Shown here: piece by piece, positions 1 to 64,000 of the stretch | How positions within the stretch are numbered: position 1 is the stretch's first letter | How the letters are laid out: the number at the start of each line of letters is the position of its first letter | From: Naegleria gruberi | Taxonomy: Eukaryota | NCBI GenBank assembly: GCA_000004985.1 | Contig: GG738866.1 | Reading direction: 5' to 3' (one strand) | Length of the DNA: 64,000 bases | Notes under the pieces: model-generated | Told to the model about the DNA's origin: nothing | The model's database searches: none | The model's input: the letters and a program-made list of their open reading frames with translations, nothing else | Made by a program: the position numbers and the translations under genes

Positions 1-184
1 AAATTTCTCTATCTGTACATTAATCTCAGGTTTAAATAAGGAATGAATATTACCACATTTCAAAATAAGATGTTAAAAGGTCCATTTCCAATAAATCCGA
101 TGACATTACTGGATTTTTGAACAAATACTGGAACGTATCTAATATATATTGTTTAATGTTTATTCATTCAATAACATGCAAGAA

Positions 185-2090
185 TTATTTGTGTATGAGT
201 GAATCAATAACTGAATAGATGGTACTTCCCATAATAACTAATCCCATCAAGAGTGTTAAGGCAGAACAGATTTTCAAAATTGTAAATCTTCCAGGTTCTA
301 ACTTTAAAGCGAGTAAACATGGTAAAATATAAGCCATGCTACAAGCACTAACACCTCCTGTGATATTGAAAACAATTCCCAAATCAGTTACTGAAAGGGC
401 AATAACTAAGGCCAACCCCATAACAAAGAATGTTGCACAATAGTGAATTACAGACTTCTTCAATTGTTTAGCCTTCTTGCTAACACCATTTTCATCGAGG
501 TCTGGATTATTATTTAGGAGAGCATTGGTTTCTGTGCTAGTCTTCTTTTTTGGCCAGCACCCAATAATTCCATTCTTTGAATTGTACCAATCTTCAAACA
601 AAACTTCTATAACTAGAATGATACTATTTCTTGGCATGAATGCAGAATATGGAATTGAGAAAACAATAGAAACTGTCAAAAACATTCTTCCTACAATAGC
701 AGCTGTGACATTCTTTGGGAATAAGTCCAAAACATTGGCTTCTTCCAAATTTCTATCCCAGAAAATCAAATAACCACCAATACCCATAGCTGTACAACAA
801 ATAACAGTCATAATAACAGTCGCAAATACTACAATGTAATACCTCAGTCTAGTAGCTCTTCTCAACTCTTGGAAAACGTGGAAGCTCATATCGTGACATA
901 TATAAATGTACGCCAGATTACCAAGAGATGACATAAACTTTGGATGTACAAACTGAAAAGCTTCCTGCCTGTCGTGAGGAATGTATCGTTTAGGTCCAAA
1001 TAAAAGCTCATAATTTACAATAGCTGTGACAGCAAATACAGAAAAAACAGCTGCAAATGAGAAGAATGCAAAACTACCAAGTCTCTTTTGAAGAGCAATT
1101 GGAAGCAAGGCAACTGCCAAATAAATTAAGATAGCTCTTCTACTCAAAAATATACTATCAGAGTCAAATGCATATGCTAAAAGATCAGGAACAACTCTAT
1201 TATGTGTTAATCTATAAAATTAGAGAAATACATACTGTCCAAACATGAGTAATTGAGCACAAGCACCTCCAAAATTGAAGAAAAATATAAAAACACAAGT
1301 CAAAAAGAATCCAATCTTTCCAAAACCTAACATGGCCAACTCTGGTAATGTAGTTTTTAAATGCCTCCTTGATAATTCGTACACTAAACAAAGTGTGAAA
1401 GCAGTCACTACACCAAACAATACAAACCAAATAATTGACATGTAAAGACCACTGGATGCAACTACTTGAGGCATACTGACAGTACCTGGGCTAATAACAT
1501 CATTAATTAAATTCCAAATTGAGAAAAATAATCCTGTCTTTTTCATACTCATTAATTCCTTCCATAATTTGTCTTGTCTCTGTTTTCTCTTCAATTTTCG
1601 AGCTTCCTTTTCCTCATCAGGTAAATTTTCATTTGAAGTATTAATTGAATTTACATTTTCCAAACTATTAGTTGATTTCTTTTTTGGTACAAAATAATCA
1701 TGATTCATGTCATTTACTACAAGAGTAGAACCTTCATCAGTTCTCCTTGTTGTATCTATTGGAACTCGTTGACCAGTTGAATCAAAGAAGACAACTTCTT
1801 CTTCTTGGTCTTCATGATTTTTCTTATTGAATATCTTACTAAACAATGACTTCTTTTTAGATTTTGGTGGATATGATCCTGCTTGAATATCATCATAATT
1901 AGGAGCAGAATAATACATTCCATTTTGTTCTACACTATTACCATGGTGATTACTACTATTATTATTAATTAATATTCCTGCAGATGGTTGATATGAAAAG
2001 GCTTGGTCAAATGTTGGTGAAACAATAATTGATGAGCCTGTAGTAGTTTCGGACGAATCCATCGTATTGAAATGATATTGATGCGGAGCC
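185..2090 (-). CDS. Amino-acid transporter (Aa_trans/AVT-SLC38-like), two exons: 1236..2090 and 185..1197, intron 1198..1235
   Basis: Two minus-strand ORFs (1220..2155, 185..1147). The protein is polytopic membrane: ~11 hydrophobic helices after a hydrophilic S/N-rich N-terminus. In-frame junction GGACA|GTATGT...CATATAG|AGTTGTT gives ..AQLLMFGQ-VVPDLLAYAFDSDSIFL.. ATG at 2090 (MAPHQYHF..). Confidence 0.6.
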
Positions 2091-2801
2091 ATTTCTAAAA
2101 TAAATATATTTAAAAATGATAACAAAATTATAATAATAATAAATAAATATTTCAAAATAAGATAATTTTTCTCTCTTCAAAAATTTAATATTGTGTGTTG
2201 TGTTGTGATGATGGAAGGTTTTGTTTTCAACTCGCTTCTATAACTTGGAGAAAGAGAATTGATGATGAGCAAGTGTGTGAAACGTTTTTTTCTTCTTCGA
2301 TCCTCGCCGATTGTTTTGTGAAAACTCCGAGGAGAGAGTTTTGCAAAGGATGAACAAGTTTGGGAGTGAGACCAATTTGAAATACAAACAAGAAAGTGCA
2401 GAAGTTTTCAATTCCAATTCAATTGAAGTATTTTCTTTCTCAGAAACATGAAATATTGAGTTTTTCAATATTTTCATTTAAATTCATCACATACATGGTT
2501 GATTCCTATGATATAAAGTATTCCAAATGAAACTATTTGAAAAGAATAGACTAATGGGATCAGTAAATAGTTCAATAATCTTTTCTTTTTCGAATAGAAA
2601 CTGAACATTACCAGATATTACAAATTTTCGAGAAATTCCTTACATCACTTCTCACCAACAACAAATGTAACTGAACGATTTATTGAATTAACCAATAACG
2701 TTCTTTTGAAAATCATCATGAGACTAATAAGGATCGGAAATAGATGGAGGACATTCTTATTGTAAACTTCTAAAACAATGATGTATTAATAATACAAAAA
2801 A

Positions 2802-4745
2802 ATGCGTCGAAATAAAACCTCACAAGATAAGCAAGATGTAGTGGAGGAGGTGAATGAGGTTGAGAAGGTTGATTCTCAACAAAAAGAAGAGATAATGCAA
2901 GCACCACCACCTGAAAGTAAAGAACAAATTGAGAAGAACCTAGTTGTGGATCATGCTAGAAAGCCTAAAACAGTTGAGGATTTCTTTTTGGAACGTCCAT
3001 CATTATTAACATTTGAAGAGTCGGATTCTGAAGACGAATTGGATTTAAAGAAGAAGAAGAAAGTTAGCTTTGATGGATTTATGAATTTGACAATAATTTT
3101 TCTTGTTGCAGCAGTGATAAGAACAATGATTGATAATTTATCAGAGAGAGGTTTATTATTTCCGAATCTGGGTTTATTACATTGTATAAGTGATGAGTTA
3201 ATTCAAAGATCTTGTGTTGATGTATTAATATTTACATTGACTTATAATTCTGTAATTTATTTGAATAGTTCTTTGAGAATGTATTTATTGCCACTTATTG
3301 GAAAAGATGGATCAATTGTCGACAAGTTAATAACAATTATTGAGACATTGGTGTTTTATGGATCTACATTTTCATATATTGGAATATTTGTAGTGGCAAT
3401 TTTCATCAAGAGACTGTCATTGATGGTGAATATTGTAATCGTTTTCACAATGATGATCTATGGAATGAAAGCATACAGTTATTATGATTATATTAGAAGA
3501 AGAAAGTTTACTTTGAAGAAGGAAGGAAAGAGTGTAAATAGCGACGATGAAAGAAATATTGAAAAACCAACATCTCCAATTTCTCTCTTCAGGGAGTATT
3601 GCTACTTTTTATTTGCTCCAACATTGTGCTTTTTTAGGAGTTATCCAATGACCAATACCATTCGAATTTCTTTCATTCTAAAACAGGTTTTCAGTATTCT
3701 TATCTGTGGACTTGTAGGATGGTTTATATTTATTCAGTATTTGGAACCACTTTTTAGAAATAGTGCCAGTGTTGATCTTACTCCTCCAAGTATTGAGCAT
3801 CTGATCACATTGTTTGAGGAAAACAAAAACAGCTCAACACAGAACATTATTGATGCATTTAGAGGATCTAAATCTGATCAACACTTTCTTAATAATTTAG
3901 GAAAATTTGGATACTTGCTCCTCAAAACCAGTGTGCCTTGGTTTGTTTTGTGGTTGATTCTCAGTTTTGCATTCTTCCACTGCTATCTCAATATTCTTGC
4001 TGAATTATGTTGTTGGGGTGATAGATATTTTTTCAATGATTGGTGGAATGCTCCAGATTTTCAAACATTCTGGAAGAATTGGAATAGACCTGTACATCAA
4101 TGGCTCCTTCGTCACGTTTATCAACCTTCTCTCGGTTCTAATATTTCCAAGCCAATTTCTGTATTCTTTACCTTCTTGACATCAGCAATTCTTCATGAAA
4201 TCTGTATGGCCATGGTGTTCAGAAGCTTGAAACTATACTTTTTCTATGCAATGATTGTACAAGCTCCATTTGTGTTACTTGCTCAATATTTTGGTCAATA
4301 CAAGCCAAGAAAAGAGAAAAAGGATAAACAAAAGGAGTCAGGAATGAAGAAAGTTCCATCACTTTTGCAGCTTCCAGCAAAAGCTGAAGAAAAATTCAAA
4401 GAACTTGAAAGAAGAATATTGGAATTTAAATCTGATGTTGAAAAGAAATTGAAATCAAGAAAAAGCAAGAACTTTTTAAATAGACTTGGTAATACTTCAA
4501 TGTGGATATCACTATTCCTTGGTCAACCATTACTATGCTTTGCTTACTTCCAAGTTTTTTATAGCTCTGAAAGTATGATTTGTGATGTAAGAAATAACAA
4601 GTATGGATATGGATTGGTATTTGATAGATGGTCTGATTCCTTCTCCAACGGAACCATTTCAAATATTGGTAATAGACTCATTGATGGAGAATGGAAAATA
4701 ATATTGGATCAATTATTTTCCATTGTTACAGCAGCTTTGTTGTAA
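2802..4745 (+). CDS. DGAT1: Diacylglycerol O-acyltransferase 1 (MBOAT family, DGAT1/ACAT-type)
   Basis: Single 647-aa ORF. Contains YFLFAPTLCF, the motif identical to the DGAT1 signature, plus the MBOAT motif FGDRYFFNDWWNA..FWKNWNRPVHQWLLRHVY, and multiple TM helices. Confidence 0.85.
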   Translation: MRRNKTSQDKQDVVEEVNEVEKVDSQQKEEIMQAPPPESKEQIEKNLVVDHARKPKTVEDFFLERPSLLTFEESDSEDELDLKKKKKVSFDGFMNLTIIFLVAAVIRTMIDNLSERGLLFPNLGLLHCISDELIQRSCVDVLIFTLTYNSVIYLNSSLRMYLLPLIGKDGSIVDKLITIIETLVFYGSTFSYIGIFVVAIFIKRLSLMVNIVIVFTMMIYGMKAYSYYDYIRRRKFTLKKEGKSVNSDDERNIEKPTSPISLFREYCYFLFAPTLCFFRSYPMTNTIRISFILKQVFSILICGLVGWFIFIQYLEPLFRNSASVDLTPPSIEHLITLFEENKNSSTQNIIDAFRGSKSDQHFLNNLGKFGYLLLKTSVPWFVLWLILSFAFFHCYLNILAELCCWGDRYFFNDWWNAPDFQTFWKNWNRPVHQWLLRHVYQPSLGSNISKPISVFFTFLTSAILHEICMAMVFRSLKLYFFYAMIVQAPFVLLAQYFGQYKPRKEKKDKQKESGMKKVPSLLQLPAKAEEKFKELERRILEFKSDVEKKLKSRKSKNFLNRLGNTSMWISLFLGQPLLCFAYFQVFYSSESMICDVRNNKYGYGLVFDRWSDSFSNGTISNIGNRLIDGEWKIILDQLFSIVTAALL

Positions 4746-4779
4746 ATAATTTAATATAATAATTTAATTGGAAATGTGG

Positions 4780-7037
4780 CTAGTTCAACTCTTGACTTTC
4801 TTCATCTGTTGGAGTCTCATCACCACCATACGAAGGAGTAGAGGCAGAAACTCCATCACTTTCTGATAAATAGGTTGCACTCTTTGATTTAAATGAAATG
4901 TGACCCTTAATTCCTGTACTCACTGGTGGGAATTCATTACTTCTTTCTCTCAAACTGTATGGCAACAATTCGTACAGTTTCTGATCTCCATCGATACCTT
5001 TGAGAGTGAATTCTCCCAATGGTCTAACAACTGGAGGCATAATTTCACCACCAACAATTAAATCATGCAAATTATGCTTGATGAGCTCATAGATATTATC
5101 GTGAATAATAATTTGACCTCCGTTGGCAGCACTTGCAACTCTGGCACTCAAATTTACAGAATTACCAAAGTAATCCAATTTACCAACGTTATCCTTATGT
5201 ACATCAGGATTACAGATTGCTGTTCCCATTCTAACACGCACTCCTCTAAAGATAATGTTACCAAACTTGTCAACTTTGAATGCAGTTTCTTTGAAATTCA
5301 TTACATTAGTTGGCCAATCCAATTTCATCAATTCACTTTGAGATCTCAACATCCATCTAATAGCATTCAAATAATCCTTAAAGGCAACCATGAAACTGTC
5401 ACCTTGAGTTTTGATTTCATATCCTTGATATTCTTCCAATAATTTTCTCAGCAAGACATTGTGCAAATTGAGTGAAATTTTCATATCTTCTGTTGCTTCA
5501 CTCCATAACTTGGTGGATTCTTGAATATCTGTGAAAATAATTGGGAATTCTCCATCTTTTGCAGTTGGAGCATAGGCAATAACCTTATTTCTCTTTCTAA
5601 TGTGAGATCTCCATCCACATGCAATGCCAATTATAATCAATACACCAATTATTAAGGCAACTCCCAATACTGACACGAGAACTGCAATAATGACAACAGT
5701 GTTATCAACTTTACCAGTACAAATGAATACTGTTTCCTTCACTTGATCATAACAAAAGTTAACTCGCTGGTGAATATAGCCGAGTGCAGAGAAATCACCA
5801 AATACTGATGCAGTCTTACTAGATTTAACGTCATTACTCAATGAGATATAAGCTTGCTCAACAAATTCATTAGTATATGCTCCAATACCATAACTGGCAT
5901 TTGGAATGATTTGGAATTGGGTGGAAATGTCAATAGACTGTTTAGCTATTGTGGAATTGACAATACCCATTCCATCAACTTCTGCTGGCCATATGAGAGA
6001 ATTTACTTCACGCATCATCCACTGTTGATGGTATGTCTGATCTGGAAGAACGTTAATACACTTATCTTCATTATCACGACAGAATATCCATCCCATAATG
6101 ATAGACTTTATGAGACGAATAACAATATTTCTATTCTTTGTTGGATTAGCATTAAACCAGTCCATATTCATCATGAGACCATCTTCATACATTTGAGTCC
6201 CTTCTTCATTGAATCCCATCACATTAAAATCATTGAGTGTATACAGATCTGTCTTACTGTCTGTTTTTAACTTTTCCAGTAATTGAGCAAGTTCATTGTA
6301 AACCATAGCCATAATCACATCGTATCTGTCTGGTTGTGTGATTAGAGGAAGTGCAGAGTATGATTGTTGTCTCATGCTGAGCTCCGATTCTGGATTGATA
6401 TTGTACTTTCTCATGGTTGCTTTCAATGAATATCTATTCCATCATGTTATTTTGATCACTCAAGAATTCCTTGATCAGAATACTTACTCATAACCAGACC
6501 AATAACCGATATTCTTATCTTTGAATTGTGGAAATTTAGTAATCCCAGACTTTTTAGTGCTCACCATAACAGTTGCAGATCGTTTAAAGTGTTGAAACAC
6601 GTCCACAAGATTGACACCATCAATGGCTCTTGCTACTAACATTCTAGAGAAGAGAATAACTGCAAACTGTGCAGAACCTGATTTAATGTTCTCTATTGGA
6701 TCAACACCAGCTCCTCCTTTATATAATTGTGATAATTAAAATAATGTTAAGGAACATTGATTAGTATGCAAGTTAGTACGACCCATATAAAATTAAAAAC
6801 ATACCTTGCTTAATAATAACATTGAGACATTCATTCTCAAAGTATCCCATCTCCTTTGCAGCTATAAAACCTGCATACTGTGCTTGAAAAACCCATCCCA
6901 ACTGTATGGCCACTGTATCCGTCCCGTTGGGGCAAGAAATTGCTGTAGTTCTTGTAATGAGATGTGCCAAACACAACAAGAGAAGTGAGAGTGTCAGCAA
7001 GAAGTGTCTGTTATGTGTTGAGTAGATGATTTTCATG
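4780..7037 (-). CDS. Receptor-type class III adenylyl cyclase: signal peptide, NMT1/THI5/SsuA-like solute-binding ectodomain, one TM, cyclase catalytic domain. Exons 6805..7037, 6488..6716, 4780..6433
   Basis: Exon 1 is a signal peptide (MKIIYSTHNRHFLLTLSLLLLCLAHL) followed by IQLGWVFQAQYAGFIAAKEMGYFE. After a GTATGT..AAAG intron comes GGAGVDPIENIKSGSAQFAVILFSRMLVARAIDG..., the NMT1/SsuA fold. A GTAAGTA..AATAG intron joins ..YWSGYE to YSLKATMRKY.. of the long ORF. A TM follows (VVIIAVLVSVLGVALIIGVLIIIGIACGW), then FTDIQESTKLW...KTQGDSFMVAF...GVRVRMGT..GNSVNLSARV, the class III cyclase motifs. The Lys in KTQGD suggests ATP specificity. Confidence 0.75.
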
Positions 7038-7900
7038 TTGTTTTGTGTTGAATTAATGTGAAATGTGTTAAGAATCACAATTTCCTTTCTGTTTTGTGTG
7101 TTCTTATTGTTTTTTGAAGTGTAAAGATATTTACTTTGCTTGTTTTCCCTTAAGGGGCAAAGTTTAAGGTGGGACAAGTTTAAATTTCCACTAAATTTAC
7201 ATACGGCAGCAGCTAAAGACGCGTGTTGGAATAATGGGTGAATACCACCAGCTATAATTACTGTGAACAAAATGGCAGTAAAAGACGAAGTGCTACAAGC
7301 CCTATTTCAACACCAAATGCTTTAATTGATGGTAGTACGGCCTTTGTTGGATAAACAAGTTCTTGGTAATTGGATGAACATTAGAGGTTGAGGAGGCTCT
7401 AAATGGGAAAAATACAAACATTTGGGCATCTTGTAGGTATTTGTTAGAATATATTCTTTTCATTCAATATATGGTATGTCGTTTACTAGTTAAAGTCCTC
7501 ACTAGTATGTTAGTGAAGGTTGGAATGGTGAATTCTATGAATGAATAAAATCCTTGTTGGTTCGTTCAACTTGTTGTTTACTCCTGTTTCGGCACGTGCC
7601 GAGGTGAGGGTGATTGAAGAGTGTTAATTATTGTTTTTTTTATTGACGTTTAGTTTTGGCGTCCTAGTATTGTTTGAATAATACTATGGATTCAACACTA
7701 ATAGTAGTCGTCCTGATGATGATTATTTGTTTCGCTGCCGATATATATAGTGATCCAATAGAGTTTTTTCCATAATATTTCCACAACCAAGTCCAATCCG
7801 TCTCTAGATTATTTATTTGAATTTAATTTGTGTTTCCGCGCTTTACATTGAAAACTCTTTTCCAAATTATTTATATATAAGGTACAAATCCAATATCTAT

Positions 7901-9060
7901 TTACCAATTGTTATTTGGTGGTCCATTATGACCAATATCTCTTCTTCCCATGTTTCCACTACGATCATTTGGTCCACTATAGTGAGGAGGGCTACCACCA
8001 GGATGAGCATCTTGGTGTGGAGGACTTCTATAACCGCCTCTATAACCACCTCTGTTGTAATTTCCTTGTGGAGGAACTCTGCTATATGGTTCATATCTTT
8101 GTTGAGAACCATAGTATGGTCTGTCTCTTCCATTGTTGTGTGGATAATTGGAAGGAGGATATGGGTCGTGATGGTGGTGATATGGTGGTGGTCCATTGCT
8201 TGGTGGTGGTCCATCCATTGGTCCCATTCCGTATGGTGGTGGGTTATAAGGTGGTGATCTTCCTCCATTACCTCCATAAGGTGGATGATGCATACCTCCA
8301 CGATGATAGCCTCCTCTTCTCATTGGTGGTCCATTGTTGAATCTTCCTCCATTGTTAAATCCTCCGCCTCTTCTTGGTCCTCCTCTAAATCTTCCTCTCA
8401 TTCCTCCTCTACTTGGTGGTATTCCCAACTCCTTTTTCTTATCTTTTCCTATATCATAGTCAACTCTCCACGATAAACCTTCTTGAGGTGGTTGATCTCC
8501 AATAAATCCGTCCTTGACAGCTAGAAATGCCTTCTCCGCAGCGTCTCTTTCATGGAATGTAATAAAACAATATCCTAAAGGCTGACCGCCTGAATATCCG
8601 ACCTTAACATCAACAACTTCTCCAAAGCGTTCGAAAACTCTTCGTAAATCCATATCATTGTAGTGAAATGGTATTCCTCCCAACCACAATGTTTTAGTTT
8701 CCTTTTTGGCTTGATCCAAAACTTCCTCGCTACAAGTCCGTCACCAAATAATTATACAAAATAAATTATTAGTAAATAAATATAAAATTATGAGAGGAAA
8801 CGTCTTCATCTTCTTACCTTGGTGGTGGTCTGGCATCAAAATCTTGTGGAGGTTGATCACCGTATGGTTGTCTCATATCAGGTGGTGAAAGTGGTACACC
8901 TCCAGGAACCATATCCATTGGTGGATGTCCATGATATGGTGGAGGAACTAACCCTCCAGGTGAAAGTGGTGGTGGTGATCTTCCGTGTTGTTGGCTCTGA
9001 AAATTTCCAACGAAAGAAGCATATTATCAGCATTAGAATCATTCAAATTGCACTTACCAT
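7901..9060 (-). CDS. RRM-domain RNA-binding protein with Pro/Gly/Tyr/RGG-rich tails; exons 9058..9060 (ATG only), 8818..8996, 7901..8729
   Basis: RRM core LWLGGIPFHYNDMDLRRVFERFGEVVDVKV...GYCFITFHERDAAEKA, with C-terminal RGG/GGY repeats. The upstream exon (..MSQQHGRSPPPLSPGG..PPP) is joined through AG|GTAAGA...TTGTAG|C. The start codon is immediately followed by GTAAGTGC...TTTTCAG|AGCCAACAACAC. Confidence 0.65.
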
Positions 9061-9240
9061 TTTTTTTTTGTTTTTTTAAAAACTTTACAATGAGAAGTTT
9101 TTTGTCTCATTTTTAAACCTTTTCATTACAAAAACAACCTCATGATGAATTCTTGGGAAGGTGAGATGAATTGTTGAAGGATAGTGATGAGTTTTTGTGG
9201 TGGAAACATAAAATGGATATCGATGAGTTTTTCATTCAAT

Positions 9241-10365
9241 TTATTGAATAATCATGTTAGGAGAAAATGTCATGGCACTGCTAATGAGTTGTAAACGAGG
9301 TGCATTTTCAGCGTTTCCGATATTGTTTCCACTAATATTAAGTGCTTTTAGTTTATCAAGAATGGTGCTGGAAGTGAGTTTGTATGCAACTTCTTGAGTA
9401 ATTGAGCACATGCTCAAATCAAGAACTTGTAGGGATGGAAATGGATTTGATACTCGGGACACTTGAATGAAACTTTCGAATGATTCGCCAATAGAGTTAC
9501 AAGAAAGACATAACATTCTTAGTTCTGTAATGTGTTTGCACTTTGCTAATGGCTCAATATTTGAAATGTTATTCGATCTCAGATTGAGAATCCTCAAATT
9601 TACAAGTTGCGAATTTTCTGCAAACTCTTTTAGCCCATTATCATTTAACTTACAATTACTTAAATCTAAATGGGTTAGATTTTTAAGGTTTTTGCACAAC
9701 TCTGCAACATTTCCAATAGGATTGTCATTGATAGATAAATCAGTTAACTGACTCAATTTGTTTGAAATATTGACAATTGCTTCTCCTCCCATAAAGGCTG
9801 AATTTTTTGAAATGTCCAATTTGGTTAAATGAACCATGGTGCTACATAGGTATTTCACTCCAATATTTCCAACATTATTATTTCGAATAGATAATGATCT
9901 AAGTGATTCAGCAATATCTTGATTCACTGAAATTAATCTCATAGCTACATCATCAATAGAACACGAGTTCAGATTCAACTCTTCTAATTGTTTAAACTTG
10001 GATGTTGTCCCCAAAAAACTTGCTCCAGTTCTATGAATCATGTTATTTTGTAGGTTCAAGCTTTTTAAATTTGGAAAACCATCACAATTACATAAGGCTT
10101 CTATTACTTCCTTCGTTAAATTATTTTCCGATAGATTTAGGCTCGTTAATTTAAGGAGATGATTTTTGCTACTCTTCAACATGAGGGACAACCTCTGGAT
10201 ACCAATTCTCTTCTTAAAAGATAAATCCAGTGAGAGAGGTACGCTTAGAGAAATCCTAAAAAATGTTTTGGAAACTCGCATCACTCTGATCCGATCAATA
10301 GAATCAATAAATTCCAATATGCAATAAATCATATCATCTGGAATGTATGTGGTTAGTTGAGCCAT
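9241..10365 (-). CDS. F-box-like / leucine-rich-repeat (RNI-type LRR) protein
   Basis: 374-aa ORF. N-terminal F-box-like segment (IYCILEFIDSIDRIRVMRVSKTFFRI) followed by ~10 LxxLxLxxNxI(g)xxG repeats. Confidence 0.65.
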   Translation of the reverse strand: MAQLTTYIPDDMIYCILEFIDSIDRIRVMRVSKTFFRISLSVPLSLDLSFKKRIGIQRLSLMLKSSKNHLLKLTSLNLSENNLTKEVIEALCNCDGFPNLKSLNLQNNMIHRTGASFLGTTSKFKQLEELNLNSCSIDDVAMRLISVNQDIAESLRSLSIRNNNVGNIGVKYLCSTMVHLTKLDISKNSAFMGGEAIVNISNKLSQLTDLSINDNPIGNVAELCKNLKNLTHLDLSNCKLNDNGLKEFAENSQLVNLRILNLRSNNISNIEPLAKCKHITELRMLCLSCNSIGESFESFIQVSRVSNPFPSLQVLDLSMCSITQEVAYKLTSSTILDKLKALNISGNNIGNAENAPRLQLISSAMTFSPNMIIQ

Positions 10366-10482
10366 TTTTTTTGTGATGTCATAAATGGTGGTGTTTTGTA
10401 AAACAACGTGTGAACTTAAAATTAGGATTTGGTGATGATTTTCGCATAAAAATTCTCTACAAGGATTCTTTAATTAAAAATT

Positions 10483-10555
10483 TGCCGACACCAGGGATCG
10501 AACCAGGGACCTTAAGATCTTCAGTCTTACGCTCTCCCAACTGAGCTATGTCGGC
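10483..10555 (-). tRNA. tRNA-Phe(GAA): tRNA-Phe (anticodon GAA)
   Basis: The reverse complement reads GCCGACATAGCTCAGTTGGGAGAGCGTAAGACTGAAGATCTTAAGGTCCCTGGTTCGATCCCTGGTGTCGGCA. It has the canonical cloverleaf, the TGAAGA anticodon loop and GGTTCGATCC T-arm. It is close to metazoan/protist tRNA-Phe. Confidence 0.85.
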
Positions 10556-10725
10556 TTCTCATCATTTGTCATTAACTAAATATCATTGACCAATTTGCAT
10601 AACTACGGAATTCTTATCAACAGAATTCGTAATTGCATATCAATAAATGTATCGTGTAGCTAAACGTTTTCAAGATATTACACAATTGAAATTTTAAAGA
10701 ATATTAAAAAATCAAGATCAAAAAA

Positions 10726-12195
10726 ATGGTTTTCAATACCTCTTCGACAAACTCTTCTAGCAACAATAACAACACTTCCGAACAAAACAACTCTAATTCC
10801 AATTTTACAAATCCAACTTTTAATGTCAACACTAACGAAAAACAAGAATCACTTTTTAATGCTCTTACTAATTTGAATAACCAATTTCTTAAGCTAAATA
10901 CGAATCCGACGTTGAACTTGCCAATTAATTTTCCAACCGTTTCCTCAACATTGGTCAGTGAAAATCCTTTGAATTCATCAGCTACTGAGAACACTCATGG
11001 GGTTGAATCAATTTCAGTAAACAGATTTCCTAGGTTTAAAGTTACTACATGCAAAGACAATAATGGATTGTCTGGTATTCTATTAAACTATTATTCCATC
11101 ATATCAATGCCAGAGTATAAAGAGAGATCATTTGAGGAATGGAGATGGCTTTACACACTTTCTTCTCAAGGTAAACTCACTTTTGATCCATTCCGTAATC
11201 AAGAAATAGGAAGCAGAAATGGCACCATTAAGAGTGACTCTTTCAAAAGTTGGAAATTCAATGAAACAAATACGAAACCTGCCTTTTCTAGTTTTAGTTT
11301 TTTTAACAATTCCACTCCTCAAATCAATGCAGGAGTTATGACTATTAGTAGTAGCCATTTTCACACTTTTGATATGCAATTCTCTGATTTAGATATTGAT
11401 ATTTATGAAGGTGATAAGCTTTTTGGAAGTATTGATACACATAGAGTGCTAGTTAGCAATCAAAGCAAAGTTCTTTCTAATATGATTACAACTAAATGTA
11501 AAAAGAGAAATGAAAAATATGTATTGGAATTGAATACCTCAATGTTTGGAGATAGACTGGGGAAAATTAGTGGAGCATTGTTATACACTTCTATCAAATC
11601 AATAGTTACAAGCGTAAATGTGCATATTGATGATTTCCTTCAAGTATTTCTAATAGTAGACTATTATCAATCAATAACAATTGGTAGATTGTCCAATACT
11701 ATGACTGCAGCACTAAAATCATCAGAAAGTGTGGCCAGATCTTTCATCAAGAGTTTTGGTACCTCTTATTTCAATATTTCACAATCAGAAAATATTCAAA
11801 CTTTGTTTACACTTTTTAGAGAAGCATTCCGTACTTTGATGGTTGGTACCGAACTCGAAAATGAGCACATATTCAAAATGATGAGTAAAGATATGTTCCT
11901 TGATGGCCTCATTCATTCTGAATGCAAAGAAATCACAACATTATTGAAGGTTATTGACTGCTGGGCTAGTTCAAATTTGAACTTTTCTGCACAAGATTCA
12001 ACTTCCCAAGTTTACACATTTCTAGATGTTATCCCAAATGCTCAACCACTTGTTATGATTGGCATTCTTAGCTCTAGCCCATCGGTTTATAGCTTTATCA
12101 ACAATCTTAGCTCCGATTGGAAATTGAAACTCATCAACAAGTACGTCTTGGTCCTTAATAACAATTCTAGCAAAATTTCACATGATGAAAAATGA
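10726..12195 (+). CDS. Hypothetical N/S/T-rich protein (489 aa), function unknown
   Basis: Long ATG-initiated ORF with an asparagine-rich N-terminus and a globular C-terminal half. No family recognised with confidence. Confidence 0.5.
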   Translation: MVFNTSSTNSSSNNNNTSEQNNSNSNFTNPTFNVNTNEKQESLFNALTNLNNQFLKLNTNPTLNLPINFPTVSSTLVSENPLNSSATENTHGVESISVNRFPRFKVTTCKDNNGLSGILLNYYSIISMPEYKERSFEEWRWLYTLSSQGKLTFDPFRNQEIGSRNGTIKSDSFKSWKFNETNTKPAFSSFSFFNNSTPQINAGVMTISSSHFHTFDMQFSDLDIDIYEGDKLFGSIDTHRVLVSNQSKVLSNMITTKCKKRNEKYVLELNTSMFGDRLGKISGALLYTSIKSIVTSVNVHIDDFLQVFLIVDYYQSITIGRLSNTMTAALKSSESVARSFIKSFGTSYFNISQSENIQTLFTLFREAFRTLMVGTELENEHIFKMMSKDMFLDGLIHSECKEITTLLKVIDCWASSNLNFSAQDSTSQVYTFLDVIPNAQPLVMIGILSSSPSVYSFINNLSSDWKLKLINKYVLVLNNNSSKISHDEK

Positions 12196-12644
12196 TGACA
12201 GCTATGTCAATAAAATAGATAAAAGTGTGCAAATCAACCCTTCAATAATTCCATTATGATCTATTTTTCCACTCATGTTGGTAATTGGGGCGACATTAAG
12301 CTTGCTTCGTTTAATTATAAAGTAGTGCCGATTTGCTAACATGTAGGGCCGAAAATCTCCCGATCCATTAAAAACAAACTTTTTAGCACAGAACACTCAA
12401 ACTCATGTTCTAACCAGTTTCTCTTTCTTTTTTATAATATTAATTATTTCTTTCAACCAGAGAGTCAGGTCCAGATACAAGAGTGTATTTTACAACCACC
12501 TCTGTAATCTTTGAGAACCATTTTTGTCCTTATTTGAACAATTTTCGAACGCCTTGAAACGCCTTCAGTCGCCAAAGGTTTAAAGCACAACAAACAACCT
12601 CTCAAACCCTTAAACCAAACAATAAAAAAAAACAACGACAAACA

Positions 12645-13036
12645 ATGAGCATGCATAAACTCACCCAATCTTATTTCTGTAAGTGGTCTCATTGATGAGC
12701 GAGTTCACCAACTGACTTTTTCTAAACGATTTTATCTGTTATTGCACCACCTCACAACATCTTAATATTTATACCTTAATATCTTGTTTTTGATCGCAAA
12801 TAGTCTACAAGCCTCAAATCTGGATCCTTGGTGTTGCCCTCTTGGGTGCTGGTAGTGTGATGCACCTCAAGGTATTGGAAAATGGTCAAGGACGTGCTTT
12901 CCAAGAACGTAGACTTCAACCACCAACTGATGAATTCCAAAAGAGACATTGTCTCAGACCAGGTGAAAATAAGGATGCTGTTTATGGTGTCGATTTTGCT
13001 CCTTCAACACACATTTACTTCCCAAAGAAGGAATAA
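12645..13036 (+). CDS. Small (~88 aa) single-TM protein, possibly a mitochondrial membrane-complex small subunit; exons 12645..12678 and 12804..13036
   Basis: ATG AGC ATG CAT..TTTCT|GTAAGTGG ... CAAATAG|TCTACAAG joins in frame to the 12842..13036 ORF, giving MSMHKLTQSYFFYKPQIWILGVALLGAGSVMHLKVLENGQGRAFQERR..YFPKKE. Confidence 0.4.
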
Positions 13037-13247
13037 ACACATTGTATCATATTTTGTAATCTCTCGTTCCGTATCTTTGATTAGCCCGCCATTGAGCGAA
13101 AACGCAGTTCATAAAAAATTGGTGCATGAAAGTAACATCATTGTGAACGTGTGATCATATCAACAACTGTTATTTCCTCAAATCATCATTGATTTCAAGA
13201 CAATTATTAAACAAAATAATAGATTCATTCCAGCAGCATTACACAAT

Positions 13248-14774
13248 ATGGTCATTCCAACACAAAATGTAATTGTCTATGGAGCATTATCGGGAGTGTA
13301 TGGTTTGATTTGTTTGGCAAGTTTATGCATTCTCATCAGGGTTATTCTCTCTGATATGAAACATCGAGAGAATTATACAAAATTTATTATGAGAAGATTT
13401 GGAAGCAATATAATTAGTAAACAACATGATGATGATCATGATAAACAAGATGATGGATTGGATCATCAACACTCGGATGATGATCCTCTCATACGAACAG
13501 AAACATCATCATCAGTGGCAATTACAACAACAACCATACAATATGAACAACAATCGACGAGAACATTTTCGGATAAGAGATTAATGTTTGCTTTAATTTC
13601 AATTCTTTCAGCAGTAAGATCAGCCCAATTGGCAATACAAGGTTCAGTGGTGCAATTTTCCGAATATAGAGAATTATTAATTATTGTAAGCTCAATGCCA
13701 GGATATGTTTTTGCAAGTACCATGTTAATGATGATTTTCTTCTGGACAGAAACATTGATAATATCAAAAAGATTATTATGTGAGGAGAGGAAACAAAATG
13801 ATTCATCATGTTCCACTTGGTTTATTGCTTTTATTACTTCATCACGATTTTTAAAGTGGCTATTCTTCTCCATCAATTTTGTCATGTATTTTGTCATGGT
13901 GGTAAATGATTGCTTGTTGATTTATCAATTTACTGTTGATTCCAAGCATAGCTCCGATTATACAGATCCAACACCCTATACAGCCATTGAGATAGTGGCT
14001 GTTTCAATTCCTACATTATTATTTATTGGATGTGCTCTTTTGATTTTTATACTTGGATTGATTTTATTGAGAAAATATTACAAGAATTATAGAACATTTT
14101 CTAATGTATCTGCATTATACATTATATTGTACATTAGTATTGTTACAGTGACAGACATTATTGTGTTGATCGGAAGAAGTTCAGTATTAATTGCTCAAAT
14201 ATTTCTTTCATGGTTGGAAACACAGTGGATCACTATTTTCTGTTACTTTTCTATTGGAGAGGTTATTCCTCTTATTATTTTGAATTTTGCATTGTGGAAA
14301 ATGAGTAGTAATTCTGTTCAATCCATTGAAAAATCAAAGACAGTAGAAAATTCTAAAACAGTAACCACCACCAAACAATCCAACTCTTCCAGAAACTACA
14401 AACCTAAAATTAAATCTATGAGTAGAGCAGCAGAATATTACACGCATTGGGATGAATCTACGGAAGACATGGATGCTGCCGTGTATGTCAACAGAGAAGA
14501 TTACGATAATGCAACAGAGAGGGATGTTGATTCATCTACCCATAGTTCATCTCCACAAGTTGCTGGCTACTCAAATTATGGGAGTACAGATCAAAAATCC
14601 AAATCAAGAAGCGGAAGTAGTGTTGGAATTCACGGAAAGATCTCCAATCCAGTTCCATACGATAGAAAACTTAATTCTCCATCTCATTCATTCCTGAATA
14701 AGGTGGATTCTACAATGATTGGAAATAATTCTCTTAGAAATGCCTATAACGAGTTTACTGGAGTTAGTGATTAA
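13248..14774 (+). CDS. Seven-transmembrane protein with long Ser-rich C-terminal tail (possible GPCR-like / THH1-TOM1 DUF1084-type)
   Basis: 508-aa ORF. Seven predicted helices in the first ~350 aa, followed by a hydrophilic tail. Confidence 0.55.
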   Translation: MVIPTQNVIVYGALSGVYGLICLASLCILIRVILSDMKHRENYTKFIMRRFGSNIISKQHDDDHDKQDDGLDHQHSDDDPLIRTETSSSVAITTTTIQYEQQSTRTFSDKRLMFALISILSAVRSAQLAIQGSVVQFSEYRELLIIVSSMPGYVFASTMLMMIFFWTETLIISKRLLCEERKQNDSSCSTWFIAFITSSRFLKWLFFSINFVMYFVMVVNDCLLIYQFTVDSKHSSDYTDPTPYTAIEIVAVSIPTLLFIGCALLIFILGLILLRKYYKNYRTFSNVSALYIILYISIVTVTDIIVLIGRSSVLIAQIFLSWLETQWITIFCYFSIGEVIPLIILNFALWKMSSNSVQSIEKSKTVENSKTVTTTKQSNSSRNYKPKIKSMSRAAEYYTHWDESTEDMDAAVYVNREDYDNATERDVDSSTHSSSPQVAGYSNYGSTDQKSKSRSGSSVGIHGKISNPVPYDRKLNSPSHSFLNKVDSTMIGNNSLRNAYNEFTGVSD

Positions 14775-14821
14775 GAATTTAGTTATATTGAGGTATAGAA
14801 ATTGAACAGTGTAATGAATAA

Positions 14822-15787
14822 TTAATTGTAGTCATACTCTCTTCGAGGTGGACGGCTTGGCCTTTCTTTGGTGCTTGATGAACTACCCGAATCCCCACTG
14901 CTAGAAACAGATCCACTATTACTATTTGAGTTACCTCCAACAATATCTGAACTTCCAGACGCACCAGATGTCAATGATCCCGTTTGCTGATTTGTTGTTC
15001 CACTACTATTATTATCAGATCCATTACCTCCAGAATCATTATCTTGATTTTGATCCTGGTGTCCAAAAGTTGAATCCTCATTACTGTACTTGCTACCGTT
15101 TAGAGGATTTCTGAGATATTCAATATTGTCACCAGTTGCAATTGCATGATACTGAATTGGAGTACCAGCTTTGAAAAAGTACAAGTGAGGTTCTCTAATT
15201 TTCACTCCAAAAACACGATCAAAAAGCAGTGGAATATCACCTAAATCCATTGAAATTCATTGAAATTCGAAGAGGAACAACATAGTTGATTAGTAACAAG
15301 AAATAGTTGAGAATATAAAGAAAACTAAGAACGTACGAACCTGGATGATAAGGAAGTTGTATAATGGCTGTAAAATTCTCTGAAGGTATTGTAAAGTTTA
15401 CAATCGGAGGTTTAGTTTGCCAATCAAGCATTTGCTTATTAATGAAAAACTCTCTACAATACTCCAATGGTTGAAATGGAGAAGTATGTCGCACAAAGAA
15501 GCATCCATTATTCAGAAATAACTTTAAATATCAGATTTTCAAAAAGAACAAACTACAAGACTTACCGTTGTTGATGCAAAATTGTAATCACGTTGATAGT
15601 AAGTCATGACAAAATCAGGGAGGCCATCATTATTAATATCAGTAATGAATCCTGCCTGTGTATCCTGACCATTTCCAATGAAGATAATACTTGTGGGTGC
15701 ATTGGTATAAATAGAGAGAACCTCCTCTATGAAACAACTTGAAAGCACAATGCAGAACAATACAAACACAACATGTTTTAAAGGCAT
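14822..15787 (-). CDS. Secreted protein with FG-GAP-like motif (DINNDGLPDFV); three exons 15566..15787, 15340..15521, 14822..15240
   Basis: Signal peptide MPLKHVVFVLFCIVLSSC. Three minus-strand ORFs are joined by ACG|GTAAGT..TTAAAG|TTATTT and CCAG|GTTCGT..GATTTAG|GTGATATT. The C-terminus is S/G/N-rich. Confidence 0.5.
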
Positions 15788-16132
15788 TTGTTTTGCTTTT
15801 GTTTCCTTTTTCACCACACAATATCTTGTAGATCAATCGTCAGCCCAATTGTTATTTGATCGAAAGTCCATTTTTGAAAACTTTACAAAAATAGTGGTAA
15901 AAAACAAAAAAGATGTTTACAAACTACTTACCTTTTTAATGACCCAATCAGTTTTTTGTCTGTATGGAAAAAATTAAAGTTCAGTTCTGAAACTCTTAAG
16001 CAAGTTCCTTTTATAAACACCTCATATTCCTATGGAAGAAATCACTGGTTAAGGGAAAGGAGTACTAGCAATAATTGTTTATTAATTTTTCACTATCGGT
16101 TATTGTGATTTAAGTGAGTGTTGCTTATAATT

Positions 16133-17953
16133 TTAATTGAAATAGTGCTTTGTGTGTTCTCTTGGATGGAAATATAGTGGATACTTGTTAGTGTTAATGT
16201 AGAACATTGATTGGTCAGTCTCCATTTCTGGGAATTCAGAATGTTTCTTTGTGAGAGTAAAGTTTCTAATGACATTGATCAAAAGGAAATGGAGCTCTGT
16301 ATTTGCAACACGACTTCCGGGACATTTTCTTAACAAATAGTTAATACTATTACAAAAGAAACAAATAACTTACCTTGCACCAACCTATATTATTCACATT
16401 TTCAACATTTTCAAAATGAATTCGAAAGGAGAAATGTTTAGAATCAGTAAAATTAAAAAGAAACAACTTACTCCGAAAGGAATTGAAGAAAACATTGATT
16501 TTGGAGCAAGAGGGGATTTCTTTTCATGTCTCTCAGGAATAAATTCCAAAGCTCTCGGAACGTATTCATCTTTCATGCTTGGATAATAATTCATGAAAAT
16601 TGCAATAGTTTCCTTTGGTAGAATATATCCACCAATTTCAATATCAGAATTCAATTGTCTTCCCATTGTAATGTAAGCAAATGAATTGAATCTTAAAACT
16701 TCTTCAACAAATTGTCTCACCAACTTGAGTTGTTTGTATTGCTCTGGGGTGATGATTAGTCCATTTTCAGATGAAACTTCATCCAAAGCCGGAGGACCAA
16801 AAACCTCAAGGCACTCGTTATAGAGCTTTTCTTGATATTCTGGATGATGAGCCAATCTGTACAAGATAAAATTCATGATACGACTTGTAATATCCACACC
16901 TCCCTGAATAAATGTAGAGAGAACTGTTGACACCTTTTCATTTGAGTTGGTGGCTCCCTCTGCCTTCTTTACAAGAATTTCGTAAAATCTTGGCTTGGCA
17001 TTTTCTGGTTGTGAAGCTCCAAATCTTTCAACACAATATCTGGCATTGTCAATCACTTGATCGTAATAACTCTCCAATGTCTTGTACTCCTCTGTCTTGA
17101 AATATTTGTAGAGTGGGAACTTGTAATCTAATCTTCCACACAAATCAAGAATTGTGATGGCTTTCTTTGAGAAATCGTCAAGTTTGAATGGTAAACTCTT
17201 TTCAAGCTCTTCAGTCATTTTGACACCAAAGAAAATTTTCATAATTGCATCGAATGCATATCTAGAAGTTGCTTCGAGACCATCATCAAGTCTGAATTGA
17301 TTTTCACCAACTTTTACAAAGTTCTTCTTCAATTGTCTGATCAAATCACTGTTCATTTCTGTCAGTTGAGGTACCACGATTTGATCGAGAAACTCTGGTT
17401 TCATGGCAAGGTTGAAGATTTGACGAATTTCATTCCAATTCTCTTCAATCTTCATTTCAATAGGTACCATTTCATAACCACGGCTTTCTTTGTAATATCT
17501 TGAAGGATTTAGAACTGTTCTACGTTCCTCAACTCTGGCAAGATCAGCAATCCAGTATGGGTTTGAAATGATAACCATATTTTTGTTTAAAGCAGTCAAC
17601 TTGACCATCTCTCCATACTCATTACACAAATCAAGAAAATAACTCATTGTATTCTTGGAGTGTTTCTTGATATCCAGATAGTTACCAAGAATTGGAAGAG
17701 GCTTAGGGCCTGGAATTTCTCCAAATGGTTTGGCAACAGATTTGGCCACATCTACTGTACCATCCTCTTTATGATAGGGACACTTGGCTTCAGTGTTGGC
17801 AGCAACAGATGAAATAGTTATGGATTCCTTTGTGGAATCTTGGTGATGGTACAATCTATTGTTGCTGTGGTGTGTTGTTAAAACAGAGAGAACCTGTTGT
17901 AGTAGAGGTTTGTGGATGAGGGCAGCATGTCTGATGGATTTGAGTGATGACAT
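16133..17953 (-). CDS. Cytochrome P450, mitochondrial-clan-like; exons 16472..17953, 16374..16384 (11-nt micro-exon), 16133..16328
   Basis: N-terminal presequence-like region then PGPKPLPILGN; EEVLRFNSF (ExxR); FIPERH (PERF); ..IPFG|GTAAGT. The heme loop FG-VGAR-KCPG is only restored by including GTTGGTGCAAG, flanked by AATATAG| and |GTAAGTT, then AAAATGTCCCGGAAGTCGT. Confidence 0.75.
16374..16384 (-). other. 11-nt micro-exon (GTTGGTGCAAG) encoding VGA(R) of the P450 heme-binding loop
   Basis: Perfect acceptor (atatag) and donor (gtaagt) flank it. The phases (0 in, 2 out) match both neighbouring exons. Confidence 0.6.
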
Positions 17954-18560
17954 TTTCTTTATGTTTGAGTATTCATGTTGGACTTGAAGAAAGATGATAT
18001 TTTGGTGTCAGGAGTCTTTAAAAATTGTCATCTTTCATTGTTTAACTTCTAATTTTGAGCTCCAGGAAATAAGCTTAAACTGGCGAAGAAAATACAATTT
18101 GAACAGTTTTTTTGGAGTCACCACAAGATTTTCAATGTTGTTGTTTTGCTGATTGTGATCCTATGATTCTCATAAGTTTAGAATGTCATTAAATAATCAA
18201 TTACGGAGGTCAGATTGAAATCTTGTCAAAGATGACAGCGATAAAACGCAATATTGAAATTTTTTAAACTCTGAGTGATAAAAAAGGTTGATTTAAGAAA
18301 TGATTTGGAATTATTGAATGTCAATTTAGATCAAGCTGCTTTGAGTTCCTTCTTTTGAAAATCACTCATTAATTTTATTTACAATATTATTACAATTATC
18401 TTAATTTTACAAATTCACTAAACAAAAGTAAGTGTTACCATACGTGTATCAGATCTATGAGATATATACAGTTTGTGAATTGGTTCATCATCTTTCATTA
18501 AGGTCCATGATTGATCACCAAAGGCAGGCAAGTAAGGTAATTTAAATTCAAAAATTGTTT

Positions 18561-19702
18561 CTAGTACTTCTTTTCCTTTTTTGCAACATTCTCATTGTAG
18601 AATTGAAAGTAAAAATCAAAAACCTTTTCACAAGTTTGAAGTGGCATTCTTTCAACTGTTTTCTTATATCCTTTGGAACATCTGTTAAGCAACTCATCCT
18701 TAATACTATTCTCGAATAATTTTGCTTTTTCATAACATAAAACCAATCTCAACTCAGAATAGGTTATAGCGATAGGTTCGCATGATTCTTCAATCAATCT
18801 TAAATGTTCTTCATAGGCGCCAATTTCAAATGGTGGTAGAAATTTAATTTCACTCAAATTATAAAACGAGTCATTGACCATTCTTTGGTAAATAAGTTTA
18901 ACCTTTTCTAAATTGTCTCTCTGGTCCTGGTTAATAAAGTTGACATCTACAGTACTTTCAATTAAATTGAAATGCTTTGAAATAAACGGTTTTAACAATG
19001 GTAAATAATAATCTTCATGTAATTCGAGTAACTCAAGAGCTGGAAAACTCAAATATTCAATCACAAATGTTGGATGATTGATGCTAAGAACAATGTTAAG
19101 GTTAATTTCCTTCTTTGCACCAACTAGAAATCCAATTAGCTCTCCTTCAAAAGTAAAAACAGGTGATCCAGACATTCCAGGACTAGTCTGGTTATCAATA
19201 GAAAGTTTGAATTAATGGCTGAAATAACTCCCAAACTAGCTGTTCTACTATTGTAGGTGAATTTCTTAAATTCCTCCTTTAAGTCCTGGCTTATAACCTC
19301 AGCATTAAAGAAGGATTCAGAAGGAAATAGTGGAAAACCAATAAGTATTACTGGCGTTCCACTTTCTAGAATGTGAGTAGATGGAATAATGAACTTCCTT
19401 TTTGAACTACACTCTAATGGTTTAACAGACCTTAACAATGAAAAATCATACTTGGTATCGGGATGAATTATTGGAAAATATTCTCTAGTAAGGGATATAT
19501 ATTCTTGATCAACAATTCTATCGTAAAGGGATCGAGAGAACCTAAATTGTTGAGTTTCATCTTTTGGTGGATATTCTGCAAATGTCCCATAAAATTTATC
19601 TTTATCCTTGCTAACCCCATCATATGTAAGAAAGTGGCCAGATTTGCAAACAAAAAAATGGAACGACCAGATGTTATCATTGATTGGCGTGATGAAACTG
19701 TA
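18561..19702 (-). pseudogene. Trypsin-fold serine-protease-like paralog A, apparently disrupted: no ATG, and a 1-nt frameshift near 19200
   Basis: This copy aligns to paralog B: KYDFSLLRSVKP.. vs KKFDFSLLERKKP.., and GFPLFPSE vs IGYPKRV. ..ASLGVISAINSNF is followed, after a +1 frame change, by IDNQTSPGMSGSPVFTFEGELIGFLVG, which is GxSGSPV with the nucleophile Ser present. The open frame runs up to a stop at ~19703 with no in-frame ATG. Confidence 0.4.
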
Positions 19703-20887
19703 TCAGAAGATGAAACTCATCTTTTATATGATGAGAATGATTCATCAAAGGTTGTGAACAAGCCTTTTGTAAGAATACTTGGTTATATATTTTGGTGGGA
19801 GGAGAAATGTAAGACGTTATCACCTCATCATCAACCAATCTTTGCAAGAGAAAATCCACAAGTTGAAAGACTAAGATACTCTCAAGATCTTCCAGAGAGT
19901 GTTGAGGGATATCCTGTTGAAGAATATTTAAAGTATGACACTCAGTGGTTAGAAACTGTAAAGTATCAATGTTATTGCTATGCAAGAATAGTATCAGATG
20001 TGGTTGGAAGTGGAGTTTCAGGATTTCAACTTTCACCTTCATTTGCTAGTACCACCAGAACATTTGTTCATTATATTCCTCAAGCTTCTTATTATTCTAC
20101 TAATAATCATTACACGATGGTGAATCAGAAAAATTTAGCTAAAATTAGAATAGATTGGTTTAGATGTGAAATTGTTGAATTAGAAAAAAAGTTACATGCT
20201 AAAATATTTAGAAAACTTGGAATGAAAGAAAAATTGCCAGAAACTAAAGAAAAGCCAAAGAAAAAGTTTGATTTTTCACTATTAGAAAGAAAAAAGCCAA
20301 ATAGAGCTATTCCCATTGAGGCAAATGTTAATTATGTTATTCCAAATATCAATTATCCAATTAAATTGGAAGATCCTATCATGTTAATTGGTTATCCTAA
20401 ACGTGTAACAAAGCAATATTATCTTGATAATTATGAAAACGATCGTTTTCCTTTATACAGAGACGATTTTGATAACTTTTTTGGTTTATCATTTTTCAAA
20501 ATTGGAAGTTTAGGAAGAATTAAGAGTTTCAATGATAATTATATTCTTGTTTCAAACTCTGCATTGTGTGGAATGGGTGGTTCACCTGTTTTGACATTTG
20601 ATGGTCAATTAATTGGTTTTTTAATTGGTTCCACTAAAAAACTTGAATATAATATTGTAATGAGAGTTAATCATCCTTCTTTTATAATTGAATATTTAAG
20701 TTTTCCTGCATTTGAATTATTAGAATTGAATCAAGATTTGTATTTTCCATTATTAGAATATATTATTACAAAACATTTACATATTATTGAAATTGCTATA
20801 AATTCTAAGAAGTTAAAGAATGAAAGAAAGAGACAAAATCTTGTAAAGATTTTACAAATCTATCAGCAAAGAATTCAAAAACAATAA
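19658..20887 (+). CDS. Trypsin-fold (GxSGxP-type) protease-like protein, paralog B, intact ORF; possible pseudo-protease
   Basis: MERPDVIIDW... The C-terminal domain reads ..IMLIGYPKRV..FFKIGSLGRIKSFNDNYILVSNSALCGMGGSPVLTFDGQLIGFLIGS. Gly sits where the catalytic Ser of GxSGxP is expected. Confidence 0.55.
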   Translation: MERPDVIIDWRDETVSEDETHLLYDENDSSKVVNKPFVRILGYIFWWEEKCKTLSPHHQPIFARENPQVERLRYSQDLPESVEGYPVEEYLKYDTQWLETVKYQCYCYARIVSDVVGSGVSGFQLSPSFASTTRTFVHYIPQASYYSTNNHYTMVNQKNLAKIRIDWFRCEIVELEKKLHAKIFRKLGMKEKLPETKEKPKKKFDFSLLERKKPNRAIPIEANVNYVIPNINYPIKLEDPIMLIGYPKRVTKQYYLDNYENDRFPLYRDDFDNFFGLSFFKIGSLGRIKSFNDNYILVSNSALCGMGGSPVLTFDGQLIGFLIGSTKKLEYNIVMRVNHPSFIIEYLSFPAFELLELNQDLYFPLLEYIITKHLHIIEIAINSKKLKNERKRQNLVKILQIYQQRIQKQ

Positions 20888-21050
20888 ATTCAAAAATACA
20901 TTTATCTTTAAGATTGGAATGGTGTTGTTTGACTCATCAAGTCAGAAAGTAACTAACAGTCCCATTCTTATTGTTGAGTATTCTTAGTCGAGTAGGACAC
21001 ATTGTGAGTCAAACTACAATTCAGAATATACTACTTTATTCCATGTTAAT

Positions 21051-22790
21051 TTAAACTTGTAATTCTTCAGGATCCATGTATTGGTCACGAAGGAGGTCAA
21101 TATCTTTCTTCTTTGGCAGATTCATTGATACGAGTTTACCACCACTCAATCTGAAACAATCACTCTGCGATCTTTGATGTTTGTTTACAACTTTAGGGAA
21201 ATGTTTCAGTAATTGAGATTCAATTTCTGCATAAGAATTATAGGTGACTTTAGTAGCTTGCACCAATAATTTTCCTTGTTTGTTGATTCTGTAACATCTG
21301 GTTGGATCAATATTTACACTAACATATGAAATGCAATCTGTTGGTCTGTTACCAAATCCGCTATAGAATGGGAAATCTGTTGGGAATAAACTAGCAATTG
21401 AACCAAGGCAATTAATTTTGAATGTTTCAGGTCTTCTAATAACAACTTCTCTTGCCAGAGCACTAAATGCCTTGTTGGGCGATGTAATGATTGGACCAGG
21501 TGGCATTTTATACCCATCTTGGTAGACAGAGTTGATATATTCTCGAGTTAATTGTGACATTGTAATTGGTCTGGCACTAAGGTAAATAAATTTGTAATTA
21601 TTTTCAGCTATCGATTGAAATAATTTGGCAATTCCTGGATGAGTGTAGTCTTTACCCATTCTACTGTACACTTGACCCATAATATCTGATTTGGTGATAG
21701 TTCCATCAATATCACTAATAATTATCTTATCTTGTGGTGAAAATTCGAAAATGTAAGCCTTGACAGGTTCTAGCCCACCATTTGGATCAATAAATGAAAT
21801 GGAAGAGCGACCATCAGTCATATGTGAATGAATTAATTCTAAATATTCTTTAGATGGACGAAGTCTATGTTCTGGGTGAGTTTCTTGATCAATGGATTTA
21901 AGCCATTTATCCATATAGCCAACTTTTGATGGAGATCCAGCTGTATAATAACCTGATTCTTCCTCAGCTGTTGGAGTCATTGTTCTAGATTTTCTAGGAT
22001 TACTACCAGCTCTTGGTCTTTGGAAAACAGCTCCTGTTCTTGATCTAGACCTTGAAGTGGATGTTTCCTCTTCAACCATTCTTTGAATTTCCTTTTCTTC
22101 ATCATCCGGATCTTCTCCTTCCTGTTCCATTTCTTTTATCATTTCTCGTTCTTCTCTTCTTAATTCTTCATTTTCTTCTGGTGAAGTAGCCAACATGCTT
22201 GCTCTATTTTCAGTTTTGATTATTAAATTTTGTGGAAGAGTTTTCTTTGGAAGAGGAGGAAGATCTTTTGGAGACATTGAAGAAGGGCTTGTAGGATTAT
22301 TCTGTGACTTGTCATCTTCGTATAATAGATCACTTGGTGGTTTTTGAATTTCATTCGTTTTTTTAGGAAGAGGAGGTAAAGATTTTTTCCTGTATTGTGC
22401 TATCATGGTTGCTGTCTCATCTGATTGGACAACACTTGCTACAGTCTTATTATTTCCAACAATAATTCCTGATGGAGAAGGAGGAGGAACAGATGATGTT
22501 TGTGAATCATTGACTTGTGGATTATCACGAGTTTCAACACTGAAATATGCATAATTGTGGTCAGGATCGACAATAAGTTCACATCCAGGACAGCTAATTT
22601 TCTTTCCATTAACTTGAACAGTGATGACTCTTCTTATCTTACTTCTTTGTGGAAAACGAATAAAGAAAGGTGATGATTGGAATGAACCATCATCTTGTTT
22701 GACAAGTACAACACTATATAATTAAATACATTCCGTTATTATTATTAAAATCATCAACCGATATAAACACACTTACTCTACAGCAGCCAT
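21051..22790 (-). CDS. LPIN: Lipin / phosphatidate phosphatase (N-LIP + LNS2/C-LIP HAD-like domain); exons 22777..22790 and 21051..22713
   Basis: The catalytic motif is DIDGTITKSD, followed by ..GYKFIYLSARPI..FYSGFGNRPTD. The upstream region gives MAAVD|VVLVKQDDGSFQSSPFFIRFPQ (N-LIP-like) via ATGGCTGCTGTAGA|GTAAGTG..ATATAG|TGTTGTAC. Confidence 0.75.
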
Positions 22791-23463
22791 TGTGTTTTTC
22801 TGCTCCGAAAATAATATTATTATTTACAATTAATAACGTAAAATGTACAAATAGTTAGTCTATTAACTATCCAATGTGTTTTTAATTATACTCCACTACT
22901 ATAATTCCAATTTGGCACAATAGATCTTCTCACCAATATCACTACGATATAGACGACTAAATATTGGCTTCAAACAACAGAATTGAAAATATGATACAAT
23001 GATCGAACAAGGATCGAACTTGGTGTTGTTGTTGGCTTATTTTTTCAAAGCTTGTAATTTTTTGAAAGTTGTTTATGAAAATTATTGCGGCAATAAATGG
23101 CTTGTTTTGTTGATGGATTATTATTGTTATTTGAAAGGGAAAGGAAAGACGGTTTTTGGTTGGCAAGCTTTAAAGGGGATGATATTTTCGTTTGGAATTG
23201 AGAATCGTTTAGTAACCACCACCTAGCACGTTGTTGATTAGAGTGTTGGTCACTCAATGTACTTTCTGATAGAAGGAATAGCTATCCAATTAGCAAGTAA
23301 GGATAAATTGAATATCGGTTTCTTTATTTTGGAATGGTCACTAACGGATAAGGAATTAGGCATCCCATTCATCATATTCATGTTCAACATCCAAAATTAC
23401 TTGAAATAATCATCTTCTTTCTTCATTACAAATCATTTTTTGGTCAACTCTTTACAATTATGA

Positions 23464-24704
23464 TTACAATTGTGTAATTGTGTTTCTTGGAAGGACAGAG
23501 ATGGAGGGATAATGTGGTGGTGAAAGGGATTGAGGGATATAGGCAATCTGAGGTGTTGGATGTTGCTCAATTCTCTTTCTCGAAGATCGTCCCAAAAGTG
23601 CAGGCAAAATTGATCCAAAGAATGTATTAGAAAATCTCCAACTAAAAATCATGAATAAGAAATATTTGAATATTCTCCTAAAGTCGATTCCATCCAAATC
23701 TAGAGAATGAACTACAATTACTTCACCTGTGGCTAATACAGGAGACGAAGCCAATCTCTCCAGAGGATCCTTCAACGCATTGGAAGCTGCTTTACCAGCA
23801 TCAGCTCCAAATCTTTCAATCCATGCAAGTGGAGAGGTTTTAGGTTTTCGTTCCTTTCTTTCCTTCTTTTCTATTTTGGCTCTTCTGATTGTGAAGATTC
23901 TGAATTCTTTTTAGAAGAGAACAGACTAGAAGAAAATATTGTGGAAAGGATTGATGGTTCTGCTGCAGCTTTCTTTTCTTCTGAACTATTATTGGAATTT
24001 TCATTGCTTGGTGATTGTTGTTCACTGGATTGTGAGCTAGGGGTTTTTTCCTCAATTGTTGCTTTCTCGCTCGATTTCTTTTCTTGTTGCTCTGCAGCAC
24101 TTCTTTTTGATGAACCTCCAACCATCCAAGAAAAAGGTGAAAATATTGTATCAATAATTGATGATTGCTCATTCTTTCCACTATCTCTTCGTTCCTTCTT
24201 TTCCTTCTTTGGTTTTTCAATAGTTGATTTTTCACTTTTTTCTATTGTTGGCTTGACCGAAAACCTCTCAGATCCTATAGAATCTCCTATTTCATTCTTT
24301 CCAATAACCAGAGTATCTCTCGGAGGAGATAAATGTTCATTCGATACATCTTCATACTCTATTACTTTTCCATTCCTAATTGATTTCATCAAATCCTGAG
24401 ACTTTTTAATATAATCCACATCCTCATCGTTATCATTATTATGTACATATAAATTCTTCATATATTCTCCAACATGTTTATTATCGGATATTGATTTTTT
24501 ATCCTCCAAATTATCTTCCGAATATTTATCATCAATGTTAGTCGCCTTCTTCTCTTCTTCCTCCATGACTGAAGAAACCTCATTCCGACTGATGAGAACG
24601 GAATTTAATAGGAATGGTGAGTCAATGAGCGTTGAGAAGGATGGTGTGAGAATAGCACGATTTGCTTGTTGTTGCTGGTGAGTGGAATCGTTAGTTTCAG
24701 ACAT
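23464..24704 (-). CDS. Hypothetical S/E/K-rich protein, possibly two exons (23871..24704 and an exon within 23464..23830)
   Basis: Long minus-strand ORF with acidic/Ser-rich low complexity. The downstream ORF has a hydrophobic segment (YFLFMIFSW); the junction is not resolved. Confidence 0.35.
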
Positions 24705-24855
24705 TTTTTTTAATTTGTTTTTAAAATAATAACAATGTTATCGAATTTTTGTAAACTCTCGAATTGTTTATTGGAATTTTATCGAATTGATAAGATTCTT
24801 AATAACCTCACATGATTTTGACTATATTGTCTCAAAAATTTTGGTCTTGCTTTTT

Positions 24856-25461
24856 TTAACAAACACCATATCCACCACAACCACCACCATATCCATATCC
24901 TGCACCATAACCATAACCACCTCCATAACCACCTCCATAACCACCATAATATGGAACAGCTCCATAACCATAACCACCTCCGTAACCACCATAGTATGGG
25001 ACACCATAACCTCCGTAACCACCATAATATGGAGCAGGGTAGTAACTACTGTAAGCATTATTATTACCATAGCTAGTTGGTCCAACGTAATTGCTTCCAT
25101 AGCTTGAGTATGGATTTGAGCTAACTGCATTAATTTGATTACTGTAAGCTTGAGTATTTTGAGCATATTGATTGTAATTTCCTCCAGCAACTCCATAATT
25201 TTGACCAGCACCACCATTGTAACCATAATTGTTACCATAATTATTGGAAGAAGCACCACCACCATATCCACCATAGTATGGAATTGGAGCTACTGGTGGA
25301 ACAGCATAACCATAACCACCTCCATAACCACCACCACCACCATAGTAACCACCACCAGAAGTACTTGCAGAATCCTTCTTTTCCTTGTCATCAGATGCAT
25401 GAACTGCAACTGTTGCAATGAGAAGTGTTGCAATTGTAAATACAATGAATTGTTTAATCAT
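24856..25461 (-). CDS. Secreted Gly/Tyr-rich low-complexity (structural/matrix-like) protein
   Basis: Signal peptide MIKQFIVFTIATLLIATVAVHA, then long (GGY/GYG)n and N/S/Y-rich repeats. Plus-strand ORFs 24787..25479 are mirror artefacts of the repeat. Confidence 0.55.
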   Translation of the reverse strand: MIKQFIVFTIATLLIATVAVHASDDKEKKDSASTSGGGYYGGGGGYGGGYGYAVPPVAPIPYYGGYGGGASSNNYGNNYGYNGGAGQNYGVAGGNYNQYAQNTQAYSNQINAVSSNPYSSYGSNYVGPTSYGNNNAYSSYYPAPYYGGYGGYGVPYYGGYGGGYGYGAVPYYGGYGGGYGGGYGYGAGYGYGGGCGGYGVC

Positions 25462-25628
25462 ATTTTTTTGAATTGTTGATTCGAATAGTGATGGAAATCG
25501 TGGACTTTTATAGTGTTGGAAAGGTTATGGTGAGTAAACATTGAAGGACAATGAACAAATCTCTATTTGGAAAGTTTGTTGATTATCGATTATTACTTTT
25601 ATACTACATTCTCCAAAAAAGGTTTCGT

Positions 25629-26412
25629 TTAAAAATGCACAATTACTACAGAAACATTGTCTTTCGTTTTCTTTTCTAAGGCAGTTTGACAAAAATCGAA
25701 AGCAATTTCTTGGGAAGTTCTTGCCTTTTCAAATTTTAGTTCTTTGAACAAGTTTTCAACATTTTCATTGGTCAACTTGTCGAATAAACCATCACATGCT
25801 ATTAAAACACTTCCATGCTTTCCAGAAATATCAATGAATCTAATTTCAGGAGTGGATATAATTACATCAACCTCTAAATTTGGTTTGTTCAAAGTTGTCT
25901 TTACAGCTGGTTGTTTGTATTGAAAATCTCCAAACTATTGTTGATGATTAAGAATTTGATTAAGAGTAATCGAGAATAGAACTTACAGTTCTAGAAGGGA
26001 GTGTATTCACAACCTTAACTCCAATTTGTTGCATTCTTTCCTTTTCATAATGAGCTTTGTGATCTCTTGACATGACTGTGCATTCACATTGATTATTACT
26101 TTCACCAACAAATACCAAAGCTCTGCAATCTCCCAAATTTGCACAATAAACTGACTCACTGGTAAGAAAACAAACATTTGCAGCAGCTCCACAACTTGGT
26201 TTGATCTTTGAAAACTTTTGCTTTTCAATAAAGAGTTTTAAATTCAAGTCAACTTGTTCAAATGCTCGGATAAGAGCTTGTTCAATTGTATCCGATTCTT
26301 TTAATTTTTCTTTTAAAATTGATTCCAAATTACGAGAAACATATTCAGCAACTTCAATTCCTCCATGCCCATCAATTACGCCAAATAACCCACCACAATA
26401 ATCATTGTGCAC
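25629..26412 (-). CDS. PP2C-family Ser/Thr phosphatase (core); exons 25986..26412 and 25629..25934; N-terminus unresolved
   Basis: Motifs LFGVIDGHGG, ..VYCANLGDCRALV.., ..LPSRT|GTAAGT..CAATAG|FGDFQYK.., ..LIACDGLFD... No in-frame ATG or acceptor precedes ..VHNDYCGG; a stop lies 5 codons upstream. Confidence 0.6.
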
Positions 26413-26604
26413 ATTTTTTTGTTTTTAAATTGTTCAATGTTCTCTGTTAAAGAGGACATTCCACCAAAGAACAGTCAAAAGTAAGAGAACAATGAAATCT
26501 TGGACATTGTGAAGAAAACATGATAGTTTAATGATGAGGGCCTGTATGATGGGAGCTACTTCAAGCTACCAAAATCAGTCCAAAGTAGAGTACAAAATTA
26601 TTGA

Positions 26605-28681
26605 CTATTGTTGATTGATTTCATGTTGAACTTCATATGTGGCATATTGTAATGCCTTATCGGTTTGTGAAATGGCTGCCAAAACAATTGGCAAGTCACC
26701 TCTCAAAGTTTTAGAAGCAAAATAGAGTGTCATGCCATCCCTTTGAACAGCTATCTCTATTAATTGGTTTGAATTGAAAAAATAACTTACCATTTAAAAC
26801 AACTTCTCTATCATGTCTGAAATGATCTGGTACAAACTCGAGAGCTTTTGGATTAAGCTCGATCATATCTAATATGAATTGTTTTTGGGATTTAATTGAC
26901 TCGGGAGTATACTTCAATGATCTGGCATCTTGAAAGACAGCTGCTGAAATGACAGTGAGATCTCTTTTAAGGGTTGGTGTGGCATATTGGATAGCTGTTC
27001 CCTTTTGATTTACAGCTAAAAATACCGTGTCGACATCGTCCTTCAAAGCATCAGATGCATATTTTAGACAAATGCCTTTAACATTCAATACTTTTGCCAT
27101 GAATTCTTTGTTTGCTCTTAGTTCTACTCCTGCAAATTGAAGAGCATTCTCAAACACATCACCACAAGTTGTTGCTGCAAGATATGCCAATATTGGGTTC
27201 TTCTTCAAAGTAGTACTTGCATATTGAAGAGCCATTGGTCTGTTACGAATGGCCAATTCCACAATATCAAACTCATCTCTCAGTCTTTGAGAAATATGTT
27301 GCAATAGGAAACCATTTTGTTTTACAGCAGCCTTAGCAATATTTACATTGTCTTTGAGTGCAGCAGAGCATTCATGAAATGCTGAAGAATTATTTTGAAT
27401 AGCACAAAGGGCAACCTCTTCATCATCCTTCAATGTATCATTGGCATATCTAAACAAGCTACCGTTCTGAGTTACCATAGCTTTGACTATTGTTTTAAAG
27501 TTACAACTACTTGGAATCTCTCTGTATGTATGGAATGAATATGGAAGACTTTCTCTCTGTAAAATGGAACCAATGTTGTAGTGAACATGATAAAAGTGTT
27601 TCTTCTTCATCTGAATCCAATTCTTAAAATTTACAATCTCACTATGTTTTGTATGTTTAAACCAGAGAGAGCCATTCTGTTTACACAAGTGTATGAGTGT
27701 TGAGCCATCTGAAGTTTCACCAATCTTGACTTGTTCACCTTCATCTCTCCATTCACTAATAGGTAGCAACATGTTTGAAACGTGAAGGAATTTGTTATGC
27801 CAACTTGCTCTTCCATCACTCAATTCTATGAGAAAGGTCTTTAAATGATATGGAAGAATAACTTGAAATTTTCTTTCGAGTTGTGTAATGAGTATTGGAC
27901 TGACAGTGTCTTCGTTCAATGGTTTGAGAAGGCAAGAGTTTTCCAAATTCCATAGTCTGAACAAGTCTCTCTTCTCCACTTGCAAACAAGCTCTGTGAAA
28001 ATCAATGCTCACCCACTCTGCAATCTTTCTCGAAGAATCTTCCATGAAATTGAATATAATTTCAATAATATCACTTGGTAAATGACAGGATGGAACACAA
28101 GCTTGTGGGCTTTCTGGTGATTCGATAATTGATGGAGCACACGAAGTAGATGTTGAATTAATCTCTAAATATTTTGTATGGATATTTTGATGTGAGCATG
28201 TTTGATTGTCTGCATGGTGTTTAATTCTCTTCTTTGTCATTGGGAAGCAACTATCAGGAAGCTTGCTATCGAGAGGAGTTATCAAATCATATTCCTTCTG
28301 ACTATGGTCCAAATCATCCTCATGATGAGTTAATAATTCAGAATTGTGTTGTTCATCATCATAAACCTCTGAACATAATAGATTAACTTGAAAACCAGCT
28401 GATGCTCTTATTCTCTTCTTTACCTGTTGATGAGAACGATTGGGGAAAGGAATAATCACTTCGGGTCCTCTTTCATGATCCTTACGGCAATCCGTGAGTG
28501 TTAATGCTGTTGAATGATCATCATCTTTAATTGTATCAGTGTACTCTTCTTGTTGGTCAATGATTCTTCTTCCCACCAACAAACCGTGATGCTGCTTCCG
28601 TGCTGGTTGTGATGAAGCAGATGCTGTTGTTGTGGAGCCTCTGACAACATTCAAAGAATTGTATGGATTGTTTGTGGACAT
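26605..28681 (-). CDS. DUF4116-repeat protein with low-complexity N-terminus and SMI1/KNR4-like middle region; exons 26791..28681 and 26605..26756
   Basis: C-terminal half holds ≥7 tandem ~36-aa repeats (L.YAS..LK.D.E.VL.AV.QNG.AL), e.g. FRYANDTLKDDEEVALCAIQNN, LQYASTTLKKNPILAYLAAT, LKYASDALKDDVDTVFLAVNQ. The last repeat is reached through AATG|GTAAGTT..TTAATAG|AGATAGC, a 34-nt intron. Confidence 0.6.
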
Positions 28682-29050
28682 TTTATTGGAGTCAATTTTC
28701 AATAATTACCTCTTGGTTTTTATTGCTTCGTTCAAAGAATAATGGAGTGCTTTGTAAACCAATAAATTGGTACACGGTGTTGTTGTGATGGTGTGGATGG
28801 TGGTAATCTGGTAATGAGTGGTTCCTTTATAATGATGATGAATTGTTCAATATGGCACACCTATCAGCTACAAAAGGAAGGTATGAGAGTTTGAAAAGGC
28901 GCCAATAAAATTACACAAATCAATATTTACGCTTAAAGACTGTAGTTGATGTATTGAATCGTGAAAAATCATGCAGTGGTAGGCTCATTATTGTATTTAA
29001 TGTTAAATACATAAATGAAAATGGTAATAGTATTTACAAAATGGAATTTA

Positions 29051-29887
29051 TTAAAAAACAATTTGTGCTCTTATTTGATCTAAAACTGAAAGAATGGCTT
29101 GAATTTTCACAATTTGCATCTTTCTTTGGTTTCTAATCCAATTACTTTCTTTGAATTCAATCGAGTCCAGTTCAATTGTTAAATTCATTAATTCACCATC
29201 AAATCTTGTAAGTTGTTTCAGTATTTGATTAGAATCAACTACTACTGTTGATGATTTGTTATTTTCTCTATCAGAAACAAATTGATCGACTCGTGACAAA
29301 ACATTTTCAATTTTGGTTGCAATATCGAACACCTTCACTCCATCATCTCCACCAAATCTTTCTTTCATTTTCTTAAGACGAATACTTTCCTTTTCAATAT
29401 CTTCTGTTGGTAATTCATATCTACAAGTTGGACAGGTATTATGTTCATTCAACCATGTACTCACACAATCTTTATGGAAAACGTGACCACAAGGAAGTCT
29501 TATCAGTTCATCACATTCTTCAAAATCACAAATGCAAACAGCACATGATTGGTCACAGTGTTCACCACATTGTGTCATAATTTGTTTTCGGAGAGGTGAC
29601 AATTTGTAAGTAGGTAATGATTCTAAAGCATTCTTTTTCGTTGGTGCCTTCTTATTGATTTGATCCTGTTGATATTGTTGGAAGGATTGATTGGCAAAAT
29701 CTGACATGTTTACATTATCGAACAGATTGGAGAACGGAACATTATTCGAATATTGCATATCATTTGGTGAGAAGAACATTGTTAATGGCACACCATAGAA
29801 ACAAAATTGTTGGTTTGTTTCTGGTTGCTGACGATGGTGATTACCATCTTGGATAAAAATTGGTAAATTGAATAGAATGTTAAACAT
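29051..29887 (-). CDS. RING-H2 finger E3 ubiquitin ligase
   Basis: C-x2-C..C-x-H-x2-H-x2-C..C-x2-C arrangement: CAVCICDFEECDELIRLPCGHVFHKDCVSTWLNEHNTCPTCR. Confidence 0.7.
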   Translation of the reverse strand: MFNILFNLPIFIQDGNHHRQQPETNQQFCFYGVPLTMFFSPNDMQYSNNVPFSNLFDNVNMSDFANQSFQQYQQDQINKKAPTKKNALESLPTYKLSPLRKQIMTQCGEHCDQSCAVCICDFEECDELIRLPCGHVFHKDCVSTWLNEHNTCPTCRYELPTEDIEKESIRLKKMKERFGGDDGVKVFDIATKIENVLSRVDQFVSDRENNKSSTVVVDSNQILKQLTRFDGELMNLTIELDSIEFKESNWIRNQRKMQIVKIQAILSVLDQIRAQIVF

Positions 29888-30355
29888 TTTCTTTTGTAAT
29901 ATATTTGATCGCTTATTCACAACACCGCTTGTTGTCAATATTAAGATATTAAGACTTTTTTTTCAAGTTGGTTTTTCTTGTTTGTGTTTCGAATGGTCAT
30001 TTTTAACGTTTTGAAAAATGCGACAAACTATTTTTATGCGCAAAGGATTTTCCTCAGCTCTCGGAATGTGAAGGAAAATCAACTTCCGAACCTCAGATTC
30101 CGAAACTTTTATTAAATTGAAGTCAATGGTCTTTTACGCTCACTAACAGTAAAGGACTGTAAAGTTGAATTTGGTTTCTTCTGAGATTATTCAAGAATAT
30201 TGAGAAACGAAACCTTTTAGAAGGAAAAGCAAGGAGATAATTGTATTATGGATTGTTCTACAATGCTTTCAGAGAGAGATTGTTATTGGAATTGTTTTGG
30301 AATTAAAGATGTTGGAAACCTTACTCAATATCCTAAGAAAATCAGCTCCATAAGT

Positions 30356-30801
30356 TTACAAAAAGTTTGAGGTGGAATTGTTGAGGTTTTCGAGAACTCG
30401 TTTGTAGGTCTTGGCAGCTTTTTGATATCCCATATTGGCAGCTTTTTCGAATACTTTAATGGCCTCCATTTGATTTATATCTAAAAAGTAGCCACCTTGA
30501 TAAAGACAAGCCAGTATATAAATGAAAACAGGAGAATTAGGATTGAATTGACATTGTGCAACGAGAGGTTTCAAAATAGTAAAGGCCAAATCGTCGTATT
30601 TTTCTTTCCATGCTAACTTGCCGGTCTTGTAATATGCAAAAGGTATTAAAAAGTTTCCAGTGCATGATTGCTTGTAGTGATAGCTCTGAATACATTCTTC
30701 TCATATCCATTTCTTCCCTTCTCATAATAATACCCCTCAATATAGGAGATGTAATATTGAGCATCTTGATAGGTTTTGCCAGTTTTTGAGAAACACTCCA
30801 T
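30356..30801 (-). CDS. Small Sel1/TPR-like repeat protein; exons 30694..30801 and 30356..30625 (tentative)
   Basis: Sel1 pattern: ..YYISYIEGYYYEKGRNGYEKN | TGKLAWKEKYDDLAFTILKPLVAQ..VFIYILACLYQGGYFLDINQMEAIKVFEKAANMGYQKAAKTY. Frame is restored by AAT|GTATTC..TTACAAG|ACC. Confidence 0.4.
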
Positions 30802-31264
30802 TGCTTAACAGTTTAAATAAACCTATGCTTTTTCTCTCTATAAGATCACTATTTCTCTTAGTGTTTTATATCGTTTCCTCAATGCCCTGAAAAAGAATTT
30901 TCAATGAAAATTTACTGTTTGTTTCCAAGTTACAAATTCTGTGGTTTAAGAATGAAATCTTTGAATCTCTCCTTTCGAATATTTGGTTGAGGTTTTGGAC
31001 ATTTGATAATGGATGGTGATTAATTCTGGTTCATTGTCTTGAGCTGTTTGAATGTCAAATTACCAATCACCAATTCAGTCTTCAATGATGAGATGGAGAA
31101 TCTGAAATGATTTAGACAGGATTGTTTGCTAATTAACCAATAAATTATGATCAAATTGAACTCAGTGGTACTGTAATAGTGAAAGGACTGCAAAGTTTCG
31201 TAAATATTGGGGTCATTCTAGAGTTCACGTTGTATTATTTGTGAACAATTTGAATAGTGAGAAA

Positions 31265-32082
31265 CTAATCCTCATCTGGGCCTTTAACATCAGCAGTCCA
31301 ATTACTCAAATTATCCCTCAATAATTGCAATATTAACGTTATCTCACTTGAAATGTCCTCACCAGATTCGATCAAAATCTCAAGTTCTTTCATAGCTTTT
31401 GAAAATGCTGTTTGTGCAATTTCCACAGCTTTTTCACACTCCCCTACAACCTCATATTTAAACACTGCCTGAGACAAAATCATTCCTAATCTAAGGGGAT
31501 TCAGAATACTCAATTTAGTGGAAAATTCATTTGATATTTCATAACATTCCAATGATTTTCCCTTCCAATCCAGTCCAGAATTTTGATAATCAACTCGTGC
31601 AATATTTCTGTACAAGTCTCCTTTTTGTTTCCAATAATAAACACAATCTTCTACTGATTGATCTTCCAATTGTAGAATTTTATCTATTATTTCAATAATT
31701 TCAACTGTAATTTCAATACATTTTTCTTGTAAATTTTTCATAAATCGTTCAGTCAACTTGACATTATGAAATTCATTCTTTGTTTCTAGTCTATCTCTTA
31801 TTGACAATACAACATGATGAGGAGTTGTATAACAAGCAATTACATTCTTATAGGCTACCAACAACAGGTTCCTCTCTTCATCAGTCGGTCGTGGTTGACT
31901 AGAGTTGAGAATTTGTAAAATCAAACTCTTTATTTCCACCATCATTTCTGCAAATAATATATTACTAATAGATCTTTGGTAAACTTGTACTCACCCTCAT
32001 AAAGTTCCGTTTGTTCTAGAAATTTAATAACGAATAATTGATCGGAACGATAGTTAGTGTCAAGTGTTTGTTTTTGTGCCAT
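31265..32082 (-). CDS. 14-3-3 protein; exons 31995..32082 and 31265..31947
   Basis: Motifs ..IKFLEQTELYEEM.., EERNLLLVAYKNVIA, LRLGMILSQAVFKYEV, ILQLLRDNLSNWTAD. Intron GAGG|GTGAGT..TTTGCAG|AAATG (47 nt). Confidence 0.85.
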
Positions 32083-32271
32083 TTTTTTGTAAAGTATCCA
32101 ACATTTGACTTGCTGTTCATTCCTTTGCGTGAGTAAGAAAGCAGGATATGCTTTTCTGCCATAGAATTTAAAAAGCTGACCGTTATATTGTTGGCGCCAC
32201 TTTTACATTCCCGCCTTTTAAAATCGTTGTTTTGTTATTGAAAAAATATTTTATCAAAACACATCAAAGAA
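32083..32271. promoter_or_regulatory. Putative bidirectional promoter between 14-3-3 (-) and Aurora kinase (+)
   Basis: 189-bp spacer between divergent ATGs. Confidence 0.3.
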
Positions 32272-33713
32272 ATGCAACCACACCAATCCTCTTCTCCATC
32301 CTCTACCAACACGATGAACAAGGAGAATGAACATTTTCACTTTCCAACCATGCCTTCCAAGACGCGATCATCTAAAACATCATCACCAACCAACAGCAAT
32401 ACATCACCAACCTCTCAACAAGCCAAACTAAAATCTGGTCAAAAAGTTTTTCCTTTCCATGTGGCTTATGGTATTTCCCCATCACCATCATTATCAACAT
32501 CATCAAATACACAAAAACCAAGTGGTATTCCTAAAGTTGTGCACAATAAGAAGATTTTCAGCACTCCAAGCTCTGCTAAAAGTACCCAAAGAAAAGCTCT
32601 GGGCACTTTGAGTAATCAAAAATCTAATCAACTCTCCAATCTGCAAAATATGCATGCCAACATTACCATTACTCCACCAGAAAAGTTTACTCCTCATCCA
32701 CCATCACAACCAAGAATTGTTGAAGAAACAAATGAAATGGTTGATGACGTAGCTGTTGATTCACATACTGTTACTAAGGAAGTTCCAGATGCTGAAATGA
32801 AGACTACAGAGTCAACCACTGAACAAACTCAATCTACTACAACACAGGAATCATCAACTGGGGCTAAGAAATCTACATGGAAACTCCAAGATTTTGAAAT
32901 TGGAAACTATCTTGGAAAGGGTAAATTTGGACAAGTATACCTTGCAAGAGAAAAGAGAACAAAATATATTGTAGCATTAAAGGTTCTAGATAAAGAACAA
33001 TTAAAGAGAGAAGGTGTAGAACATCAAATCAGAAGAGAAATTGAAATTCAATCCCATCTCAGACACAAGAACATTTTGAGATTATATGGCTATTTCTATG
33101 ATAGGCAAAAGGTATATTTGATTTTGGAATACGCAGCTGGAGGTGAATTATACAAACAATTACAAGAATGTAAACGTTTTTCTGAACCAGAAGCAGCTAG
33201 ATACATTACAGGACTTGCCAAAGCTCTCAAATATTGTCATGACAGAAATGTCATTCACCGTGATAGTAAGTTTTCAATATTTCCAAGCAAAACAATTAAC
33301 AAATACTAGTCAAACCTGAGAATTTATTGATGGACTCAAATCATGATGTAAAAATTGCTGATTTTGGTTGGAGTGTTCATGCACCAACCACAAGAAGAAC
33401 AACACTTTGTGGAACTTTGGATTATTTACCTCCTGAAATGGTTGAAGGAAGAGAACATGATTCAACAGTTGACTTGTGGTGTTTGGGAGTATTGTGTTAT
33501 GAATTCTTAGTTGGTGAACCACCATTCATGGCTCCAACACAAGAAGAAACATTTAAGAAAATTAAGGATGTTGATTTACGATTCCCACCTTTCGTTTCTA
33601 TTGATGCTCAAGATTTAATCAGTAGATTACTTGTCAAGGATACTTTGCAAAGAATGTCATTGACAGAATTATTTGAACATCCGTGGATTGTTAATAATTG
33701 CCCCGCCCAATAA
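32272..33713 (+). CDS. Aurora-family Ser/Thr protein kinase; exons 32272..33265 and 33310..33713
   Basis: Motifs [24 protein letters not shown]|IKPENLL across the GTAAGT..TACTAG intron, [27 protein letters not shown]. The long S/T/P-rich N-terminus is typical of Aurora. Confidence 0.85.
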
Positions 33714-33755
33714 ATTGTTTTTCTTTTTAATTAAATTATTAATAATTTAAAAAAA

Positions 33756-35124
33756 ATGACCACTAGCAAACAGTTTACGTTGCCATCAACGCCTTCTCTG
33801 GCATATTTTGAGTGCCTTCTTGATTCTTTTCCGGATGCAATTTTGAATACTATTGTGGATATAACAAAAGGAACAGATTCCAATTTTGATCAATACGAAT
33901 CTGAAAAATATGTTGTGGTTAACAGAATTATTAAACACTCCGTTAGAGCTGGTAGGTTTACAAAAAACTAATAATTTTAATGTGATTTTAGGATTTCGTA
34001 TTTTTTCCCACTCTCTTGATAACGAAATGCTAAACACACTAATCCATATTTATAGACCATATCTAGAATCACGACATTCCAAAGCACAATTGGAATCAAG
34101 ATATTTGATATTTAAGAAAGAAATAGTTTCAGATATTTGGTGTCTGTTAGGTTTTGATAGATTTCTTCAAAATTTACCAATAGAAATAATTCACAAATTG
34201 TGTGAAGCTTTTGGATTTACTGAGGATGTAAATGATAAAGAAAGTTTAGAGCTAGCACTTAAAGAGGAGATATTGATTATCGGATTTTGCGAAATTATTC
34301 GCAAACAAGAGTTAAAAATTCTTAATGCAGCTCTCACATCTGTTAGAGAAAATTTTAAATCATTATTTGATCAATATCCATTTTTTGAGGATTCGTATTG
34401 TGTTTCAGATTATTTTGATGAGCAAGCGTATGCTTTATTCTTTCTTTCATTCAGTTTTCCTCATATAAGAAAGGAATTTATTGATTATATTCAAAACTCT
34501 GAGCAAATACTGAAAAAGCTTAATAATAGATCATTGAAGAAAATTCAAGCCCTCTCATTTACCAATGGTCAATCAGAAGAATTGGTAACATCATCTGAAA
34601 AGGATGTCCTTCAATTACTTGCAAAAAATCACACAAAGCAAGACAAAAATACAGAGAAGGGTGTCAAGGAAGAAAAAAATACAAAGAAAGAGAAAAATGA
34701 TAAGAAACAAGAAAAATCAGCGGAGAAGCATGAAAAAGAAAAGAAAGTCAATAATATTAGTGAGCCATCTGTGTCAACTATCCCAACTAAAACCTCCAAC
34801 AGAAACGATAGTAAACCTTTTGCCTCACCTAATGAAAAGAGTTCAGACGAGGATTCAGAAGAAACCTCAAACGAACCAACCTTTCCATCAAGTAAAGGAA
34901 GGGTTAAAATTGAAAAGGGTGTAACAGCAACTGAAATTTACACCAACTATTCAGCCAAAGAGATTTATGATATTTGTAAACTATTGAAAATCAAACTTGC
35001 AGGTAACAGTACTGAGCGAACAAGACGAATTGTTAAATTCCTAAATGATGGAATAGTAGAAGCTAAACGTAAGAGAAAACGCAGTGCATCCTCCAAATAT
35101 GCATCCTCCAAAAAATCAAAATAA
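33756..35124 (+). CDS. Lysine-rich nuclear-type protein with C-terminal DEK-C/SAP-like helical module (tentative); exons 33756..33951 and 33992..35124
   Basis: Intron GCTG|GTAGGT..TTTTAG|GA (40 nt). C-terminus EIYTNYSAKEIYDICKLLKIKLAGNSTERTRRIVKFL preceded by KEK-rich low complexity. Confidence 0.45.
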
Positions 35125-35165
35125 ATTATTAACACTCCAAATTGATTTACCAACTTTACAAAAAA

Positions 35166-36608
35166 ATGTTAAAACGCCCTGCAGCATCAATTCTAAATTT
35201 GAAACGAAGCTTTATCTTCAAATCCCTACCAGCACTTCACTACTCAATTACGAATTTTAAAATGAACTTGCAAATATCAAATCCCAACTTGAACCAATTC
35301 ATTTCCGAAGAGGTTCCTTCAAGTTCATGCTTACTAGCCAGTGATCTTCACACGAAGCAGCATAATATTAATGATAATAATTTTATTATAAATACAACAA
35401 CAGCAGAGAGTGATGAACTTCCGAATATTCTTTCAAAATTAAAAAAAATGAAACAATTGATATTTTTGGGTACAAGTTCTGGTGTGCCAACACCTTTGAG
35501 AAATGTCAGCAGTTGTGGTTTGCAATTGGATAACGGAGAAGTTTATTTGATTGATTCCGGAGAAGGAACACAACAGCAATTACAAGTATGTTTATAATTT
35601 ATTGATCATGATGCTAATTGATTGCTATACCAATATATGAAAAGTATTTTGAAATCTGGTAAAATTACAAGAATATTCATTACCCATTTGCATGGTGATC
35701 ACTGTTATGGATTGCCTGGACTTTTGTGTACATTATCCGGAAATAATCCTGTAACTAGAACTATTCTTCCGATTGTTGGACCTGTTGGATTGAAGAATTT
35801 CCTTCGTCAAACACTTTCATTGAGTGATGCCCATTTGAATTTCAGATTGGATATTCATGAAATTGTTCCACCAGAAATGACAGAAGAACAAGTTAAAAAG
35901 TATGATGAACAATGCATTGCTCCACTTGCTTGTGAATATGATAGTGAAAATTGTTCAGAACCACCAAAGAGTGCAGGATCTTTTATTTATTTGAATAAGG
36001 AAACAAATTCTTACCCAGTTTTTGATTTGACTCAAACTGATGCTGGATTGACTGTTCAAGCTGCACCAATTTTGCATCGAGTTTTCTGTGTTGGGTATGT
36101 GTTTACTGAAAATGACAAACCTGGTAAATTGGACATGGAAAAGTGTAAACAACTTGGAGTTCCTAAAGGACCAATGCTTGGAAAAATTAAGAATGGCCAA
36201 ACAATTACTTTGGATAATGGAACTGTTATCAAACCAGAAGACGTTGTTGGACCAACTATTAAGGGTAAAAAGTTAGTAATGCTTGGAGATACTCATAATC
36301 CTGAAGGAATTGCCACAATTGCTAGGGATTGCACTCTTTTGGTTCACGAAAGTACCTTGGAGGATAACATGAAAGAACTTGCAATTGATCGTGGACATTC
36401 TGTACCGTCAATGGCTGCTAATTTTGCGATCTCAATCAATGCAGCTCGTTTAATTCTTACCCATTTCTCTGCTCGTTACGTTGACGAAAACAAACCAGAA
36501 AGTGAATTACACGAAAACGAAGTATCAGTCTCTCTCTTGAGAAAGCAAGCTCAACAAGTATTTGCCAATGTAGAGTTGGCTTCTGATTTTGCTGTCTTTA
36601 CCATTTAA
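35166..36608 (+). CDS. ELAC: Ribonuclease Z (tRNA 3'-processing endonuclease, ELAC1-type metallo-beta-lactamase)
   Basis: Motifs [29 protein letters not shown] (exon 1), then ..[27 protein letters not shown] (HxHxDH) and a C-terminal His motif. The exon junction (~35586..35644/35671) could not be made in-frame with a canonical GT-AG intron. Confidence 0.7.
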
Positions 36609-36686
36609 AGAATCTAAAATAAAATTAATTTATTCACAAGTTTCATTTCTTTATTTACAATATTTACACTTAGTTGAACTTAATGC

Positions 36687-37382
36687 TTAGAGAGTTTTGG
36701 CCAAATACAAACTCCAGAAGAAACCAATAATGTTGAAGAAGAGTACAACAAGGTCTGGAGGGCTAGAACTCAAAACAACAATAGTAGCAAGTGGCCAAAG
36801 CATATAACCTGATTTCAAAGTGGTATAGAAATCACGTTTCAAGTTGGCCAAAGCCTTATCTACCACAAAAGCTCTTGATTCAACAAAGGCCAAAACAACA
36901 ATATAAAAAGCATTGATGAATGGAGCATAAACAGCTTGATCAATTAAGGTAGGAACCAATGCAAACTTTTCAATGGTTGGGTTGCAAACGATTGGTCTCA
37001 ACGATTTGATTTCCTTCAAATAATCCATAATATTATCCAAAAAACCATACCAAAAGTGAGAACAAGCAGAGCTGCATCCTCCTGTAATTGTAAAATTAAT
37101 AACTGAATTCCAATCAATTTCTGTCTTTTTCTTGATAAACTTTTGGCTTACAATATTAGCAATAAAAGTAATAAGAGCAGCTGTAATTGATTTAACTGCG
37201 ACTGGTGGGTACTTTTCCATTAACATTTTGTAAAAATTCAATATTTTCTTTAATTGATCGGCAAGAGAGTTTGACTTTCTACGAGAAGGATCACCTTTAA
37301 TAATATTAATTCGGGTTCTCTTTTCTTCTCCTTTACCCTCTGATTTAATATCAATAACATCCGTTTGATCGTCTTGACTCAT
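36687..37382 (-). CDS. Mpv17/PMP22-family peroxisomal/mitochondrial membrane protein
   Basis: 232 aa from MSQDDQTDV. Four helices with the family pattern ..FWYGFLDNIMDYL..YAPFINAFYIVVLAFVES..GYMLWPLATIV.. Confidence 0.7.
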   Translation of the reverse strand: MSQDDQTDVIDIKSEGKGEEKRTRINIIKGDPSRRKSNSLADQLKKILNFYKMLMEKYPPVAVKSITAALITFIANIVSQKFIKKKTEIDWNSVINFTITGGCSSACSHFWYGFLDNIMDYLKEIKSLRPIVCNPTIEKFALVPTLIDQAVYAPFINAFYIVVLAFVESRAFVVDKALANLKRDFYTTLKSGYMLWPLATIVVLSSSPPDLVVLFFNIIGFFWSLYLAKTL

Positions 37383-37498
37383 TTTTTTATTATTAATTTT
37401 TAAATAAAAAACCAAAGTACTAGAAGGCGCCAATACGTAATTTCCTTACTAGAAGGTTTTGATTTTCAAACATTTTGACAAGTTGAGTACCTACCTTC

Positions 37499-38872
37499 TT
37501 ACAATATTTTCTTTTCCGAAATTACTTTCTTTCTAGCACAAAAGAAGACACAATCATAAACTGTTTGTCTCATGATTTTTCTTGTGTTTCCAAATGATGA
37601 AATGTAGGTGTTCTTAATATTGACCTTTTCATTTACAATTTCAAATCCCATTCCCTCCATTACTGATTTAATTTCCTCATAAGTTAATTCAATAGAAAAT
37701 CCATTATCTCCCATTTCATGATAATGCCACAATAATGGTCCCAAATTAATCCAATATCCTCCCTCTTTCAATGAATGAAATATAGTGTTAAGGTAATCAA
37801 AAATATTTTTAGCAGTGTCAATAAAGAAGCAAGTTGCAATACAGTCCCAAGATTCCTTCTGCGATTCATTCTTGTATACGTCCACAAAATCACCAGCAAC
37901 CATTGAAAAATCTACACCCTCTTTTAATTCTAATCCAGGATGTACATCTGGTATATTGAAAGAATAGAGCTGATCCGTCCTAGAATAGAGATCAGTAAGA
38001 TGTGTAACGAATGGATAAATTTGAAATTGTTCTATTCTTCTCTGATTGTTTTCTTCAAATATTTTGTAAGGATGATTCAAAATAAAATTACTAGCTAGCA
38101 ACATTTGAAATGAGAATTCATTACCTTGACTGGCATATCCCAATCTAGCAATTTCCCATGTCAAACGGCCGAGACCAGCTCCAGGAGTGAGCACTCGATA
38201 CTTGTTAGTTTCTCCAAAAAGAGGAAGTACTCTTTGCAATTCATCGATTATGAGTTGGTAACTTTCATTTCTTTCGAATGCACCTTCTGCACTCCAGTCT
38301 CTAGCAAACTGTTTGACAGTTGAAGATACCTTATCATAATCCTCAGATGATAAAATACTTTCAATATCATCATTTCTAAATTGATATGCTGGAATGTCAA
38401 CCTCCATTACTCTTGGCCTCATATCAAGAGCAATACTTGATGCATCATTACTCTCCAGAGGTTTATCATTAATTTGTTGTTCCGAAAATCCAAGAGAATG
38501 AGAGTCCAATATTTTCAATATCAAATTGTCATAATTTTTCTGGATGGCTTCCTTCATTTGTCTGAATTTTTCAAAATGGTCCGGTAATACTGTTTTTACG
38601 TCAGTATAGGCTTTACTATTTCCCAAATTTTGATTCCAAACTTGTCTGAAAAATTGAATTTTCCTATCAAAATACTTGAAATAATACTTTTCATATCTTG
38701 AGAAGGCTATCAAAACTTTGGAAAAAACAAAATCTTCACTTTCCAAATCCTCTTGCATTAATTCCTCATTCGACATGATAATAGAGCCGGGTATCCATCT
38801 CGAATGTTGATTGTGTTCTTCACTTTCCGAACCTTCTGCATGATGGTGAGAATCACAACAATGATGAGACAT
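37499..38872 (-). CDS. CARNMT1: Carnosine N-methyltransferase-like (N2227/UPF0586 SAM-dependent methyltransferase)
   Basis: His-rich N-terminus (MSHHCCDSHHH). The N2227 core reads VLTPGAGLGRLTWEIARLGYASQGNEFSFQMLLASNFILN. Confidence 0.7.
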   Translation of the reverse strand: MSHHCCDSHHHAEGSESEEHNQHSRWIPGSIIMSNEELMQEDLESEDFVFSKVLIAFSRYEKYYFKYFDRKIQFFRQVWNQNLGNSKAYTDVKTVLPDHFEKFRQMKEAIQKNYDNLILKILDSHSLGFSEQQINDKPLESNDASSIALDMRPRVMEVDIPAYQFRNDDIESILSSEDYDKVSSTVKQFARDWSAEGAFERNESYQLIIDELQRVLPLFGETNKYRVLTPGAGLGRLTWEIARLGYASQGNEFSFQMLLASNFILNHPYKIFEENNQRRIEQFQIYPFVTHLTDLYSRTDQLYSFNIPDVHPGLELKEGVDFSMVAGDFVDVYKNESQKESWDCIATCFFIDTAKNIFDYLNTIFHSLKEGGYWINLGPLLWHYHEMGDNGFSIELTYEEIKSVMEGMGFEIVNEKVNIKNTYISSFGNTRKIMRQTVYDCVFFCARKKVISEKKIL

Positions 38873-39058
38873 TTTTTGTTACTTTTCAAACCCATAATCT
38901 CCAATATTTTAAAAATAAAAATGATAAAGGAGCTTGCACTGTAATGGGGTCGAGCTTAAGCTGATGATACAATCTTTGCAACCGACTGTTGAAGGACGAT
39001 ACTCTTAGCAATATGGATCAACCATCTGATCAAGAGAAAGAATTTTAATTTTTAAAAA
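38873..39058. promoter_or_regulatory. Putative bidirectional promoter between CARNMT-like (-) and snurportin (+)
   Basis: 186-bp spacer between divergent ATGs. Confidence 0.3.
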
Positions 39059-40231
39059 ATGATTAAACGGAAGTGTTTGAAGGAGGAGGCTAGCATTGTT
39101 TGGAACGAGAGAATAGAAGAAAGAAGATTGCAAATATTGAAAAAACGATTATTGTTGAAGGAACAAATTTTGGAGGAAATTAGAGAAAGTGGGGATGAGG
39201 AATTGGAAATGTCGGGAAGTAAAAAGAAAAAGCCTTTGGAAAAAACTATCACAAAGTTTGTTAAAAAGCATAGACTTTTGCCTTTGATGCAAGAGGAGTA
39301 TTTACTTCCGAATGATGAATTTACTTGTGAAACTGATGACCAAATGCTACGATTAGTATTTGATAAGAATAACTGGAATGAAAATGACTGGTATTTGTTG
39401 TATAGGCCACAAGGGAGGAGAGTATTGGTAATATCTAACAATATGTATACATTTGTTGTGGAAATGAAAGCTAAAGAGAATAATTTATTTATCAAAAAAT
39501 ATCTTTCAGTTTTACAAAGTATTGGAGGAAAACGTCAGTCTTTTACAATATTAGATGCTATTTTATACGAAACTAATGAAGAGAAGAAGCTTTATATACT
39601 TGATCTAATTGCTTGGAATGGGCATTATTTTAGCTCTAACCCAGCCGAGTTTAGATTTTATTGGCTCACCCAAAAATGGAGGGAGGATCTCAACGACAAT
39701 ATGTACACTAAAGATCAGATAGATATGGAGCTTTGTGAAAGGATTTCCCTCAACGAATTTTTTGCCAATGTTGACAAATACCATCCAAATTATGAAACAG
39801 ATGGTCTATATCTTTATCATAAGGAAGGGGATTACGTTCATGAGACCTCTCCTTTCTTATTAGTATTTAGAACTTTTAATAATTGCACGTATTTGAAAGA
39901 GTTAATGCAATCAGGAATATTCACATTCAAAATGATGTATGAAAAGCATGATTCACTGGCAAGTATTAAAATTGGCCAATTAGAAGTTAAGGTTGGAGTT
40001 TTACCTCATATTGAAACTAAATCTGTTGTAAAAGTTAAATTAAGGCTAAAACAAAATGTTATGGTAGATGATGATATTCAATCGGATAATTTTGAAATTA
40101 TTTCTATTGAAGAGGATCCACTTTTTAAAATAATTGGAAAAGGAGAAGGGGAAAGCTATTGTGATACTTTTGGAAAAGTGCTTTTTTACTTATCTATTCA
40201 AAATTTACAAAATGATGCAATGATACTTTAA
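39059..40231 (+). CDS. SNUPN: Snurportin-1 (m3G-cap snRNP import adaptor)
   Basis: N-terminal IBB-like RRLQILKKRLLLKEQ. The cap-binding domain reads WYLLYRPQGRRVLVISNNMYTFV...FTILDAILYETNEEKKLYILDLIAWNGHYFSSNPAEFRFYWLTQKW, close to human SNUPN. Confidence 0.7.
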   Translation: MIKRKCLKEEASIVWNERIEERRLQILKKRLLLKEQILEEIRESGDEELEMSGSKKKKPLEKTITKFVKKHRLLPLMQEEYLLPNDEFTCETDDQMLRLVFDKNNWNENDWYLLYRPQGRRVLVISNNMYTFVVEMKAKENNLFIKKYLSVLQSIGGKRQSFTILDAILYETNEEKKLYILDLIAWNGHYFSSNPAEFRFYWLTQKWREDLNDNMYTKDQIDMELCERISLNEFFANVDKYHPNYETDGLYLYHKEGDYVHETSPFLLVFRTFNNCTYLKELMQSGIFTFKMMYEKHDSLASIKIGQLEVKVGVLPHIETKSVVKVKLRLKQNVMVDDDIQSDNFEIISIEEDPLFKIIGKGEGESYCDTFGKVLFYLSIQNLQNDAMIL

Positions 40232-42140
40232 GCAAACGTTCCTATTTCCATATCCTCACTAACCTCTGACATGTCGATAACATTTGCCATATCATATTGT
40301 GAACTCTCTTCTTGAACGGGCACTCCTTCATCAACTTGGGAAATATCTCTCGGAATTGGTAGATTAGCAATTTCAGTCAACCACTTTTCATTATAGAGGA
40401 AATATTTTTTCCTCTTAATGATATCTGTCCACTGACCATCACATTCACAAATTATATCAAGCATCATATCAGATGTTGAGGCAATTTGTTCATTCTCGTC
40501 TTGATATAACTCTATAATAACCTTGATAATATGGTGCTGACTCATTAAACCTTCCCTTGTTGGTCCAAATAAAAGCATCTTGTAGAATGTGTACATGGTT
40601 TGTAAAACTATTTCATCATCTTCTTGTTTTTCAATAAATATATTACATAAGGTAATTATCATTGGAGAATTGGCTACTAAAGCTGCTGATTCATCATCAG
40701 AAATTGCATTACCAAGAAGAATAATTGATTCTAACAGAATATCATCATCTTTGTCGCCTTCCACATTGGTTAACGAGTTAACAAGGCTGCTTCTTGTTTT
40801 TACCCCCTTTTTCAAGAAATTGAATAAGAAAGCAACCAAATCAAATTGTTTGAATAGCTGAGAAAATGAAATAACATTCGAGTTACTCATATTTCCCAAC
40901 ATACCCAGTAATTCTACAACCAATTCATCATTTTCCGCCTTAGAACAAATACCTAGGATGTCATTTACAAATGGCTTGAATTGAATAGCCAGTTGAGTAT
41001 GCTGAGAAATATTTCTAATCATCTTGGCTAAGAAAGGATCTCTTGTCCTCACCAATCTCTCCAATAATCTTGTAAGACCATTATTGTGCAAACACATTTT
41101 AACAGCCAATTGTTCTTGAAGTGTAACATTGATGGCTAAGGCAATTAATTCCTTGCTGACTCTTGTACCAGGATATTCTGCAACAAATTCCAAAAGAATA
41201 AATGGGAGAGTATCAGAGGAAATTCTCAATTTTGAAAATTCTTCATCTTGACTCAATTGATACAACAGCTTTACACAGTATTCAAAGTGGTCTGGGAACC
41301 GAAGTAACTCTATGAATTTAGGAACCAAAGGAATGACATCCTTTCTTAATTGAGGATCGAAGGTAACATTGACAATCAATCTCATACTTTCATTCAACAA
41401 AATAATGTTGTCATATTGGAAAATATCTTCAAATTTAAACATAAGTCCAGCGTCCAACATTTCCCTTCTGTTTTCTTGGAATATACTAAGTTTCCTCAAA
41501 AATGTTACTAGAACACAAAGCAGTTCAGGGTTTTCACTATCTAGAGCATTGACCAAGTTTGGAATCAATCCTCTCTTCTTCATTTTGGATTCTATGTCAA
41601 TGTTCTCTGCTAAATTCAATAAAATTCTAAAGCAAACATAAAGAAGATTCTCTTGTTTGGTTATCATACCTCCAACTTTCTTATTTTCATTCTTATTTTC
41701 CTTCTTCTTTAACATTTTTTCTCTTCTTTTTTCCTCATAGGCAATTGCTTCCATCACTACAACTCCAACCTTGAATTTGGTGATTATTTCATGAAATTGA
41801 GAAAAATGGGAAAAACTATAAAACACATAGAGTATATTAATCATCAAGTCCATACTCTTTTTTCCTTCCTCCCTCAATGTTCTTCCGAGTAAGTTTAATA
41901 ATTGTTCTATTTCGTTGTTCCACCTCAACTAATTCCTAATGTTATTTACTTACCATGAGACACTAGGTACTGTAAATTCACTGGATTTTTCGAGAGCATC
42001 ATTATATAATAAGATGCCTTGACCTTAGGAGTCAAATCACCATGCTCATAAAACATTTCGAGATACCTATCTAGTTGATCGATAGAAATGTATTCCTCTC
42101 CCGGGTTGTTGTTTGATGAGGCGCTTTGTACCCTACTCAT
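40228..42140 (-). CDS. KIFAP3: Kinesin-associated protein 3 (KAP3/KIFAP3, kinesin-2 accessory armadillo-repeat subunit); exons 41954..42140 and 40228..41906
   Basis: ..YLEMFYEHGDL..NLQYLVSH|E|QLLNLLGRTLREEGKKSMDLMINILYVFYSFSHFSQFH.. matches the KAP3 N-terminal block. Armadillo-like repeats follow. Intron CATG|GTAAGT..GAAATAG|AA (47 nt). Confidence 0.6.
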
Positions 42141-42430
42141 TTTTTATTGGAAGTACTTGTAATTACTCGTGAATAACTGTTTGGCGGGATTCATCAACAG
42201 ACATAAGAAATCCAAATTGGTGGTAGTTTAGTTCTTCTTCAGCTCACAATGACCCTCCACAGAGATAACATTCACTCATATTGAGAAGAGAGCAACTTGT
42301 AAAAACAGGATGAATGTTTCTCACCCTTCGTTCTACTCATAAACGAACATGCAACACTTATGAAGTTGATTGTATTTCCTTTTGTTGTCAAAAAAGCGCC
42401 AAAGTCTACAATAAATAAAACCTTAAAAAA
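42141..42430. promoter_or_regulatory. Putative bidirectional promoter between divergent KAP3 (-) and KATNIP (+) start codons
   Basis: 290-bp spacer between two ATGs on opposite strands. Both genes are cilium-associated. It contains GCAAC half-sites (agcaacttg, atgcaacact), but no full X-box could be confirmed by eye. Confidence 0.3.
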
Positions 42431-45400
42431 ATGAGTGATGGTGATAGCCCTTCCCGAAGACTCAATGCCTTTGGTGGCTCTTCTCCATTAGAAAATGATC
42501 AATTCGATGATTTGGATGATACAACAAGGAAAAACAAATGGGATATGAAGAGAAATAATGGAGGTGGAGGCGGTTTTAGTATTCCATCTTTGAATGAAGT
42601 AGGTTTTGTGCTTATATTGTTGATAGTTAAAAAACAATAGTCGATAGTAATTCCTTCGATACCGTCGTTGGGAACAATACAACCAACAATATCTAAAAAC
42701 ATTACTAGCATAAATTCCATGCCAGCAAGTGGTTTTAAAATTCCCAATAATACAAACATCAACTTTAATGCTACTAAGGAGCCGCCAAACAAAGAATACA
42801 GCGAGTATTTGGCAAAGCTACAACAAAGGAATAGAGAGAAAAAGAGAATGGAGGATGATCCAAGAAAAAGGGAACTTGAGGAAAAAGAAAGAGGATTTAA
42901 TTTAAATTGGAGTGGAGCTAATAATAACAAAAAAGATAAAACTTTGAAGACTACTACATCAAATGAGGACTTTACCGAACCCACTACAAAAATTAAAATC
43001 AGAAGAAGCAGACCAACCGGCTACGCGGACAGAAACCAAATAAAAAGTGAAGAGAAACGTGGTTGGAAACAATCAACAATAGCTATGAAGAAGGAAAATG
43101 GAGAAATGGAACGAATAACACCAGAAAAACCTAGTATGTTTGAAGGCGATGATGAGCAAGAGGATGCCTCAGAAATACTCTTCAGAAAGAAAACGAGAGT
43201 CACACTCAACAAGGACGACATTGAAGCTCTCAGAAAGAGCCTAAGTTCTTTAGATTGTCCTAATGAAGAGAGTTTAGCTCATTTATCGACAATGGATACC
43301 TTAATTGAAAAATTGAAAAGACTGGACCAATCCAAACAGAAATATTTGCTAAAGGTATTAGAAAAATTGGAACAGACAGATAAAACTGTCGAATTAGATG
43401 TTTCAGAGGACGAAGAAACTCCTAAAAAAACTGTTCAAACACCTTCAAAACAGCAAAATGATACATACTGCATAAGAATTTTAAGCACTTGGGGACATTC
43501 TAGTAACGTTGGTCTTACTGAAATAGAACTTTATTCTTTTGATGAAACAAAAATCGAGATTGTGGATGATCAAGTGAATCTTAAGGGTGGACTTGGTGGA
43601 AAAGGAAACATTATGCGATTATTCAATGGAAAGAAAAAGACCACAAACGACCAAAACATGTGGCAAACCTCTTTCCCTACTTTAAGTTATTTAGAAATAT
43701 TTATAACAATTCCAAGCTTTCTTCCAGTAACAAATATCATTGTTTGGAACTTTAACAAGAGTATTAATGTAAGTAACAATTGTTATTAGGTGATTTCTGA
43801 CTCGAAAAAGGAAAGTGTTAAAGGAGTGAGAGAAGTTGAAATCCTTAGAAATGATGACCAGGTATGGAAAGGAACTATACAAAGAGGAAATGGAAATAAT
43901 GCCTTTGATTACTCAACATCTATTCAAGTTATGAGTCCAGAAGAAATGCAAGCAAAAAGATCTTCATTTAAACCACAAAAAATTGAAATTGTGCAAGTGT
44001 CACCAATCCCAAAGAAAGAATTCTCACCAGAACCTTCCAACAGTGGTAATGCTATCTCCAGTAAAATGGCTCTTTACGATAGTGAAGAAAGCGAAGAAAG
44101 CGAGGAGTCTTCGGAAGAGGAAGATGTTACTTCTTACACTTTAGAAATTGAGGATGATGATGACTTACTCAAGCTCACAGAAGATAGGAGATCAAGCCCT
44201 CCAACCGTTCCACCACTCTCTATTTCTTTAAGAGAAGAAACACCAAAGAAGGTTGAAGAGCCTCAAAAGCCATTACATCTTGTTCCAGATGGCCCTAAAG
44301 AACAAAAGGATCCAATATGGCTTTCATTGACAAAAAATCAGAAAACACCAAAAGGAAATGTTCTTACTGATGCCCTTAAGAACACGAACCCAGAGAAGTT
44401 ACCTGTGTGGTTTAGAGAACTGGAGAAAGAGCCAACCCAGGAAAAACCAAGAAAGGTTGCTGATATTGATCTAGAAAAGAAAGAAGAGCCTCCAAAAGAA
44501 TCTCCAAAAGAAGTTTTAAAAACATCTAGATCAAGAAGCAGTATCGAACAAAAGCCAACTCTTCAAACTGAAAAAAGTGTTGATTCATTACCTATCGTTA
44601 CTATTGAATCTGGAAGAAAGCAACCTTCGAGATCCAAGAGCAGACCAAAGAGACCTCAAGTAATATATAATCAATCTGGTTACACTGACAAATCTTCTAT
44701 TACAAACGAAACTTTTGACTCCTTAATGAAATTCAAATATTCTCATTTGGGTCGTCTTAAGCCAAGAGATGAAGAATCAAGCTCTTCTAATGAACCTACA
44801 GAAATCAAACCTCCAGTTTGGAAGATTGAAAGAAGGAAAAGCAGTCAAAAACTTATTACTAAGGATGAAGATTTAATATCGCTCCCTGCTTTAGCTCTTT
44901 CAAAAGAAAAACAACAACAACCTGAAGTTGACATTATAGAGGAAGAAGAAGACATGGACTTCTTCATTCCAATTTATCCATCTGGTACAAAACTTGTAAT
45001 CAATATTAAGGAAAGTTGGGGAGATCCCCACTATCTTGGATTGTCAGGTATAGAAATTTTCGATAAGAATGGTAACTTGCTAGTTCTAAATGATGTTTTC
45101 GCGCAAGTGAGGGCAAATCCTTCTGATATTAATAGCCTGCCAAATATTTCAAACGATCCAAGAACAATTGATAAGGTTTTCGATGGTGTGAACATGACAT
45201 GTGATGATTTCCACCAGTGGTTGACACCATTTACTCCAGGAGGAGACCACTTTATATATGTTACCTTAAATGAAAGGACTACAATATCTATGATCAGATT
45301 TTGGAATTACAACAAATCAAGAATCCACTCTTATAGAGGTGCAAGATATTTAGAAATTTTCCTGGATGATAAGCCTATTTTCAAAGGCGAAATTAAACCT

Positions 45401-47020
45401 TCCCCAGGCTATTTGTCATCAGTTGAAGCTGGTTCAGAGAGTATTCTCTTCACCACTGAAACTGAGATTCTTGAAAGAATCGATAGATATGATCAAGAAG
45501 TTTATGCCAACCTTCCAACAGAACCTGAAGTTATCAATAATTGTGAAAGACCAAAAACAGCCAGTAAGGATGTAATGGATACAAGCTTTAATCCTATTGA
45601 ACATTTTTCTAATATGGATCCATCCGAGAGACCACTCACTAGCGCCCTTCCGCCTAAAGAGCAACATTTCAATAACAATAATGGTCTTGTAAGAGGTCAA
45701 AAAATAAGAATTATTTTAGAAAGCTCATGGGGTGATCTGTTCTACATAGGGCTAACCGGTATTGAGGTTCTTGGGAAGGATGAAAAACTTATTAAGGTAA
45801 CAACTGAGCAGTTGAGCGCAAAGCCTAGAGATATGAACGAAGTCGCTGGCCACTCTGGAGACTACAGAACCTTGGATAAATTAGTGGATGGTCTCAACGT
45901 TACCACTGATGACAGGCACATGTGGATGGTACCAGTTACTTTATTTAAAGAACGTCCTTATATAGAAATCGATTTAAGAAAGGAAACTGAAATTTCTGGA
46001 CTCAGATTTTTCAATTATAATAAGAACCTTGAAGATACTTTTAGAGGAGTTAAGAAAATTTCAATCTTATTAGATGACAAACCATTGCTAGACAATGAAG
46101 AGAGCTGTTTTATCCTTAAAAAAGCTCCTGGTAACACTAACTTTGATTTTGGTCATACTATTTTGTTCTCAGAAACTGGAACAACCTCTAACAGAAACTC
46201 TTTAGAAAATATGACGTCAAAATCAAAAGAAAACTCGGCTAGAGGTAGCTCCCTCAGAAACAGCTCTTTACTAAATGAAGGTATTCAGCAAGCTATCCTC
46301 AAGGCACAATCAATGCAAAATCTCCAACCGCCTCGTCAAGACTACCAAACGGCATTGCTTCCATGTGCCTATACTTTCAAGTTCCATTTGATTTCTTCTC
46401 TTGGCGATCCTTACTATGTTGGATTAAATGGAATCGAGCTATTTGATGCCAGACACGAGAGAATTCCTCTCACAGTTGCCAATATACAAGCAAGCCCATA
46501 CAGTGTCTCGAAAGATGATGTCAGAACTCCTGACAAACTTCTTGACGGTGTCAATAACACTTGGAATGATAGCCATATGTGGTTGACTTTAATAGAACCT
46601 GGTCAAGATAATTATTTGTACATTACATTTGAGGAACCTATTGCTGTGTCTTTTATTAAGATTTGGAATTATAGTAAAACTCCCAGCAGAGGTGTAGAAG
46701 AGTTAATTGTTTATGCGGACGATGTAATTATTTATAAGGGATTTTTAAGAATGGCCCCTGCAATTAACGATCTTAATATTGACCTTAAGAAAGATTTTGC
46801 TCAATCCATACTATTTACAAATGACCCAACCATTTGCCAGCGAGAAAAGAAAAGAATTTATTCGAGAACTCTTGACGATCAAGATGTAAAGTATTACAAT
46901 GAAAAACAATTGGTTAAACCAGCAACTCAACAACAATTACCTCCACAATATCATGTTAAACCCCCTTCACGAGAATACTACCCTTCAACAAGACCTACAA
47001 CATCCGTTGTCAATAAATAA
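42431..47020 (+). CDS. KATNIP: Katanin-interacting protein (KATNIP/KIAA0556-like; DUF4457 repeats); exons 42431..42598, 42641..43768, 43811..47020
   Basis: Four copies of the ..WG(D/H)..Y(L/I)GL(S/T/N)GIE(I/L)(F/L)D ... (F/I)WNYNKS ... module. Introns GAA|GTAGGT..CAATAG and AAT|GTAAGT..GAAAAAG. Confidence 0.65.
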
Positions 47021-47059
47021 ACCTTTTTAATTTACAATATTTACAATGTGTACAAATAA

Positions 47060-47972
47060 TTAATCTGCTTCATCATCAGAAAGTTCACTATCTCTGGATA
47101 AATCCATTTGATCATTTTCCTCTCTCACTAAGTGGCAATTCATAACATCAAGAATTGCAGGGAAATCAACTTTTTCTTGGAGTCTCTTTTGAGAAAACAT
47201 TAAAATCTTTAAAAGAAGTTGAAGTTTTGGTGTTGCTTCCAACTGTTGACTTTTCAATATTGCTGAATTCAATTCACTTGCTGTTTTCTGCCTTTGACCA
47301 TTTCCTAAAAGGCTCGAATATGGGCAAGACTTTTGATCCTCAAATGCCAATAAGCTCATTACTTTTTCGACCTCCTGTAAAAACTCTGAATTATCCTCTA
47401 CAAGAGGTACTAATTCTTCCTGGGCGAATCTTGTTTACAAATTGTTACAATCCATTACAATGATATTCTTACCTTAATGCATCATCTATTTTTCCACTCC
47501 TTATTAATTCAATCAATTGTTGTTGTTTCAGTTTGAAGAATAACTCTGGAGATGAATCGAGAATTTGTGGGTTCAGCATATTGACTTCTCCAATTGCTCC
47601 GATAATATCTCCCTCAATAACCTTCTTCCTAATTGTTACTCGTTCTCCAATTCCATTTGTATTAGTTTCATTTGTATCTTTGTTAACAAAGTATTGCATT
47701 ATTATGCTTTCATTGTCAATTATACCTACCATCATTCTTCAAGCCTGATTCTTGTTGAAAAACTTGAGCAGCCTCTTTATAACCCTCCACAACCAAATAA
47801 TTCAAAACAAGAGAATCCAAATCACTGAAATTATATTGATCACACTCTTAAAATAAATCATTAAAATTACCTTCTATTGATTTTAATTTGCGCCAACTTA
47901 TCTTCCCACTCATTCCGATCAATAATTGATTTTTGAAAGGCTCTAACTGCTGGTTTAGACATTTTTTTATTT
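47060..47972 (-). CDS. GID8: GID8/TWA1 (CTLH-complex subunit, LisH-CTLH-CRA); exons 47871..47972, 47730..47824, 47473..47677, 47060..47429
   Basis: Strong match to GID8: ..DLDSLVLNYLVVEGYKEAAQVFQQESGL.., RVTIRKKVIEGDIIGAIGEVNMLNPQILD, LFFKLKQQQLIELIRSGKIDDAL, FAQEELVPL..MSLLAFEDQKS..KLQLLLKILMFSQ. Three GTA-AG introns of 43-52 nt. Confidence 0.7.
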
Positions 47973-48353
47973 TTAATCTTCTTAATTTAGATTCATTGTA
48001 AAGAATCATAAATTGTTGCCTTACTTTTCTCAGTATTTGTAAGTAGGTTGAATTGGTTCTTCACTCTTTGTTTTATTTATTACAATGAAAGCAACCTATA
48101 GAAAATCATATATTCTGTTGTAACTTCTATTTCATTAAATATCTCACTCAAACTCCTCTTTGTTTTTATCAAAGGTTGTCTAAATGAGCTCTTATTCTTG
48201 AAGAAAATACTCTTCCGCCCCTAACAAACAATACACAATCTAAACATTCACTATTATTAATTAATAAATAGCTAAATAATTATTCTCTGATGGTTTCTGT
48301 TGATGAGATGATGACAATAATAATTGAACCAAATTTTTATTGATTCAAAAAAA

Positions 48354-51206
48354 ATGAGCAACAATTCATCATCTAAAAATTTCCAACAAAACACAAAATT
48401 GTTGAATAAATCTCAGCACTTGATAAAGAGTTTTCACATTTCTCCTTTCATTTCGCTAGTATATAAGAATGATATTGGAGATAATATACAACGTGTAGCT
48501 TTTTCTAATGTATCACAACAATTCTATATTTGTTGTGCTGATAGTAAAATTAATATAGTTGAATATGCAACAGGAGAAAGATTATATACTATCGAAGCCG
48601 ATTCAAATGTTACTTGTCTTTCATTAAGTTCGGATGATAGATTCCTTGCTGTTAGTTGTAAGAGTGGACAAGTTACAATTTATAGTATGAAGCAACAAAA
48701 GGCTTTGAAAACTTTCCGAGTTGGTGTTTCTTCACCTGTTATTCAATTAGCCTACTCTCCTGATGATGCCTTTTTAGCTATGGCTCATGGTGATGGTAGT
48801 ATTGATATTTATTATACTCCTACAACTCAAGATGAATCAACAGGACAACCTGCTTTACTTAAATTATTATTTACAATTAAGAAACATCATCAAGGACAAA
48901 TACATTTAATGAAATGGATTGATAATTTATGGTTAGCATCAAGTGGTTTGGATGGAGCTAAAGTAATGCAAATAGGAAATGAAGAAGATGAAAGTCGTCC
49001 ATATAAAATTATTGCAAGTATTCATGATAATAGAAATGATATTAGAGATGTTACTTTATTGAAGGAACATGATACTGAAGATAATACTAAACCAATTTAT
49101 TTAATGACTGCTGGACATGGTTCTTTATATCAATTTAAATGGAATGAAAAGAATTCTACATTCAATTTATCTAACACAATTCCTATCAAACATTATTTCT
49201 CAAGTATGATTGAAATAACTTCTACTGAAAATGATTCATTTACTCTTATTGCCAGTACTCCTGTTAAGAAAAAGAATAATTTGGTGAGGATAACAGTTAA
49301 GAAACCACAAGTTTCTGATAAAAAGAAGAAGAAGGACGAAGATGATGACGATGATGCTGTTAAAATTGAATATATTCCTGAAAAATCACTTGTTGGTCTT
49401 TCGCAATTATTCAAATTATCTGATTCTGAAATTTTTGCTATTACCATTGATTCAAATTTTGCAATTTTCAAGAGAAAGGAGAATGAAGCAAATGGTGATG
49501 AATCTGCTAAAGCTAAACTCAAGAAGAAACTTTCAAAGAAGGAAGATGTTACAGAAGTTGCCTCTAAAGGAGTTTTGTTTGAAAAAGTTGGTCAAAGATT
49601 GGGATTCAACGATGATGTCTTGGATATGTCATTGTTCTCATCTAGAAATATGTTGGCCGTCGCTACAAATTCTGAGAATGTTACCTTGTTGAATTTGAGT
49701 GATGCCAATCAAGATCCAATTGAAGTTTCTGGACACTCTGAAATGATCTTGTCTCTTGATCGCTCAAAGGATAAGGATCAACGTTATTTGGTCACTGGTT
49801 CTAAGGATAAATCTATTAGAGTTTGGGATGTCTCTAAATACGGAAATACACAAGGAGAAGAACATGTCACCCCTGTTTCTGTTGGTACAAGCCACTTGAC
49901 CGGTGTTACTGCTGTCTGTGTTTCTAACCACAAACGAAAGCTCAAAGATTCTAAGGAAGAAGATTTCTTCATTTACTCTGCATCAGATGATGGTGTTCTT
50001 AAAAAGTGGAAATTATCTGATTGTAGCTTGTTAGGTACAAACTCTGAAAGCCACAAAAAGACTGTCAGTGAAATTTCAGTTTCACCTGATGATTCAATGA
50101 TTGCCACTGCTAGTGCTGATAAGACTGCTAAAGTTTTTGATACTTCTGATTTGTCTAAGGTTCTCTTTGAATTCCCTCACAAGAAAGCAGTGTGGTGTGT
50201 CAAGTTCTCACCTGTTGATAAAGTTATTGCTACTGGTTGCAGTGATAACATGATTAGAATTTGGTCTTTAAAGACTGGTAACTGTGTTAAAGTTTTGGAA
50301 GGTCATGATCAATCAATTCTCAAGATGCAATTCTTGAATAATGGTGCTCAATTGGTTTCTGCAGATGCCAATGGTGTTGTAAGATTGTGGGTTATTAAGA
50401 CTGGTGAATGCATTAAAGTTTTTGGTGATGCTCACACTGACAGAATTTGGGCTGTTTCTGTAGATCAAAAGACCAATCAATTGATTACTGGTGGTGAAGA
50501 TTCCAGAATTAATATTTGGCATGATAACACTGAAGAAATTAAGGAAGAACAAAGAGAAGATGTAAATTTGTCAGTTATTCAAGATCAAGAATTGAGGAAT
50601 TTGGAAAGACAAGGTAAAATGAAGGATGTCCTTAGAAAAGCCATTGAATTGGATAGACCAAAGCTCACCTATACAACCATTGAAAAACTTGTCAAGACTG
50701 ATGAGAAGACTGTCTTGGAAGGTTTGATTATGGAATTACCAAAGATTCACCTTATGCACCTATTCCAATACTGTATTGATTGGAACTCTAACTCAAAGTT
50801 TTGTCAAATTGCTCAACTTGTTTTAAAGATAATGTTTGACCTTGTAGAACCATCTTTCATTGATATTGCCTATGAAAAATCAGTAGATGCTTTGTCATTG
50901 TACAGTCAGAGACACTTAAAGAGAATAACTTATTTAGAACAAAAGAGTTTCATTTTAGAACATGCATTGAATCAAATGAATGCCTTAACGCCAATCGAAA
51001 ATTCATCCAATGTTGAAACTTTGAAGAGTATGCCATCAAAGAAGAGAAAGGAAATTGATACATCAAAGGTTGTTCAAGAACCAATTCAGTTCAAGACTGT
51101 TGAAGTTGTTGATGAAGATGTAGAATTTTCAGACCAAGAAGGAGAATTTGATGAAGATGGTGAAGAGGAAACATTCGAACCATCTACAAAAAAGCAAAAA
51201 AATTAA
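48354..51206 (+). CDS. UTP13: U3 snoRNP protein UTP13/TBL3 (WD40 repeats + Utp13 C-terminal domain)
   Basis: ~10 WD repeats (..LVTGSKDKSIRVWDV.., ..ATGCSDNMIRIWSL.., ..SADANGVVRLWVI..). The C-terminal Utp13 block reads VLRKAIELDRPKLTY..LPKIHLMHLFQYCIDWNSNSKFCQIAQLVLKIMF. Confidence 0.75.
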   Translation: MSNNSSSKNFQQNTKLLNKSQHLIKSFHISPFISLVYKNDIGDNIQRVAFSNVSQQFYICCADSKINIVEYATGERLYTIEADSNVTCLSLSSDDRFLAVSCKSGQVTIYSMKQQKALKTFRVGVSSPVIQLAYSPDDAFLAMAHGDGSIDIYYTPTTQDESTGQPALLKLLFTIKKHHQGQIHLMKWIDNLWLASSGLDGAKVMQIGNEEDESRPYKIIASIHDNRNDIRDVTLLKEHDTEDNTKPIYLMTAGHGSLYQFKWNEKNSTFNLSNTIPIKHYFSSMIEITSTENDSFTLIASTPVKKKNNLVRITVKKPQVSDKKKKKDEDDDDDAVKIEYIPEKSLVGLSQLFKLSDSEIFAITIDSNFAIFKRKENEANGDESAKAKLKKKLSKKEDVTEVASKGVLFEKVGQRLGFNDDVLDMSLFSSRNMLAVATNSENVTLLNLSDANQDPIEVSGHSEMILSLDRSKDKDQRYLVTGSKDKSIRVWDVSKYGNTQGEEHVTPVSVGTSHLTGVTAVCVSNHKRKLKDSKEEDFFIYSASDDGVLKKWKLSDCSLLGTNSESHKKTVSEISVSPDDSMIATASADKTAKVFDTSDLSKVLFEFPHKKAVWCVKFSPVDKVIATGCSDNMIRIWSLKTGNCVKVLEGHDQSILKMQFLNNGAQLVSADANGVVRLWVIKTGECIKVFGDAHTDRIWAVSVDQKTNQLITGGEDSRINIWHDNTEEIKEEQREDVNLSVIQDQELRNLERQGKMKDVLRKAIELDRPKLTYTTIEKLVKTDEKTVLEGLIMELPKIHLMHLFQYCIDWNSNSKFCQIAQLVLKIMFDLVEPSFIDIAYEKSVDALSLYSQRHLKRITYLEQKSFILEHALNQMNALTPIENSSNVETLKSMPSKKRKEIDTSKVVQEPIQFKTVEVVDEDVEFSDQEGEFDEDGEEETFEPSTKKQKN

Positions 51207-51220
51207 AATGTTAAAATTCT

Positions 51221-52153
51221 TTAATTAGTTGTGGTTGGTGTCTTTTCAGCTTCATCATCAATTGAGTTGAAGGTATTTGATGTTTCAGAATTATGAACCA
51301 AGAAAGTACGAGCATTACGGAAAGTACTACCATCCTTGATGGAAAGCTTATTGTGCTTATATTGAACAATAACACCTTCTCCAAAGTGCAAAATCCACTT
51401 GAAACGGTCACAAATGTGAATTCTATCAGCATGATTGTTTGAATTCTTGTTCCAGACTTGTAAAACGTCTTCCTTAGTTCTCAAACTCAAAACACAACCA
51501 ACAACATTACCAGTTTCTATTTAAGGAAGGGTGATGAATTAAAATGAATATGAGTAACAATACATACCAAATTGTTCACAAATAGTAGAGAAAACGAGTT
51601 GTTCCCACAATCTATCACAGAAAGTTGATGTTTGACCATTTTCACCCTTTCTAATTTTGACCATCCAACATCCACCTAATTATTATTAAATTATTATTAT
51701 TAAATTTTTAATAAACGTAATGCGGAAATGTATACAAACCTTGAGGGAAACTATTTAAAATTAATAATTAAATATAATTAAATACATACGATTCCCACAT
51801 TGGTACTACTTCATGTCTGAACAATGAAATATTACTATTCTTTGGCAATTTGCTTGGCTTTTGGAGGTAAGAATAAACTTTGCAGAATTCATCAATTGAT
51901 GAAACGGTGGCAAGTTTAGTCAAACAATCACGGTATTGACTTCCATCCTTTTCCTTTTCATGATGTTCTTGATGATGATGTCCTTCTTTATCTACTTTAG
52001 TATTAGCATACCAAAAAGTCCATTTAGTTTCAAGTGGAAATCCTTTAGCTTTTAATTGTTCATCGCTATCATATGATTGAGACTTGGTCTTTTTAGCTGG
52101 TTGAGGAACTTCAAAAACAGTCTCGGAAACAACTTCTTGTTGAGATGTAGACA
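51221..52153 (-). CDS. EIF4E: Translation initiation factor eIF4E; exons 51790..52153, 51740..51750 (11-nt micro-exon), 51568..51675, 51221..51516
   Basis: ..KWTFWYANTK..., SLFRHEVVPMWE, then S-FPQ-G (micro-exon), GCWMVKIRKGENGQTSTFCDRLWEQLVFSTICEQF, ETGNVVGCVLSLRTKEDVLQVWNKN.. All are eIF4E cap-binding motifs. Confidence 0.75.
51740..51750 (-). other. 11-nt micro-exon (TTTCCCTCAAG) in eIF4E, between PMWE and GGCW
   Basis: Flanked by TTTTAAATAG| and |GTTTGTAT. It is the only canonical way to convert phase 2 (..GAATC|GTATGT) to phase 1 (ATTAG|GTGGATGTTGG). Confidence 0.55.
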
Positions 52154-52469
52154 TTTTTTTATTAATTTTTGTTCTTCTTTTCACCTTTTCACCACAGAAG
52201 CCTTCTTCCTAGCATAACAGGATATCAAAAGAGATTTGCACAAGCCATGTATTGTCTCATGGAGGCGAGAGTTGTTATTTGTTCTTTGACACTACTCCGA
52301 TATTTATCTCTAACAATTGATGATTGAGTGGAAGAGAATTTATTAAGAATGTTCACCTACTAACAACATTCCACGTGACTTCCTTCAAATGAATTCAAAG
52401 GAATTGCAGATTTAAGATAATTTATAGAGCTAATTGCAGCAAAAGAATCAACCTTTCTTATTAATTTTA

Positions 52470-54728
52470 TTAGAAATAGGCAAAGAAGAAGGTAACAACA
52501 ATTAAAATGTAAACAATAACCAATGCAGAACCTTGGAAGTAATTTGTTTTACCATCCAAACAAACAAAGTTCAAAACCAAAACACCAAAGAAAATTGCAA
52601 TCAAATTAATTTGAGGGAACATTAAATTGAAAATTCTCAACTCATCACCACTGAATAATAAAGCACTCACCAATACAAGTACTGGCATTTGAATTAGTGC
52701 AATTTGGATTGAGGCAGAGTTACCAATTTCCAAAGCAAGTGAAATATTATTTTGTAAAGCAAATTGAATGGCATTTACAAATTCAGCACAACTTGGCACA
52801 ATACTTAAAAAAGTTAAGCCAGCAAACATTGGATTAACACCAATCATATCAAATGCTGGTTCTAATGAGGCTGTCATTACTTCAGCCACTAGGGAATAAA
52901 CAATTGTACATAACACTAAAATACCAACACACAACCAAATTGGCCATACAGCACCAATTTCTTCCTCTTCTTGGTGATTGACATGATCTTCCTTATTCTC
53001 AGGAACTGGTGGTCTTTCAATCAAATAACGATGGGTTTTTAAGGAGAAAATCAATCCAATCAGATAGGCAATAGGTAAGATAGCAGAAACTGTATAAGCT
53101 AATGGTAAAGCTTGTCTTGTATAGACTGGATCTGTCAACATATCCTTTTGTACATATACACAACTATCACAAACTAATCCATATCCTTGTGTAGTATTCA
53201 CATTGGATCCGTTTATATTACCAACAATTGGTAATTTCAATCCTTGAGTTTCATTGACATTAATTGCTGCATTCACACAGACACCACATTTCAATTCATA
53301 ATGACCTGAATACAATTGATAGAATAATGAAGGTAACAATGCTGCAACTACACTCACCAATAATAGAGCACTTGAAACACTAGCAGCTTGTTTGTTAAAG
53401 AATTGTTGCTTAAACTTGAGACCTCCTAGGACCATGGCTAGACCAGGCACTAATAAGATAGTAAGTAATAAAGCTCCAGTTATGGCACTGACAACTACAT
53501 CATGTAAATTCTTAGATAAGGCTAAAATATATAAAATCATTTCAATAATACTTCCACATATCGAGTTCAAAAGAGCACCAATAAGGAAATTAGTTTGGGC
53601 TGAAATGGCAGCAATAGCCTTACCAATCAAATATGATAATGGAACTGTTGAAATCAAACAGAATGGGAATATCAAGACGGAATATTTTGTTACAAATTCT
53701 TCACCAAATGCATAACCCAATACTATAGAAACTAAACTGAAAGGTAACATGTTAAATAAAATGACATTGAGTCCAAAAACATTGTGTTTGTAGTAATAAA
53801 TATTAGTGGCTTGAATTGTACATAATATGACATCAGAAGTAACCTTAGGTGGATATTCATTACTGACATTTAAACTTAAGAAATGTCTGTACAAAAATTT
53901 GATACCTTCAAAATGAATCTTACTAGTTGGAATACCAACAATTGAAAACCAACTCATTAATGAAACCATCAAGTGAGAAAATAAAAGTATTGGAGCAATC
54001 AATAACCAAATAAGATAGGAAATGACATCTAGGACAGTATATCTTTGATACCATTTCAATTTGGAGTCATCATTGTAATAGTCTACATTTTCTGCAATTG
54101 GAACTTGTTCAGCATTCAAAAGAGGACTTGACTCAGTCCTTCTACTAGTTTTTACAACCTTCACACGTTCAACATATTTACCAAATGGATATAAATAATA
54201 AAAGGAAAATTTGAAACATTTCAAACCATATGGAATTGTAAAAATTGCTAAACAAGACAAAACTCCAACCATTAAATATGTTAAAAACATCCACCAACCA
54301 ATAAATATCACATAGAGTACATTTCCAATACTCAAAAAGCTCTTTTTCTCAAAACTAGATAAACTCCTGTCATTCCACATATGCAACTGTTTAACTTTAT
54401 CACTTCTTTCCTCAAATTTTCTTTCACCTAACATTCCCTTCCATGGTTTAAATCCAAACAAGTAATTTTGATAATTCTTAGTAGTATCAATCTTATTAGA
54501 GGCACGTTCCACAACCACGGGATGAGCATTCTCTGCATTGACCTCACTATTTCCAGAAAATGAAGAATCAGGCAACAATTTACGTTGTCTCATTCCATCG
54601 TCATTGGTTGTTGGGGAGAGTATGATTTGGTCATCATCGATTGGTTCTTCCAAAGACTTCATTTTGCATTGTGTCTTGGTGTATTTGTATTGATGAGTCT
54701 TCTTGTAACAGACTCGGAAATGGTTCAT
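52470..54728 (-). CDS. Ca2+/cation antiporter (CaCA) superfamily cation/H+ exchanger with long N-terminal membrane extension (VNX1/CAX-like)
   Basis: Two alpha-repeat signatures, GLTFLSIVPSCAEFVNAIQFALQNNISLALEIGNSASIQIALIQMPVLVL and ..GKAIAAISAQTNFLIGALLNSICGSIIEMIL. More than 12 TM helices. Confidence 0.65.
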   Translation of the reverse strand: MNHFRVCYKKTHQYKYTKTQCKMKSLEEPIDDDQIILSPTTNDDGMRQRKLLPDSSFSGNSEVNAENAHPVVVERASNKIDTTKNYQNYLFGFKPWKGMLGERKFEERSDKVKQLHMWNDRSLSSFEKKSFLSIGNVLYVIFIGWWMFLTYLMVGVLSCLAIFTIPYGLKCFKFSFYYLYPFGKYVERVKVVKTSRRTESSPLLNAEQVPIAENVDYYNDDSKLKWYQRYTVLDVISYLIWLLIAPILLFSHLMVSLMSWFSIVGIPTSKIHFEGIKFLYRHFLSLNVSNEYPPKVTSDVILCTIQATNIYYYKHNVFGLNVILFNMLPFSLVSIVLGYAFGEEFVTKYSVLIFPFCLISTVPLSYLIGKAIAAISAQTNFLIGALLNSICGSIIEMILYILALSKNLHDVVVSAITGALLLTILLVPGLAMVLGGLKFKQQFFNKQAASVSSALLLVSVVAALLPSLFYQLYSGHYELKCGVCVNAAINVNETQGLKLPIVGNINGSNVNTTQGYGLVCDSCVYVQKDMLTDPVYTRQALPLAYTVSAILPIAYLIGLIFSLKTHRYLIERPPVPENKEDHVNHQEEEEIGAVWPIWLCVGILVLCTIVYSLVAEVMTASLEPAFDMIGVNPMFAGLTFLSIVPSCAEFVNAIQFALQNNISLALEIGNSASIQIALIQMPVLVLVSALLFSGDELRIFNLMFPQINLIAIFFGVLVLNFVCLDGKTNYFQGSALVIVYILIVVTFFFAYF

Positions 54729-55648
54729 CTTCTTCACTAGGATGCATCTTTAATTTGCTATTATATGTTTAATATATGAAAGGATATTTAGCATTGATAA
54801 CAACAAGGTTATCCTAACAGTCTCTAAACTTGGTGATGATTCAATCAAGGGATAACAGTAGCGACTGTTGGAGTTTTTTTTGTTATTTTCGTTAATTAAC
54901 TTTTTCACCAATTTTGAAAGCAACCAAACACACATGTAGTTCATGCTATTCAATCCTTTGAGTGGAGCCATTCATTCATCACACTGGCCAACACAAGTTG
55001 TGTTACTGACTTTACACTGCTCTTCGTACTTCAATAAAGGGCATTGTAATGATTGGCAGCGTTCTTCGATTAAGCAAACGCGCAATGATTCGATGCTTTA
55101 GAATTTATAGTATCGTTACTAAAACAAACATTTACACCAAGTTTGTTAATTGCATTTTGTTTGTTTTTTTAAAATTTTCAATTATTACAATTTTAATGTT
55201 ATTCAGACTCGTGATTGACTAAATTGCCGTAGATGGTGATCTACAGATACTTCAGTAATTATTGAGGAATTTAAAGTGCCATATAGGTTTGTCATAATTT
55301 AGAAATTTTTTTTTTGTTGTTAAAACAGTCGAAAATGAGAAGGAATTTTTTAGAGATTGAGTATGTCCAATTTCTTCCTTTAGTCTACTTCCAAGTATTG
55401 AGAACGAATGAACAAAATATTAAGGATATTAATAAGTTGTCATATTTAGTTTTCATTCATTTCTCAACTTTGCAGAAGAGAGTTGGAATGCTTGATTATT
55501 GTCTTTGTAACCAACCAATATCTGGCTTGGTGTCTTGCTTGCCAACTGCCAATTCAAACAATTCTAAAACTCATTTTCTCAGATATTACAACTTCCAGTT
55601 CAAAAAATAATTAGTAAATTTTGAACAACAAAAAAAACTAATCACAAC

Positions 55649-56479
55649 ATGGCCCGTACTAAACAAACAGCACGTAAGATGCCACCAAAGGAATCCTACA
55701 AGAAGAGAAAAGATAATAATTGGCAAGTAGAAGAAAATTCCGAACCAAAGAAAAGAAAAATTGTCAACTTATTAAATCAAATATTTCCTTCCGATTTGAT
55801 AATAATTACCAAATCGGAAAGTAATGATGAAAGTTTTTCAGTAGCAGAACATAATCAGCCTTCCACTCCAAATCTATCGATTAAATTGAATGAACATGTT
55901 TGTAGTGAGAGATGTTTTGCTTGGTTGACAAAAGTCAATTGGACCAATTATTTCAAACATGATTATCCAGTTCCAATATCTTTTTATGATAATATTAAAG
56001 ATATGACAATATTTGCACCAAGTCCTGAACAGATTGATATTGATTATGCACAACACATTCTAAAACAAGTTGTATCAAAACAAGATGAATTTTCAGTTTC
56101 AATCTTCAAAGTTGAAATGGAAACTGATATAGATTCAGATCAGATAATACAATCAGTAACCTATGAATATAGAACATGTGGAATCAAATGCTATTACACG
56201 AGAGCAAAAGATTTTGCAAAGGAAGTTGTTATGATTTTTATTGACACTGAGAAATACTTGTGTTTTGGACATTATTATAATTTTCCCTATTTTACAATTC
56301 CATATGTTAATCATGGAAAAGAAGAAGATAATTCAATTAATTTGTGTGAAGAGGAATTCATTCAGTCAATCACCAATCCAGAAGGTCACCAAATTGAAAC
56401 TCCAATTTTACTTCCACTATCAAAAGTATTGGAAAATGCACAGGATTTTCTTGCTCAACTATTTGATTTGGAAAATTAA
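55649..56479 (+). CDS. Protein of unknown function whose first 10 residues are identical to the histone H3 N-terminal tail (MARTKQTARK), followed by basic NLS-like stretch and a non-histone globular body
   Basis: ATGGCCCGTACTAAACAAACAGCACGTAAG ATGCCACCAAAG... = MARTKQTARK-MPPKESYKKRKDNNW..PKKRKIV.. The 276-aa ORF is continuous. No H3 core (KSTGGKAPRKQL..) follows anywhere in the window. Confidence 0.55.
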   Translation: MARTKQTARKMPPKESYKKRKDNNWQVEENSEPKKRKIVNLLNQIFPSDLIIITKSESNDESFSVAEHNQPSTPNLSIKLNEHVCSERCFAWLTKVNWTNYFKHDYPVPISFYDNIKDMTIFAPSPEQIDIDYAQHILKQVVSKQDEFSVSIFKVEMETDIDSDQIIQSVTYEYRTCGIKCYYTRAKDFAKEVVMIFIDTEKYLCFGHYYNFPYFTIPYVNHGKEEDNSINLCEEEFIQSITNPEGHQIETPILLPLSKVLENAQDFLAQLFDLEN

Positions 56480-56577
56480 ATTATCTCATTCAATGTATTT
56501 CAATTCTTATTTTGCTTCACCTTCAAATATTTAAATATTTTAATTTATTAAATTAAAAAAATTAAAAATACAAAAAA

Positions 56578-57372
56578 ATGGCCAGAAATCAAGAAAAGGC
56601 CCAATCCATGCTGAATCGTTGGACCAATTTTAGGATTGGTAACGAATTCACAGAGAAGAAAAGGCCTCCTCATCCATCATTTTCTAAAACTTTAAACGCT
56701 AGTGAACATTGGCGAAGAAATGTGTTGAAGGAAATTGCTGAAAAGGTGACGATCATACAAAATGCTTCTCTAGGTGAACATCGTATCCGAGATTTAAACG
56801 ATGAAATTAATAGATTAATACAAGAAAAAGCCGATTGGGAAAAAAGAATTATTGAATTAGGAGGAATTGATTATAGTAAACAAGATATTAAATTATATGA
56901 TGATAATGGACAAATAATAGAAATTGGTGAAGGATATAAATATTTTGGAGCGGCGCGAGAACTACCTGGTATAAAAGAATTATTATTTGAAAAACAAAAA
57001 TCATCAGAAAAACAACAGAAAAACAAATTTAATGAACTTTACAAAGGAATTGATTCTTTTTATTATGGATACAATGAAGATGAGGATGAACCTGATTTGC
57101 TTGCTGCAGAAGAAAAAGCAGAAGAGGAGCTTAGAAAGGAGTTTTATCAACGTTATTTAAAAGCTGTGGAAATTAAAAAGAAAAAGATGGGAGGTGGTGG
57201 AATTCAAAATGTCACAAGACAAACTATGGAAGCAAAATCATTTGGAGTGTTAAATGAAGAAGAAAAGAAAACCTTTGTATATAATGTACAACTACCAACA
57301 CAGGATGTTATTGAACAAGCACTGTTAGAAAAGAAGAAGCAAGATTTATTGAAAGAACTAGGAGAATTTTAA
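56578..57372 (+). CDS. ISY1: Pre-mRNA splicing factor ISY1
   Basis: MARNQEKAQSMLNRW..., HWRRNVLKEIAEKVTIIQNASLGEHRIRDLNDEINRLIQEKADWEKRIIELGG. Near-identical to conserved ISY1 blocks. Confidence 0.85.
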   Translation: MARNQEKAQSMLNRWTNFRIGNEFTEKKRPPHPSFSKTLNASEHWRRNVLKEIAEKVTIIQNASLGEHRIRDLNDEINRLIQEKADWEKRIIELGGIDYSKQDIKLYDDNGQIIEIGEGYKYFGAARELPGIKELLFEKQKSSEKQQKNKFNELYKGIDSFYYGYNEDEDEPDLLAAEEKAEEELRKEFYQRYLKAVEIKKKKMGGGGIQNVTRQTMEAKSFGVLNEEEKKTFVYNVQLPTQDVIEQALLEKKKQDLLKELGEF

Positions 57373-57376
57373 TTTA

Positions 57377-60300
57377 TTAAAAAGCTAAACTTGTGTTAGA
57401 ATTATTACTACTAGTATTACTTGCTGCAATACCATCTTGTGGTTCTGAATAGTTTGGTAAAATCGGTACTGCATGGGATTGTCTGATCATTTCCTCATTA
57501 AGACGTTGTAGAGCTGATGTATTAACATGCTCTGGGAATGAGAATGAATCCAAAACAGATGATCCCAATAAATGATTACTTGGACTTGCCAATGAAGAAT
57601 CTGTTTGATTCATAGAACCTATTGCTGGAGGTGTTCCAGTCGATGTGGAATGGAAGCTCATACTTCTTTGGTAGGGAGGTGATCTTCCAGCTGCTCTCAA
57701 ATCTCTCATACTATGAGAGGATGAAAGTGGTGGAGTTCTGCCAACAGAAATACCAAGATCAGTTTGTTCTGTCAAACATTCACTAGAATCATCAATATCA
57801 GAAAGGCACTTGTTTTCCATTGATTCTCTAAAGTGCATAGGGAATGCTTCCTCTCTTGGCTTGAATTTTGAGGTATCAGTCATATCTTTAACTCCAGGTA
57901 ACACACCTACAGGTTCTTTCAATACTTTATCCCAATCCACTCCACTCATAAATGGGTGTTCCTTTGCTGTTACTTCATTTAGACGAGTTTCTGGATTTGG
58001 ATCTAAGAGTCTATCTACAAAATTCAACACTCCACTAGCTACAATCTCTGGAGGTAAGAGTCTTTCATCAACCCAATTAATTCTTCTTGATAGAATATTA
58101 TCAAAAATATATTCAGGAGTATCATCATTAAATGGTGGACAACCAAACAATAGCTCAAATACAATACATCCCAAACTCCAATAATCGACAGCTTCTGTAT
58201 GTGGCATACCCAATAAAAGTTCAGGAGCCAAATAGTCAGGAGTACCTCTAACTTGAATTTCAGATTCTTCTATTTCATCTTGTCTTGCAAGAGCATCCAT
58301 TGATTGTTTGCTCAATGTTTGTTCATCTTCTCTGTCAAGAACACCAATTTCACTCAAACCAAAGTCTGTTAATTTCAAGTGACCACACTTATCAATAAGC
58401 ATGTTATCTGGTTTCAAATCTCTGTGTACAATCTTATTGTGATGTAAATCAGATAAAGCTAAAATACTTTCGGCGGCAATATGTCTAACTACATCTATAT
58501 CAAATGCTTCTCCATTTTCTAACTTTTCTGCTAACAAACAATCTAAACTACCACCTGGACAATATTCCATAACAATATAGAGATATCTTTTACCAGCAAA
58601 GGAGTAGTAAAAATTAACAATAAATGGAGATTGCTCATTATTTTCCATTAGTACTTTCATGATAGTTCTTTCAGCCAATAGATCTGGCTCATTTGTGAGA
58701 GTTTTACCAACGTTCTTGTGATTATAGAGATATTGTTTCTTGATTACCTTAATAGCATAAATGTCTTTAGTTGACTTCTTTCTTGCCAAGTAAACCCTAC
58801 CATAAGCACCTCTTGAAATTGGTTTAATGATCTCAAAATCAGAAATCTTAATTTTTGGCATTTTCTTAATATTTTGCTTCTCTTCATGAAGTAATGCAGT
58901 ACATTTTCCTTCAATAACATCCATTAATCTTTTGGCGTATACAGAAACTCTATAGTTATTACCAGAGAAATTATCATCCTTATGTTCCTCTATTACTGTG
59001 GAAAGTACTCCAATAACTTCTTGCAATTGACTTCTATCGTTACTCTTCTCTGCCTTCTTGGCTAATTTGAAAAGTTTGTAGAGTGAACTTGATTTTTTCT
59101 TCTTGATTGATTTTTCAATACCTCTACGAATGTTTTTCAATTTTTCAAAGGCACTAACATTTTGCATTTCAATCTTGTGTTTAACAGCACAAGTAGCACT
59201 GTGTTCTGCTAATTTAGTACTTGGTACCAATTCCTCACAAATTCTACATAAAATTTCAATAACAGTTTCTTCCTTCTTTGGCTTTGGTTGTTTCTTCAAC
59301 TCTGTTGGTGTATTATTTGTAGACTTGGATTTAGTACCAGTGGTATTGACTGACAAAAGGTTAGGATCCTCCTTCTTGGAAAATAGTGTTTTGAACTTGG
59401 AAAAGAAAGAATCTGAGAATTTTTTCTTTTCTGAGGTTGGTGTTACAGGAGTGTGAGGAATATCTTTGTTTGGTGTGGTTGCGTGTGCAGTAGCTGAAGA
59501 AGTTGATCTAGGAGAGCTTGCAGGTGAGTCATAATCACTAGATTCCCCAGTATGTTCAGGTTTAGATGAAGAACTAACACTCGATCTTCTTGGAGAAACG
59601 CTCGTTGAACTGGTATCCTCATCGTCTGTTGAAGGTTTAAGGAAGGGTAATTTTGGATTAGGTTTTAAATTATCTTGTGATTCTGAACTGTCATAGTCAA
59701 ATCTATCTCTAGATGATTCTGGTTCAACAACAGCCATTGACCTGAATCTTTGTCTTTGCCTAACTTCTTCCTTCTCTTTTTCTCTTATTTCTTCTTCAGC
59801 TAAATGCTTCTTATACAATTCCAAAACTCTGTTAACTCTACTATAAATAAATATGAGCTTTTTGGCTTGTTTCATAATTTCGAATTGTCTTCCAAGAGCC
59901 TGTACATCTATATTTGAGCCAGCAGTTGCAATTAAAGAACCAGGTGTTGTTGGGGTAGTTGAGAGCACATGCATTGAGGGAGAGTTACTCTGATGAGTCA
60001 AATTGGTATAGTTACCGACACAAGTTTGTAAAATGGTTTGTAATTCTCTCATAAAATCTGTTTTACAAAGATCATCAACTGTTTTAGAGCCTAAAATCTC
60101 CCTTGCTATGGCCTCAACTTGTTGTAACTCTGGACATGAAAATTCAACTTCCTTTAATTCCCATAAAAATGTTTTCAAATCTCTATTCATCTTATGTTGG
60201 ATTACATTAGCTCGTTCTTTCAAAACATTTCCAACTTTGTCAAATGATGAATTCAAATCTACACTCAAAGCTCTGTCTCTCGTATTTGCTATAAATAATC

Positions 60301-61634
60301 TCGGTGAATTTCTATCATTAATTGAAAAAGATGCACTTGCTGCAGCAAACACTGATGCTTGCTTTAGAAGTGGTGATTTTTTCGCTAATTGTGGACTTTC
60401 CTCATCCAATTCATTGAGATCATCACCAAAACAGTCATCCTTTCTCATATCCCATTTTGGATCCACATTATGTCTCACAAATGATGAAGCAAGAAGTCTA
60501 TTTGAATGAAAAACACTTTGTGCTCTCTTCAGTGGAGGTGGTTGAAAACCAGCATGAACACTTTGTCCTCTATTTCTATTATATCCACCACTATAAGAAC
60601 TGTTATTTTGTGTAGCACTAATCGGTGAGAAATTTCCAGTGTATGATGAACTGATCTGTGGTTGAAATACTCCAGAGTAATTACTACTTCCAGAACTTCC
60701 AGAACTGTTTCCTTCATTATTGTGAGTCATACTTAAATGTGATATTGTAATAGCACTTGTTGATTGATATGGATTCACTGGTGTTGTTGGTGTGGGTGAT
60801 TGATTTTGTGACATCTTTGGTAATTGAACCAAAGGAAAGTTGTATCCAAGTAAATTATTTAAAGAAGTGCTGTGTCCTCTATTTCTCGAAGGTAAACTTT
60901 TAATACTATTCAATCAATTAGTGTTAAACAAATTAATTAAATACATACGCGAAATCAGAATAATTATGATATAATACAGTTGGTGATATTGGTGGTGATT
61001 GTTGTGGTGGTACTGCTCGTTTAGCTACTTGTGACTTATTTTGTGGAGTGGCATCATTGGTGGTCGTGTTTTGTTGTTGTGTTTGTGGTTGAGTATGGGT
61101 AGTATCAATTTGGGGAAGTGATTTCGCCTTCTTATCTAAAGGCTTTTGTTGATTATTTTCGTTTTTAGGTGATTTTGGTGTTTCTTGTTGCTGCTGACTT
61201 GTTGTGTTGTTGTTATTATTATTATTATTATTAACATTGTTTGATGGTAAGAGTTGTATATGTGTTGGAGACATTTCACATTCCTCCGATATACTTGATA
61301 AGAGTCCTGATTCATCAATGGAATTTAATGATGAGAAGAAGGAAACTCTCTTTGATGAAGATCTCCACAAACGAGTGTTGTTATTATTATTGGTTGAAGT
61401 TGTTGTTTCTGGTTGAAGATTGGATGATGACATTGATGAAGAAGGAGAGGATATCCTATTATTATTTGGGGTAGTAGTAGTCATGGAAGAAGAGGAGGAA
61501 CAAGCCTGCTGTTGTTGTTGTTGTTGTCTATTATTCTCTTCTCGGGTGGTGGTAGTGGTGTTTGCAGAATTTGATGAAGTAGTAGAAGAAGGAGAGGAGG
61601 CTTGTTGTTGGTATGAAGGAGGTTGCTGTTGCAT
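57377..61634 (-). CDS. Large AGC-family Ser/Thr kinase (Rim15/Greatwall/MAST-like) with Q/N-rich N-terminal exon; exons 60949..61634 and 57377..60905
   Basis: Kinase core FEIIKPISRGAYGRVYLARKK..HRDLKPDNMLI..DFGLSEIG..(~35-aa insert)..GTPDYLAPE, and an AGC C-terminal extension. A C2HC-like CRICEELVP..AEHSATC sits upstream. The 5' exon MQQQPPSYQQQ.. joins via TTCGC|GTATGT..GAATAG|TATT (43 nt). Confidence 0.7.
61204..61262. repeat. Coding trinucleotide microsatellite (ATT/AAT)n encoding poly-Asn in the kinase 5' exon
   Basis: gttgttattattattattattattaacattg on the plus strand, which is NNNNNNNNNNN on the minus strand. Confidence 0.6.
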
Positions 61635-62298
61635 TTTTCAAAAGATGAAGATGAGAAAAATCAACGTTAAGCACCGATTTTGTCATGGTAATAAATAAAA
61701 ATAGAAAAGCGACCTTGAAGATGGAAGGAGTAGACTTTGCAAATGTTGCACTGTTTTCAATTATTGAGGCCACGTAATGTTCAGCTGGTACCTGCAAAAG
61801 TTATGAGGAGAGTGCTGCAATACAATGGAATAGGAGAGTGAGCATAAAATCATGATGGACTCTCCGTAAGTTCTAATTATTCATCATCTCCATGTGAACT
61901 CAGTGTGCTGTTGAAAAATCATGAAATTAGAAATCACAATAGCGTTTTAAAGGCACACTGTATTGAAACACTTTATACTAGTTCAATATATTGAGAATTT
62001 GATGTGAGATAGAGCCTCTACATTACCGGAGTCTTCAAATACTGAGAGGACAGTAATGATCATCCAGTTACCAGAGATGATGACCTTCAAACAACCATAA
62101 ACACAAATTCACAATAAGGTTAACATTGAATTAAATCCAAACCTGCCTTATACAATAGATTCTCAAAAACTTCCATTGTAATCACAAGGTCGACAAGGAT
62201 TTGGAGTTGTCAGGAAAATTTCATCCATCAACTTGCTAAGGAAAAATCAAGCAGCAATGGAATAAAAAAGTCTTTTGCATTTTCGAACAATAAAAAAA

Positions 62299-63256
62299 AT
62301 GTCTAATTCTCCAAAGCCTTCTTCATCAACTCCTCCAGGCTATGATCAGCAAGCAGCTTCTACCACATCAGCTTCATTAGTCAAAGTGGAATACAACAAT
62401 GAACATAAATATGCACTCATTACATTACAACATAAACCTGTAAATTCATTCACTTTGGAAATGATGAATGCAATGATTAGTGCTATTGATGAGGTGGAGA
62501 AGAATTCTCAAATGAATGCCATTGTATTTACTTCAGGAATTTCTAATATATTCTCTGCAGGGTTGGATTTAAAAACTTTTAGAACTGATTCAAAGGATAA
62601 AATTGCCAACTATTGGTTTAAATTACAAGAATTCTTTCTCAAGATTTATGGTTGTACATTATTCACTTGTGCTGTAATTAATGGTCAATGTTTTGCAGGT
62701 GGTTGCTTGTTTGCATTGTGTTGTGATTATAGAATTATTCATACTAATTATTTAATTGGATTGAATGAAGCGTAAGTTGTCAATTTTTAATAATTCAATT
62801 GATTTAAGATTCAATTAGTCAATTTGGTAAGTTGTTAAAATTTTTATAAATTTACATATCTTTATAGGTCTTGTTGCTCCTTGGTGGTTTGCTCAAGCTT
62901 ATGAGAATGTCATTGGAAAGAGACAATGTGAAATGCATATTCAATTAGGTACCTTACATAAAGCATCGAGTGCTCTTTCCATTGGACTCGTCGATGAAGT
63001 TCATGATAAATTTGAAACAATGAAAGAGTCAGCCCTTATTCATGTGAAGAAATGGAATAAGGTCAACCAATTTGCAAAGAGAGAATCAAAAAAGATTTTA
63101 AGAAGAGACTTATATGAAAAATTGAATTCCACTCGTGAGCAAGATGTTCAACTATCTGCCTCTTTAATTAGTTCTCCAAGAGTTCAAAAACTTCTTGCTG
63201 AATATTTACAAAGTTTACAAAAGAATTCAAGCTCTAATAGACCTTCAAAATTATAA
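62299..63256 (+). CDS. Peroxisomal enoyl-CoA delta-isomerase / crotonase-fold enzyme with C-terminal PTS1 (-SKL); exons 62299..62771, 62819..62826 (8-nt micro-exon), 62868..63256
   Basis: ..IVFTSGISNIFSAGLDLKTF..FAGGCLFALCCDYRII.. then IGLNEA|QF|GLVAPWWF..IGKRQCEMHIQLGT.. The crotonase GLxExxxGL(x)P motif is only obtained via the micro-exon TCAATTTG, between CAATTAG| and |GTAAGTTG. The C-terminus is ..NRPSKL*. Confidence 0.7.
62819..62826 (+). other. 8-nt micro-exon (TCAATTTG) in the enoyl-CoA isomerase gene
   Basis: Two consecutive GTAAGTTGT donors are 55 nt apart. Exon 1 ends in phase 2 (GAAGC|gtaagt). Only AATTAG|TCAATTTG|GTAAGT + TTTATAG|GTCTTG gives an open, motif-preserving frame. Confidence 0.55.
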
Positions 63257-64000
63257 ATTTAAATCCCAACATCTCAGTGCCTCCTCATCACTTCCACAAT
63301 AAAGATATTTATCCTTACTAACACAAAGTGAAAATACTTGCATTGAAAGTCTTTCAATTGTTCTTAATAATTTGACACTCTTATTTGATGCATCGAGAGA
63401 ATATTGACAAATAGTTCCATCTATTGATCCACTGTAAACATGTGATCCAATAACTTGGCAAGATGTAACCTTATCAGAGTGTTCACTTAATGAAATAATT
63501 GGTTCACTATTTTCTACTGAAAATATTTTTACATGATTCGAATTATCTCCACTCACTAAAATATCATTTTCCACACTCAAGCAAGTAATATCTGAATAGT
63601 GACTATTATATCTTTTCTCAATTGTGTATGAATGATCATCATTCAATGAAAGTGCTTGTAATGAACCATTTGTAGATCCAACAAATATTACAGATTTATC
63701 CTTAATTTTTCCAACATGACAACAAAATGGTGTGCCAAAATTGGTTGAAATTGAATTAATTTTACAATGTTCCGTACTATCCATTATATGAGATCCAAAT
63801 GAACTGGTATTTCCTCCAAAAGATGATCCACTCATAATATCAAAACTATAACTAGATACATTACTATGGTTATTGGTAGATGAATCATCAGAACCAAGTT
63901 TCCTAATATCCCAAACATTTAATTTAGAATCTTGACCAACACTGTAAATTAAATAATCATTTGAAAAATCATTTAAATCACTCCAACATGTTAAATCATT
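63251..64000 (-). CDS. WD40-repeat protein, 3' portion (gene continues beyond window end)
   Basis: The minus ORF 63251..63835 plus the open frame to 64000 contain WD-like units (..LVSGDNSNHVKIFSV.., ..YSGSIDGTICQYSL.., ..YCGSDEEALRCWDL). Confidence 0.55.
   Translation of the reverse strand, partial: NDLTCWSDLNDFSNDYLIYSVGQDSKLNVWDIRKLGSDDSSTNNHSNVSSYSFDIMSGSSFGGNTSSFGSHIMDSTEHCKINSISTNFGTPFCCHVGKIKDKSVIFVGSTNGSLQALSLNDDHSYTIEKRYNSHYSDITCLSVENDILVSGDNSNHVKIFSVENSEPIISLSEHSDKVTSCQVIGSHVYSGSIDGTICQYSLDASNKSVKLLRTIERLSMQVFSLCVSKDKYLYCGSDEEALRCWDLNL

What the first reader, a model, noticed from the sequence alone, without database searches (positions are those of the whole stretch)
4780..7037. 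Single-pass receptor adenylyl cyclase whose ectodomain is a periplasmic-binding-protein (NMT1/THI5/SsuA-type) fold
Splicing the three minus-strand exons yields, in order: signal peptide; NMT1/SsuA-like solute-binding domain (IQLGWVFQAQYAGF..GGAGVDPIENIKSGSAQFAVILFSRMLVARAIDG..); one TM helix; class III cyclase catalytic domain (FTDIQEST.., KTQGDSFMVAF, GNSVNLSARV). The NMT1/SsuA fold normally binds small solutes such as sulfonates, nitrate, thiamine precursors or bicarbonate in bacterial ABC systems and in yeast THI5. Fused to a cyclase, it would form a direct small-molecule-to-cAMP receptor. This differs from the CHASE-domain ACG of dictyostelids and from the LivJ-type ectodomains of trypanosomatid receptor cyclases.
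Basis: partly seen in the sequence, partly recalled or inferred. Interest (0 to 1): 0.7.

Follow-up and report, generated by a model that had tools for sequence, protein, structure and literature searches.

The report
Solute-binding-domain receptor adenylyl cyclase, Naegleria
This Naegleria gruberi gene encodes a membrane receptor in which a bacterial-type nutrient-binding domain on the outside of the cell is joined through one membrane helix to a cAMP-making enzyme inside, a combination that I found in no paper and that the official annotation misses.

Summary
On the minus strand, three exons (7036-6805, 6716-6488, 6433-4780) give a 704-aa protein. In order it has a signal peptide, an NMT1/THI5-type class II periplasmic-binding-protein domain (Pfam E=1e-21), a Cys-bridged hairpin, one TM helix and a class III adenylyl cyclase domain (E=1e-18). 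All catalytic residues are intact, and the nearest solved relatives are Trypanosoma brucei receptor cyclases.

The fusion does not depend on splicing. Exon 3 alone is one ORF holding two thirds of the binding domain, the TM helix and the cyclase.

The window is Naegleria gruberi. GenBank annotates only a 156-aa fragment of this gene.

The same architecture occurs in an N. gruberi paralogue, in a diplonemid and in environmental sequences. The same ectodomain is also fused to a class C GPCR 7TM module and to chytrid multi-pass proteins.

The closest bacterial relatives (37-39% identity) are ABC-transporter binding proteins. Their genes sit beside pyrimidine-catabolism or xanthine-dehydrogenase-family genes, so a nucleobase-like ligand is more likely than sulfonate, nitrate or bicarbonate.

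The ligand, the enzyme activity and transcription are untested. I rate it a new variant of a known kind (Venus-flytrap receptor cyclases), of moderate to high interest.

The parts
6805..7036 (-). Exon 1. ATG at 7036, residues 1-77 plus one base. Encodes the signal peptide and the first strand and helix of the binding domain (QLGWVFQAQYAGF).
   Evidence: tblastn HSPs of homologues end at 6803
6717..6804 (-). Intron 1, 88 nt, GTATGT...AG, contains a TACTAAC box
   Evidence: alignment is continuous across the junction
6488..6716 (-). Exon 2 (residues 78-154)
6434..6487 (-). Intron 2, 54 nt, GTAAGT...AG, with an in-frame stop directly after the donor
4780..6433 (-). Exon 3 (residues 154-704 plus stop at 4780-4782). 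One ORF holding the rest of the binding domain, the TM helix and the cyclase.
6941..7036 (-). Predicted signal peptide, residues 1-32 (basic n-region, FLLTLSLLLLCLAHLI core, TTA|IS cleavage motif)
   Evidence: hydropathy; read from the sequence; no SignalP run
5800..6934 (-). NMT1/THI5-type class II periplasmic-binding-protein ectodomain, residues ~35-365 (the range includes both introns). Three Cys pairs: 35/70, 272/279, 381/392. Sequons at N37, N313, N332.
   Evidence: Pfam; PDB profile; 37-39% identity to bacterial ABC SBPs; 36 of 53 columns strictly conserved in 35 bacterial SBPs are retained
5719..5757 (-). Juxtamembrane FC-x11-C beta-hairpin, residues 380-392. Specific to eukaryotes, absent from bacterial SBPs.
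   Evidence: alignment A1; modelled as a two-strand hairpin in both AF2 models
5611..5697 (-). Single transmembrane helix, residues 400-428, followed by basic RSHIRKRNK (positive-inside)
   Evidence: a long helix in the AF2 models
4975..5547 (-). Class III adenylyl cyclase catalytic domain, residues ~450-640. Metal Asp D456 and D499; adenine-specifying K495 and D574; R554/R556; transition-state N581 and R585; K632.
   Evidence: Pfam; PDB 1fx4 E=1.5e-23 and 1fx2 E=6e-21; motif positions; family alignment
4783..4962 (-). C-terminal Ser/Thr- and acid-rich tail, residues 645-704, not conserved in homologues

Best explanation
The locus encodes a 704-aa type I membrane protein of Naegleria gruberi that most likely acts as a ligand-regulated receptor adenylyl cyclase.

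Shown:
- The domain order is signal peptide, one NMT1/ThiY-type Venus-flytrap solute-binding domain, a disulfide-type beta-hairpin stalk, one TM helix, a ~22-residue linker, and a class III cyclase domain.
- The cyclase domain is of the kinetoplastid receptor-cyclase type. It carries the full catalytic set for ATP: D456/D499 for metals, K495/D574 for adenine, N581/R585 for the transition state.
- The ectodomain belongs to a eukaryotic clade that is sister to a specific subfamily of bacterial ABC-importer binding proteins. It keeps most of the residues that this subfamily conserves strictly.

Inferred:
- As in all homodimeric class III cyclases, the two active sites form at a dimer interface.
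- A small molecule binding in the cleft between the two lobes closes the flytrap. This changes the geometry of the ectodomain dimer, the change passes through the rigid hairpin and TM helix, and productive pairing of the cytosolic catalytic domains is promoted or relieved. Intracellular cAMP changes as a result.
- The ligand is most likely a nucleobase-like N-heterocycle (pyrimidine or oxidised purine type). The genes for the closest bacterial homologues sit in operons with cytosine deaminase, dihydropyrimidinase, PreT/PreA-like reductase, beta-ureidopropionase-like hydrolase, or xanthine-dehydrogenase-family enzymes. The solved NMT1-family binding proteins bind thiamin or aminopyrimidines.
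- For a bacterivorous amoeba, such a compound would be a plausible cue for prey or nutrients.
For: - Gene model and uninterrupted fusion ORF.
- Domains: (NMT1 E=1.1e-21; Guanylate_cyc E=1e-18).
- Topology: (two hydrophobic segments; all six ectodomain Cys and three sequons lie N-terminal of the TM; basic residues follow it).
- Cyclase: T. brucei GRESAG4.3 and 4.1 E=1.5e-23 and 6e-21, including the insertion that aligns with the trypanosomal delta-subdomain; all catalytic residues present and conserved in the paralogue, in P0051 and in the Lacrimia protein.
- Fold: 4nmy 7.6e-25, ThiY 6e-12, THI5 7e-11; paralogue model, ectodomain pLDDT >90, 4nmy and 3ix1 TMt 0.74-0.75, cyclase matches 1fx4/1fx2.
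- Recurrence of the architecture, which argues for function: (N. gruberi paralogue P0001; 692-aa P0051; Lacrimia lanifica P0085).
- Eukaryotic ectodomains are monophyletic in 96 of 100 bootstraps.
- 36 of 53 bacterial-invariant columns are retained.
- Ligand class: (XDH-family three-subunit enzyme plus AllG/AllH next to the ABC genes); (dihydropyrimidinase TIGR02033, 568 bits); (cytosine deaminase NF006685, 590 bits, plus PreT/PreA-like genes, CN_hydrolase and an aminotransferase).
- Literature: NMT1-family structures bind thiamin or aminopyrimidine (PMC10443332); NMT1-annotated transport genes are tied to purine oxidation (PMC7373994).
Against: - There is no transcript, protein or activity evidence. 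GenBank holds only a 156-aa partial model for this gene.
- The ligand inference rests on operon context of homologues that are only 32-39% identical, and the contexts differ: three types plus one orphan. No riboswitch was found to pin the ligand down.
- Pocket residues could not be mapped because no model coordinates were available.
- Trypanosomal receptor cyclases, the closest catalytic relatives, still have no known ligand and respond to pH, osmotic and proteolytic stress (PMC6027212).
- The TM-to-cyclase linker is short and has no recognisable signalling helix or HAMP domain, so the transmission mechanism is conjecture.
- The AF2 model of the window's own fragment gave a low-confidence cyclase domain (pLDDT <50) because the alignment was shallow.
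Confidence: 0.6

Rival explanations
1. The protein is an active membrane adenylyl cyclase, but the ectodomain is not a small-molecule receptor. Instead it serves dimerisation or localisation, or it senses physical cues (osmolarity, pH, proteolysis), as proposed for trypanosomal receptor cyclases and Dictyostelium ACG.
For: Ligands of the closest catalytic relatives are unknown, and those enzymes are activated by acid, hypotonic or proteolytic stress (PMC6027212). 17 of 53 bacterial-invariant positions have changed in the window protein.
Against: Most strictly conserved SBP residues, including polar and aromatic ones (Q45, W48, Q51, Q119, W150, Q177, D192, Y199, N200, E201, D238, W269, H289, E296), are kept across roughly ten divergent eukaryotic receptors. 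This is hard to explain without retained ligand binding. The same ectodomain is also coupled to a class C GPCR 7TM module, a ligand-receptor context.
Confidence: 0.2
2. This is the same receptor mechanism, but the ligand is thiamin or its pyrimidine precursor (HMP/FAMP), as in the closest solved structures, so the protein would be a vitamin B1 sensor.
For: The best structural and sequence matches in PDB are the thiamin-bound SBP 4nmy and FAMP-binding ThiY 3ix1. Known NMT1-family ligands are thiamin and aminopyrimidine (PMC10443332).
Against: Identity to those structures is only 16-18%. The first-strand motif differs: W-x-P-N-x-x-H in 4nmy, ThiY and THI5, against W-x-x-Q-A-Q-F/Y here and in the bacterial sister subfamily. 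None of the bacterial sister loci carries thiamin genes or a TPP riboswitch. NMT1/THI5 annotation has already been shown to mislead about thiamin (PMC7373994).
Confidence: 0.12
3. The locus is a decaying or non-expressed paralogue (pseudogene), or the three-exon model is wrong, and the full-length receptor is not made.
For: The genome annotators called only a 156-aa partial protein here. No expression data were available.
Against: The reading frame is intact over 704 codons with canonical splice sites. All catalytic and most SBP-invariant residues are retained. Homologue alignments cross both junctions without indels. Full-length equivalents exist in other organisms, including a diplonemid transcript.
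Confidence: 0.05

Closest known systems
Trypanosomatid receptor-type adenylyl cyclases (ESAG4/GRESAG4; PDB 1fx2, 1fx4)
   Same: Type I single-pass topology with an extracellular Venus-flytrap-type domain and a cytosolic class III catalytic domain. The catalytic domains are the closest solved relatives (E=1.5e-23), and they include an insertion that aligns with the trypanosomal delta-subdomain. Both hosts belong to Discoba.
   Different: The trypanosomal ectodomain is ~90 kDa with two VFT modules (PMC6027212). From general knowledge these are of the LivJ/type I class. Here there is one ~330-residue NMT1-type (type II) module plus a Cys hairpin, and no LivJ or ANF_receptor match at E<=1.
Bacterial NitT/TauT-family ABC importer substrate-binding proteins of the NMT1 (PF09084) family, notably the Caldilineaceae/actinobacterial subfamily found here, and ThiY/4nmy
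   Same: 37-39% identity over ~88% of the ectodomain. Two Cys pairs are shared: 35/70 and 272/279 in window numbering. 36 of 53 invariant columns are kept. The fold is the same.
   Different: The bacterial proteins are free periplasmic or lipoprotein components encoded next to permease and ATPase genes. The Naegleria domain is covalently tethered to a TM helix and a cyclase, and it has gained the juxtamembrane hairpin.
Metazoan natriuretic-peptide/receptor guanylyl cyclases
   Same: The same logic: a VFT ectodomain, a single TM helix and a dimeric class III cyclase.
   Different: Those receptors have a type I PBP (ANF_receptor) ectodomain, a kinase-homology domain, a coiled-coil linker and E/C guanine specificity. 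Here the ectodomain is a type II NMT1 PBP, there is no kinase-homology domain, the linker is short and the specificity pair is K/D (adenine).
Bacterial sensor proteins with NMT1-type periplasmic domains (histidine kinases, GGDEF cyclases)
   Same: An NMT1-type binding domain is used as the extracytoplasmic sensor of a signalling enzyme: P0007 and P0009 carry NMT1 plus histidine-kinase domains, and P0010 carries NMT1 plus GGDEF.
   Different: The output domains differ, the hosts are prokaryotes, and these proteins are only distantly related (23-28% identity). They branch outside the eukaryote + ABC-SBP clade.

Membership tests
Class III nucleotidyl cyclase, homodimeric adenylyl-specific type (PF00211) | Profile match above the curated threshold | tested here: met
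   68 bits against a cut-off of 21.9, E=1e-18; PDB 1fx4 E=1.5e-23
Class III nucleotidyl cyclase, homodimeric adenylyl-specific type (PF00211) | Two metal-binding Asp, transition-state Asn and Arg, and a phosphate-binding Arg/Lys, all in one chain | tested here: met
   D456, D499, N581, R585, R554/R556, K632. Assigned by motif correspondence to canonical C1/C2 residues, which I recalled from general knowledge.
Class III nucleotidyl cyclase, homodimeric adenylyl-specific type (PF00211) | Lys/Asp substrate-specifying pair (ATP rather than GTP) | tested here: met
   K495 in IKTQGD and D574 in LDYFGN
Class III nucleotidyl cyclase, homodimeric adenylyl-specific type (PF00211) | Measured cyclase activity and dimerisation | not testable with these tools
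   Needs an enzyme assay
NMT1/THI5-like class II periplasmic binding protein (PF09084) | Profile match above the curated threshold | tested here: met
   78 bits against a cut-off of 20.5, E=1.1e-21; family profile against PDB gives 4nmy 7.6e-25, covering the whole SBP
NMT1/THI5-like class II periplasmic binding protein (PF09084) | Two-lobe type II PBP fold | tested here: met
   Tested on the 49-51%-identical paralogue: AF2 ectodomain pLDDT >90; Foldseek 4nmy TMt 0.74, 3ix1 TMt 0.75. The window's own residues 155-395 are modelled at pLDDT 75-96, but the complete window ectodomain could not be submitted.
NMT1/THI5-like class II periplasmic binding protein (PF09084) | Ligand binding in the inter-lobe cleft | not testable with these tools
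   Only conservation and operon context of homologues are available
THI5/NMT1 HMP-P synthase (the enzyme branch of PF09084) | PLP-binding Lys62 and substrate His66 of yeast THI5 | tested here: not met
   By transitive alignment through the profile, THI5 GLK-AMIH aligns with window AVILFSRM, which has no Lys or His at those columns. The residue numbers of THI5 are from memory.
ABC-importer substrate-binding protein (NitT/TauT family) | A free secreted or lipoprotein SBP encoded with cognate permease and ATPase genes | tested here: not met
   The domain is fused in one ORF to a TM helix and a cyclase. The neighbouring genes are MBOAT and an RRM protein. SsuA_fam TIGR01728 scores only 14 bits against a cut-off of 163.
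Trypanosomatid receptor adenylyl cyclase (ESAG4/GRESAG4) | Single-pass topology with a GRESAG4-type catalytic domain | tested here: met
Trypanosomatid receptor adenylyl cyclase (ESAG4/GRESAG4) | Large ectodomain with two type I (LivJ-like) VFT modules | tested here: not met
   There is one NMT1 type II module of ~330 residues, and no Peripla_BP or ANF_receptor hit at E<=1. The trypanosomal description is from PMC6027212.
Dictyostelium ACG-type cyclase | CHASE extracellular domain | tested here: not met
   No CHASE hit at E<=1. The ACG architecture is from general knowledge.

The most novel reading that the evidence does not exclude
The NMT1-type ectodomain with its FC-x(10-12)-C stalk may define a previously undescribed eukaryotic receptor module. 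On this reading it derives from a bacterial nucleobase-type ABC binding protein, has a single origin (monophyletic in 96 of 100 bootstraps), and has been plugged into at least three different transducers: a kinetoplastid-type adenylyl cyclase in Heterolobosea and diplonemids, a class C GPCR 7TM bundle, and chytrid multi-pass proteins. In Naegleria it would give direct nucleobase-to-cAMP signalling, for example to sense bacterial prey. It would also be the first protist receptor cyclase with a predictable ligand.
Probability: 0.3. Interest if true: 0.75.

Novelty: new variant of a known kind. Interest (0 to 1): 0.58.

Why it matters
Receptor-type adenylyl cyclases of protists, notably the large ESAG4/GRESAG4 family of trypanosomes, have been orphan receptors for decades. 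No ligand is known, and it is debated whether they are receptors at all (PMC6027212).

This Naegleria protein has the same catalytic module. Its ectodomain, however, has close bacterial relatives of transporter type, and their operon context narrows the ligand to a short, purchasable list: cytosine, uracil, thymine, dihydropyrimidines, xanthine, urate, thiamin and HMP. That makes the question of whether a protist receptor cyclase is gated by a small molecule directly testable with a soluble 360-residue ectodomain and a standard cAMP assay.

The finding also shows that eukaryotes recruited a second PBP class (type II NMT1) into the same receptor formats already known for type I PBPs, namely cyclase and class C GPCR. 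This is a neat case of parallel domain shuffling.

Finally, it corrects a mis-annotated gene in the reference N. gruberi genome.

Tried and rejected
I used the exon-3 translation and the paralogue P0001 instead. The complete window ectodomain was therefore never modelled.
- The AF2 model of window residues 155-704 gave an unusable cyclase domain (pLDDT <50) and was not fold-searched.
- The afdb50 fold library was unavailable, so I obtained no named taxonomic survey through AlphaFold DB.
- The profile search with alignment A1 in the word-indexed database added little.
- The genomic locus of paralogue P0001 was not on record. I could not rebuild its missing first exon or compare intron positions.
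- A Rfam scan of seven bacterial SBP loci found no riboswitch (only group II intron pieces in L007), so there is no RNA-based ligand clue.
- The ThiY/THI5 structure paper (PMC2957805), the Naegleria genome paper and the supplementary ligand table of PMC10443332 were not held. Ligand-contact residues could not be mapped.
- Literature searches for NMT1/PF09084 together with cyclase/PF00211, or with 7tm_3, found nothing relevant. Naegleria, Acrasis, Euglena and Physarum genome papers mention many cyclases but not this architecture.
- I considered and rejected the following: a THI5-type enzyme (catalytic Lys/His absent); an SsuA, taurine, nitrate or bicarbonate binder (weak or no family match, and the operon context points elsewhere); guanylyl cyclase specificity (the K/D pair is present); and a tandem second copy in the window (tblastn finds only this locus).
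Full report
**What is in the sequence**

The window is AT-rich (GC ~33%) and comes from Naegleria gruberi. Four neighbouring ORFs are identical to GenBank proteins EFC44804 (MBOAT O-acyltransferase, 2802-4745 +), EFC44889 (LRR protein, 9241-10365 -), EFC44805 and EFC44806. All lie on a 469,335-bp scaffold.

On the minus strand between 7036 and 4780 there are three exons: 7036-6805, 6716-6488 and 6433-4780. They are separated by GT..AG introns of 88 and 54 nt. Joined, they give 2115 nt, which is 704 codons plus a stop. It is the first in-frame ATG.

**Is the gene model right?**

Four intron-free homologues each give two tblastn HSPs: a bacterial SBP (P0016), a diplonemid transcript product (P0085) and two environmental proteins (P0051, P0119). 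The HSPs break exactly at intron 1, with contiguous query residues on either side. The multiple alignment runs through both exon junctions (IIKQ|GGAGVDP and WSGYE|YSLKA) without indels relative to bacterial proteins. Intron 2 has an in-frame TAA directly after the donor, so it must be spliced out.

The domain fusion does not rest on splicing at all. Exon 3 is a single 548-codon ORF. It contains the C-terminal two thirds of the binding domain, the membrane helix and the cyclase.

**Domains and topology**

Pfam finds NMT1 (PF09084) at E=1.1e-21 for residues 52-257, and Guanylate_cyc (PF00211) at E=1e-18 for residues 450-609. No CHASE, ANF_receptor or LivJ-type domain appears at E<=1.

Hydropathy shows just two hydrophobic stretches. 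The first is the N-terminal signal-like segment (residues 10-30, followed by TTA|IS). The second is residues 400-428, followed by RSHIRKRNK. Six cysteines (35/70, 272/279, 381/392) and three N-glycosylation sequons lie on the predicted extracellular side.

A profile of the ectodomain family hits the thiamin-bound ABC binding protein 4nmy over its whole length (E=7.6e-25). It also hits ThiY 3ix1 (6e-12) and THI5 (7e-11).

The spliced protein could not be submitted for structure prediction. The 49-51%-identical N. gruberi paralogue P0001 was modelled instead, with mean pLDDT 79 and ectodomain pLDDT >90. The model shows a PBP ectodomain, a two-strand juxtamembrane hairpin, one long helix through the membrane, and a cyclase domain. 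Foldseek matches 4nmy and 3ix1 (target-normalised TM 0.74-0.75) for the ectodomain, and T. brucei 1fx4/1fx2 and Ma1120 for the cyclase.

The window's own residues 155-704 gave a confident ectodomain remainder, hairpin and TM helix. Its cyclase domain was low-confidence because the alignment was shallow there, so I did not use that part.

**The cyclase**

The closest solved sequences are the T. brucei receptor cyclases GRESAG4.3 and 4.1 (E=1.5e-23 and 6e-21). The alignments include the segment between LDW and the VRVRMG strand, which corresponds to the trypanosomal delta-subdomain and is missing in Ma1120.

By motif correspondence with canonical class III cyclases (general knowledge), the chain carries:
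- both metal aspartates, D456 and D499;
- the adenine-specifying K495 and D574;
- the transition-state N581 and R585;
- phosphate-binding R554/R556 and K632.

These residues are conserved in the paralogue, in P0051 and in the Lacrimia protein. They are lost in P0165, which looks like a pseudo-cyclase. The prediction is an active, homodimeric adenylyl cyclase rather than a guanylyl cyclase.

**Annotation status and relatives**

A HMMER scan of 1.84 billion representative proteins with exon 3, followed by exact look-ups, gave these results:
- The only database protein identical to this locus is EFC44887.1/XP_002677631.1, 'predicted protein, partial', 156 aa. It equals residues 442-597 of my model. 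The reference annotation therefore misses the receptor.
- A paralogue on another N. gruberi scaffold (P0001, 633 aa) carries PF09084 plus PF00211. Its model starts at MGFYDNECLNV, so it lacks the signal peptide and the first strand.
- The same architecture occurs in a 692-aa environmental protein (P0051, 44% identity), in the diplonemid Lacrimia lanifica (P0085, 871 aa), and partially in P0105.
- The same ectodomain is fused to a class C GPCR seven-helix bundle in P0115 (7tm_3 E=1e-34).
- It is also fused to a Cys-rich, multi-pass region in chytrid fungi (P0003, P0041, P0045).

All eukaryotic members share an FC-x(10-12)-C motif just before the membrane. Bacterial proteins lack it. In a neighbour-joining tree the eukaryotic ectodomains are monophyletic in 96 of 100 bootstraps and sister to a bacterial ABC-SBP subfamily.

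**What might it bind?**

The ectodomain is 37-39% identical over ~88% of its length to ~380-aa ABC substrate-binding proteins, two of them named as Caldilineaceae; other members at 33-35% identity come from unnamed metagenome contigs. It retains 36 of the 53 columns that are strictly conserved among 35 such proteins, and most changes are conservative.

The gene neighbourhoods of seven bacterial members fall into four groups:
- Four sit in an operon with two permeases, an ATPase, a three-subunit xanthine-dehydrogenase-family molybdoenzyme, a PF04199 hydrolase and AllG/AllH (L001-L003, L006).
- One is next to dihydropyrimidinase (TIGR02033, 568 bits), a CN-hydrolase and an aminotransferase (L005).
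- One is followed by cytosine deaminase (NF006685, 590 bits), a second NMT1 SBP, an aminotransferase, an M20 hydrolase, a CN-hydrolase and PreT/PreA-like reductase subunits. This amounts to a complete reductive pyrimidine catabolic set (L007).
- One is an orphan (L004).

The literature points the same way. Solved NMT1-family SBPs bind thiamin or aminopyrimidines (PMC10443332). Many 'NMT1/THI5-like' transport genes are controlled by the xanthine/urate riboswitch and belong to purine oxidation, not thiamin metabolism (PMC7373994). No riboswitch was detected in my loci.

The first-strand motif also differs. Here and in the bacterial sister group it is W-x-x-Q-A-Q-F/Y. In ThiY, 4nmy and THI5 it is W-x-P-N-x-x-H.

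My best guess is therefore a nucleobase-like N-heterocycle. Thiamin or HMP is a weaker alternative. This step is inference.

**How it most likely works**

The architecture is shown. The following is inferred by analogy with homodimeric class III cyclases, natriuretic-peptide receptors and the model proposed for trypanosomal cyclases (PMC6027212). The receptor acts as a dimer. Ligand-induced closure of the flytrap re-orients the ectodomains. The rigid hairpin and the TM helix transmit this change, and the cytosolic catalytic domains are brought into, or released from, the head-to-tail dimer that forms two active sites. cAMP changes as a result.

The ~22-residue linker has no recognisable signalling helix, so the transmission details are open. 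The Ser/Thr- and acid-rich tail (residues 645-704) may be regulatory.

**Comparison with known systems**

In function the protein resembles Venus-flytrap receptor cyclases: trypanosomal ESAG4/GRESAG4 and metazoan receptor guanylyl cyclases. It passes the membership tests for class III adenylyl cyclases and for the NMT1 PBP family.

It fails three others:
- the defining ectodomain feature of trypanosomal cyclases (two type I VFT modules);
- the definition of a free ABC binding protein;
- the catalytic Lys/His of THI5 enzymes.

**Novelty**

I found no paper that mentions this domain combination. Genome papers on Naegleria, Acrasis, Euglena and Physarum that list cyclase architectures do not mention it either.

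The combination is machine-visible for the paralogue (Pfam tags) but not for this gene. I classify it as a new variant of a known kind.

**Verdict**

Ligand gating is plausible but untested. A nucleobase-type ligand is a reasoned hypothesis. Interest is moderate to high, because the finding offers a tractable route to de-orphanise a protist receptor cyclase and reveals a second PBP class recruited into eukaryotic receptor formats.

Noticed in passing
window 5005-5472 (-), within the cyclase domain: The reference N. gruberi annotation for this gene is only a 156-aa 'predicted protein, partial' (EFC44887.1/XP_002677631.1), equal to residues 442-597 of the 704-aa model. The paralogue's model (P0001) is also N-terminally truncated: it starts at MGFYDNECLNV and has no signal peptide.
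   Followed up: yes
P0115 (674 aa, Logan assembly; not in the window): The same NMT1-type ectodomain and FC..C stalk are fused to a class C GPCR seven-helix domain (7tm_3, E=1e-34). Class C GPCRs normally carry type I (ANF_receptor) flytraps. The source organism is unknown, and no paper was found that holds both terms.
   Followed up: partly
P0003, P0041, P0045 (chytrids Borealophlyctis, Phlyctochytrium, Gaertneriomyces): Chytrid fungi encode the same ectodomain. In P0045 and partial P0003 the stalk is followed by a Cys-rich stretch, which in P0045 gives a weak, sub-threshold ephrin-receptor-like Pfam hit; P0045 alone continues into several hydrophobic segments. P0041 ends just after the start of the stalk motif. 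This suggests a third receptor format of unknown output.
   Followed up: partly
P0165 / L008 (Logan SRR26825217): This protein has an NMT1 ectodomain, a TM helix and a cyclase-like domain that has lost the metal-binding Asp and the Asn/Arg transition-state residues. It is probably a pseudo-cyclase receptor.
   Followed up: partly
P0047, P0048 and many other top hits: P0048 is from the diplonemid Namystynia karyoxenos; P0047 is an unnamed EukProt transcriptome entry ('Hpha'). These two, and many other top hits whose source I did not look up, are giant proteins (1,400-2,500 aa) with 4-6 tandem matches to this kinetoplastid-type cyclase domain.
   Followed up: no
L001-L003, L006 (Caldilineaceae and related bacterial contigs): A conserved operon holds AllG, a PF04199 hydrolase, a three-subunit XDH-family molybdoenzyme, an ABC importer and an NMT1 SBP (AllH lies nearby in L006). 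Its substrate is unknown. It may be an oxidative nucleobase catabolic cluster.
   Followed up: partly
window 6717-6804 (-): Intron 1 contains a perfect yeast-type TACTAAC box and a second TACTAAT, but these lie ~55 and ~40 nt from the 3' AG.
   Followed up: no
window 52470-54737 (-): This ORF combines a YccF inner-membrane domain (PF03733) with a Na/Ca-exchanger domain (PF01699). This is an unusual pairing that I did not examine further.
   Followed up: no
window 185-2155 (-): Two adjacent ORFs each match part of the Aa_trans amino-acid transporter profile (positions 4-108 and 125-409). They are most likely two exons of one gene split by a short intron.
   Followed up: no

What the first reader, a model, noticed from the sequence alone, without database searches (positions are those of the whole stretch)
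16374..16384. 11-nt micro-exon encoding the core of the P450 heme-binding loop
The P450 ORF ends at ..IPFG followed by GTAAGT. The downstream exon begins (R)KCPGSRV. The invariant FGxGxRxCxG is obtained only if GTTGGTGCAAG (VGA+R) is spliced in. That 11-mer is flanked by a perfect AATATAG acceptor and GTAAGTT donor, and its phases match both sides. A catalytic Cys-ligand loop split across a micro-exon is unusual. Getting the splice wrong would abolish the enzyme.
Basis: partly seen in the sequence, partly recalled or inferred. Interest (0 to 1): 0.6.

Follow-up and report, generated by a model that had tools for sequence, protein, structure and literature searches.

The report
Real 11-base exon in Naegleria P450
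The 11-base exon is real by sequence and comparative evidence and is needed to build the heme-binding loop of a Naegleria gruberi cytochrome P450, but the public gene model has included it since 2010 and tiny exons inside conserved P450 motifs have been described before.

Summary
The window is Naegleria gruberi. On the minus strand a P450 gene runs 17953..16133. It has three exons: 1482 nt, 11 nt (16384..16374, GTTGGTGCAAG) and 196 nt. The introns are 87 and 45 nt, and both start with GTAAGT. I enumerated every GT/GC-AG solution that keeps the C-terminal frame (11 with one intron, 63 with two). The spliced product is 100% identical to the public model XP_002677635.1 / NAEGRDRAFT_67298, so the micro-exon is already annotated. 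A 71%-identical relative on a metagenome contig has the first intron at the same site. It then reads GTTGGTGCCAGAAAATGTCC without interruption, so the 11-mer is homologous coding sequence and the 45-nt intron is a clean lineage-specific indel. The last exon is under the same purifying selection as exon 1 (dN/dS 0.11 vs 0.14). Introns of 42-54 nt are common in the window. I could reach no RNA reads. A side result: related heterolobosean P450 genes carry introns at six different, largely clade-specific positions within 45 nt of this loop. One of them has an independent 17-nt micro-exon. Verdict: observation confirmed, interpretation supported, already known as an annotation, modest interest.

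The parts
16472..17953 (-). Exon 1 of the P450 gene (ATG at 17953; 1482 nt; ends ...IPFG in phase 0)
   Evidence: ORF 16394..17953. Pfam PF00067 match. Identical to XP_002677635.1.
16385..16471 (-). Intron 1, 87 nt, GTAAGT...AATATAG. It contains no internal AG after the CTGAT/CTAAAC branch-like motifs.
   Evidence: Same position, and a similar first 24 nt, as the single intron of the 71%-identical relative L001.
16374..16384 (-). 11-nt micro-exon GTTGGTGCAAG = Val-Gly-Ala plus the first two bases of Arg in FG-VGAR-KCPG
   Evidence: Unique solution in the enumeration. 10/11 nt identical to contiguous coding sequence in L001. Included in the public model.
16329..16373 (-). Intron 2, 45 nt, AAG|GTAAGTT...TTAAC(branch-like, 16344..16340)...TTGTTAAG|. 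Phase 2, inside the Arg codon.
   Evidence: Clean 45-nt indel relative to L001. The length is typical of other putative introns in the window, 42-54 nt. No other copies in the window or in the loci fetched up to that point, L001-L013.
16133..16328 (-). Last coding exon (196 nt including the TAA stop at 16135..16133): (R)KCPGSRVANTELHF...HYFN*. It carries the Cys heme ligand.
   Evidence: dN/dS 0.11 vs L001, the same as exon 1. Pfam match runs through to residue 548.

Best explanation
This is an ordinary spliceosomal micro-exon in a nuclear Naegleria gruberi cytochrome P450 gene (NAEGRDRAFT_67298). Two short GT-AG introns of 87 and 45 nt lie 11 nt apart inside the codons for the Cys-ligand loop FGxGxRxCxG. 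Both must be removed precisely, otherwise the frame shifts or a stop is read before the heme-ligand cysteine.

The older intron, after FG in phase 0, is shared with the closest relative found. The second, in phase 2 inside the Arg codon, occurs only in the N. gruberi gene among the loci I examined. It is most simply a younger intron gained at an AG|A site next to the pre-existing one, which cut 11 nt off the start of the last exon.

Recognition presumably works by intron definition. Both introns are short and have perfect GTAAGT donors, and the micro-exon donor AAG|GTAAGT is close to the optimal U1 pairing site. In each intron the first AG after a branch-like motif is the acceptor. Because the upstream 3' splice site and the downstream 5' splice site are only 11 nt apart, the two introns are probably removed one after the other.

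Shown: exon and intron boundaries, uniqueness of the solution, homology of the 11-mer to coding sequence, purifying selection on the downstream exon, and identity with the public model. Inferred: the actual splicing in vivo, intron-definition recognition, sequential removal, and gain rather than loss of intron 2.
For: - Coordinates and translation.
- Enumeration of splice solutions: 0 of 11 single-intron and 1 of 63 two-intron solutions restore the motif.
- Pfam P450 match over residues 81-548, E 7.8e-65.
- 100% identity over 100% of the length to 'predicted protein [Naegleria gruberi]' EFC44891.1 / XP_002677635.1.
- L001 has one intron at the same FG| site and then contiguous GTTGGTGCCAGAAAATGTCCTGG; the 45-nt intron is a clean indel.
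- pS 0.68 against pN 0.17 in the last exon, dN/dS 0.11, compared with 0.14 in exon 1.
- Five other putative GTAAGT introns of 42-54 nt in the same window, with YTRAY-like motifs near the 3' end.
- None of the other family loci (L002-L007, L012-L014) has an intron in the Arg codon.
- The NJ tree puts the window gene and L001 together with 100% bootstrap support.
Against: - No transcript evidence was available. The protein collection holds no transcript-derived copy or fragment of this protein: its cluster has one member, and the next hit is 71% identical.
- dN/dS integrates over the whole divergence from L001, so it cannot exclude a very recent inactivating insertion.
- Gain versus loss of intron 2 rests on one close relative plus outgroups. 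The N. gruberi paralogues could not be fetched.
- The AlphaFold model has low confidence exactly in the loop, residues 489-501, so it adds nothing there.
Confidence: 0.93

Rival explanations
1. The 45-nt segment is a recent insertion that is not spliced, so the gene is a pseudogene truncated at ...FGVGAR* without the Cys ligand.
For: The segment is absent from the closest relative, and no transcript evidence could be obtained.
Against: The segment begins exactly with GTAAGT after AAG and ends exactly with AG, and it has a TTAAC branch-like motif 12 nt upstream of its end. Its removal restores both the frame and the homologous sequence to the base. Its length matches other short introns in the window. 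The rest of the gene is intact, and the downstream exon is as conserved as exon 1.
Confidence: 0.03
2. A single intron with a non-canonical junction, or another reading frame, restores the heme loop without the 11-mer.
For: None found.
Against: No single GT/GC-AG intron restores F..G.R.C.G. The residues VGAR are encoded nowhere else between the two exons. The relative's contiguous sequence aligns base for base with the 11-mer.
Confidence: 0.02
3. The micro-exon is real but is included inefficiently or in a regulated way. Skipping it or retaining an intron would give frameshifted, non-functional transcripts as a form of unproductive splicing.
For: Only general knowledge: very short exons can be skipped, and intron retention is the dominant alternative-splicing mode outside animals, N. 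gruberi included (PMC6142364).
Against: Both donors are perfect GTAAGT and both introns are short, so the signals look constitutive. There are no data on isoforms.
Confidence: 0.1

Closest known systems
Public gene model NAEGRDRAFT_67298 (EFC44891.1 / XP_002677635.1 / UniProt D2VEJ3), N. gruberi genome annotation
   Same: The 562-aa product is identical, so the exon structure including the 11-nt exon is the same.
   Different: Nothing differs in the protein. The record calls it only a 'predicted/uncharacterized protein'. I found no paper in the held library that discusses the micro-exon.
One-nucleotide exon in the PKG motif of Fusarium CYP621A genes (Nelson & Syed 2026, PMC12940212)
   Same: A micro-exon inside a conserved P450 motif, inferred from exon phase incompatibility. 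It is supported by comparison with a family member that lacks the intron, and it is essential for a full-length enzyme.
   Different: That exon is 1 nt, lies in the PKG motif, is conserved in 20 orthologues and is confirmed by SRA reads. This one is 11 nt, lies in the heme-binding loop, is seen in a single gene and has no read support yet.
17-nt micro-exon in a paralogue on L003 (ENA assembly ERZ2098899, probably N. fowleri)
   Same: Same protein family and same loop. Two GTAAGT introns flank a tiny exon (TCTTCCTTTTGGAATTG, L003:2613-2629), which is required to restore F..G.R.C.G.
   Different: Both intron positions differ (phase 2 in codon -3 and phase 1 in the second Gly), so the origin is independent.
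Animal mitochondrial-clan P450s (CYP11A1, CYP24A1, CYP11B2; insect CYP301A1/302A1/12)
   Same: They are the best non-heterolobosean sequence hits (24-30% identity) and the best structural neighbours (Foldseek E about 7e-19, TMt 0.76-0.80). The N-terminus has no obvious membrane anchor. The I-helix motif GGVDITS resembles CYP11A1's GGVDTTS (my own recollection of the CYP11A1 sequence).
   Different: By sequence against the PDB, CYP3A4 scores slightly better than CYP11A1 (2.5e-25 vs 5e-24). No clan-level phylogeny, targeting prediction or redox-partner evidence was obtained.

Membership tests
Cytochrome P450 (Pfam PF00067) | Significant full-length match to the P450 profile | tested here: met
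   E 7.8e-65, 219.9 bits (cut-off 22.8), residues 81-548 on profile positions 2-459 of 462.
Cytochrome P450 (Pfam PF00067) | Heme-binding signature FxxGxRxCxG with the Cys ligand | tested here: met
   FGVGARKCPG is obtained only when the 11-nt exon is spliced in.
Cytochrome P450 (Pfam PF00067) | K-helix ExxR and a PERF-like motif upstream of the heme loop | tested here: met
   E418 and R421 (EEVLR) are invariant in the family alignment, as are E474 and R475 of FIPERH.
Spliceosomal micro-exon | A very short internal exon bounded by canonical AG...GT sites whose phases fit both neighbouring exons | tested here: met
   AATATAG|GTTGGTGCAAG|GTAAGTT. Phase 0 on entry and phase 2 on exit, matching exon 1 and the last exon.
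Spliceosomal micro-exon | The exon sequence is homologous to coding sequence in relatives that lack one of the introns | tested here: met
   L001 reads GTTGGTGCCAG|AAAATGTCC without interruption. L004 has no intron anywhere in the loop.
Spliceosomal micro-exon | Inclusion seen in mature mRNA (split reads or cDNA) | not testable with these tools
   The searchable collections hold no transcript-derived sequence of this gene. A suitable dataset exists: PRJEB23822.
Mitochondrial-clan P450 | Closest relatives by sequence and structure are mitochondrial-clan CYPs | tested here: inconclusive
   Top non-heterolobosean hits are CYP301A1/49A1/302A1/12/27C1-like, and the top folds are CYP11A1/24A1/11B2. 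By phmmer against the PDB, however, CYP3A4 comes slightly ahead.
Mitochondrial-clan P450 | Cleavable mitochondrial presequence instead of an N-terminal membrane anchor, and an adrenodoxin-type redox partner | not tested
   I only inspected by eye the Ser/Thr/His/Lys-rich N-terminus, which is disordered in the model (residues 1-71, pLDDT below 50). No targeting predictor or partner analysis was run.

The most novel reading that the evidence does not exclude
The 45 nt that encode S-L-P-F-G-x-G-x-R-x-C-x-G in this heterolobosean P450 family may be a hot spot of intron turnover. Six different intron positions occur there among 11 sequenced loci (the window plus 10 fetched). Three of them define whole clades: a, phase 2 in codon -3; f, phase 2 in the Pro codon; b, phase 0 after FG. 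One more (e) is known from a single gene of a fourth clade, whose other sampled member has no intron there. Two (c, d) were added next to an older intron in single genes, creating micro-exons of 17 and 11 nt independently. Elsewhere in these genes introns are few. This would be a compact natural series for studying recent intron gain or intron sliding at a Gly-codon-rich stretch with many protosplice-like sites. N. gruberi intron 2 would be a young intron, dated to after the split from a 71%-identical relative.
Probability: 0.4. Interest if true: 0.45.

Novelty: already known. Interest (0 to 1): 0.2.

Why it matters
For this gene the finding mainly confirms that the public model is right. A gene caller that missed the 11-nt exon would produce a P450 without its heme ligand. 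More broadly it is one more example of something curators already know: conserved P450 motifs can be split by micro-exons, and phase mismatches at motif boundaries should prompt a search for them. The comparative by-product is of modest interest to people who study intron gain, loss and sliding. It shows a lineage-specific 45-nt intron, six intron positions within 45 nt across the family, and a second independent micro-exon. It needs denser sampling and RNA data before it means much.

Tried and rejected
- **N. gruberi paralogues.** Fetching the genomic loci of P0003 and P0007 failed because they are not on record. Whether they carry intron d is therefore unknown.
- **Metagenome scan.** The scan for more family loci returned only distant P450s of 21-30% identity, which were of no use.
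- **Intron 2 as a copy of intron 1.** There is a shared TTGTTTCTTTT(G)TAAT stretch, but 64 of 2000 shuffles score as high (p about 0.03 in T-rich sequence), so this is not convincing. The two L003 introns show no similarity at all.
- **Introner-like repeat.** Neither intron has another copy in the 64 kb window or in the loci fetched up to that point, L001-L013.
- **Tandem-duplication model of intron gain.** The start of the intron does not match the start of the downstream exon. Only the trinucleotide AAG is repeated at both borders.
- **Structure prediction.** The model gives a P450 fold (mean pLDDT 73) but low confidence in the loop itself, so it does not bear on the micro-exon.
- **Non-coding RNA and opposite-strand scans.** Rfam, tRNA and tandem-repeat scans and plus-strand ORFs show nothing overlapping the feature.
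- **Literature.** I found no paper on Naegleria micro-exons or on this P450 family.

Full report
**What is there.** The window (33.6% G+C) is from Naegleria gruberi. On the minus strand an ORF starting at ATG 17953 runs 1482 nt and ends ...SSIPFG at 16472, directly followed by GTAAGT. Downstream lie an 87-nt segment ending AATATAG, the 11-mer GTTGGTGCAAG (16384..16374), a 45-nt segment GTAAGTT...TTGTTAAG (16373..16329), and a 196-nt coding stretch starting AAAATGTCCCGG (16328..16133, stop TAA). Joining the three coding pieces gives a 562-aa protein with ...IPFG-VGA-R-KCPGSRV..., the P450 signature FGxGxRxCxG.

**Is it more than chance?** I enumerated all GT/GC...AG introns of at least 25 nt (single-intron solutions at least 30 nt) in 16520..16300 that keep the conserved C-terminal frame.
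- None of the 11 single-intron solutions restores F..G.R.C.G.
- Leaving the 11-mer out shifts the frame and gives a stop after 20 codons. Retaining intron 2 reads ...VGAR-stop. Retaining intron 1 reads on to a stop at 16394. All three products lack the Cys ligand.
- The spliced protein matches Pfam P450 end to end: residues 81-548, E 7.8e-65.

**Already annotated.** The spliced product is 100% identical over its full length to 'predicted protein [Naegleria gruberi]', EFC44891.1 / XP_002677635.1 / D2VEJ3 / NAEGRDRAFT_67298. The public model therefore already contains the 11-nt exon. I found no paper in the held library that discusses it.

**Comparative test.** The closest relative found is P0002 (71% identity), on a 3-kb ENA metagenome contig, L001.
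- L001 has an intron at exactly the same place after FG (TTTGGT|GTAAGTTG...TTTATAG|). Its first 24 nt resemble those of intron 1.
- After that intron it reads GTTGGTGCCAGAAAATGTCCTGGAAGT (VGARKCPGS) without interruption.
- In the DNA alignment the N. gruberi 45-nt segment is a clean indel. The 11-mer is 10/11 identical to the relative's coding sequence, and the single difference is synonymous, GCA to GCC.
- This is the same kind of 'intron-lacking length marker' argument that Nelson and Syed used for the 1-nt exon of Fusarium CYP621A (PMC12940212).
- The last exon shows pS 0.68 against pN 0.17 (dN/dS 0.11), like exon 1 (0.14). It has therefore been maintained in the frame that needs the 11-mer. 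dS is near saturation, and this measure cannot exclude a very recent lesion.

**Splicing signals.** Both introns start with GTAAGT. The micro-exon donor is AAG|GTAAGT.
- Intron 2 has a TTAAC motif 12 nt from its end, and the only AG after that motif is the acceptor.
- Intron 1 has no AG at all between its CTGAT/CTAAAC motifs and the terminal TAG.
- A crude scan of the window for GTAAGT sites at the ends of long open frames found five other putative introns of 42-54 nt, with TTAAC/CTGAC/TTAAT/CTGAT/ATAAC motifs near the 3' end. A 45-nt intron is therefore normal here.

With such short introns, recognition across the intron (intron definition) is the expected mode, and an 11-nt exon is then no obstacle in principle. 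The 11-nt spacing of a 3' and a 5' splice site makes ordered removal likely. This part rests on general knowledge of splicing and was not tested.

**Origin.** I read the same region in ten more loci of the family. The loci are probable N. fowleri contigs L002, L003 and L005; N. lovaniensis L007 and L013; Willaertia magna L006 and L012; a Logan contig L004; the ENA contig L001; and a JGI contig L014. With the Phe of FG as codon 0, the intron positions are:

| Position | Location | Where seen |
|---|---|---|
| a | phase 2 in codon -3 | L002, L007, L013, L003, probably L014 |
| f | phase 2 in the Pro codon -1 | L006, L012; inferred for P0010 from its read-through end ...VP* |
| b | phase 0 after Gly +1 | window, L001 |
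| c | phase 1 in Gly +3 | L003 only |
| d | phase 2 in Arg +5 | window only |
| e | phase 1 in Gly +9 | L005 |
| none | no intron in the loop | L004 (DNA read); P0015 (inferred from its uninterrupted ORF) |

- An NJ tree with bootstrap shows that a, f and b each belong to one clade, and that the window gene and L001 are sisters at 100%. Position e is known only from L005, whose clade partner P0015 has no intron in the loop.
- Intron d is most simply a gain in the N. gruberi lineage after the split from L001's organism. Loss in L001 is the alternative.
- L003 carries a and c together, leaving a 17-nt micro-exon (TCTTCCTTTTGGAATTG, L003:2613-2629). That exon is likewise the only way to restore the motif there. 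Micro-exons in this loop therefore arose at least twice.
- Other introns in these genes are few and lie elsewhere, around residues 200-350. The concentration of six positions in 45 nt looks non-random, but the region was chosen after seeing the data and I did not model protosplice-site density.
- I found no support for intron 2 being a copy of intron 1 (p about 0.03; nothing in L003), for an introner-like repeat, or for a tandem duplication.

**What kind of P450.** The nearest hits outside Heterolobosea are insect and other animal mitochondrial-clan CYPs, 301A1, 49A1, 302A1, 12 and 27C1-like, at 24-30% identity.
- The predicted structure (mean pLDDT 73, P450 fold, N-terminal 71 residues disordered) is closest to CYP11A1, CYP24A1 and CYP11B2 (E about 7e-19, TMt 0.76-0.80), just ahead of CYP3A.
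- By sequence against the PDB, CYP3A4 is marginally first.

**Limits.** No RNA evidence could be reached. The protein collection contains no transcript-derived copy of this protein, and the one metagenome scan found only distant P450s. N. gruberi RNA-seq exists (PRJEB23822; PMC6142364) and would settle the matter.

**Verdict.** The confidence that the 11-nt exon is spliced as described is about 0.93. The feature is already present in the public annotation, and micro-exons in conserved P450 motifs have precedent, so interest is low to modest. The most interesting residue is the intron-position series in the heme loop of this family.

Noticed in passing
L003:2541-2706 (ENA ERZ2098899, same assembly and coverage as L002, whose product matches N. 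fowleri P0008): A second, independent micro-exon in the same heme loop: 17 nt TCTTCCTTTTGGAATTG (2613-2629) between GTAAGT introns of 72 and 77 nt, at positions different from those in the window. Only this micro-exon restores F..G.R.C.G (the two passing solutions among 54 two-intron and 11 single-intron ones differ only in the first donor).
   Followed up: yes
window 16329-16471; L001:2197-2273; L002:3267-3393; L005:3088-3173; L006:2511-2550; L007:2847-2931; L012:2020-2069; L013:3493-3574; L014:2613-2652: Six distinct intron positions fall within 45 nt of coding sequence around FGxGxRxCxG across one protein family. They are largely clade-specific on an NJ tree, while other introns in these genes are few. 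This suggests repeated gain or sliding. No mechanism was established.
   Followed up: partly
window 16874-16894 (-), protein residues 351-357: The I-helix motif reads GGVDITS, with D354 and T356 invariant in the family. The residue directly after the acid, normally the conserved Thr of the acid-alcohol pair, is Ile here.
   Followed up: no
window 17771-17782 (-), protein residues 58-61: A CPYH motif (C58 and P59 nearly invariant across the family) lies between the low-complexity, presequence-like N-terminus and the PGP hinge. Its function is unknown.
   Followed up: no
window 16133-17953 (-): This heterolobosean P450 family has animal mitochondrial-clan CYPs as its best sequence and fold neighbours and has no obvious N-terminal membrane anchor. 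As far as I recall, that clan is usually described as animal-specific, so a proper clan phylogeny would be worth doing.
   Followed up: partly
L004:3-470 (-) and L005:1100-1372 (+): Additional P450 paralogues lie immediately next to the fetched family members, in divergent or tandem arrangement, so the family expands by local duplication.
   Followed up: no
L013:501-3824: The N. lovaniensis model P0012 (928 aa) fuses a Nudix-domain N-terminal part to the P450. The N. fowleri counterpart P0013 is 597 aa without it, so the fusion may be an annotation merge of two genes.
   Followed up: no
window 10483-10555 (-): A tRNA-Phe(GAA) gene, the only Rfam or ARAGORN hit in the window.
   Followed up: no

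What the first reader, a model, noticed from the sequence alone, without database searches (positions are those of the whole stretch)
18561..20887. Head-to-head, 5'-overlapping pair of trypsin-fold paralogs: one frameshifted with intact Ser, one intact with Gly at the nucleophile position
Gene B (+, 19658..20887) and copy A (-, ~19702..18561) share blocks in the same order: ENPQVERLRYSQDLPESV vs KDETQQFRFSRSLYDRIV; KKFDFSLLERKKP vs KYDFSLLRSVKP; LIGYP vs LIGFP; GSLGRIKSFN vs ASLGVISAIN; the GxSGSPV region. A lacks ~150 aa of B, has no in-frame ATG, and needs a +1 shift near 19200. Its open frame overlaps B's start codon on the opposite strand (19658-19702). A still carries GMSGSPVF, the canonical GxSGSP with Ser. 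The intact B has GMGGSPVL, with Gly where the catalytic Ser should be. Both copies may be non-catalytic, as a pseudogene plus a pseudo-enzyme. Alternatively the assembly carries a 1-nt error in an active gene.
Basis: seen in the sequence. Interest (0 to 1): 0.55.

Follow-up and report, generated by a model that had tools for sequence, protein, structure and literature searches.

The report
Dead protease gene beside broken paralog
Two neighbouring, oppositely oriented Naegleria gruberi genes are old copies of one trypsin-like protease gene: one is intact but has lost two of its three catalytic residues, and the other keeps the catalytic serine but is broken, which is ordinary gene-family decay and not a new system.

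Summary
The window is Naegleria gruberi. Gene B (19658..20887, +) is the annotated 409-aa protein NAEGRDRAFT_67300.

Copy A lies on the minus strand as two open frames, 19702..19190 and 19190..18561. Its 3' ORF is annotated as the 204-aa NAEGRDRAFT_67299. A and B share 41% identity over 207 aa (E 3e-45).

Both belong to a small, uncurated family of about 350-410-aa trypsin-fold proteins. The only long relative-bearing contig read carries eukaryotic genes. The family motifs are LSPxxxxTAxH, DFSLL, GxSGxP and a C-terminal helical module, YNxxxSVHHPxFVxEY.

A keeps Asp and Ser. It has no ATG, no recognisable N-terminal or His module, and a -1 frameshift at 19186-19192. A 1-nt fix alone would not restore a gene. 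A's C-terminal module is as well conserved as B's, so any inactivation is recent.

Interest is low: a new member of a known kind.

The parts
19658..20887 (+). Gene B: intact single-exon CDS, 409 aa. This is N. gruberi NAEGRDRAFT_67300 / XP_002677551 / D2VEJ5. It is a trypsin-fold pseudo-protease with a C-terminal helical module.
20060..20062 (+). B codon 135 (ACA, Thr), at the family's catalytic-His column (motif LSPxxxxTAxH; B reads LSPSFASTTRT).
   Evidence: Family alignment and triad table. HMM alignment. The family 'tarH' column aligns to the SplA 'TNKH' motif. Codon.
20270..20272 (+). B codon 205 (GAT, Asp) in FDFSLL. This is the catalytic-Asp column and it is retained.
   Evidence: sequence.
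20576..20578 (+). B codon 307 (GGT, Gly), at the nucleophile position of GxSGxP (GMGGSP).
   Evidence: The A+B and family profiles (consensus GmsGsP) align this motif with PGNSGSPVL of Spl proteases; B itself reads GMGGSP at the same columns.
19190..19702 (-). Copy A, upstream open frame (171 codons, no ATG). Codons 81-171 (19462..19190) are homologous to the family, from the Asp motif YDFSLL (Asp codon 19447-19445) to NFLLIT. Codons 1-80 (19702..19463) are open but cannot be aligned.
   Evidence: Codon-usage log-ratio is 0.20 for 19199-19462 but only 0.09 for 19463-19702. By base composition, P(80 codons stop-free) is about 0.001.
19186..19192 (-). Frameshift in A. The downstream frame is -1 relative to the upstream frame, and one or two residues are missing compared with relatives. 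There is no homopolymer and no X XXY YYZ slippery heptamer.
   Evidence: Three-frame translation. tblastx of the P0004 locus switches frame here. Family sequences.
18561..19189 (-). Copy A, downstream open frame to the stop. It contains GMSGSPVF (Ser codon TCT at 19172-19170), the conserved C-terminal helical module, and a ~100-aa A-specific tail (about 18564-18872) with no homologs.
   Evidence: Codon-usage log-ratio 0.31-0.35, equal to B.
18561..19175 (-). Annotated gene model NAEGRDRAFT_67299 / XP_002677636 / D2VEJ4 (204 aa). This is simply the ATG-ORF after the frameshift. It starts at the Met of GMSGSP, inside the second beta-barrel.
   Evidence: ORF list. Exact match to P0002 and its source names.
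19703..19705 (-). In-frame TGA that closes A's frame at its 5' end. An in-frame ATG lies five codons further upstream (19720-19718; MSFIF*YSFIT...).
   Evidence: Read directly from the sequence.
18945..19179 (.). Left arm of the 235-nt, 72%-complementary inverted repeat. The right arm is 20569-20803. It is the best-conserved stretch of the duplication (GxSGSP through the helical module).

Best explanation
A and B descend from an old head-to-head duplication within a small Naegleria expansion of an uncurated family of trypsin-fold proteins; the family looks eukaryotic (protist), judged from the gene content of one relative's contig. Family members are about 350-410 aa and combine a PA-clan double beta-barrel with a conserved C-terminal helical module.

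B keeps the whole fold and every non-catalytic family motif, but it has Thr at the catalytic His position and Gly at the nucleophile Ser position. It cannot work as a serine protease. It most likely acts as a non-catalytic protease-fold protein that binds something without cleaving it. That last step is inference. No signal-peptide or localisation prediction was run.

A kept the Asp and Ser motifs and stayed under protein-level constraint until recently. It is now a disabled copy. It has no start codon, its N-terminal/His module is missing or unrecognisable, its 5' end abuts and overlaps B's start codon, and a -1 frameshift lies four codons upstream of the GMSGSP motif. The annotated 204-aa model NAEGRDRAFT_67299 is the leftover ATG-ORF, not a protease.

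The unlinked third paralog NAEGRDRAFT_54069 has Glu at the Ser position and no His motif. So none of the three detectable N. gruberi copies is a competent protease.
For: Shown:
- Organism and gene identities.
- Paralogy: E 3e-45, 41% identity over 207 aa.
- Family: 21 proteins at E<1e-3 in 1.84 billion representatives. The one relative-bearing contig read in detail carries eukaryotic genes: WD40, oxysterol-binding, SNF2/Mot1-like.
- Triad table: B is T/D/G, P0003 is -/D/E, and A has D and S. Six full-length (P0005, P0007, P0012, P0015, P0017, P0021) and two partial (P0013, P0014) hits are H/D/S. P0020 has Ala, P0016 has Phe, and the partial P0009 has Val at the Ser position.
- The family's His and Ser columns align to SplA TNKH and PGNSGSPVL.
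- B's two losses are independent and need several base changes: ACA at the His position, and GGT against TCT/TCA in A and P0004. A single sequencing error cannot explain them.
- A's defects: no ATG, TGA at 19705-19703, frameshift at 19186-19192. A profile of B residues 1-135 finds nothing else in any frame of the 64 kb. A's first 80 codons score -0.1 bits against the family profile.
- Recent rather than ancient decay: a profile built without any Naegleria sequence scores the Asp-to-end module at 112 bits for A, 113 for B and 113 for P0003. A's codon usage equals B's. There are no stops in 384 codons.
Against: - There are no expression or read data, so A's frameshift could still be an assembly error. 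An unrecognised 5' exon or an unusual start cannot be excluded.
- A's high conservation and clean frames are exactly what a live gene would show.
- If A's 5' part was deleted recently, B's promoter region went with it, yet B is intact.
- MAFFT (not significantly) places A's KSGH at the His column. A may therefore retain all three triad residues.
- The B model is low-confidence for residues 1-119 and 135-203.
- B's function as a binding protein is pure inference.
Confidence: 0.6

Rival explanations
1. A is a live gene. The frameshift is a 1-nt assembly error (Sanger draft), and the start lies in an unrecognised 5' exon or is otherwise missed. A would then be the catalytically competent member of the pair (Asp and Ser present, possibly His at KSGH).
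For: A's C-terminal module scores the same as the intact paralogs against an independent profile. Codon usage is equal to B's. There is no stop in 170+214 codons. The repaired A passes the Pfam Trypsin_2 cut-off (35.2 bits against 27.6), whereas B does not. MAFFT puts an A histidine in the His column.
Against: At least two independent corrections are needed: the frameshift and the start or N-terminus. The site (ATAACCAGACTAG) has no homopolymer. Relative to its relatives A lacks 4 nt there, not 1. No N-terminal module is found on any strand or frame in 64 kb. The space upstream is occupied by B's CDS on the other strand. A's first 80 codons show weak codon bias (0.09) and no profile match.
Confidence: 0.2
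2. The annotated 204-aa ORF (18561..19175) is a genuine stand-alone product. It would be the last strands of barrel 2 plus the helical module plus the A-specific tail, kept for a non-protease role after the gene was truncated.
For: It has an ATG and 204 intact codons. Its codon-usage signal is the strongest in the locus, 0.31-0.35, including the 100-aa tail that has no homologs. It is a deposited gene model.
Against: It begins at the Met inside GMSGSP, in the middle of a beta-barrel. The 171 codons just upstream, in the neighbouring frame, are also open and homologous, which points to one recently interrupted gene. No homolog elsewhere has this truncated architecture. No expression evidence was found.
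Confidence: 0.12
3. B is itself a dying gene, an unexpressed pseudogene that merely has not yet picked up a stop, and not a conserved pseudo-enzyme.
For: Two catalytic residues are lost. B's promoter space is occupied by A's body, because A's frame overlaps B's ATG. No close ortholog was found, and the nearest non-gruberi relative has E 1e-40.
Against: B has 409 stop-free codons in 32% GC DNA, where about 8% of random codons are stops. Its codon usage is 0.31. It retains all non-catalytic family motifs and the N-terminal module. Its profile score equals that of the other paralogs. A second, unlinked full-length dead paralog exists. Full-length relatives elsewhere also carry non-Ser residues at the Ser position, namely P0016 and P0020, which suggests that dead forms are maintained.
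Confidence: 0.08

Closest known systems
Staphylococcal S1B serine proteases (SplA-F, V8/GluV8, Esp, exfoliative toxins)
   Different: Sequence identity is only 13-20%. B lacks the catalytic His and Ser. B carries a ~120-aa N-terminal region and a ~70-aa C-terminal helical module that those enzymes lack. Those enzymes are secreted bacterial proteins (general knowledge), whereas this family sits in eukaryotic genomes. Whether B itself has a signal peptide was not tested.
Pfam Trypsin_2 (PF13365) / HtrA-DegP type S1C proteases
   Same: Trypsin_2 is the only Pfam family hit with any weight. HtrA/Deg proteases are among the top structural matches.
   Different: B and nearly all core family members fall below the Trypsin_2 gathering score of 27.6 bits: B 18.1, P0003 24.8, P0004 27.2. 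No PDZ domain was found.
Known catalytically dead trypsin-fold proteins (scabies-mite SMIPP-S, HGF/MSP protease-like domain, azurocidin/HBP)
   Same: The principle is the same: the chymotrypsin fold is kept and triad residues are replaced. SMIPP-S, HGF and HBP structures appear among the structural matches. Their non-catalytic status is established knowledge, not tested here.
   Different: They are unrelated lineages (animal S1A, extracellular). No sequence relationship exists beyond the fold. Their binding functions cannot be transferred to B.

Membership tests
PA clan / chymotrypsin-fold (S1-like) proteins | Two six-stranded beta-barrels with the chymotrypsin topology | tested here: met
PA clan / chymotrypsin-fold (S1-like) proteins | Catalytic triad His-Asp-Ser in the conserved motifs | tested here: not met
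   B has Thr135, Asp205 and Gly307. A has Asp and Ser present, and His is inconclusive. MAFFT places KSGH there, while the HMM gives no significant alignment and weakly prefers another register.
Pfam Trypsin_2 (PF13365) | Score at or above the curated gathering threshold (27.6 bits) | tested here: not met
   B scores 18.1 bits, E 0.005. The frame-repaired A scores 35.2 bits and would pass.
HtrA/DegP (S1C) | Protease domain followed by one or more PDZ domains | tested here: not met
   No PDZ hit in Pfam for A, B or their relatives. The C-terminus is an all-helical module instead.
Staphylococcal-type S1B (glutamyl endopeptidase/Spl) | Secreted enzyme with signal peptide/propeptide, an intact triad and a ~200-aa protease domain only | tested here: not met
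   The triad is not intact in B. B is 409 aa with extra N- and C-terminal regions. Signal-peptide prediction was not run.
Unnamed eukaryotic (protist) trypsin-fold family found here (P0001, P0003-P0010, P0013, P0016, P0020, P0021) | Motif set LSPxxxxTAxH ... DFSLL ... IGYP ... GxSGxP ... YNxxxSVHHPxFVxEY plus C-terminal helices, with a length of about 350-410 aa | tested here: met
   B matches along its whole length: profile positions 34-308 of 322 using a profile without Naegleria sequences, 137 bits. A matches from DFSLL to the end, 112 bits. The family definition is mine, taken. It is not curated.
Processed or unprocessed pseudogene (for A) | Disabling lesions (frameshift, loss of start) and absence of expression | tested here: inconclusive
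   The lesions are present in the assembly. Expression and read support cannot be tested here. Conservation and codon usage argue against long-standing neutrality.

The most novel reading that the evidence does not exclude
This pair exposes an undescribed, patchily distributed eukaryotic (protist) family of trypsin-fold proteins with a conserved C-terminal helical module (YNxxxSVHHPxFVxEY). In this family several members carry non-canonical residues at triad positions: Gly, Glu, Ala, Phe and Val at the Ser position; Thr, or the whole motif missing, at the His position; Gly, Asn and Lys at the Asp position. Whether these are independent losses was not tested. N. gruberi would keep only non-catalytic copies, which implies a conserved non-proteolytic role for the fold plus helical module.
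Probability: 0.45. Interest if true: 0.35.

Novelty: new member of a known kind. Interest (0 to 1): 0.2.

Why it matters
The main value is for annotation.
- NAEGRDRAFT_67299 should be flagged as a fragment or pseudogene of a trypsin-fold gene.
- NAEGRDRAFT_67300 and NAEGRDRAFT_54069 should be labelled as non-peptidase homologues and not left as "predicted protein".

The small family these genes define is absent from Pfam at curated thresholds. It shows varied triad substitutions across its members. It could therefore serve as a modest natural test case for how protease folds are kept after catalysis is lost. Nothing here points to a new mechanism or system.

Tried and rejected
- Intron instead of frameshift: rejected. 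The alignment to B and P0004 is continuous across 19186-19192, with at most two residues missing, so there is no room for an intron.
- Programmed -1 frameshift: rejected. There is no X XXY YYZ heptamer at the site.
The best local alignment of the N-terminal regions scores 26, against a shuffle mean of 28.
- MAFFT-style colinear alignment of A 10-80 with B 132-199: only 38 of 500 shuffles reach it, so it is not convincing.
- The 16-nt (15/16) inverted match at 19551-19566 / 19704-19719 (A KDETQ against B EDETH): 47% of Markov shuffles of the region give such a match, so it is at chance level.
- Search for A's missing N-terminal module in all six frames of the 64 kb: nothing found.
- Word-indexed homolog searches returned only B itself and one relative. 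The full HMMER scan was what found the family.
- Single-sequence AF2 of B was useless, pLDDT 37.
- N. gruberi contigs are not in the gene-position index, so the genomic context of the third paralog could not be read.
- The AFDB Foldseek library was unavailable.
- BFVD gave only generic trypsin-like viral proteins, so there is no sign of a viral origin.
- No synteny between the window and the contigs of relatives.
- No paper mentions these loci.

Full report
**What is there**

The window is AT-rich (about 33% GC) eukaryotic DNA. Gene B (19658..20887, +) is 100% identical to a 409-aa "predicted protein" of Naegleria gruberi, NAEGRDRAFT_67300 / XP_002677551 / D2VEJ5, on a 469-kb scaffold.

Copy A lies on the opposite strand in two reading frames.
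- Frame -1 runs from 19702 to about 19190. It has 170-171 codons and no ATG, and it is closed upstream by TGA at 19705-19703.
- Frame -3 runs from there to the stop at 18563-18561.
- The ATG-ORF in the second frame (18561..19175, 204 aa, beginning at the Met of GMSGSP) is itself a deposited gene model, NAEGRDRAFT_67299 / D2VEJ4.

**Is the similarity real?**

Yes.
- The frame-joined A and B give 41% identity over 207 aa, E 3e-45.
- tblastn recovers the same two pieces and no further copy in the 64 kb.
- The best-conserved stretch is visible at DNA level as a 235-nt inverted repeat, 72% identical, at 18945-19179 / 20569-20803.

The significant similarity covers only B 200-406 against A 81-277, that is from the DFSLL motif to the end of the helical module.
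- A's first 80 codons match neither B nor a family profile, score -0.1 bits.
- The claimed ~150-aa internal deletion therefore cannot be demonstrated.
None is significant.
- A 15/16-nt inverted match at 19551-19566 / 19704-19719 is also at chance level.

**The frameshift**

The relative P0004 reads NFLLITAATSTGMSGSP. A reads NFLLIT in frame -1 up to 19190, then (c)ag-act-agt-cct-gga-atg... = TSPGMSGSP one base back. tblastx of the P0004 locus switches frame at the same point.

The shift is therefore at 19186-19192. The downstream frame is -1. A is four nucleotides short relative to its relatives, which amounts to one codon plus one base.

The site (ATAACCAGACTAG) has no homopolymer run and no slippery heptamer. 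No intron can be fitted, because the protein alignment is continuous.

**The family**

A full HMMER scan of 1.84 billion representatives with the A+B profile found 21 proteins at E<1e-3.
- They include a third N. gruberi paralog on another scaffold, P0003 = NAEGRDRAFT_54069, 362 aa.
- They also include about a dozen proteins of 350-400 aa from metagenome or SRA assemblies.
- One of these lies on an 11-kb contig with plainly eukaryotic genes: WD40, oxysterol-binding protein and a split SNF2/Mot1-like gene.

The shared motifs are LSPxxxxTAxH, DFSLL, IGYP, GxSGxP and YNxxxSVHHPxFVxEY, followed by helices. Core members fall below Pfam's Trypsin_2 cut-off, so the family is not curated.

Against solved structures, the family's "tarH" column aligns to SplA TNKH and "lpGmSGsPVl" aligns to PGNSGSPVL. 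From general knowledge, those are the catalytic His and Ser motifs of the staphylococcal S1B proteases.

**Catalytic residues**

| Protein | His | Asp | Ser |
|---|---|---|---|
| B | Thr135 (ACA) | Asp205 | Gly307 (GGT) |
| P0003 | motif absent | Asp | Glu |
| A | undecidable | Asp (19447-19445) | Ser (TCT, 19172-19170) |

- Six full-length (P0005, P0007, P0012, P0015, P0017, P0021) and two partial (P0013, P0014) hits are H/D/S.
- Others have lost one or more residues: P0020 has Ala and P0016 Phe at the Ser position, the partial P0009 has Val, P0016 also has Lys at the Asp position, and P0004 has Gly and P0008 Asn at the Asp position.
- B's two substitutions are independent. The Ser-to-Gly change differs at two bases from the TCT/TCA used by A and P0004. 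A sequencing slip does not explain a dead B.

**Fold of B**

Single-sequence AF2 failed, pLDDT 37. With the 12-sequence family alignment the model reaches pTM 0.59. Ten-residue block means of pLDDT are 55-93 over residues 201-409, and the C-terminus forms four helices.
- Foldseek agrees, E 3e-7 to SplC.
- Known inactive trypsin-fold proteins (SMIPP-S, HGF, HBP) are in the same lists.
- The viral structure library gives only generic hits.

**Is A an old wreck or a recent casualty?**

A profile built only from non-Naegleria members scores the Asp-to-end module at 112 bits for A, 113 for B and 113 for P0003.

Codon-usage log-ratios, trained on 18 long ORFs of the window:

| Region | Log-ratio |
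|---|---|
| B | 0.31 |
| A downstream frame | 0.31 |
| A-specific 100-aa tail | 0.35 |
| A 19199-19462 | 0.20 |
| A 19463-19702 | 0.09 |

A has no stop in 384 codons, although about 8% of random codons here are stops. The probability that 80 codons stay open is about 0.001.

So A was held under protein-level constraint for most of the time since the duplication. Its lesions are recent, or partly artefactual. Against simple repair:
- The upstream frame holds no ATG.
- A profile of B residues 1-135 finds nothing else in any frame of the 64 kb.
- The DNA upstream of A is B's own coding sequence on the other strand.

**The "5' overlap"**

A's open frame runs 45 nt past B's ATG, in exact codon-on-codon antisense register. 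B's ATG is the complement of A's CAT in "SFH". Because A has no start there, this is an ORF extension and not two overlapping genes.

It does mean that B's 5' flank consists of A's body. B's frame is also open upstream to 19442, with an in-frame ATG at 19463. That is probably a by-product of this register. The family N-termini (P0003, P0004) agree with the annotated start at 19658.

**Conclusion**

The most likely picture (confidence about 0.6) is a lineage-specific head-to-head duplicate pair.
- B is a maintained pseudo-protease.
- A is a recently disabled copy, whose leftover ORF has been annotated as a gene.

Rival readings:
- A is live, with an assembly error and a missed 5' exon (0.2).
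- The 204-aa ORF is a genuine truncated product (0.12).
- B is also dying (0.08).

What B does is unknown. A non-catalytic binding role is inferred only by analogy with other dead trypsin-fold proteins. No literature mentions these loci. This is a sound observation of an ordinary phenomenon. It has modest added value in defining an uncurated family that looks eukaryotic and whose members often carry non-canonical triad residues.

Noticed in passing
window 16133-17953 (-): A cytochrome P450 gene (Pfam p450, E 2.6e-50). Its ORF breaks right after '...IPFG', inside the haem-binding motif. The motif continues ('RKCPGSRVANTE...') in the ORF at 16133-16336, so a short intron of about 100-150 nt is likely. 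This fits a eukaryotic, intron-containing genome.
   Followed up: partly
window 21051-22406 (-), frame open up to 22721: A lipin/Ned1/Smp2-type LNS2 domain protein (Pfam LNS2, E 1.8e-78) lies immediately downstream of B and converges on it.
   Followed up: partly
window 10483-10555 (-): A single tRNA-Phe (GAA) gene. It is the only tRNA in the 64 kb.
   Followed up: no
window 19442-19657 (+): B's reading frame stays open for 72 codons upstream of the annotated ATG, with an in-frame ATG at 19463. The encoded stretch is hydrophobic and has no counterpart in relatives. It is the exact antisense register of A's open frame, so it is probably a by-product. A longer B isoform was not excluded.
   Followed up: partly
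window 19703-19720 (-): Just upstream of A's open frame lies an in-frame ATG followed by four codons and TGA (ATG AGT TTC ATC TTC TGA TAC AGT TTC ATC = MSFIF*YSFI). It contains a near-repeat, AGTTTCATC...AGTTTCATC. It could be the remnant of a start codon cut off by a nonsense change, or chance.
   Followed up: no
L003 921-1886 vs window 50241-50531: The gene next to the family member P0016, on a metagenome contig, shares weak similarity (tblastx E 7e-11) with part of the 960-codon ORF at window 48324-51203. This is probably a shared repeat or domain and not synteny.
   Followed up: no
P0003 (NAEGRDRAFT_54069, another N. gruberi scaffold, not in the window): A third N. gruberi paralog is full-length (362 aa), with GMEGSA (Glu at the nucleophile position) and the His motif deleted. 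Its genomic context could not be retrieved.
   Followed up: partly

What the first reader, a model, noticed from the sequence alone, without database searches (positions are those of the whole stretch)
51740..51750. 11-nt micro-exon in eIF4E between the PMWE and GG(R/C)W cap-binding motifs
Exon 1 ends GAATC|GTATGT (phase 2). The next conserved exon can only start at ATTAG|GTGGATGTTGG (phase 1). No single canonical GT-AG intron reconciles the phases. Including TTTCCCTCAAG (acceptor TTTTAAATAG, donor GTTTGTAT) yields ..PMWE-SFPQ-GGCWMVKI.., whose spacing matches eIF4E (PMWE-DEKNKR-GGRW). This is the second micro-exon of identical length in the window.
Basis: partly seen in the sequence, partly recalled or inferred. 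Interest (0 to 1): 0.55.

Follow-up and report, generated by a model that had tools for sequence, protein, structure and literature searches.

The report
Real, already-annotated 11-nt micro-exon
The 11-base exon is real: it supplies four amino acids of the cap-binding loop of a Naegleria gruberi eIF4E-family protein and is conserved across Naegleria, but the public reference annotation already contains it, so it is a tidy confirmation rather than a discovery.

Summary
The window is Naegleria gruberi DNA. On the minus strand, 52154-51221 encodes a four-exon eIF4E-family gene. Its second exon is the 11-nt TTTCCCTCAAG (51750-51740), flanked by GT-AG introns of 39 and 64 nt. Splicing it in gives a 259-aa protein that is 100% identical over its full length to RefSeq XP_002677647.1, so the micro-exon is already annotated.

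Comparative evidence is decisive. Five Naegleria-clade genomes keep an 11-nt exon at the same place. They differ only at synonymous third positions, while the flanking introns vary from 39 to 165 nt and from 52 to 81 nt. Willaertia, Acrasis, an uncultured heterolobosean and Perkinsus carry the same codons uninterrupted.

Every in-frame single-intron alternative found (GT-AG, GC-AG and AT-AC tried) deletes invariant residues. Skipping the micro-exon shifts the frame.

The WE-SFPQ-GG loop is two residues shorter than canonical eIF4E (W-x8-W, not W-x10-W), a trait of a protist eIF4E-2-like subfamily. The exon also lies between the W102 and W113 equivalents, not W56 and W102.

The second 11-nt micro-exon exists too, in a cytochrome P450 gene at 16384-16374. 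No RNA evidence for N. gruberi itself could be obtained here. Interest is low.

The parts
51790..52154 (-). Exon 1 of the eIF4E-family gene (ATG at 52154-52152; 365 nt). It ends GAATC in phase 2 and encodes residues 1-121 plus two bases of Ser122, including W45, W48, Y74 (W56 equivalent), W120 and E121 (W102 and E103 equivalents).
   Evidence: Pfam IF4E match covers residues 40-214, E=3.6e-41. Alignment to 4EHP.
51751..51789 (-). Intron A, 39 nt, GTATGT...AAATAG. The terminal AG is its only AG. It is present in all five Naegleria-clade genomes (39-165 nt) and absent in Willaertia, Acrasis, an uncultured heterolobosean and Perkinsus.
51740..51750 (-). The 11-nt micro-exon TTTCCCTCAAG. It supplies the third base of Ser122, then Phe123, Pro124 and Gln125, and the first base of Gly126.
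   Evidence: Variants in relatives are ATTCCCTCAAG, ATTTCCTCAAG and CTTCCCTCAAG, and all translate to SFPQG.
51676..51739 (-). Intron B, 64 nt, GTTTGT...AATTAG. The terminal AG is its only AG. It is Naegleria-specific, like intron A (52-81 nt in relatives).
51568..51675 (-). Exon 3, 108 nt. It starts in phase 1 with GT GGA TGT TGG and encodes G(126)GCWMVKIRKGENGQTSTFCDRLWEQLVFSTICEQF.
   Evidence: Exon 3 is 84-93% identical at the DNA level to the Naegleria relatives.
51517..51567 (-). Intron 3, 51 nt, GTATGT...AAATAG. The position is shared with N. fowleri, N. lovaniensis, both metagenome relatives and Willaertia, so it is older than introns A and B.
51221..51516 (-). Exon 4, including the TAA stop at 51223-51221. 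It encodes the C-terminal half of the IF4E domain, including W183 (W166 equivalent).

Best explanation
The 11 nt at 51750-51740 (minus strand) are a genuine internal coding exon, very probably constitutive, of the Naegleria gruberi eIF4E-family gene XP_002677647.1. Shown: the exon lies between two short canonical GT-AG introns. It restores the reading frame between exon 1 (phase 2) and exon 3 (phase 1). It encodes S-F-P-Q and the first base of a Gly codon, the residues directly after the cap-stacking Trp120 and Glu121 (W102/E103 equivalents). In the model these residues lie in the loop that leads into the next beta-strand (GGCWMVKI). The exon is ancestral coding sequence that became isolated when two introns came to lie 11 nt apart in the Naegleria lineage. 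Inferred: Naegleria introns are short, so each intron is probably recognised as its own unit (intron definition). An 11-nt exon is too short to hold an acceptor-side and a donor-side splicing complex at once, so the two introns are most likely removed one after the other, not simultaneously. Inclusion is obligatory for function, because skipping gives a frameshift and a stop after 8 codons, and retaining intron A gives a stop after 7 codons. Also inferred, from parsimony: both introns were gained in the Naegleria stem lineage, not lost repeatedly elsewhere.
For: 1. The spliced product is identical over all 259 aa to EFC44903.1/XP_002677647.1/D2VEL1.
2. It is a full-length IF4E domain: 141 bits against a cut-off of 28.7. 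PDB hits to 4EHP reach E about 1e-24. The AF2 model has pLDDT 81.6, with 94-96 around the loop. Foldseek target-normalised TM-scores are 0.80-0.89 to 4EHP/eIF4E.
3. N. fowleri, N. lovaniensis and two metagenomic Naegleria-like contigs all have GAATC|GT...AG|NTTYCCTCAAG|GT...AG|GTGGATGTTGG. The exon is always 11 nt and all four sequence variants are synonymous. Intron A is 39-165 nt and intron B 52-81 nt, and global identity to N. gruberi is 23-55% for intron A and 56-59% for intron B, against 84-93% for exon 3.
4. Willaertia has GAATCATTCCCTCAAGGTGG uninterrupted. Acrasis, an uncultured heterolobosean and Perkinsus also have the codons contiguous.
5. WES[FY]P[QK]GGCW is found in all seven heterolobosean homologues, including a transcriptome-derived one. 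WExxPxGGCW extends to dinoflagellate eIF4E-2, Perkinsus and other protists.
6. All nine in-frame single-intron alternatives delete invariant residues. Skipping gives PMWESWMLDGQN*.
7. Orthology is supported by conserved synteny: a YccF-domain gene upstream in L004 and a WD40 gene downstream in L004 and L005, matching the Na/Ca-exchanger+YccF and Utp13-like WD40 neighbours in the window.
8. The steric and sequential-splicing argument for exons this short is stated for plants in PMC8831610.
Against: No transcript of N. gruberi itself was examined. The RefSeq models are computational predictions, so agreement with them is not RNA evidence. A scan of metagenome and metatranscriptome contigs for the spliced or the skipped junction found nothing. 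The order of intron removal and the use of intron definition are inferred, not shown. The resulting loop is two residues shorter than the eIF4E family consensus (W-x8-W against W-x10-W). On its own that could have hinted at a faulty model, but intronless orthologues show the short loop is genuine. Gain versus loss of the two introns rests on few taxa. A dinoflagellate (Effrenium) has an intron 2 nt away from the intron A site.
Confidence: 0.93

Rival explanations
1. The real mRNA uses one longer GT-AG intron from the same GTATGT donor (51789) to the downstream acceptor AATTAG|AAAG (exon resumes at 51650). This gives an in-frame protein, ...PMWES-KGENGQ..., that lacks FPQGGCWMVKIR. The 11-mer would then be plain intron sequence.
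For: This junction is canonical and keeps the frame open. It cannot be excluded as a minor isoform without RNA data.
Against: It removes G126, G127 and W129, which are invariant in 19 homologues, and C128, which is nearly invariant (>=90%), together with a core beta-strand (127-134 in the model). The 11-mer is conserved with only synonymous changes in five genomes while the surrounding intron sequence is not. Intronless orthologues encode exactly these residues.
Confidence: 0.03
2. The phase conflict is an artefact: a 1-nt sequencing or assembly error, or a decaying pseudogene. The fit of the 11-mer would then be fortuitous.
For: In principle, a single-base indel would let exon 1 join exon 3 directly. 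An AG-N11-GT arrangement is not rare in AT-rich DNA: eight candidates passed a loose scan of the window.
Against: Five independently sequenced genomes show the same exon 1 end, the same 11-nt exon and the same exon 3 start. A direct join would give WE-x-GCW, which no homologue has. The ORF is otherwise intact and scores as a full IF4E domain.
Confidence: 0.01
3. A single non-canonical intron (for example CG-AG or TC-TA boundaries) joins exon 1 to exon 3 without any micro-exon.
For: None found.
Against: No GC-AG or AT-AC combination keeps both motifs. The non-canonical joins that restore the frame would give WE-GGCW or WE-CGCW, which lack the xPx residues that are invariant in the subfamily. 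All 15 introns of this gene in the five Naegleria-clade genomes start GTNNGT and end AG.
Confidence: 0.01

Closest known systems
RefSeq gene model XP_002677647.1 / EFC44903.1 / UniProt D2VEL1, 'eukaryotic initiation factor 4E member 2-like protein' of Naegleria gruberi
   Same: The protein is identical over all 259 residues, so it has the same four-exon structure including the 11-nt exon.
   Different: Nothing differs. This is the same locus. The annotation is a prediction, and no paper was found that discusses the micro-exon.
Human 4EHP / eIF4E2 (PDB 2jgb, 5nvk, 5nvn)
   Same: It is the best sequence and fold match (E about 1e-24; target-normalised TM-score 0.80-0.88). It has Tyr at the W56-equivalent position. 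The W102, E103 and W166 equivalents are conserved.
   Different: The Naegleria protein keeps Trp at the W43 equivalent. It has Cys in place of W73 in the FW motif that contacts eIF4G/4E-BP. It has Cys in place of the Lys/Arg before W113. Its W102-W113 loop is two residues shorter. It has insertions of about 13 residues (His-rich) and about 7 residues.
Protist eIF4E-2-like clade (Amphidinium carterae eIF4E-2, Perkinsus marinus, Symbiodiniaceae, hemimastigotes and others)
   Same: It shares the diagnostic short loop WExxPxGGCW, the STFRNA C-terminal motif and 35-40% identity.
   Different: In the two genomes examined, those genes have either no intron here (Perkinsus) or a single GC-AG intron after the WE codons (Effrenium). 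Neither has a micro-exon.
Conserved ultra-short (<=15 nt) coding micro-exons of plants, such as the 9-nt AP2 micro-exon encoding VYLG (PMC8831610)
   Same: These are constitutive coding exons inside a conserved protein domain. They are required for frame and function, conserved in size and phase across species, and prone to being missed by annotation. The proposed mechanism is sequential removal of the two flanking introns.
   Different: The lineage is different and the flanking introns are much shorter. Here the annotation pipelines for three Naegleria species did recover the exon. The introns appear genus-specific, not ancient.
Neuronal SRRM4-regulated micro-exons of animals (from general knowledge; not tested here)
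   Same: They are very short exons that encode surface loops of proteins.
   Different: Those are alternatively spliced, usually preserve the frame (multiples of 3), lie between long introns and depend on a tissue-specific activator. This one is 11 nt, so skipping is frame-breaking and inclusion must be constitutive.

Membership tests
eIF4E family (Pfam PF01652, IF4E) | Full-length match to the IF4E profile above the curated cut-off | tested here: met
   141 bits against a cut-off of 28.7, E=3.6e-41, profile positions 1-158 of 158.
eIF4E family (Pfam PF01652, IF4E) | Cupped-hand alpha/beta fold of the solved eIF4E and 4EHP structures | tested here: met
   AF2 model with mean pLDDT 81.6 and pTM 0.75. 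Foldseek E about 6e-17 and target-normalised TM-score 0.80-0.89 to 4EHP, Drosophila, human and nematode eIF4E.
eIF4E family (Pfam PF01652, IF4E) | Cap-contacting residues: W102, E103 and W166 equivalents, and an aromatic residue at W56 | tested here: met
   W120, E121 and W183 are invariant in 19 homologues, and Y74 aligns with 4EHP Tyr. Cap binding itself was not tested.
eIF4E family (Pfam PF01652, IF4E) | Prototypical core spacing W102-(x10)-W113 (Joshi et al. 2005) | tested here: not met
   The spacing is W120-x8-W129, seen as a two-residue gap in the HMMER alignment to 4EHP. The consensus is quoted from PMC1260017. The short loop is a subfamily trait and is also present in intronless orthologues.
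eIF4E family (Pfam PF01652, IF4E) | (S/T)VxxFW motif with W73, which contacts eIF4G and 4E-BPs | tested here: not met
   The sequence is SSIDEFC. The W73 equivalent is Cys91 in the three Naegleria species, and S, T, V or Y in other heteroloboseans. The role of the motif is from PMC1260017.
Class II eIF4E (4EHP/eIF4E2/nCBP) as defined by Joshi et al. 2005 | W43 replaced by Y/F/L and W56 replaced by Y/F | tested here: not met
   The W56 equivalent is Tyr74, but the W43 equivalent remains Trp45 (KWTFWY). This is the 'fungal Class II / Class III-like' signature described in PMC1260017. PMC5862402 reports that the excavate eIF4E homologues it analysed fall outside metazoan Classes I-III.
Coding micro-exon (internal exon <=15 nt) | An internal exon of <=15 nt bounded by a canonical acceptor and donor, with introns on both sides | tested here: met
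   AG|TTTCCCTCAAG|GTTTGT, with introns of 39 and 64 nt.
Coding micro-exon (internal exon <=15 nt) | Inclusion is needed to keep the frame and encodes residues conserved in homologues | tested here: met
   Skipping gives a frameshift and a stop. SFPQ matches the S[FY]P[QK] found in all heterolobosean homologues.
Coding micro-exon (internal exon <=15 nt) | Same size and phase in orthologous genes of related species | tested here: met
   11 nt, entered in phase 2, in five Naegleria-clade genomes.
Coding micro-exon (internal exon <=15 nt) | Junction-spanning transcript reads from the organism itself | not testable with these tools
   There is no RNA-seq access. The spliced-junction pattern found 0 hits in metagenome contigs. 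Public data exist (PRJEB23822; PMC6142364).

The most novel reading that the evidence does not exclude
The two introns that isolate this exon are recent, Naegleria-specific gains only 11 nt apart. Together with a second micro-exon of exactly 11 nt in a P450 gene 35 kb away, they might reflect a common process. One possibility is an insertion mechanism that seeds closely spaced intron pairs. Another is a dedicated intronic signal that lets Naegleria splice ultra-short exons. Two observations hint at this. The heptamer TCGGAAT occurs five times in the micro-exon-flanking introns of four relatives and never in intron 3 (0.05 expected). An 11-mer, TTCGAATTCAT, is shared between N. fowleri intron A and the intron upstream of the N. 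gruberi P450 micro-exon.
Probability: 0.08. Interest if true: 0.5.

Novelty: already known. Interest (0 to 1): 0.15.

Why it matters
There are three modest points. First, this is a clean, comparatively validated example of a constitutive, frame-critical 11-nt exon in a free-living excavate, which makes it a useful positive control for micro-exon-aware annotation of protist genomes. Second, intron presence in Naegleria against absence in Willaertia, Acrasis and Perkinsus suggests that the flanking introns arose after the Naegleria-Willaertia split. That makes the locus a small natural experiment on how two introns come to lie 11 nt apart. Third, the encoded protein belongs to a widespread protist eIF4E subfamily with a shortened cap-binding loop, and in Naegleria the Trp that binds eIF4G/4E-BP is also missing. 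Its function is unknown. None of this changes current understanding, and the gene model has been public since the 2010 genome annotation.

Tried and rejected
- I enumerated all GT-AG, GC-AG and AT-AC single introns between exon 1 and exon 3. Nine keep the frame open, but all delete invariant residues, so none is the main product.
- I scanned metagenome contigs for the spliced (11-nt gap) or skipped (0-nt gap) junction, ATGTGGGAATC-N{0,11}-GTGGATGTTGGATGG. There were 0 hits, so no RNA-level evidence came from this.
- A look-up of the N. gruberi protein in the gene-position index found it is not on record. The annotated exon coordinates could therefore not be read directly and were inferred from protein identity.
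- I tested for an RNA structure across intron A, the micro-exon and intron B. The MFE was -18.7 kcal/mol with z = -0.25. Per-species folds pair the GGGAAU at the end of exon 1 with different partners: the start of the micro-exon in N. fowleri and N. lovaniensis, intron B in N. gruberi and in L010, and no confident partner in L004. No conserved helix can be claimed.
- TTCGRAAT is not enriched in the window (4 found, 5.4 expected).
- Literature searches for Naegleria plus microexon and Naegleria plus eIF4E found no description of this exon.
- The contig of one P450 relative (L008) ends before the informative region.
- The P450 C-terminal query did not retrieve an annotated N. gruberi protein. 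This may mean the gene is missing or mis-modelled in the annotation, or it may reflect a limitation of the word-indexed search. It is unresolved.

Full report
WHAT IS THERE

The window is AT-rich (31-38% GC in 2-kb steps) and comes from Naegleria gruberi. The finding concerns a gene on the minus strand. Exact coordinates were fixed by pattern search and translation:
- exon 1: 52154-51790 (365 nt), ending ...CCA ATG TGG GAA TC
- intron A: 51789-51751 (39 nt, GTATGT...AAATAG)
- micro-exon: 51750-51740 (TTTCCCTCAAG)
- intron B: 51739-51676 (64 nt, GTTTGT...AATTAG)
- exon 3: 51675-51568 (108 nt)
- intron 3: 51567-51517 (51 nt)
- exon 4: 51516-51221, including the TAA stop

Joined, these give a 780-nt ORF and a 259-aa protein.

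IS THE MICRO-EXON FORCED BY THE SEQUENCE?

Introns A and B each contain only one AG, the terminal one. Among the GT dinucleotides downstream of the acceptor, only the 11-nt exon restores the phase that exon 3 needs. A 15-nt exon gives phase 2 and a 34-nt exon gives phase 0.

I enumerated every GT-AG, GC-AG and AT-AC single intron that would keep exon 1 and exon 3 in frame. Nine exist. The most conservative runs from the same donor to an acceptor 25 nt inside exon 3 and gives PMWES-KGENGQ. All nine delete PMWE and/or GGCWMVKIR. Skipping the micro-exon yields PMWESWMLDGQN-stop. Reading through intron A yields MWESYVFNYI-stop.

IDENTITY

The spliced protein is a full-length IF4E domain (Pfam PF01652, 141 bits against a cut-off of 28.7). 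It is 100% identical over 100% of its length to 'eukaryotic initiation factor 4E member 2-like protein [Naegleria gruberi]', with accessions EFC44903.1, XP_002677647.1 and D2VEL1. The public annotation therefore already contains this micro-exon. Independent annotations of N. fowleri (XP_044569347.1) and N. lovaniensis (XP_044550859.1) also encode WESFPQGGCW.

COMPARATIVE TEST

This is the decisive evidence. I fetched the orthologous DNA.

Genomes that have the micro-exon:
- N. fowleri (L001)
- N. lovaniensis (L013)
- a Naegleria-like ENA metagenome contig (L004)
- a Naegleria-like JGI metagenome contig (L010)

All four show the same architecture as the window: ...GGGAATC|GT...AG|11 nt|GT...AG|GTGGATGTTGG.

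The four sequence variants of the exon are:
- TTTCCCTCAAG (N. gruberi and L004)
- ATTCCCTCAAG (N. fowleri)
- ATTTCCTCAAG (N. lovaniensis)
- CTTCCCTCAAG (L010)

The only variable positions are 1 and 4, which are the third bases of the Ser and Phe codons in the proposed frame. All variants translate to SFPQG. By contrast, intron A is 39, 165, 162, 96 and 62 nt, and intron B is 64, 61, 52, 81 and 71 nt. Global identity to N. gruberi is 23-55% for intron A and 56-59% for intron B, against 84-93% for exon 3.

Genomes with the codons uninterrupted:
- Willaertia magna (L002) reads CCAATGTGGGAATCATTCCCTCAAGGTGGTTGTTGG. The 11 bases are identical to the N. fowleri micro-exon.
- Acrasis kona (L003), an uncultured heterolobosean (L005) and Perkinsus marinus (L011) also have the codons contiguous.
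- The dinoflagellate Effrenium voratum (L012) has a single GC-AG intron directly after TGG GAG. That is 2 nt upstream of the intron A site, and there is no second intron.

Orthology is backed by synteny. The window has a Na/Ca-exchanger+YccF gene upstream and a convergent Utp13-like WD40 gene downstream. L004 likewise has a YccF-domain gene upstream and a WD40 gene downstream, and L005 has a WD40 gene downstream.

A sequencing error, a pseudogene or a chance AG-N11-GT cannot explain this pattern.

WHAT THE EXON ENCODES

In the AF2 model (mean pLDDT 81.6, with 94-96 in this region), residues 114-126 form the loop between strands 107-113 and 127-134. W120 and E121 align with the cap-stacking Trp and the guanine-binding Glu of 4EHP and eIF4E. 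The micro-exon residues S122-Q125 follow directly and lead into the GGCW strand. Foldseek places the model with 4EHP and eIF4E structures (target-normalised TM-score 0.80-0.89).

The linker has 4 residues, not 6. HMMER opens a two-residue gap against 4EHP. The family consensus W(x10)W of Joshi et al. 2005 (PMC1260017) becomes W(x8)W here.

The short loop is not a modelling artefact. It is found in all heterolobosean homologues, including intronless genes and a transcriptome-derived sequence. WExxPxGGCW is also shared by a broad protist clade that includes Amphidinium eIF4E-2 and Perkinsus.

The exon lies between the W102 and W113 equivalents, not W56 and W102.

By the Joshi criteria, the protein has Trp at the W43 position and Tyr at the W56 position. 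This is the 'fungal Class II / Class III-like' signature, not metazoan Class II. It also lacks the W73 that contacts eIF4G and 4E-BPs, having Cys91 instead.

HOW IT MOST LIKELY WORKS

Shown: there are two canonical short introns, all 15 introns of this gene in the five genomes begin GTNNGT and end AG, and inclusion is obligatory for frame.

Inferred: with introns of 39-165 nt, splice sites are probably paired across introns. An 11-nt exon cannot hold complexes on its acceptor and donor at the same time, so the introns are probably removed sequentially. This is the mechanism proposed for plant micro-exons of 15 nt or less (PMC8831610).

I found no supporting RNA structure. The region's folding energy is ordinary (z = -0.25), and the predicted partners of the exon 1 end differ between species.

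ORIGIN

Intron 3 is shared with Willaertia. Introns A and B are found only in the Naegleria clade among the taxa sampled. Two gains in the Naegleria stem lineage are somewhat more parsimonious than independent losses in Willaertia, the Acrasis lineage and the outgroups. However, reverse-transcriptase-mediated loss can remove adjacent introns together, and sampling is thin. This point is an inference of moderate strength.

THE SECOND MICRO-EXON

A scan for AG-N11-GTNNGT between open frames and inspection found GTTGGTGCAAG at 16384-16374 (minus strand), between introns of 87 and 45 nt in a cytochrome P450 gene. Inclusion gives PFG-VGAR-KCPGSRVA, which restores the haem-binding FxxGxRxCxG signature. 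Pfam p450 aligns straight across the junctions (1.3e-30). A metagenomic relative encodes STPFGVGARKCPGSR contiguously. Whether two exons of the same length is more than coincidence cannot be judged from two cases.

LITERATURE AND NOVELTY

Searches found no paper describing micro-exons in Naegleria or this eIF4E paralogue specifically. One survey reports that the excavate eIF4E homologues it analysed fall outside metazoan Classes I-III (PMC5862402). Because the exact gene model is in RefSeq, I rate the finding 'already known'. The added value here is the comparative validation, the loop-length correction and the Naegleria-specific distribution of the flanking introns.

LIMITS

No RNA data from N. 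gruberi could be examined, and a junction scan of metagenome contigs was empty. Public RNA-seq (PRJEB23822; PMC6142364) would settle inclusion, minor isoforms and splicing order.

Noticed in passing
window 16374-16384 (minus strand); flanking introns 16385-16471 and 16329-16373: A second 11-nt micro-exon, GTTGGTGCAAG, lies in a cytochrome P450 gene. Splicing gives PFG-VGAR-KCPGSRVA, which restores the haem-Cys signature FxxGxRxCxG. Pfam p450 aligns across the junctions (1.3e-30), and a metagenomic relative (P0010/L009) has the same residues contiguous. A homology search with this C-terminus returned no annotated N. gruberi protein, so the gene may be missing or mis-modelled in the annotation.
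   Followed up: partly
L001, L013 and L004 intron A; L010 intron B; compared with window 16385-16471: TCGGAAT occurs 5 times in the introns flanking the eIF4E micro-exon in four relatives. It never occurs in intron 3 or in N. gruberi (0.05 expected from shuffles). N. fowleri intron A also shares the 11-mer TTCGAATTCAT with the intron upstream of the N. gruberi P450 micro-exon. A looser related pattern, TTCGRAAT, which does not cover the 11-mer, is not enriched in the window overall. This could be an intronic splicing signal, a repeat remnant or coincidence.
   Followed up: partly
window 51790-51801 versus 51719-51729 (minus strand); L001 and L013 exon 1 end versus micro-exon start: The end of exon 1 (AAUGUGGGAAU) is complementary to an 11-nt stretch of intron B in N. 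gruberi (pair probability 0.67-0.87). In N. fowleri and N. lovaniensis, GGGAAUC instead pairs with GAUUCCC or GAUUUCC at the start of the micro-exon (p up to 0.99), closing intron A into a loop. The partner differs between species and the overall folding energy is unremarkable (z = -0.25).
   Followed up: partly
window 51882-51884 (Cys91) and 51671-51673 (Cys128), minus strand: The protein lacks two residues that are important in canonical eIF4E. The W73 equivalent in the FW motif that binds eIF4G/4E-BP is Cys in the three Naegleria species, and S, T, V or Y in other heteroloboseans. The R112 equivalent is Cys (GGCW) in >=90% of 19 homologues. This suggests a cap-binding protein that does not use the canonical eIF4G/4E-BP interface.
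   Followed up: partly
window 51945-51986 (minus strand), residues about 57-70: There is a His-rich insertion (GHHHQEHHEKEKDG) between the W46 and W56 equivalents. It is Gln-rich in N. fowleri and Willaertia and is modelled with pLDDT below 50. It stretches the family's W(x8-12)W spacing to x25.
   Followed up: no
window 51204-51223: The eIF4E-like gene converges on a 960-codon Utp13-like WD40 ORF (48324-51206, plus strand). The two stop codons are only 14 nt apart, so the 3' UTRs must overlap or be extremely short.
   Followed up: no
L012 about 2711-3310 (Effrenium voratum): The dinoflagellate homologue has a GC-AG intron directly after the TGG GAG (WE) codons. That is 2 nt upstream of the Naegleria intron A site. 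This is a near-coincident but non-identical intron position in a different supergroup.
   Followed up: no
L002 about 1676-2099 (Willaertia magna): Willaertia has a roughly 420-nt intron inside the FWY|ANTK codons that Naegleria lacks, while lacking introns A and B. Acrasis has only one intron, at yet another position. Intron turnover in this gene is therefore high within Heterolobosea.
   Followed up: no

What the first reader, a model, noticed from the sequence alone, without database searches (positions are those of the whole stretch)
62772..62867. 8-nt micro-exon in a peroxisomal enoyl-CoA isomerase, flanked by two near-identical GTAAGTTGT donors
Exon 1 ends in phase 2 with a stop immediately downstream (GAAGCG TAA). 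The C-terminal exon frame requires ..QFG|LVAPWW. Only the path GC|gtaagttg..caattag|TCAATTTG|gtaagttg..tttatag|GTCTTG gives IGLNEAQFGLVAPWW, the crotonase-fold GLxExxxGLxP motif. The two donors 55 nt apart share the 9-mer GTAAGTTGT. That looks like a local duplication that created the micro-exon, or a substrate for alternative or recursive splicing. The protein ends in -SKL (PTS1).
Basis: partly seen in the sequence, partly recalled or inferred. Interest (0 to 1): 0.6.

Follow-up and report, generated by a model that had tools for sequence, protein, structure and literature searches.

The report
Annotated 8-nt micro-exon in Naegleria isomerase
The 8-base exon is very probably real and is needed to make an intact fatty-acid-oxidation enzyme in the amoeba Naegleria gruberi, but the public gene model already contains it and the "duplicated splice sites" idea is not supported, so this is a correct but ordinary finding.

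Summary
Exon 1 (62299-62771) ends GAA GC, with an in-frame TAA right after it. A 47-nt GTAAGT..TAG intron follows, then the 8-nt exon TCAATTTG (62819-62826), then a 41-nt GTAAGT..TAG intron, then exon 3 (62868-63256), which ends in SKL.

Of 797 ORF-preserving splice paths, this one scores best against the closest homologue. It restores IGLNEAQFGLVAPWWF without a gap. Both introns fit the 39-54 nt size of most other short candidate introns in the window. An independent 99%-identical assembly carries the same structure, so it is not an assembly artefact.

The window is Naegleria gruberi. The exact 289-aa product is already public as XP_002677559.1 / EFC44815.1 (NAEGRDRAFT_33361), so the micro-exon is already annotated.

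The duplication idea is not supported. The intron bodies are no more alike than unrelated introns, and GTAAGTTGT also starts an unrelated intron. Recursive splicing does not fit either. One oddity remains: TCAATT, the micro-exon's own motif, occurs four times in 45 nt across intron 1.

N. lovaniensis and an environmental homologue have no intron here. A second micro-exon (11 nt, also annotated) lies in a P450 gene in the same window. No transcript data could be reached.

The parts
62299..62771 (+). Exon 1 of the enoyl-CoA isomerase gene (NAEGRDRAFT_33361). It runs from the ATG to GAA GC and ends in phase 2, two bases after the codon of Glu157.
   Evidence: ORF and translation. (ECH_1). (Glu157 aligns with residue 136 of chain 1SG4_A).
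62772..62818 (+). Intron 1, 47 nt, GTAAGTTGT...CAATTAG. It contains three of the four TCAATT copies (62780, 62795, 62811). Possible branch sites are TTGAT (A at 62802) or TCAAT.
   Evidence: Length fits the other short candidate introns of the window. TCAATT cluster. Present in the independent contig L035 with one substitution at 62811.
62819..62826 (+). The 8-nt micro-exon TCAATTTG. It supplies the third base of Ala158, all of Gln159 and Phe160, and the first base of invariant Gly161.
   Evidence: it aligns base for base with ACAATTTG and AAAATTTG in the two intron-less homologues. (unique best path). (the exact product is XP_002677559.1).
62827..62867 (+). Intron 2, 41 nt, GTAAGTTGTTAAAA...CTTTATAG, inserted at a G|GT site (phase 1).
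62868..63256 (+). Exon 3, GT CTT GTT GCT CCT TGG TGG ... TCA AAA TTA TAA. It encodes the C-terminal half of the enzyme and ends in the PTS1-type tripeptide SKL.
   Evidence: The homologues end in SSKL or PSKL.

Best explanation
This is an ordinary protein-coding gene of Naegleria gruberi: NAEGRDRAFT_33361, an ECI1/DCI-type delta3,delta2-enoyl-CoA isomerase with a C-terminal SKL, so it is probably peroxisomal. Its coding sequence is interrupted, just after the catalytic-glutamate codon, by two very short U2-type GT-AG introns (47 and 41 nt) that lie only 8 nt apart. The 8 nt between them (TCAATTTG) is a constitutive micro-exon.

Shown: the sequence anatomy, the uniqueness of the splice path, the fit to homologues, the normal size and signals of both introns for this genome, the independent genomic confirmation, and identity with the public protein model.

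Inferred: how it is spliced. Introns of about 40-50 nt are presumably recognised across the intron (intron definition), so each is recognised on its own. An 8-nt exon is probably too short to hold a 3' splice-site complex and a U1 complex at once, so the two introns are most likely removed one after the other. After the first removal the 8-mer is simply the end of a normal-sized exon. Every other outcome gives a premature stop: retaining intron 1 stops at once, retaining intron 2 stops after 6 further codons, and skipping the 8-mer stops after 11 altered residues (12 codons). Those products would lack the C-terminal half and the SKL.
For: -: coordinates, splice signals, translations of all outcomes.
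- 797 ORF-preserving paths, with the micro-exon path uniquely best.
- ungapped protein and nucleotide alignment with intron-less homologues. IGLNEAQFGLVAPWWF is identical in P0001, and Gly161 is invariant.
- most other short candidate introns in the window are 39-54 nt, mostly with GTAAGT, GTATGT or GTAGGT donors.
- GTAAGT is rare (25 in 128 kb of both strands).
- the Isy1 ORF of the window is 100% identical to a N. gruberi protein.
- the exact 289-aa product is EFC44815.1 / XP_002677559.1 / UniRef100_D2VEL7. None of five alternative models is on record.
- an independent 99%-identical genomic contig has the same structure.
- family assignment.
- a second, 11-nt micro-exon in the window's P450 gene is likewise in the public model, so such exons recur in this genome's gene models.
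Against: - No transcript evidence (EST or RNA-seq split reads) could be reached with these tools. The public model may itself be a homology-guided prediction, so it is not fully independent of my reasoning.
- No protein cluster from transcriptome assemblies contains the product; its cluster has only the NCBI entry and one ENA genomic fragment.
- The order of intron removal and the fate of mis-spliced RNAs are inferred, not observed.
- Peroxisomal location rests only on the SKL terminus and on literature that N. gruberi has PEX5 and uses mostly -SKL signals (PMC7549135).
Confidence: 0.9

Rival explanations
1. Local duplication origin. One intron arose as a copy of its neighbour, or of the exon-intron boundary. 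The micro-exon would then be a by-product of a duplication or slippage event rather than of two independent intron insertions.
For: - The shared 9-mer GTAAGTTGT occurs 4 times in the window against 0.62 expected.
- TCAATT, the micro-exon's own first six bases, occurs at 62780, 62795, 62811 and 62819. That is one of only three such hexamer clusters in 64 kb, against 0.03 expected from Markov simulations.
- GTAAGTTG-TCAATTT at the start of intron 1 is a circular permutation of TCAATTTG-GTAAGTTG at the micro-exon/intron 2 boundary (read).
- Intron 1 has the highest share of flank-derived 6-mers among 18 introns, shuffle p about 0.05.
- The gene's only two introns lie 8 nt apart, which has a chance of roughly 2% if positions in an 870-nt CDS were independent (my estimate).
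Against: - Intron 1 against intron 2 is not significant once the donor consensus is set aside: core shuffle p = 0.19; rank 48 of 153 intron pairs; anchored global alignments z = 0.3-0.5.
- Tandem Repeats Finder reports nothing.
- Three of the four GTAAGTTGT copies are donors, one of them in an unrelated gene whose homologue from a metagenome has the same donor. The 9-mer therefore looks like a favoured donor variant.
- No simple tandem-duplication scheme reproduces the observed order without an extra 8-nt deletion.
- The third TCAATT copy is not conserved in the 99%-identical strain.
Confidence: 0.15
2. Both introns are ancestral, and the intron-less homologues lost them together by recombination with a cDNA. 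This was proposed for the plant APC11 1-nt micro-exon. The micro-exon would then be old rather than a recent N. gruberi creation.
For: - N. lovaniensis (L001) and an environmental homologue (L002) are entirely intron-less in this gene, as expected after reverse-transcriptase-mediated loss.
- There is a plant precedent of micro-exon genes with intron-less relatives (PMC8831610).
Against: - None of the other 31 related loci has an intron at this site, although one of the two search patterns required the motif to be contiguous.
- The gene structure of the N. gruberi paralogue XP_002674197.1 could not be obtained.
- Gain and loss cannot be told apart with the taxa available.
Confidence: 0.35
3. 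Artefact or dead gene. The 88 extra bases would be an assembly error, or the locus a pseudogene, and the apparent splice sites would be coincidence.
For: Homologues have uninterrupted coding sequence here.
Against: - An independent ENA assembly from a slightly different strain (6 differences in 611 nt) carries the same 88 bases.
- Both introns have full GTAAGT donors, TAG acceptors and typical lengths.
- Both flanking exons are intact and keep all family-invariant residues.
Confidence: 0.02
4. Regulated unproductive splicing. The first donor is sometimes joined to the last acceptor, which removes 96 nt and skips the 8-mer. The result is a frameshifted, prematurely terminated transcript that tunes expression. 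This is compatible with the best explanation rather than an alternative to it.
For: - The two donors have identical 9-mers, so their intrinsic strength is probably similar.
- Skipping ends the protein after 11 altered residues.
Against: - A 96-nt intron would be about twice the usual short-intron size in this window.
- There are no transcript data.
- No conserved RNA structure stands out: fold z = -0.25.
Confidence: 0.1

Closest known systems
Public gene model NAEGRDRAFT_33361 (EFC44815.1 / XP_002677559.1 / UniProt D2VEL7) of Naegleria gruberi NEG-M
   Same: The 289-aa product is identical from the first residue to the last (exact look-up). Only the 8-nt micro-exon path yields that sequence, so the model must contain the same exon.
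   Different: Nothing in the sequence differs. The databases call it 'hypothetical protein' or 'Enoyl-CoA delta isomerase 1, mitochondrial', whereas the SKL terminus points to peroxisomes. I could not see the record's CDS coordinates or learn whether ESTs support them.
Small coding micro-exons (15 nt or less) of plants, e.g. the 1-nt exons of APC11 and VPS55 (PMC8831610)
   Same: Both are tiny constitutive exons inside conserved protein domains, flanked by two canonical introns with GTRAGT-type donors. Both are essential for the reading frame. In both cases some relatives are intron-less, with the bases absorbed into one large exon.
   Different: The plant cases are backed by RNA-seq and RT-PCR and are often missing from annotations. 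Here there is no transcript evidence, but the annotation has the exon. The flanking introns here are far shorter (41 and 47 nt).
Human and rat mitochondrial delta3,delta2-enoyl-CoA isomerase ECI1 (PDB 1SG4, 1XX4)
   Same: These are the best solved-structure matches (E = 1.3e-50 and 8.2e-49). The alignment is full length, and IGLNEAQFGLVAPWW aligns with IGLNETQLGIIAPFW. Glu157 aligns with chain residue 136, which I recall as the catalytic base of human ECI1.
   Different: The mammalian enzymes have a mitochondrial presequence and no SKL. The N. gruberi protein has a Ser/Thr/Pro/Gln-rich N-terminus and a C-terminal SKL.
Recursive splicing sites and spliceosomal twin introns (stwintrons)
   Same: An acceptor and a donor lie very close together, and removal presumably has to be sequential.
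   Different: Recursive sites regenerate a 5' splice site at the ligated junction and leave no exon bases. Stwintrons have one intron nested inside the splice signal of another. Here the 8 nt remain in the mRNA and no splice site is regenerated (sequence).
Intron gain by repeat expansion or duplication (Cryptococcus CNN00420, PMC2395259)
   Same: Closely spaced introns in one gene, and a repeated motif (TCAATT four times) running through intron 1 into the exon.
   Different: In Cryptococcus the gained introns are identical or nearly identical to their neighbours. Here the intron bodies are not significantly similar.

Membership tests
Coding micro-exon flanked by spliceosomal GT-AG introns | Canonical 5' and 3' splice signals on both sides of the short exon | tested here: met
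   GTAAGT donors at 62772 and 62827. TAG acceptors ending at 62818 and 62867.
Coding micro-exon flanked by spliceosomal GT-AG introns | Inclusion is needed for the reading frame and restores homology without a gap | tested here: met
   Skipping or retention gives early stops. The path is the unique best of 797. Alignment with homologues is ungapped.
Coding micro-exon flanked by spliceosomal GT-AG introns | Flanking introns are of a size the organism normally splices | tested here: met
   47 and 41 nt, against 39-54 nt for most other short candidate introns of the window. Those candidates are ORF-continuity predictions; one of them (the P450 gene's 45-nt intron) is part of a model that matches a public protein exactly.
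Coding micro-exon flanked by spliceosomal GT-AG introns | Split transcript reads joining exon 1 to the micro-exon and the micro-exon to exon 3 | not testable with these tools
   No N. gruberi transcript data could be reached. The product's cluster holds only the NCBI model and one genomic ENA fragment.
ECI1/DCI-type delta3,delta2-enoyl-CoA isomerase (crotonase superfamily) | Crotonase-fold domain over the full length | tested here: met
   Pfam ECH_1 at 1.9e-48, residues 39-278.
ECI1/DCI-type delta3,delta2-enoyl-CoA isomerase (crotonase superfamily) | Closest characterised relatives are ECI1 rather than hydratases, and the catalytic Glu is conserved | tested here: met
   1SG4 and 1XX4 score E about 1e-50, against 1e-18 or weaker for hydratases. 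Glu157 aligns with chain residue 136 and is invariant in 11 sequences. That residue 136 is the catalytic base is from my memory of the 1SG4 paper.
ECI1/DCI-type delta3,delta2-enoyl-CoA isomerase (crotonase superfamily) | Isomerase activity on 3-enoyl-CoA | not testable with these tools
   Needs an enzyme assay.
PTS1-targeted peroxisomal matrix protein | C-terminal SKL-type tripeptide | tested here: met
   The protein ends ...NRPSKL. SKL is kept in P0001, P0002 and P0003.
PTS1-targeted peroxisomal matrix protein | The organism has the PTS1 import machinery, and the protein is located in peroxisomes | not testable with these tools
   From the literature only: PEX5 is present in N. gruberi, and its predicted peroxisomal enzymes mostly end in -SKL (PMC7549135). 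Localisation has not been tested.
Recursive splicing site / stwintron | A 5' splice site is regenerated at the junction after the first splicing step, and no exon bases are retained | tested here: not met
   The junction after removing intron 1 is GAAGC|TCAATTTG, not AG|GTAAGT. The 8 nt are required in the mRNA.
Introns related by duplication (tandem duplication, repeat expansion, introner-like copies) | Sequence similarity between the introns beyond splice-site consensus and base composition | tested here: not met
   p = 0.19. Rank 48 of 153, p = 0.32. z = 0.3-0.5. No Tandem Repeats Finder hit.
Introns related by duplication (tandem duplication, repeat expansion, introner-like copies) | Local repeats linking the intron to its flanks | tested here: inconclusive
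   The TCAATT x4 cluster is unusual. Flank 6-mer coverage is the highest of 18 introns, but with shuffle p about 0.05. No coherent duplication scheme fits.

The most novel reading that the evidence does not exclude
N. gruberi may be unusually rich in very small coding exons, and these may arise when a new short intron appears within about 10 nt of an existing one.

- The 64 kb window holds two such exons among roughly 20 candidate introns: 8 nt in the isomerase gene and 11 nt in a P450 gene.
- In the P450 case a 71%-identical homologue keeps the upstream intron, with the same GTAAGTTGT donor, but reads straight through the downstream intron's position.
- In the isomerase case intron 1 is built around four copies of the micro-exon's own TCAATT motif. 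That pattern would fit slippage or templated break repair that copies the neighbouring exon-intron boundary.

If this is general, it would be a local, sequence-templated route of intron gain that creates micro-exons.
Probability: 0.12. Interest if true: 0.5.

Novelty: already known. Interest (0 to 1): 0.15.

Why it matters
It matters little beyond quality control. The check shows that a reader working from raw sequence can recover a correct 8-nt exon, and that the public N. gruberi model NAEGRDRAFT_33361 is consistent with homology.

Two minor points may be useful to others:
- The automatic name "mitochondrial ECI1" probably gives the wrong compartment, because the protein and all its close homologues end in SKL.
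- Aligners and gene finders used on Naegleria need to allow introns of about 40 nt and exons shorter than 12 nt.

Only if micro-exons turn out to be systematically frequent and recently created in this lineage would the locus say something about how introns are gained.

Tried and rejected
- **Wrong inference, later corrected.** From I concluded that the gene was missing from the public N. gruberi protein set, because the best hit was only 59-60% identical. The exact look-up showed the product is XP_002677559.1. The homology search missed it because its 90% cluster is represented by a 107-aa ENA fragment.
- **Intron duplication.** Pairwise and anchored alignments of the two introns, and of the two P450 introns, against 16 other introns and against shuffles gave nothing significant or only marginal values: P450 intron A against intron B p = 0.03, rank 12 of 153. 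Tandem Repeats Finder was empty.
- **RNA structure.** The fold of 62745-62890 has z = -0.25. The many short inverted repeats are at background level.
- **Relatives carrying the same introns.** The metagenome scan gave 31 loci at 29-55% identity, all contiguous across the site.
- **Genomic DNA of the N. gruberi paralogue and neighbouring gene calls.** Neither is indexed.
- **Literature.** No paper mentions Naegleria micro-exons or this gene.
- **Other splice models.** The alternative in-frame acceptors at 62922 and 62970 delete 21 or 37 conserved residues, and their products are not on record.
- **Window-wide micro-exon scan.** The other hits (19769, 43769, 6257) lie inside long ORFs and were dismissed.

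Full report
**What is in the sequence.**
- An ORF starts at the ATG at 62299 and runs to ...GGA TTG AAT GAA GC at 62771. Read through, it hits TAA at 62773-62775.
- Next comes a 47-nt stretch from GTAAGTTGT to CAATTAG (62772-62818).
- Then come the eight bases TCAATTTG (62819-62826).
- Then comes a 41-nt stretch from GTAAGTTGT to TTTATAG (62827-62867).
- The frame GT CTT GTT GCT CCT TGG TGG then runs to TCA AAA TTA TAA at 63256.
- Joining the three exons gives an 870-nt CDS and a 289-aa protein that contains IGLNEAQFGLVAPWW and ends in SKL.
- Retaining intron 1 stops translation at once. Retaining intron 2 stops it after 6 further codons. Skipping the 8-mer shifts the frame and stops it after 11 altered residues.

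**What the gene and organism are.**
- The product matches Pfam ECH_1 at 1.9e-48.
- Its closest solved structures are human and rat mitochondrial 3,2-trans-enoyl-CoA isomerase (1SG4 at 1.3e-50, 1XX4 at 8.2e-49). Hydratases score 1e-18 or weaker.
- Glu157, whose codon is the last complete codon of exon 1, aligns with chain residue 136 of 1SG4. From memory, that residue is the catalytic base of human ECI1.
- The Isy1 ORF at 56578-57372 is 100% identical to a Naegleria gruberi protein on a 469,335-nt scaffold. The window's GC content of 33.6% matches the 33% reported for N. gruberi NEG-M (PMC8296547). The window is therefore N. gruberi.
- The nearest homologues are an environmental protein (P0001), N. 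lovaniensis (P0002) and a N. gruberi paralogue on another scaffold (P0003). Identities are 54-59%. All four proteins end in SKL.
- N. gruberi has PEX5, and its predicted peroxisomal enzymes mostly end in -SKL (PMC7549135). A peroxisomal location is therefore plausible but inferred.

**Is the micro-exon path the right one?**
- I enumerated one- and two-intron GT/GC-AG paths between 62650 and 62960; 797 keep the ORF open. The micro-exon path scores best against P0001 (841, with 810 for the runner-up). It is the top-scoring path that uses two full GTAAGT donors, and the only one of the top-ranked paths that keeps the motif without a gap.
- At nucleotide level the spliced sequence aligns base for base with the uninterrupted N. 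lovaniensis and environmental genes. TCAATTTG corresponds to AAAATTTG and ACAATTTG.
- An ORF-continuity scan found the window's other candidate introns. The short, AT-rich candidates that I judged credible are mostly 39-54 nt, with a few near 88 nt, and have GTAAGT, GTATGT or GTAGGT donors. Two introns of 47 and 41 nt are therefore typical. A single 96-nt intron would be about twice the usual short-intron size and would break the frame.
- GTAAGT occurs only 25 times on both strands of the window.

**Not an artefact, and not new.**
- A 611-nt contig from an unrelated ENA assembly (L035) differs from the window at 6 positions. It covers the end of exon 1, intron 1, the 8-mer, intron 2 and exon 3 with the same structure. 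Its one intronic difference is T to G at 62811.
- An exact-sequence look-up shows the 289-aa product is already public as EFC44815.1 / XP_002677559.1 (NAEGRDRAFT_33361) and UniRef100_D2VEL7.
- Five alternative models are not on record: exon 1 only, skipping, two alternative acceptors, and exon 3 alone.
- I had earlier inferred that the gene was unannotated. That was wrong. The homology search did not show the self-hit because its 90% cluster is represented by a 107-aa fragment.
- No paper in the library mentions this gene or micro-exons in Naegleria.

**Intron positions in relatives.**
- The N. lovaniensis gene (L001, 840 nt for 279 aa) and the environmental gene (L002, 813 nt for 270 aa) have no introns at all.
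- All 31 further metagenomic relatives read through the site without interruption. Those with introns have them elsewhere. One of the two search patterns required the motif to be contiguous, which biases this result.
- Whether N. gruberi gained two introns or the others lost them together cannot be decided. Joint loss was proposed for plant APC11 (PMC8831610).

**The duplication idea.**
- Beyond GTAAGT the two donors share only three more bases. The intron bodies are no more alike than unrelated introns of the window: p = 0.19; rank 48 of 153; anchored alignments z = 0.3-0.5.
- GTAAGTTGT occurs four times in the window. One copy is the donor of an unrelated P450 intron, and the homologous intron in a metagenomic relative has the same donor. 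It looks like a favoured donor variant.
- One signal survives. TCAATT, the micro-exon's first six bases, occurs at 62780, 62795, 62811 and 62819. That is one of only three such clusters in 64 kb, against 0.03 expected. Intron 1 also has the highest flank 6-mer coverage of 18 introns, with p about 0.05.
- This hints at slippage or templated repair in the history of intron 1. No simple scheme reproduces the sequence, so I rate a duplication origin at about 0.15.
- Recursive splicing is excluded by the anatomy: no donor is regenerated and the 8 nt stay in the mRNA. The region has no unusual RNA fold (z = -0.25).

**A second case in the same window.**
- The P450 gene on the minus strand ends its long exon at 16472 (...CCT TTC GGA).
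- It then has an 87-nt intron (16471-16385), an 11-nt exon GTTGGTGCAAG (16384-16374), a 45-nt intron (16373-16329) and a last exon to 16133.
- Only this path produces the haem signature FGVGARKCPG. It extends the Pfam p450 match from profile position 405 to 459. The product is 100% identical over its full length to the public N. gruberi protein XP_002677635.1.
- A 71%-identical homologue (L034) has the first intron but reads GTT GGT GCC AGA AAA TGT straight through the position of the second.
- A window-wide scan finds no further credible micro-exon.

**How it most likely works.** This part is inference. With introns of about 40-50 nt, splice sites are presumably paired across the intron, so each intron is recognised on its own. 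Eight bases are probably too few to hold an upstream 3' splice-site complex and a downstream U1 complex together, so the introns are most likely removed one after the other. After the first removal the 8-mer is part of a normal exon. All other outcomes give truncated products that lack the C-terminal half and the SKL.

**Verdict.** The micro-exon, the enzyme family and the PTS1 reading are supported. The duplication and recursive-splicing ideas are not. The feature is already in the public gene model and belongs to a known kind, so interest is low.

Noticed in passing
window 16133-16472, minus strand: A second micro-exon in a cytochrome P450 gene. The order is an 87-nt intron (16471-16385, donor GTAAGTTGT), an 11-nt exon GTTGGTGCAAG (16384-16374) coding V-G-A-R of the haem signature FGVGARKCPG, a 45-nt intron (16373-16329), and a last exon to 16133. 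My spliced model equals the public protein XP_002677635.1 exactly.
   Followed up: yes
L034 2190-2300 (ENA ERZ929261 contig): A 71%-identical P450 homologue keeps the first intron at the same position with the same GTAAGTTGTT donor. It lacks the second intron and reads GTTGGTGCCAGAAAATGT continuously. The 11-nt micro-exon is therefore specific to one lineage. Orthology is unproven.
   Followed up: partly
window 62780-62824: TCAATT occurs four times in 45 nt (62780, 62795, 62811, 62819); the last copy is the micro-exon itself. This is one of only three such hexamer clusters in 64 kb. In the 99%-identical strain (L035) the third copy reads GCAATT.
   Followed up: partly
window 62809-62818 and 62939-62948: The last 10 nt of intron 1 (ATTCAATTAG) recur exactly in exon 3, where they code I-Q-L of HIQLGT. 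I estimate about 0.1 such matches by chance in this 300-nt region, and the similar peptides AQFG and IQLG partly explain it.
   Followed up: no
window 63251-63256: The isomerase gene's stop codon (63254-63256) abuts the stop of a convergent minus-strand ORF (63251-63835). That ORF continues beyond the window towards its 5' end. The two 3' untranslated regions must overlap.
   Followed up: no
whole window (candidate introns listed): Most short, credible candidate introns are 39-54 nt, with a few near 88 nt. The annotation-wide mean quoted for N. gruberi is 203 bp (PMC8296547). Either the distribution has a long tail or some annotated long introns are doubtful.
   Followed up: no
window 24905-25351: Two runs of CCATAACCA-type repeats on the plus strand. 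They are the only other hexamer clusters of the kind seen in intron 1. They lie where long ORFs occur on both strands (candidate hits at 25042-25148), so they are probably a low-complexity coding repeat.
   Followed up: no
tool behaviour: The homology search did not return the query's own public entry, because the 90% cluster containing the 289-aa N. gruberi protein is represented by a 107-aa fragment (P0261). Absence of a near-identical hit in that tool does not show that a protein is unannotated.
   Followed up: yes
window 56578-57372, plus strand: An intron-less gene for the splicing factor Isy1, 100% identical to the N. gruberi protein. It was used only to identify the organism.
   Followed up: yes
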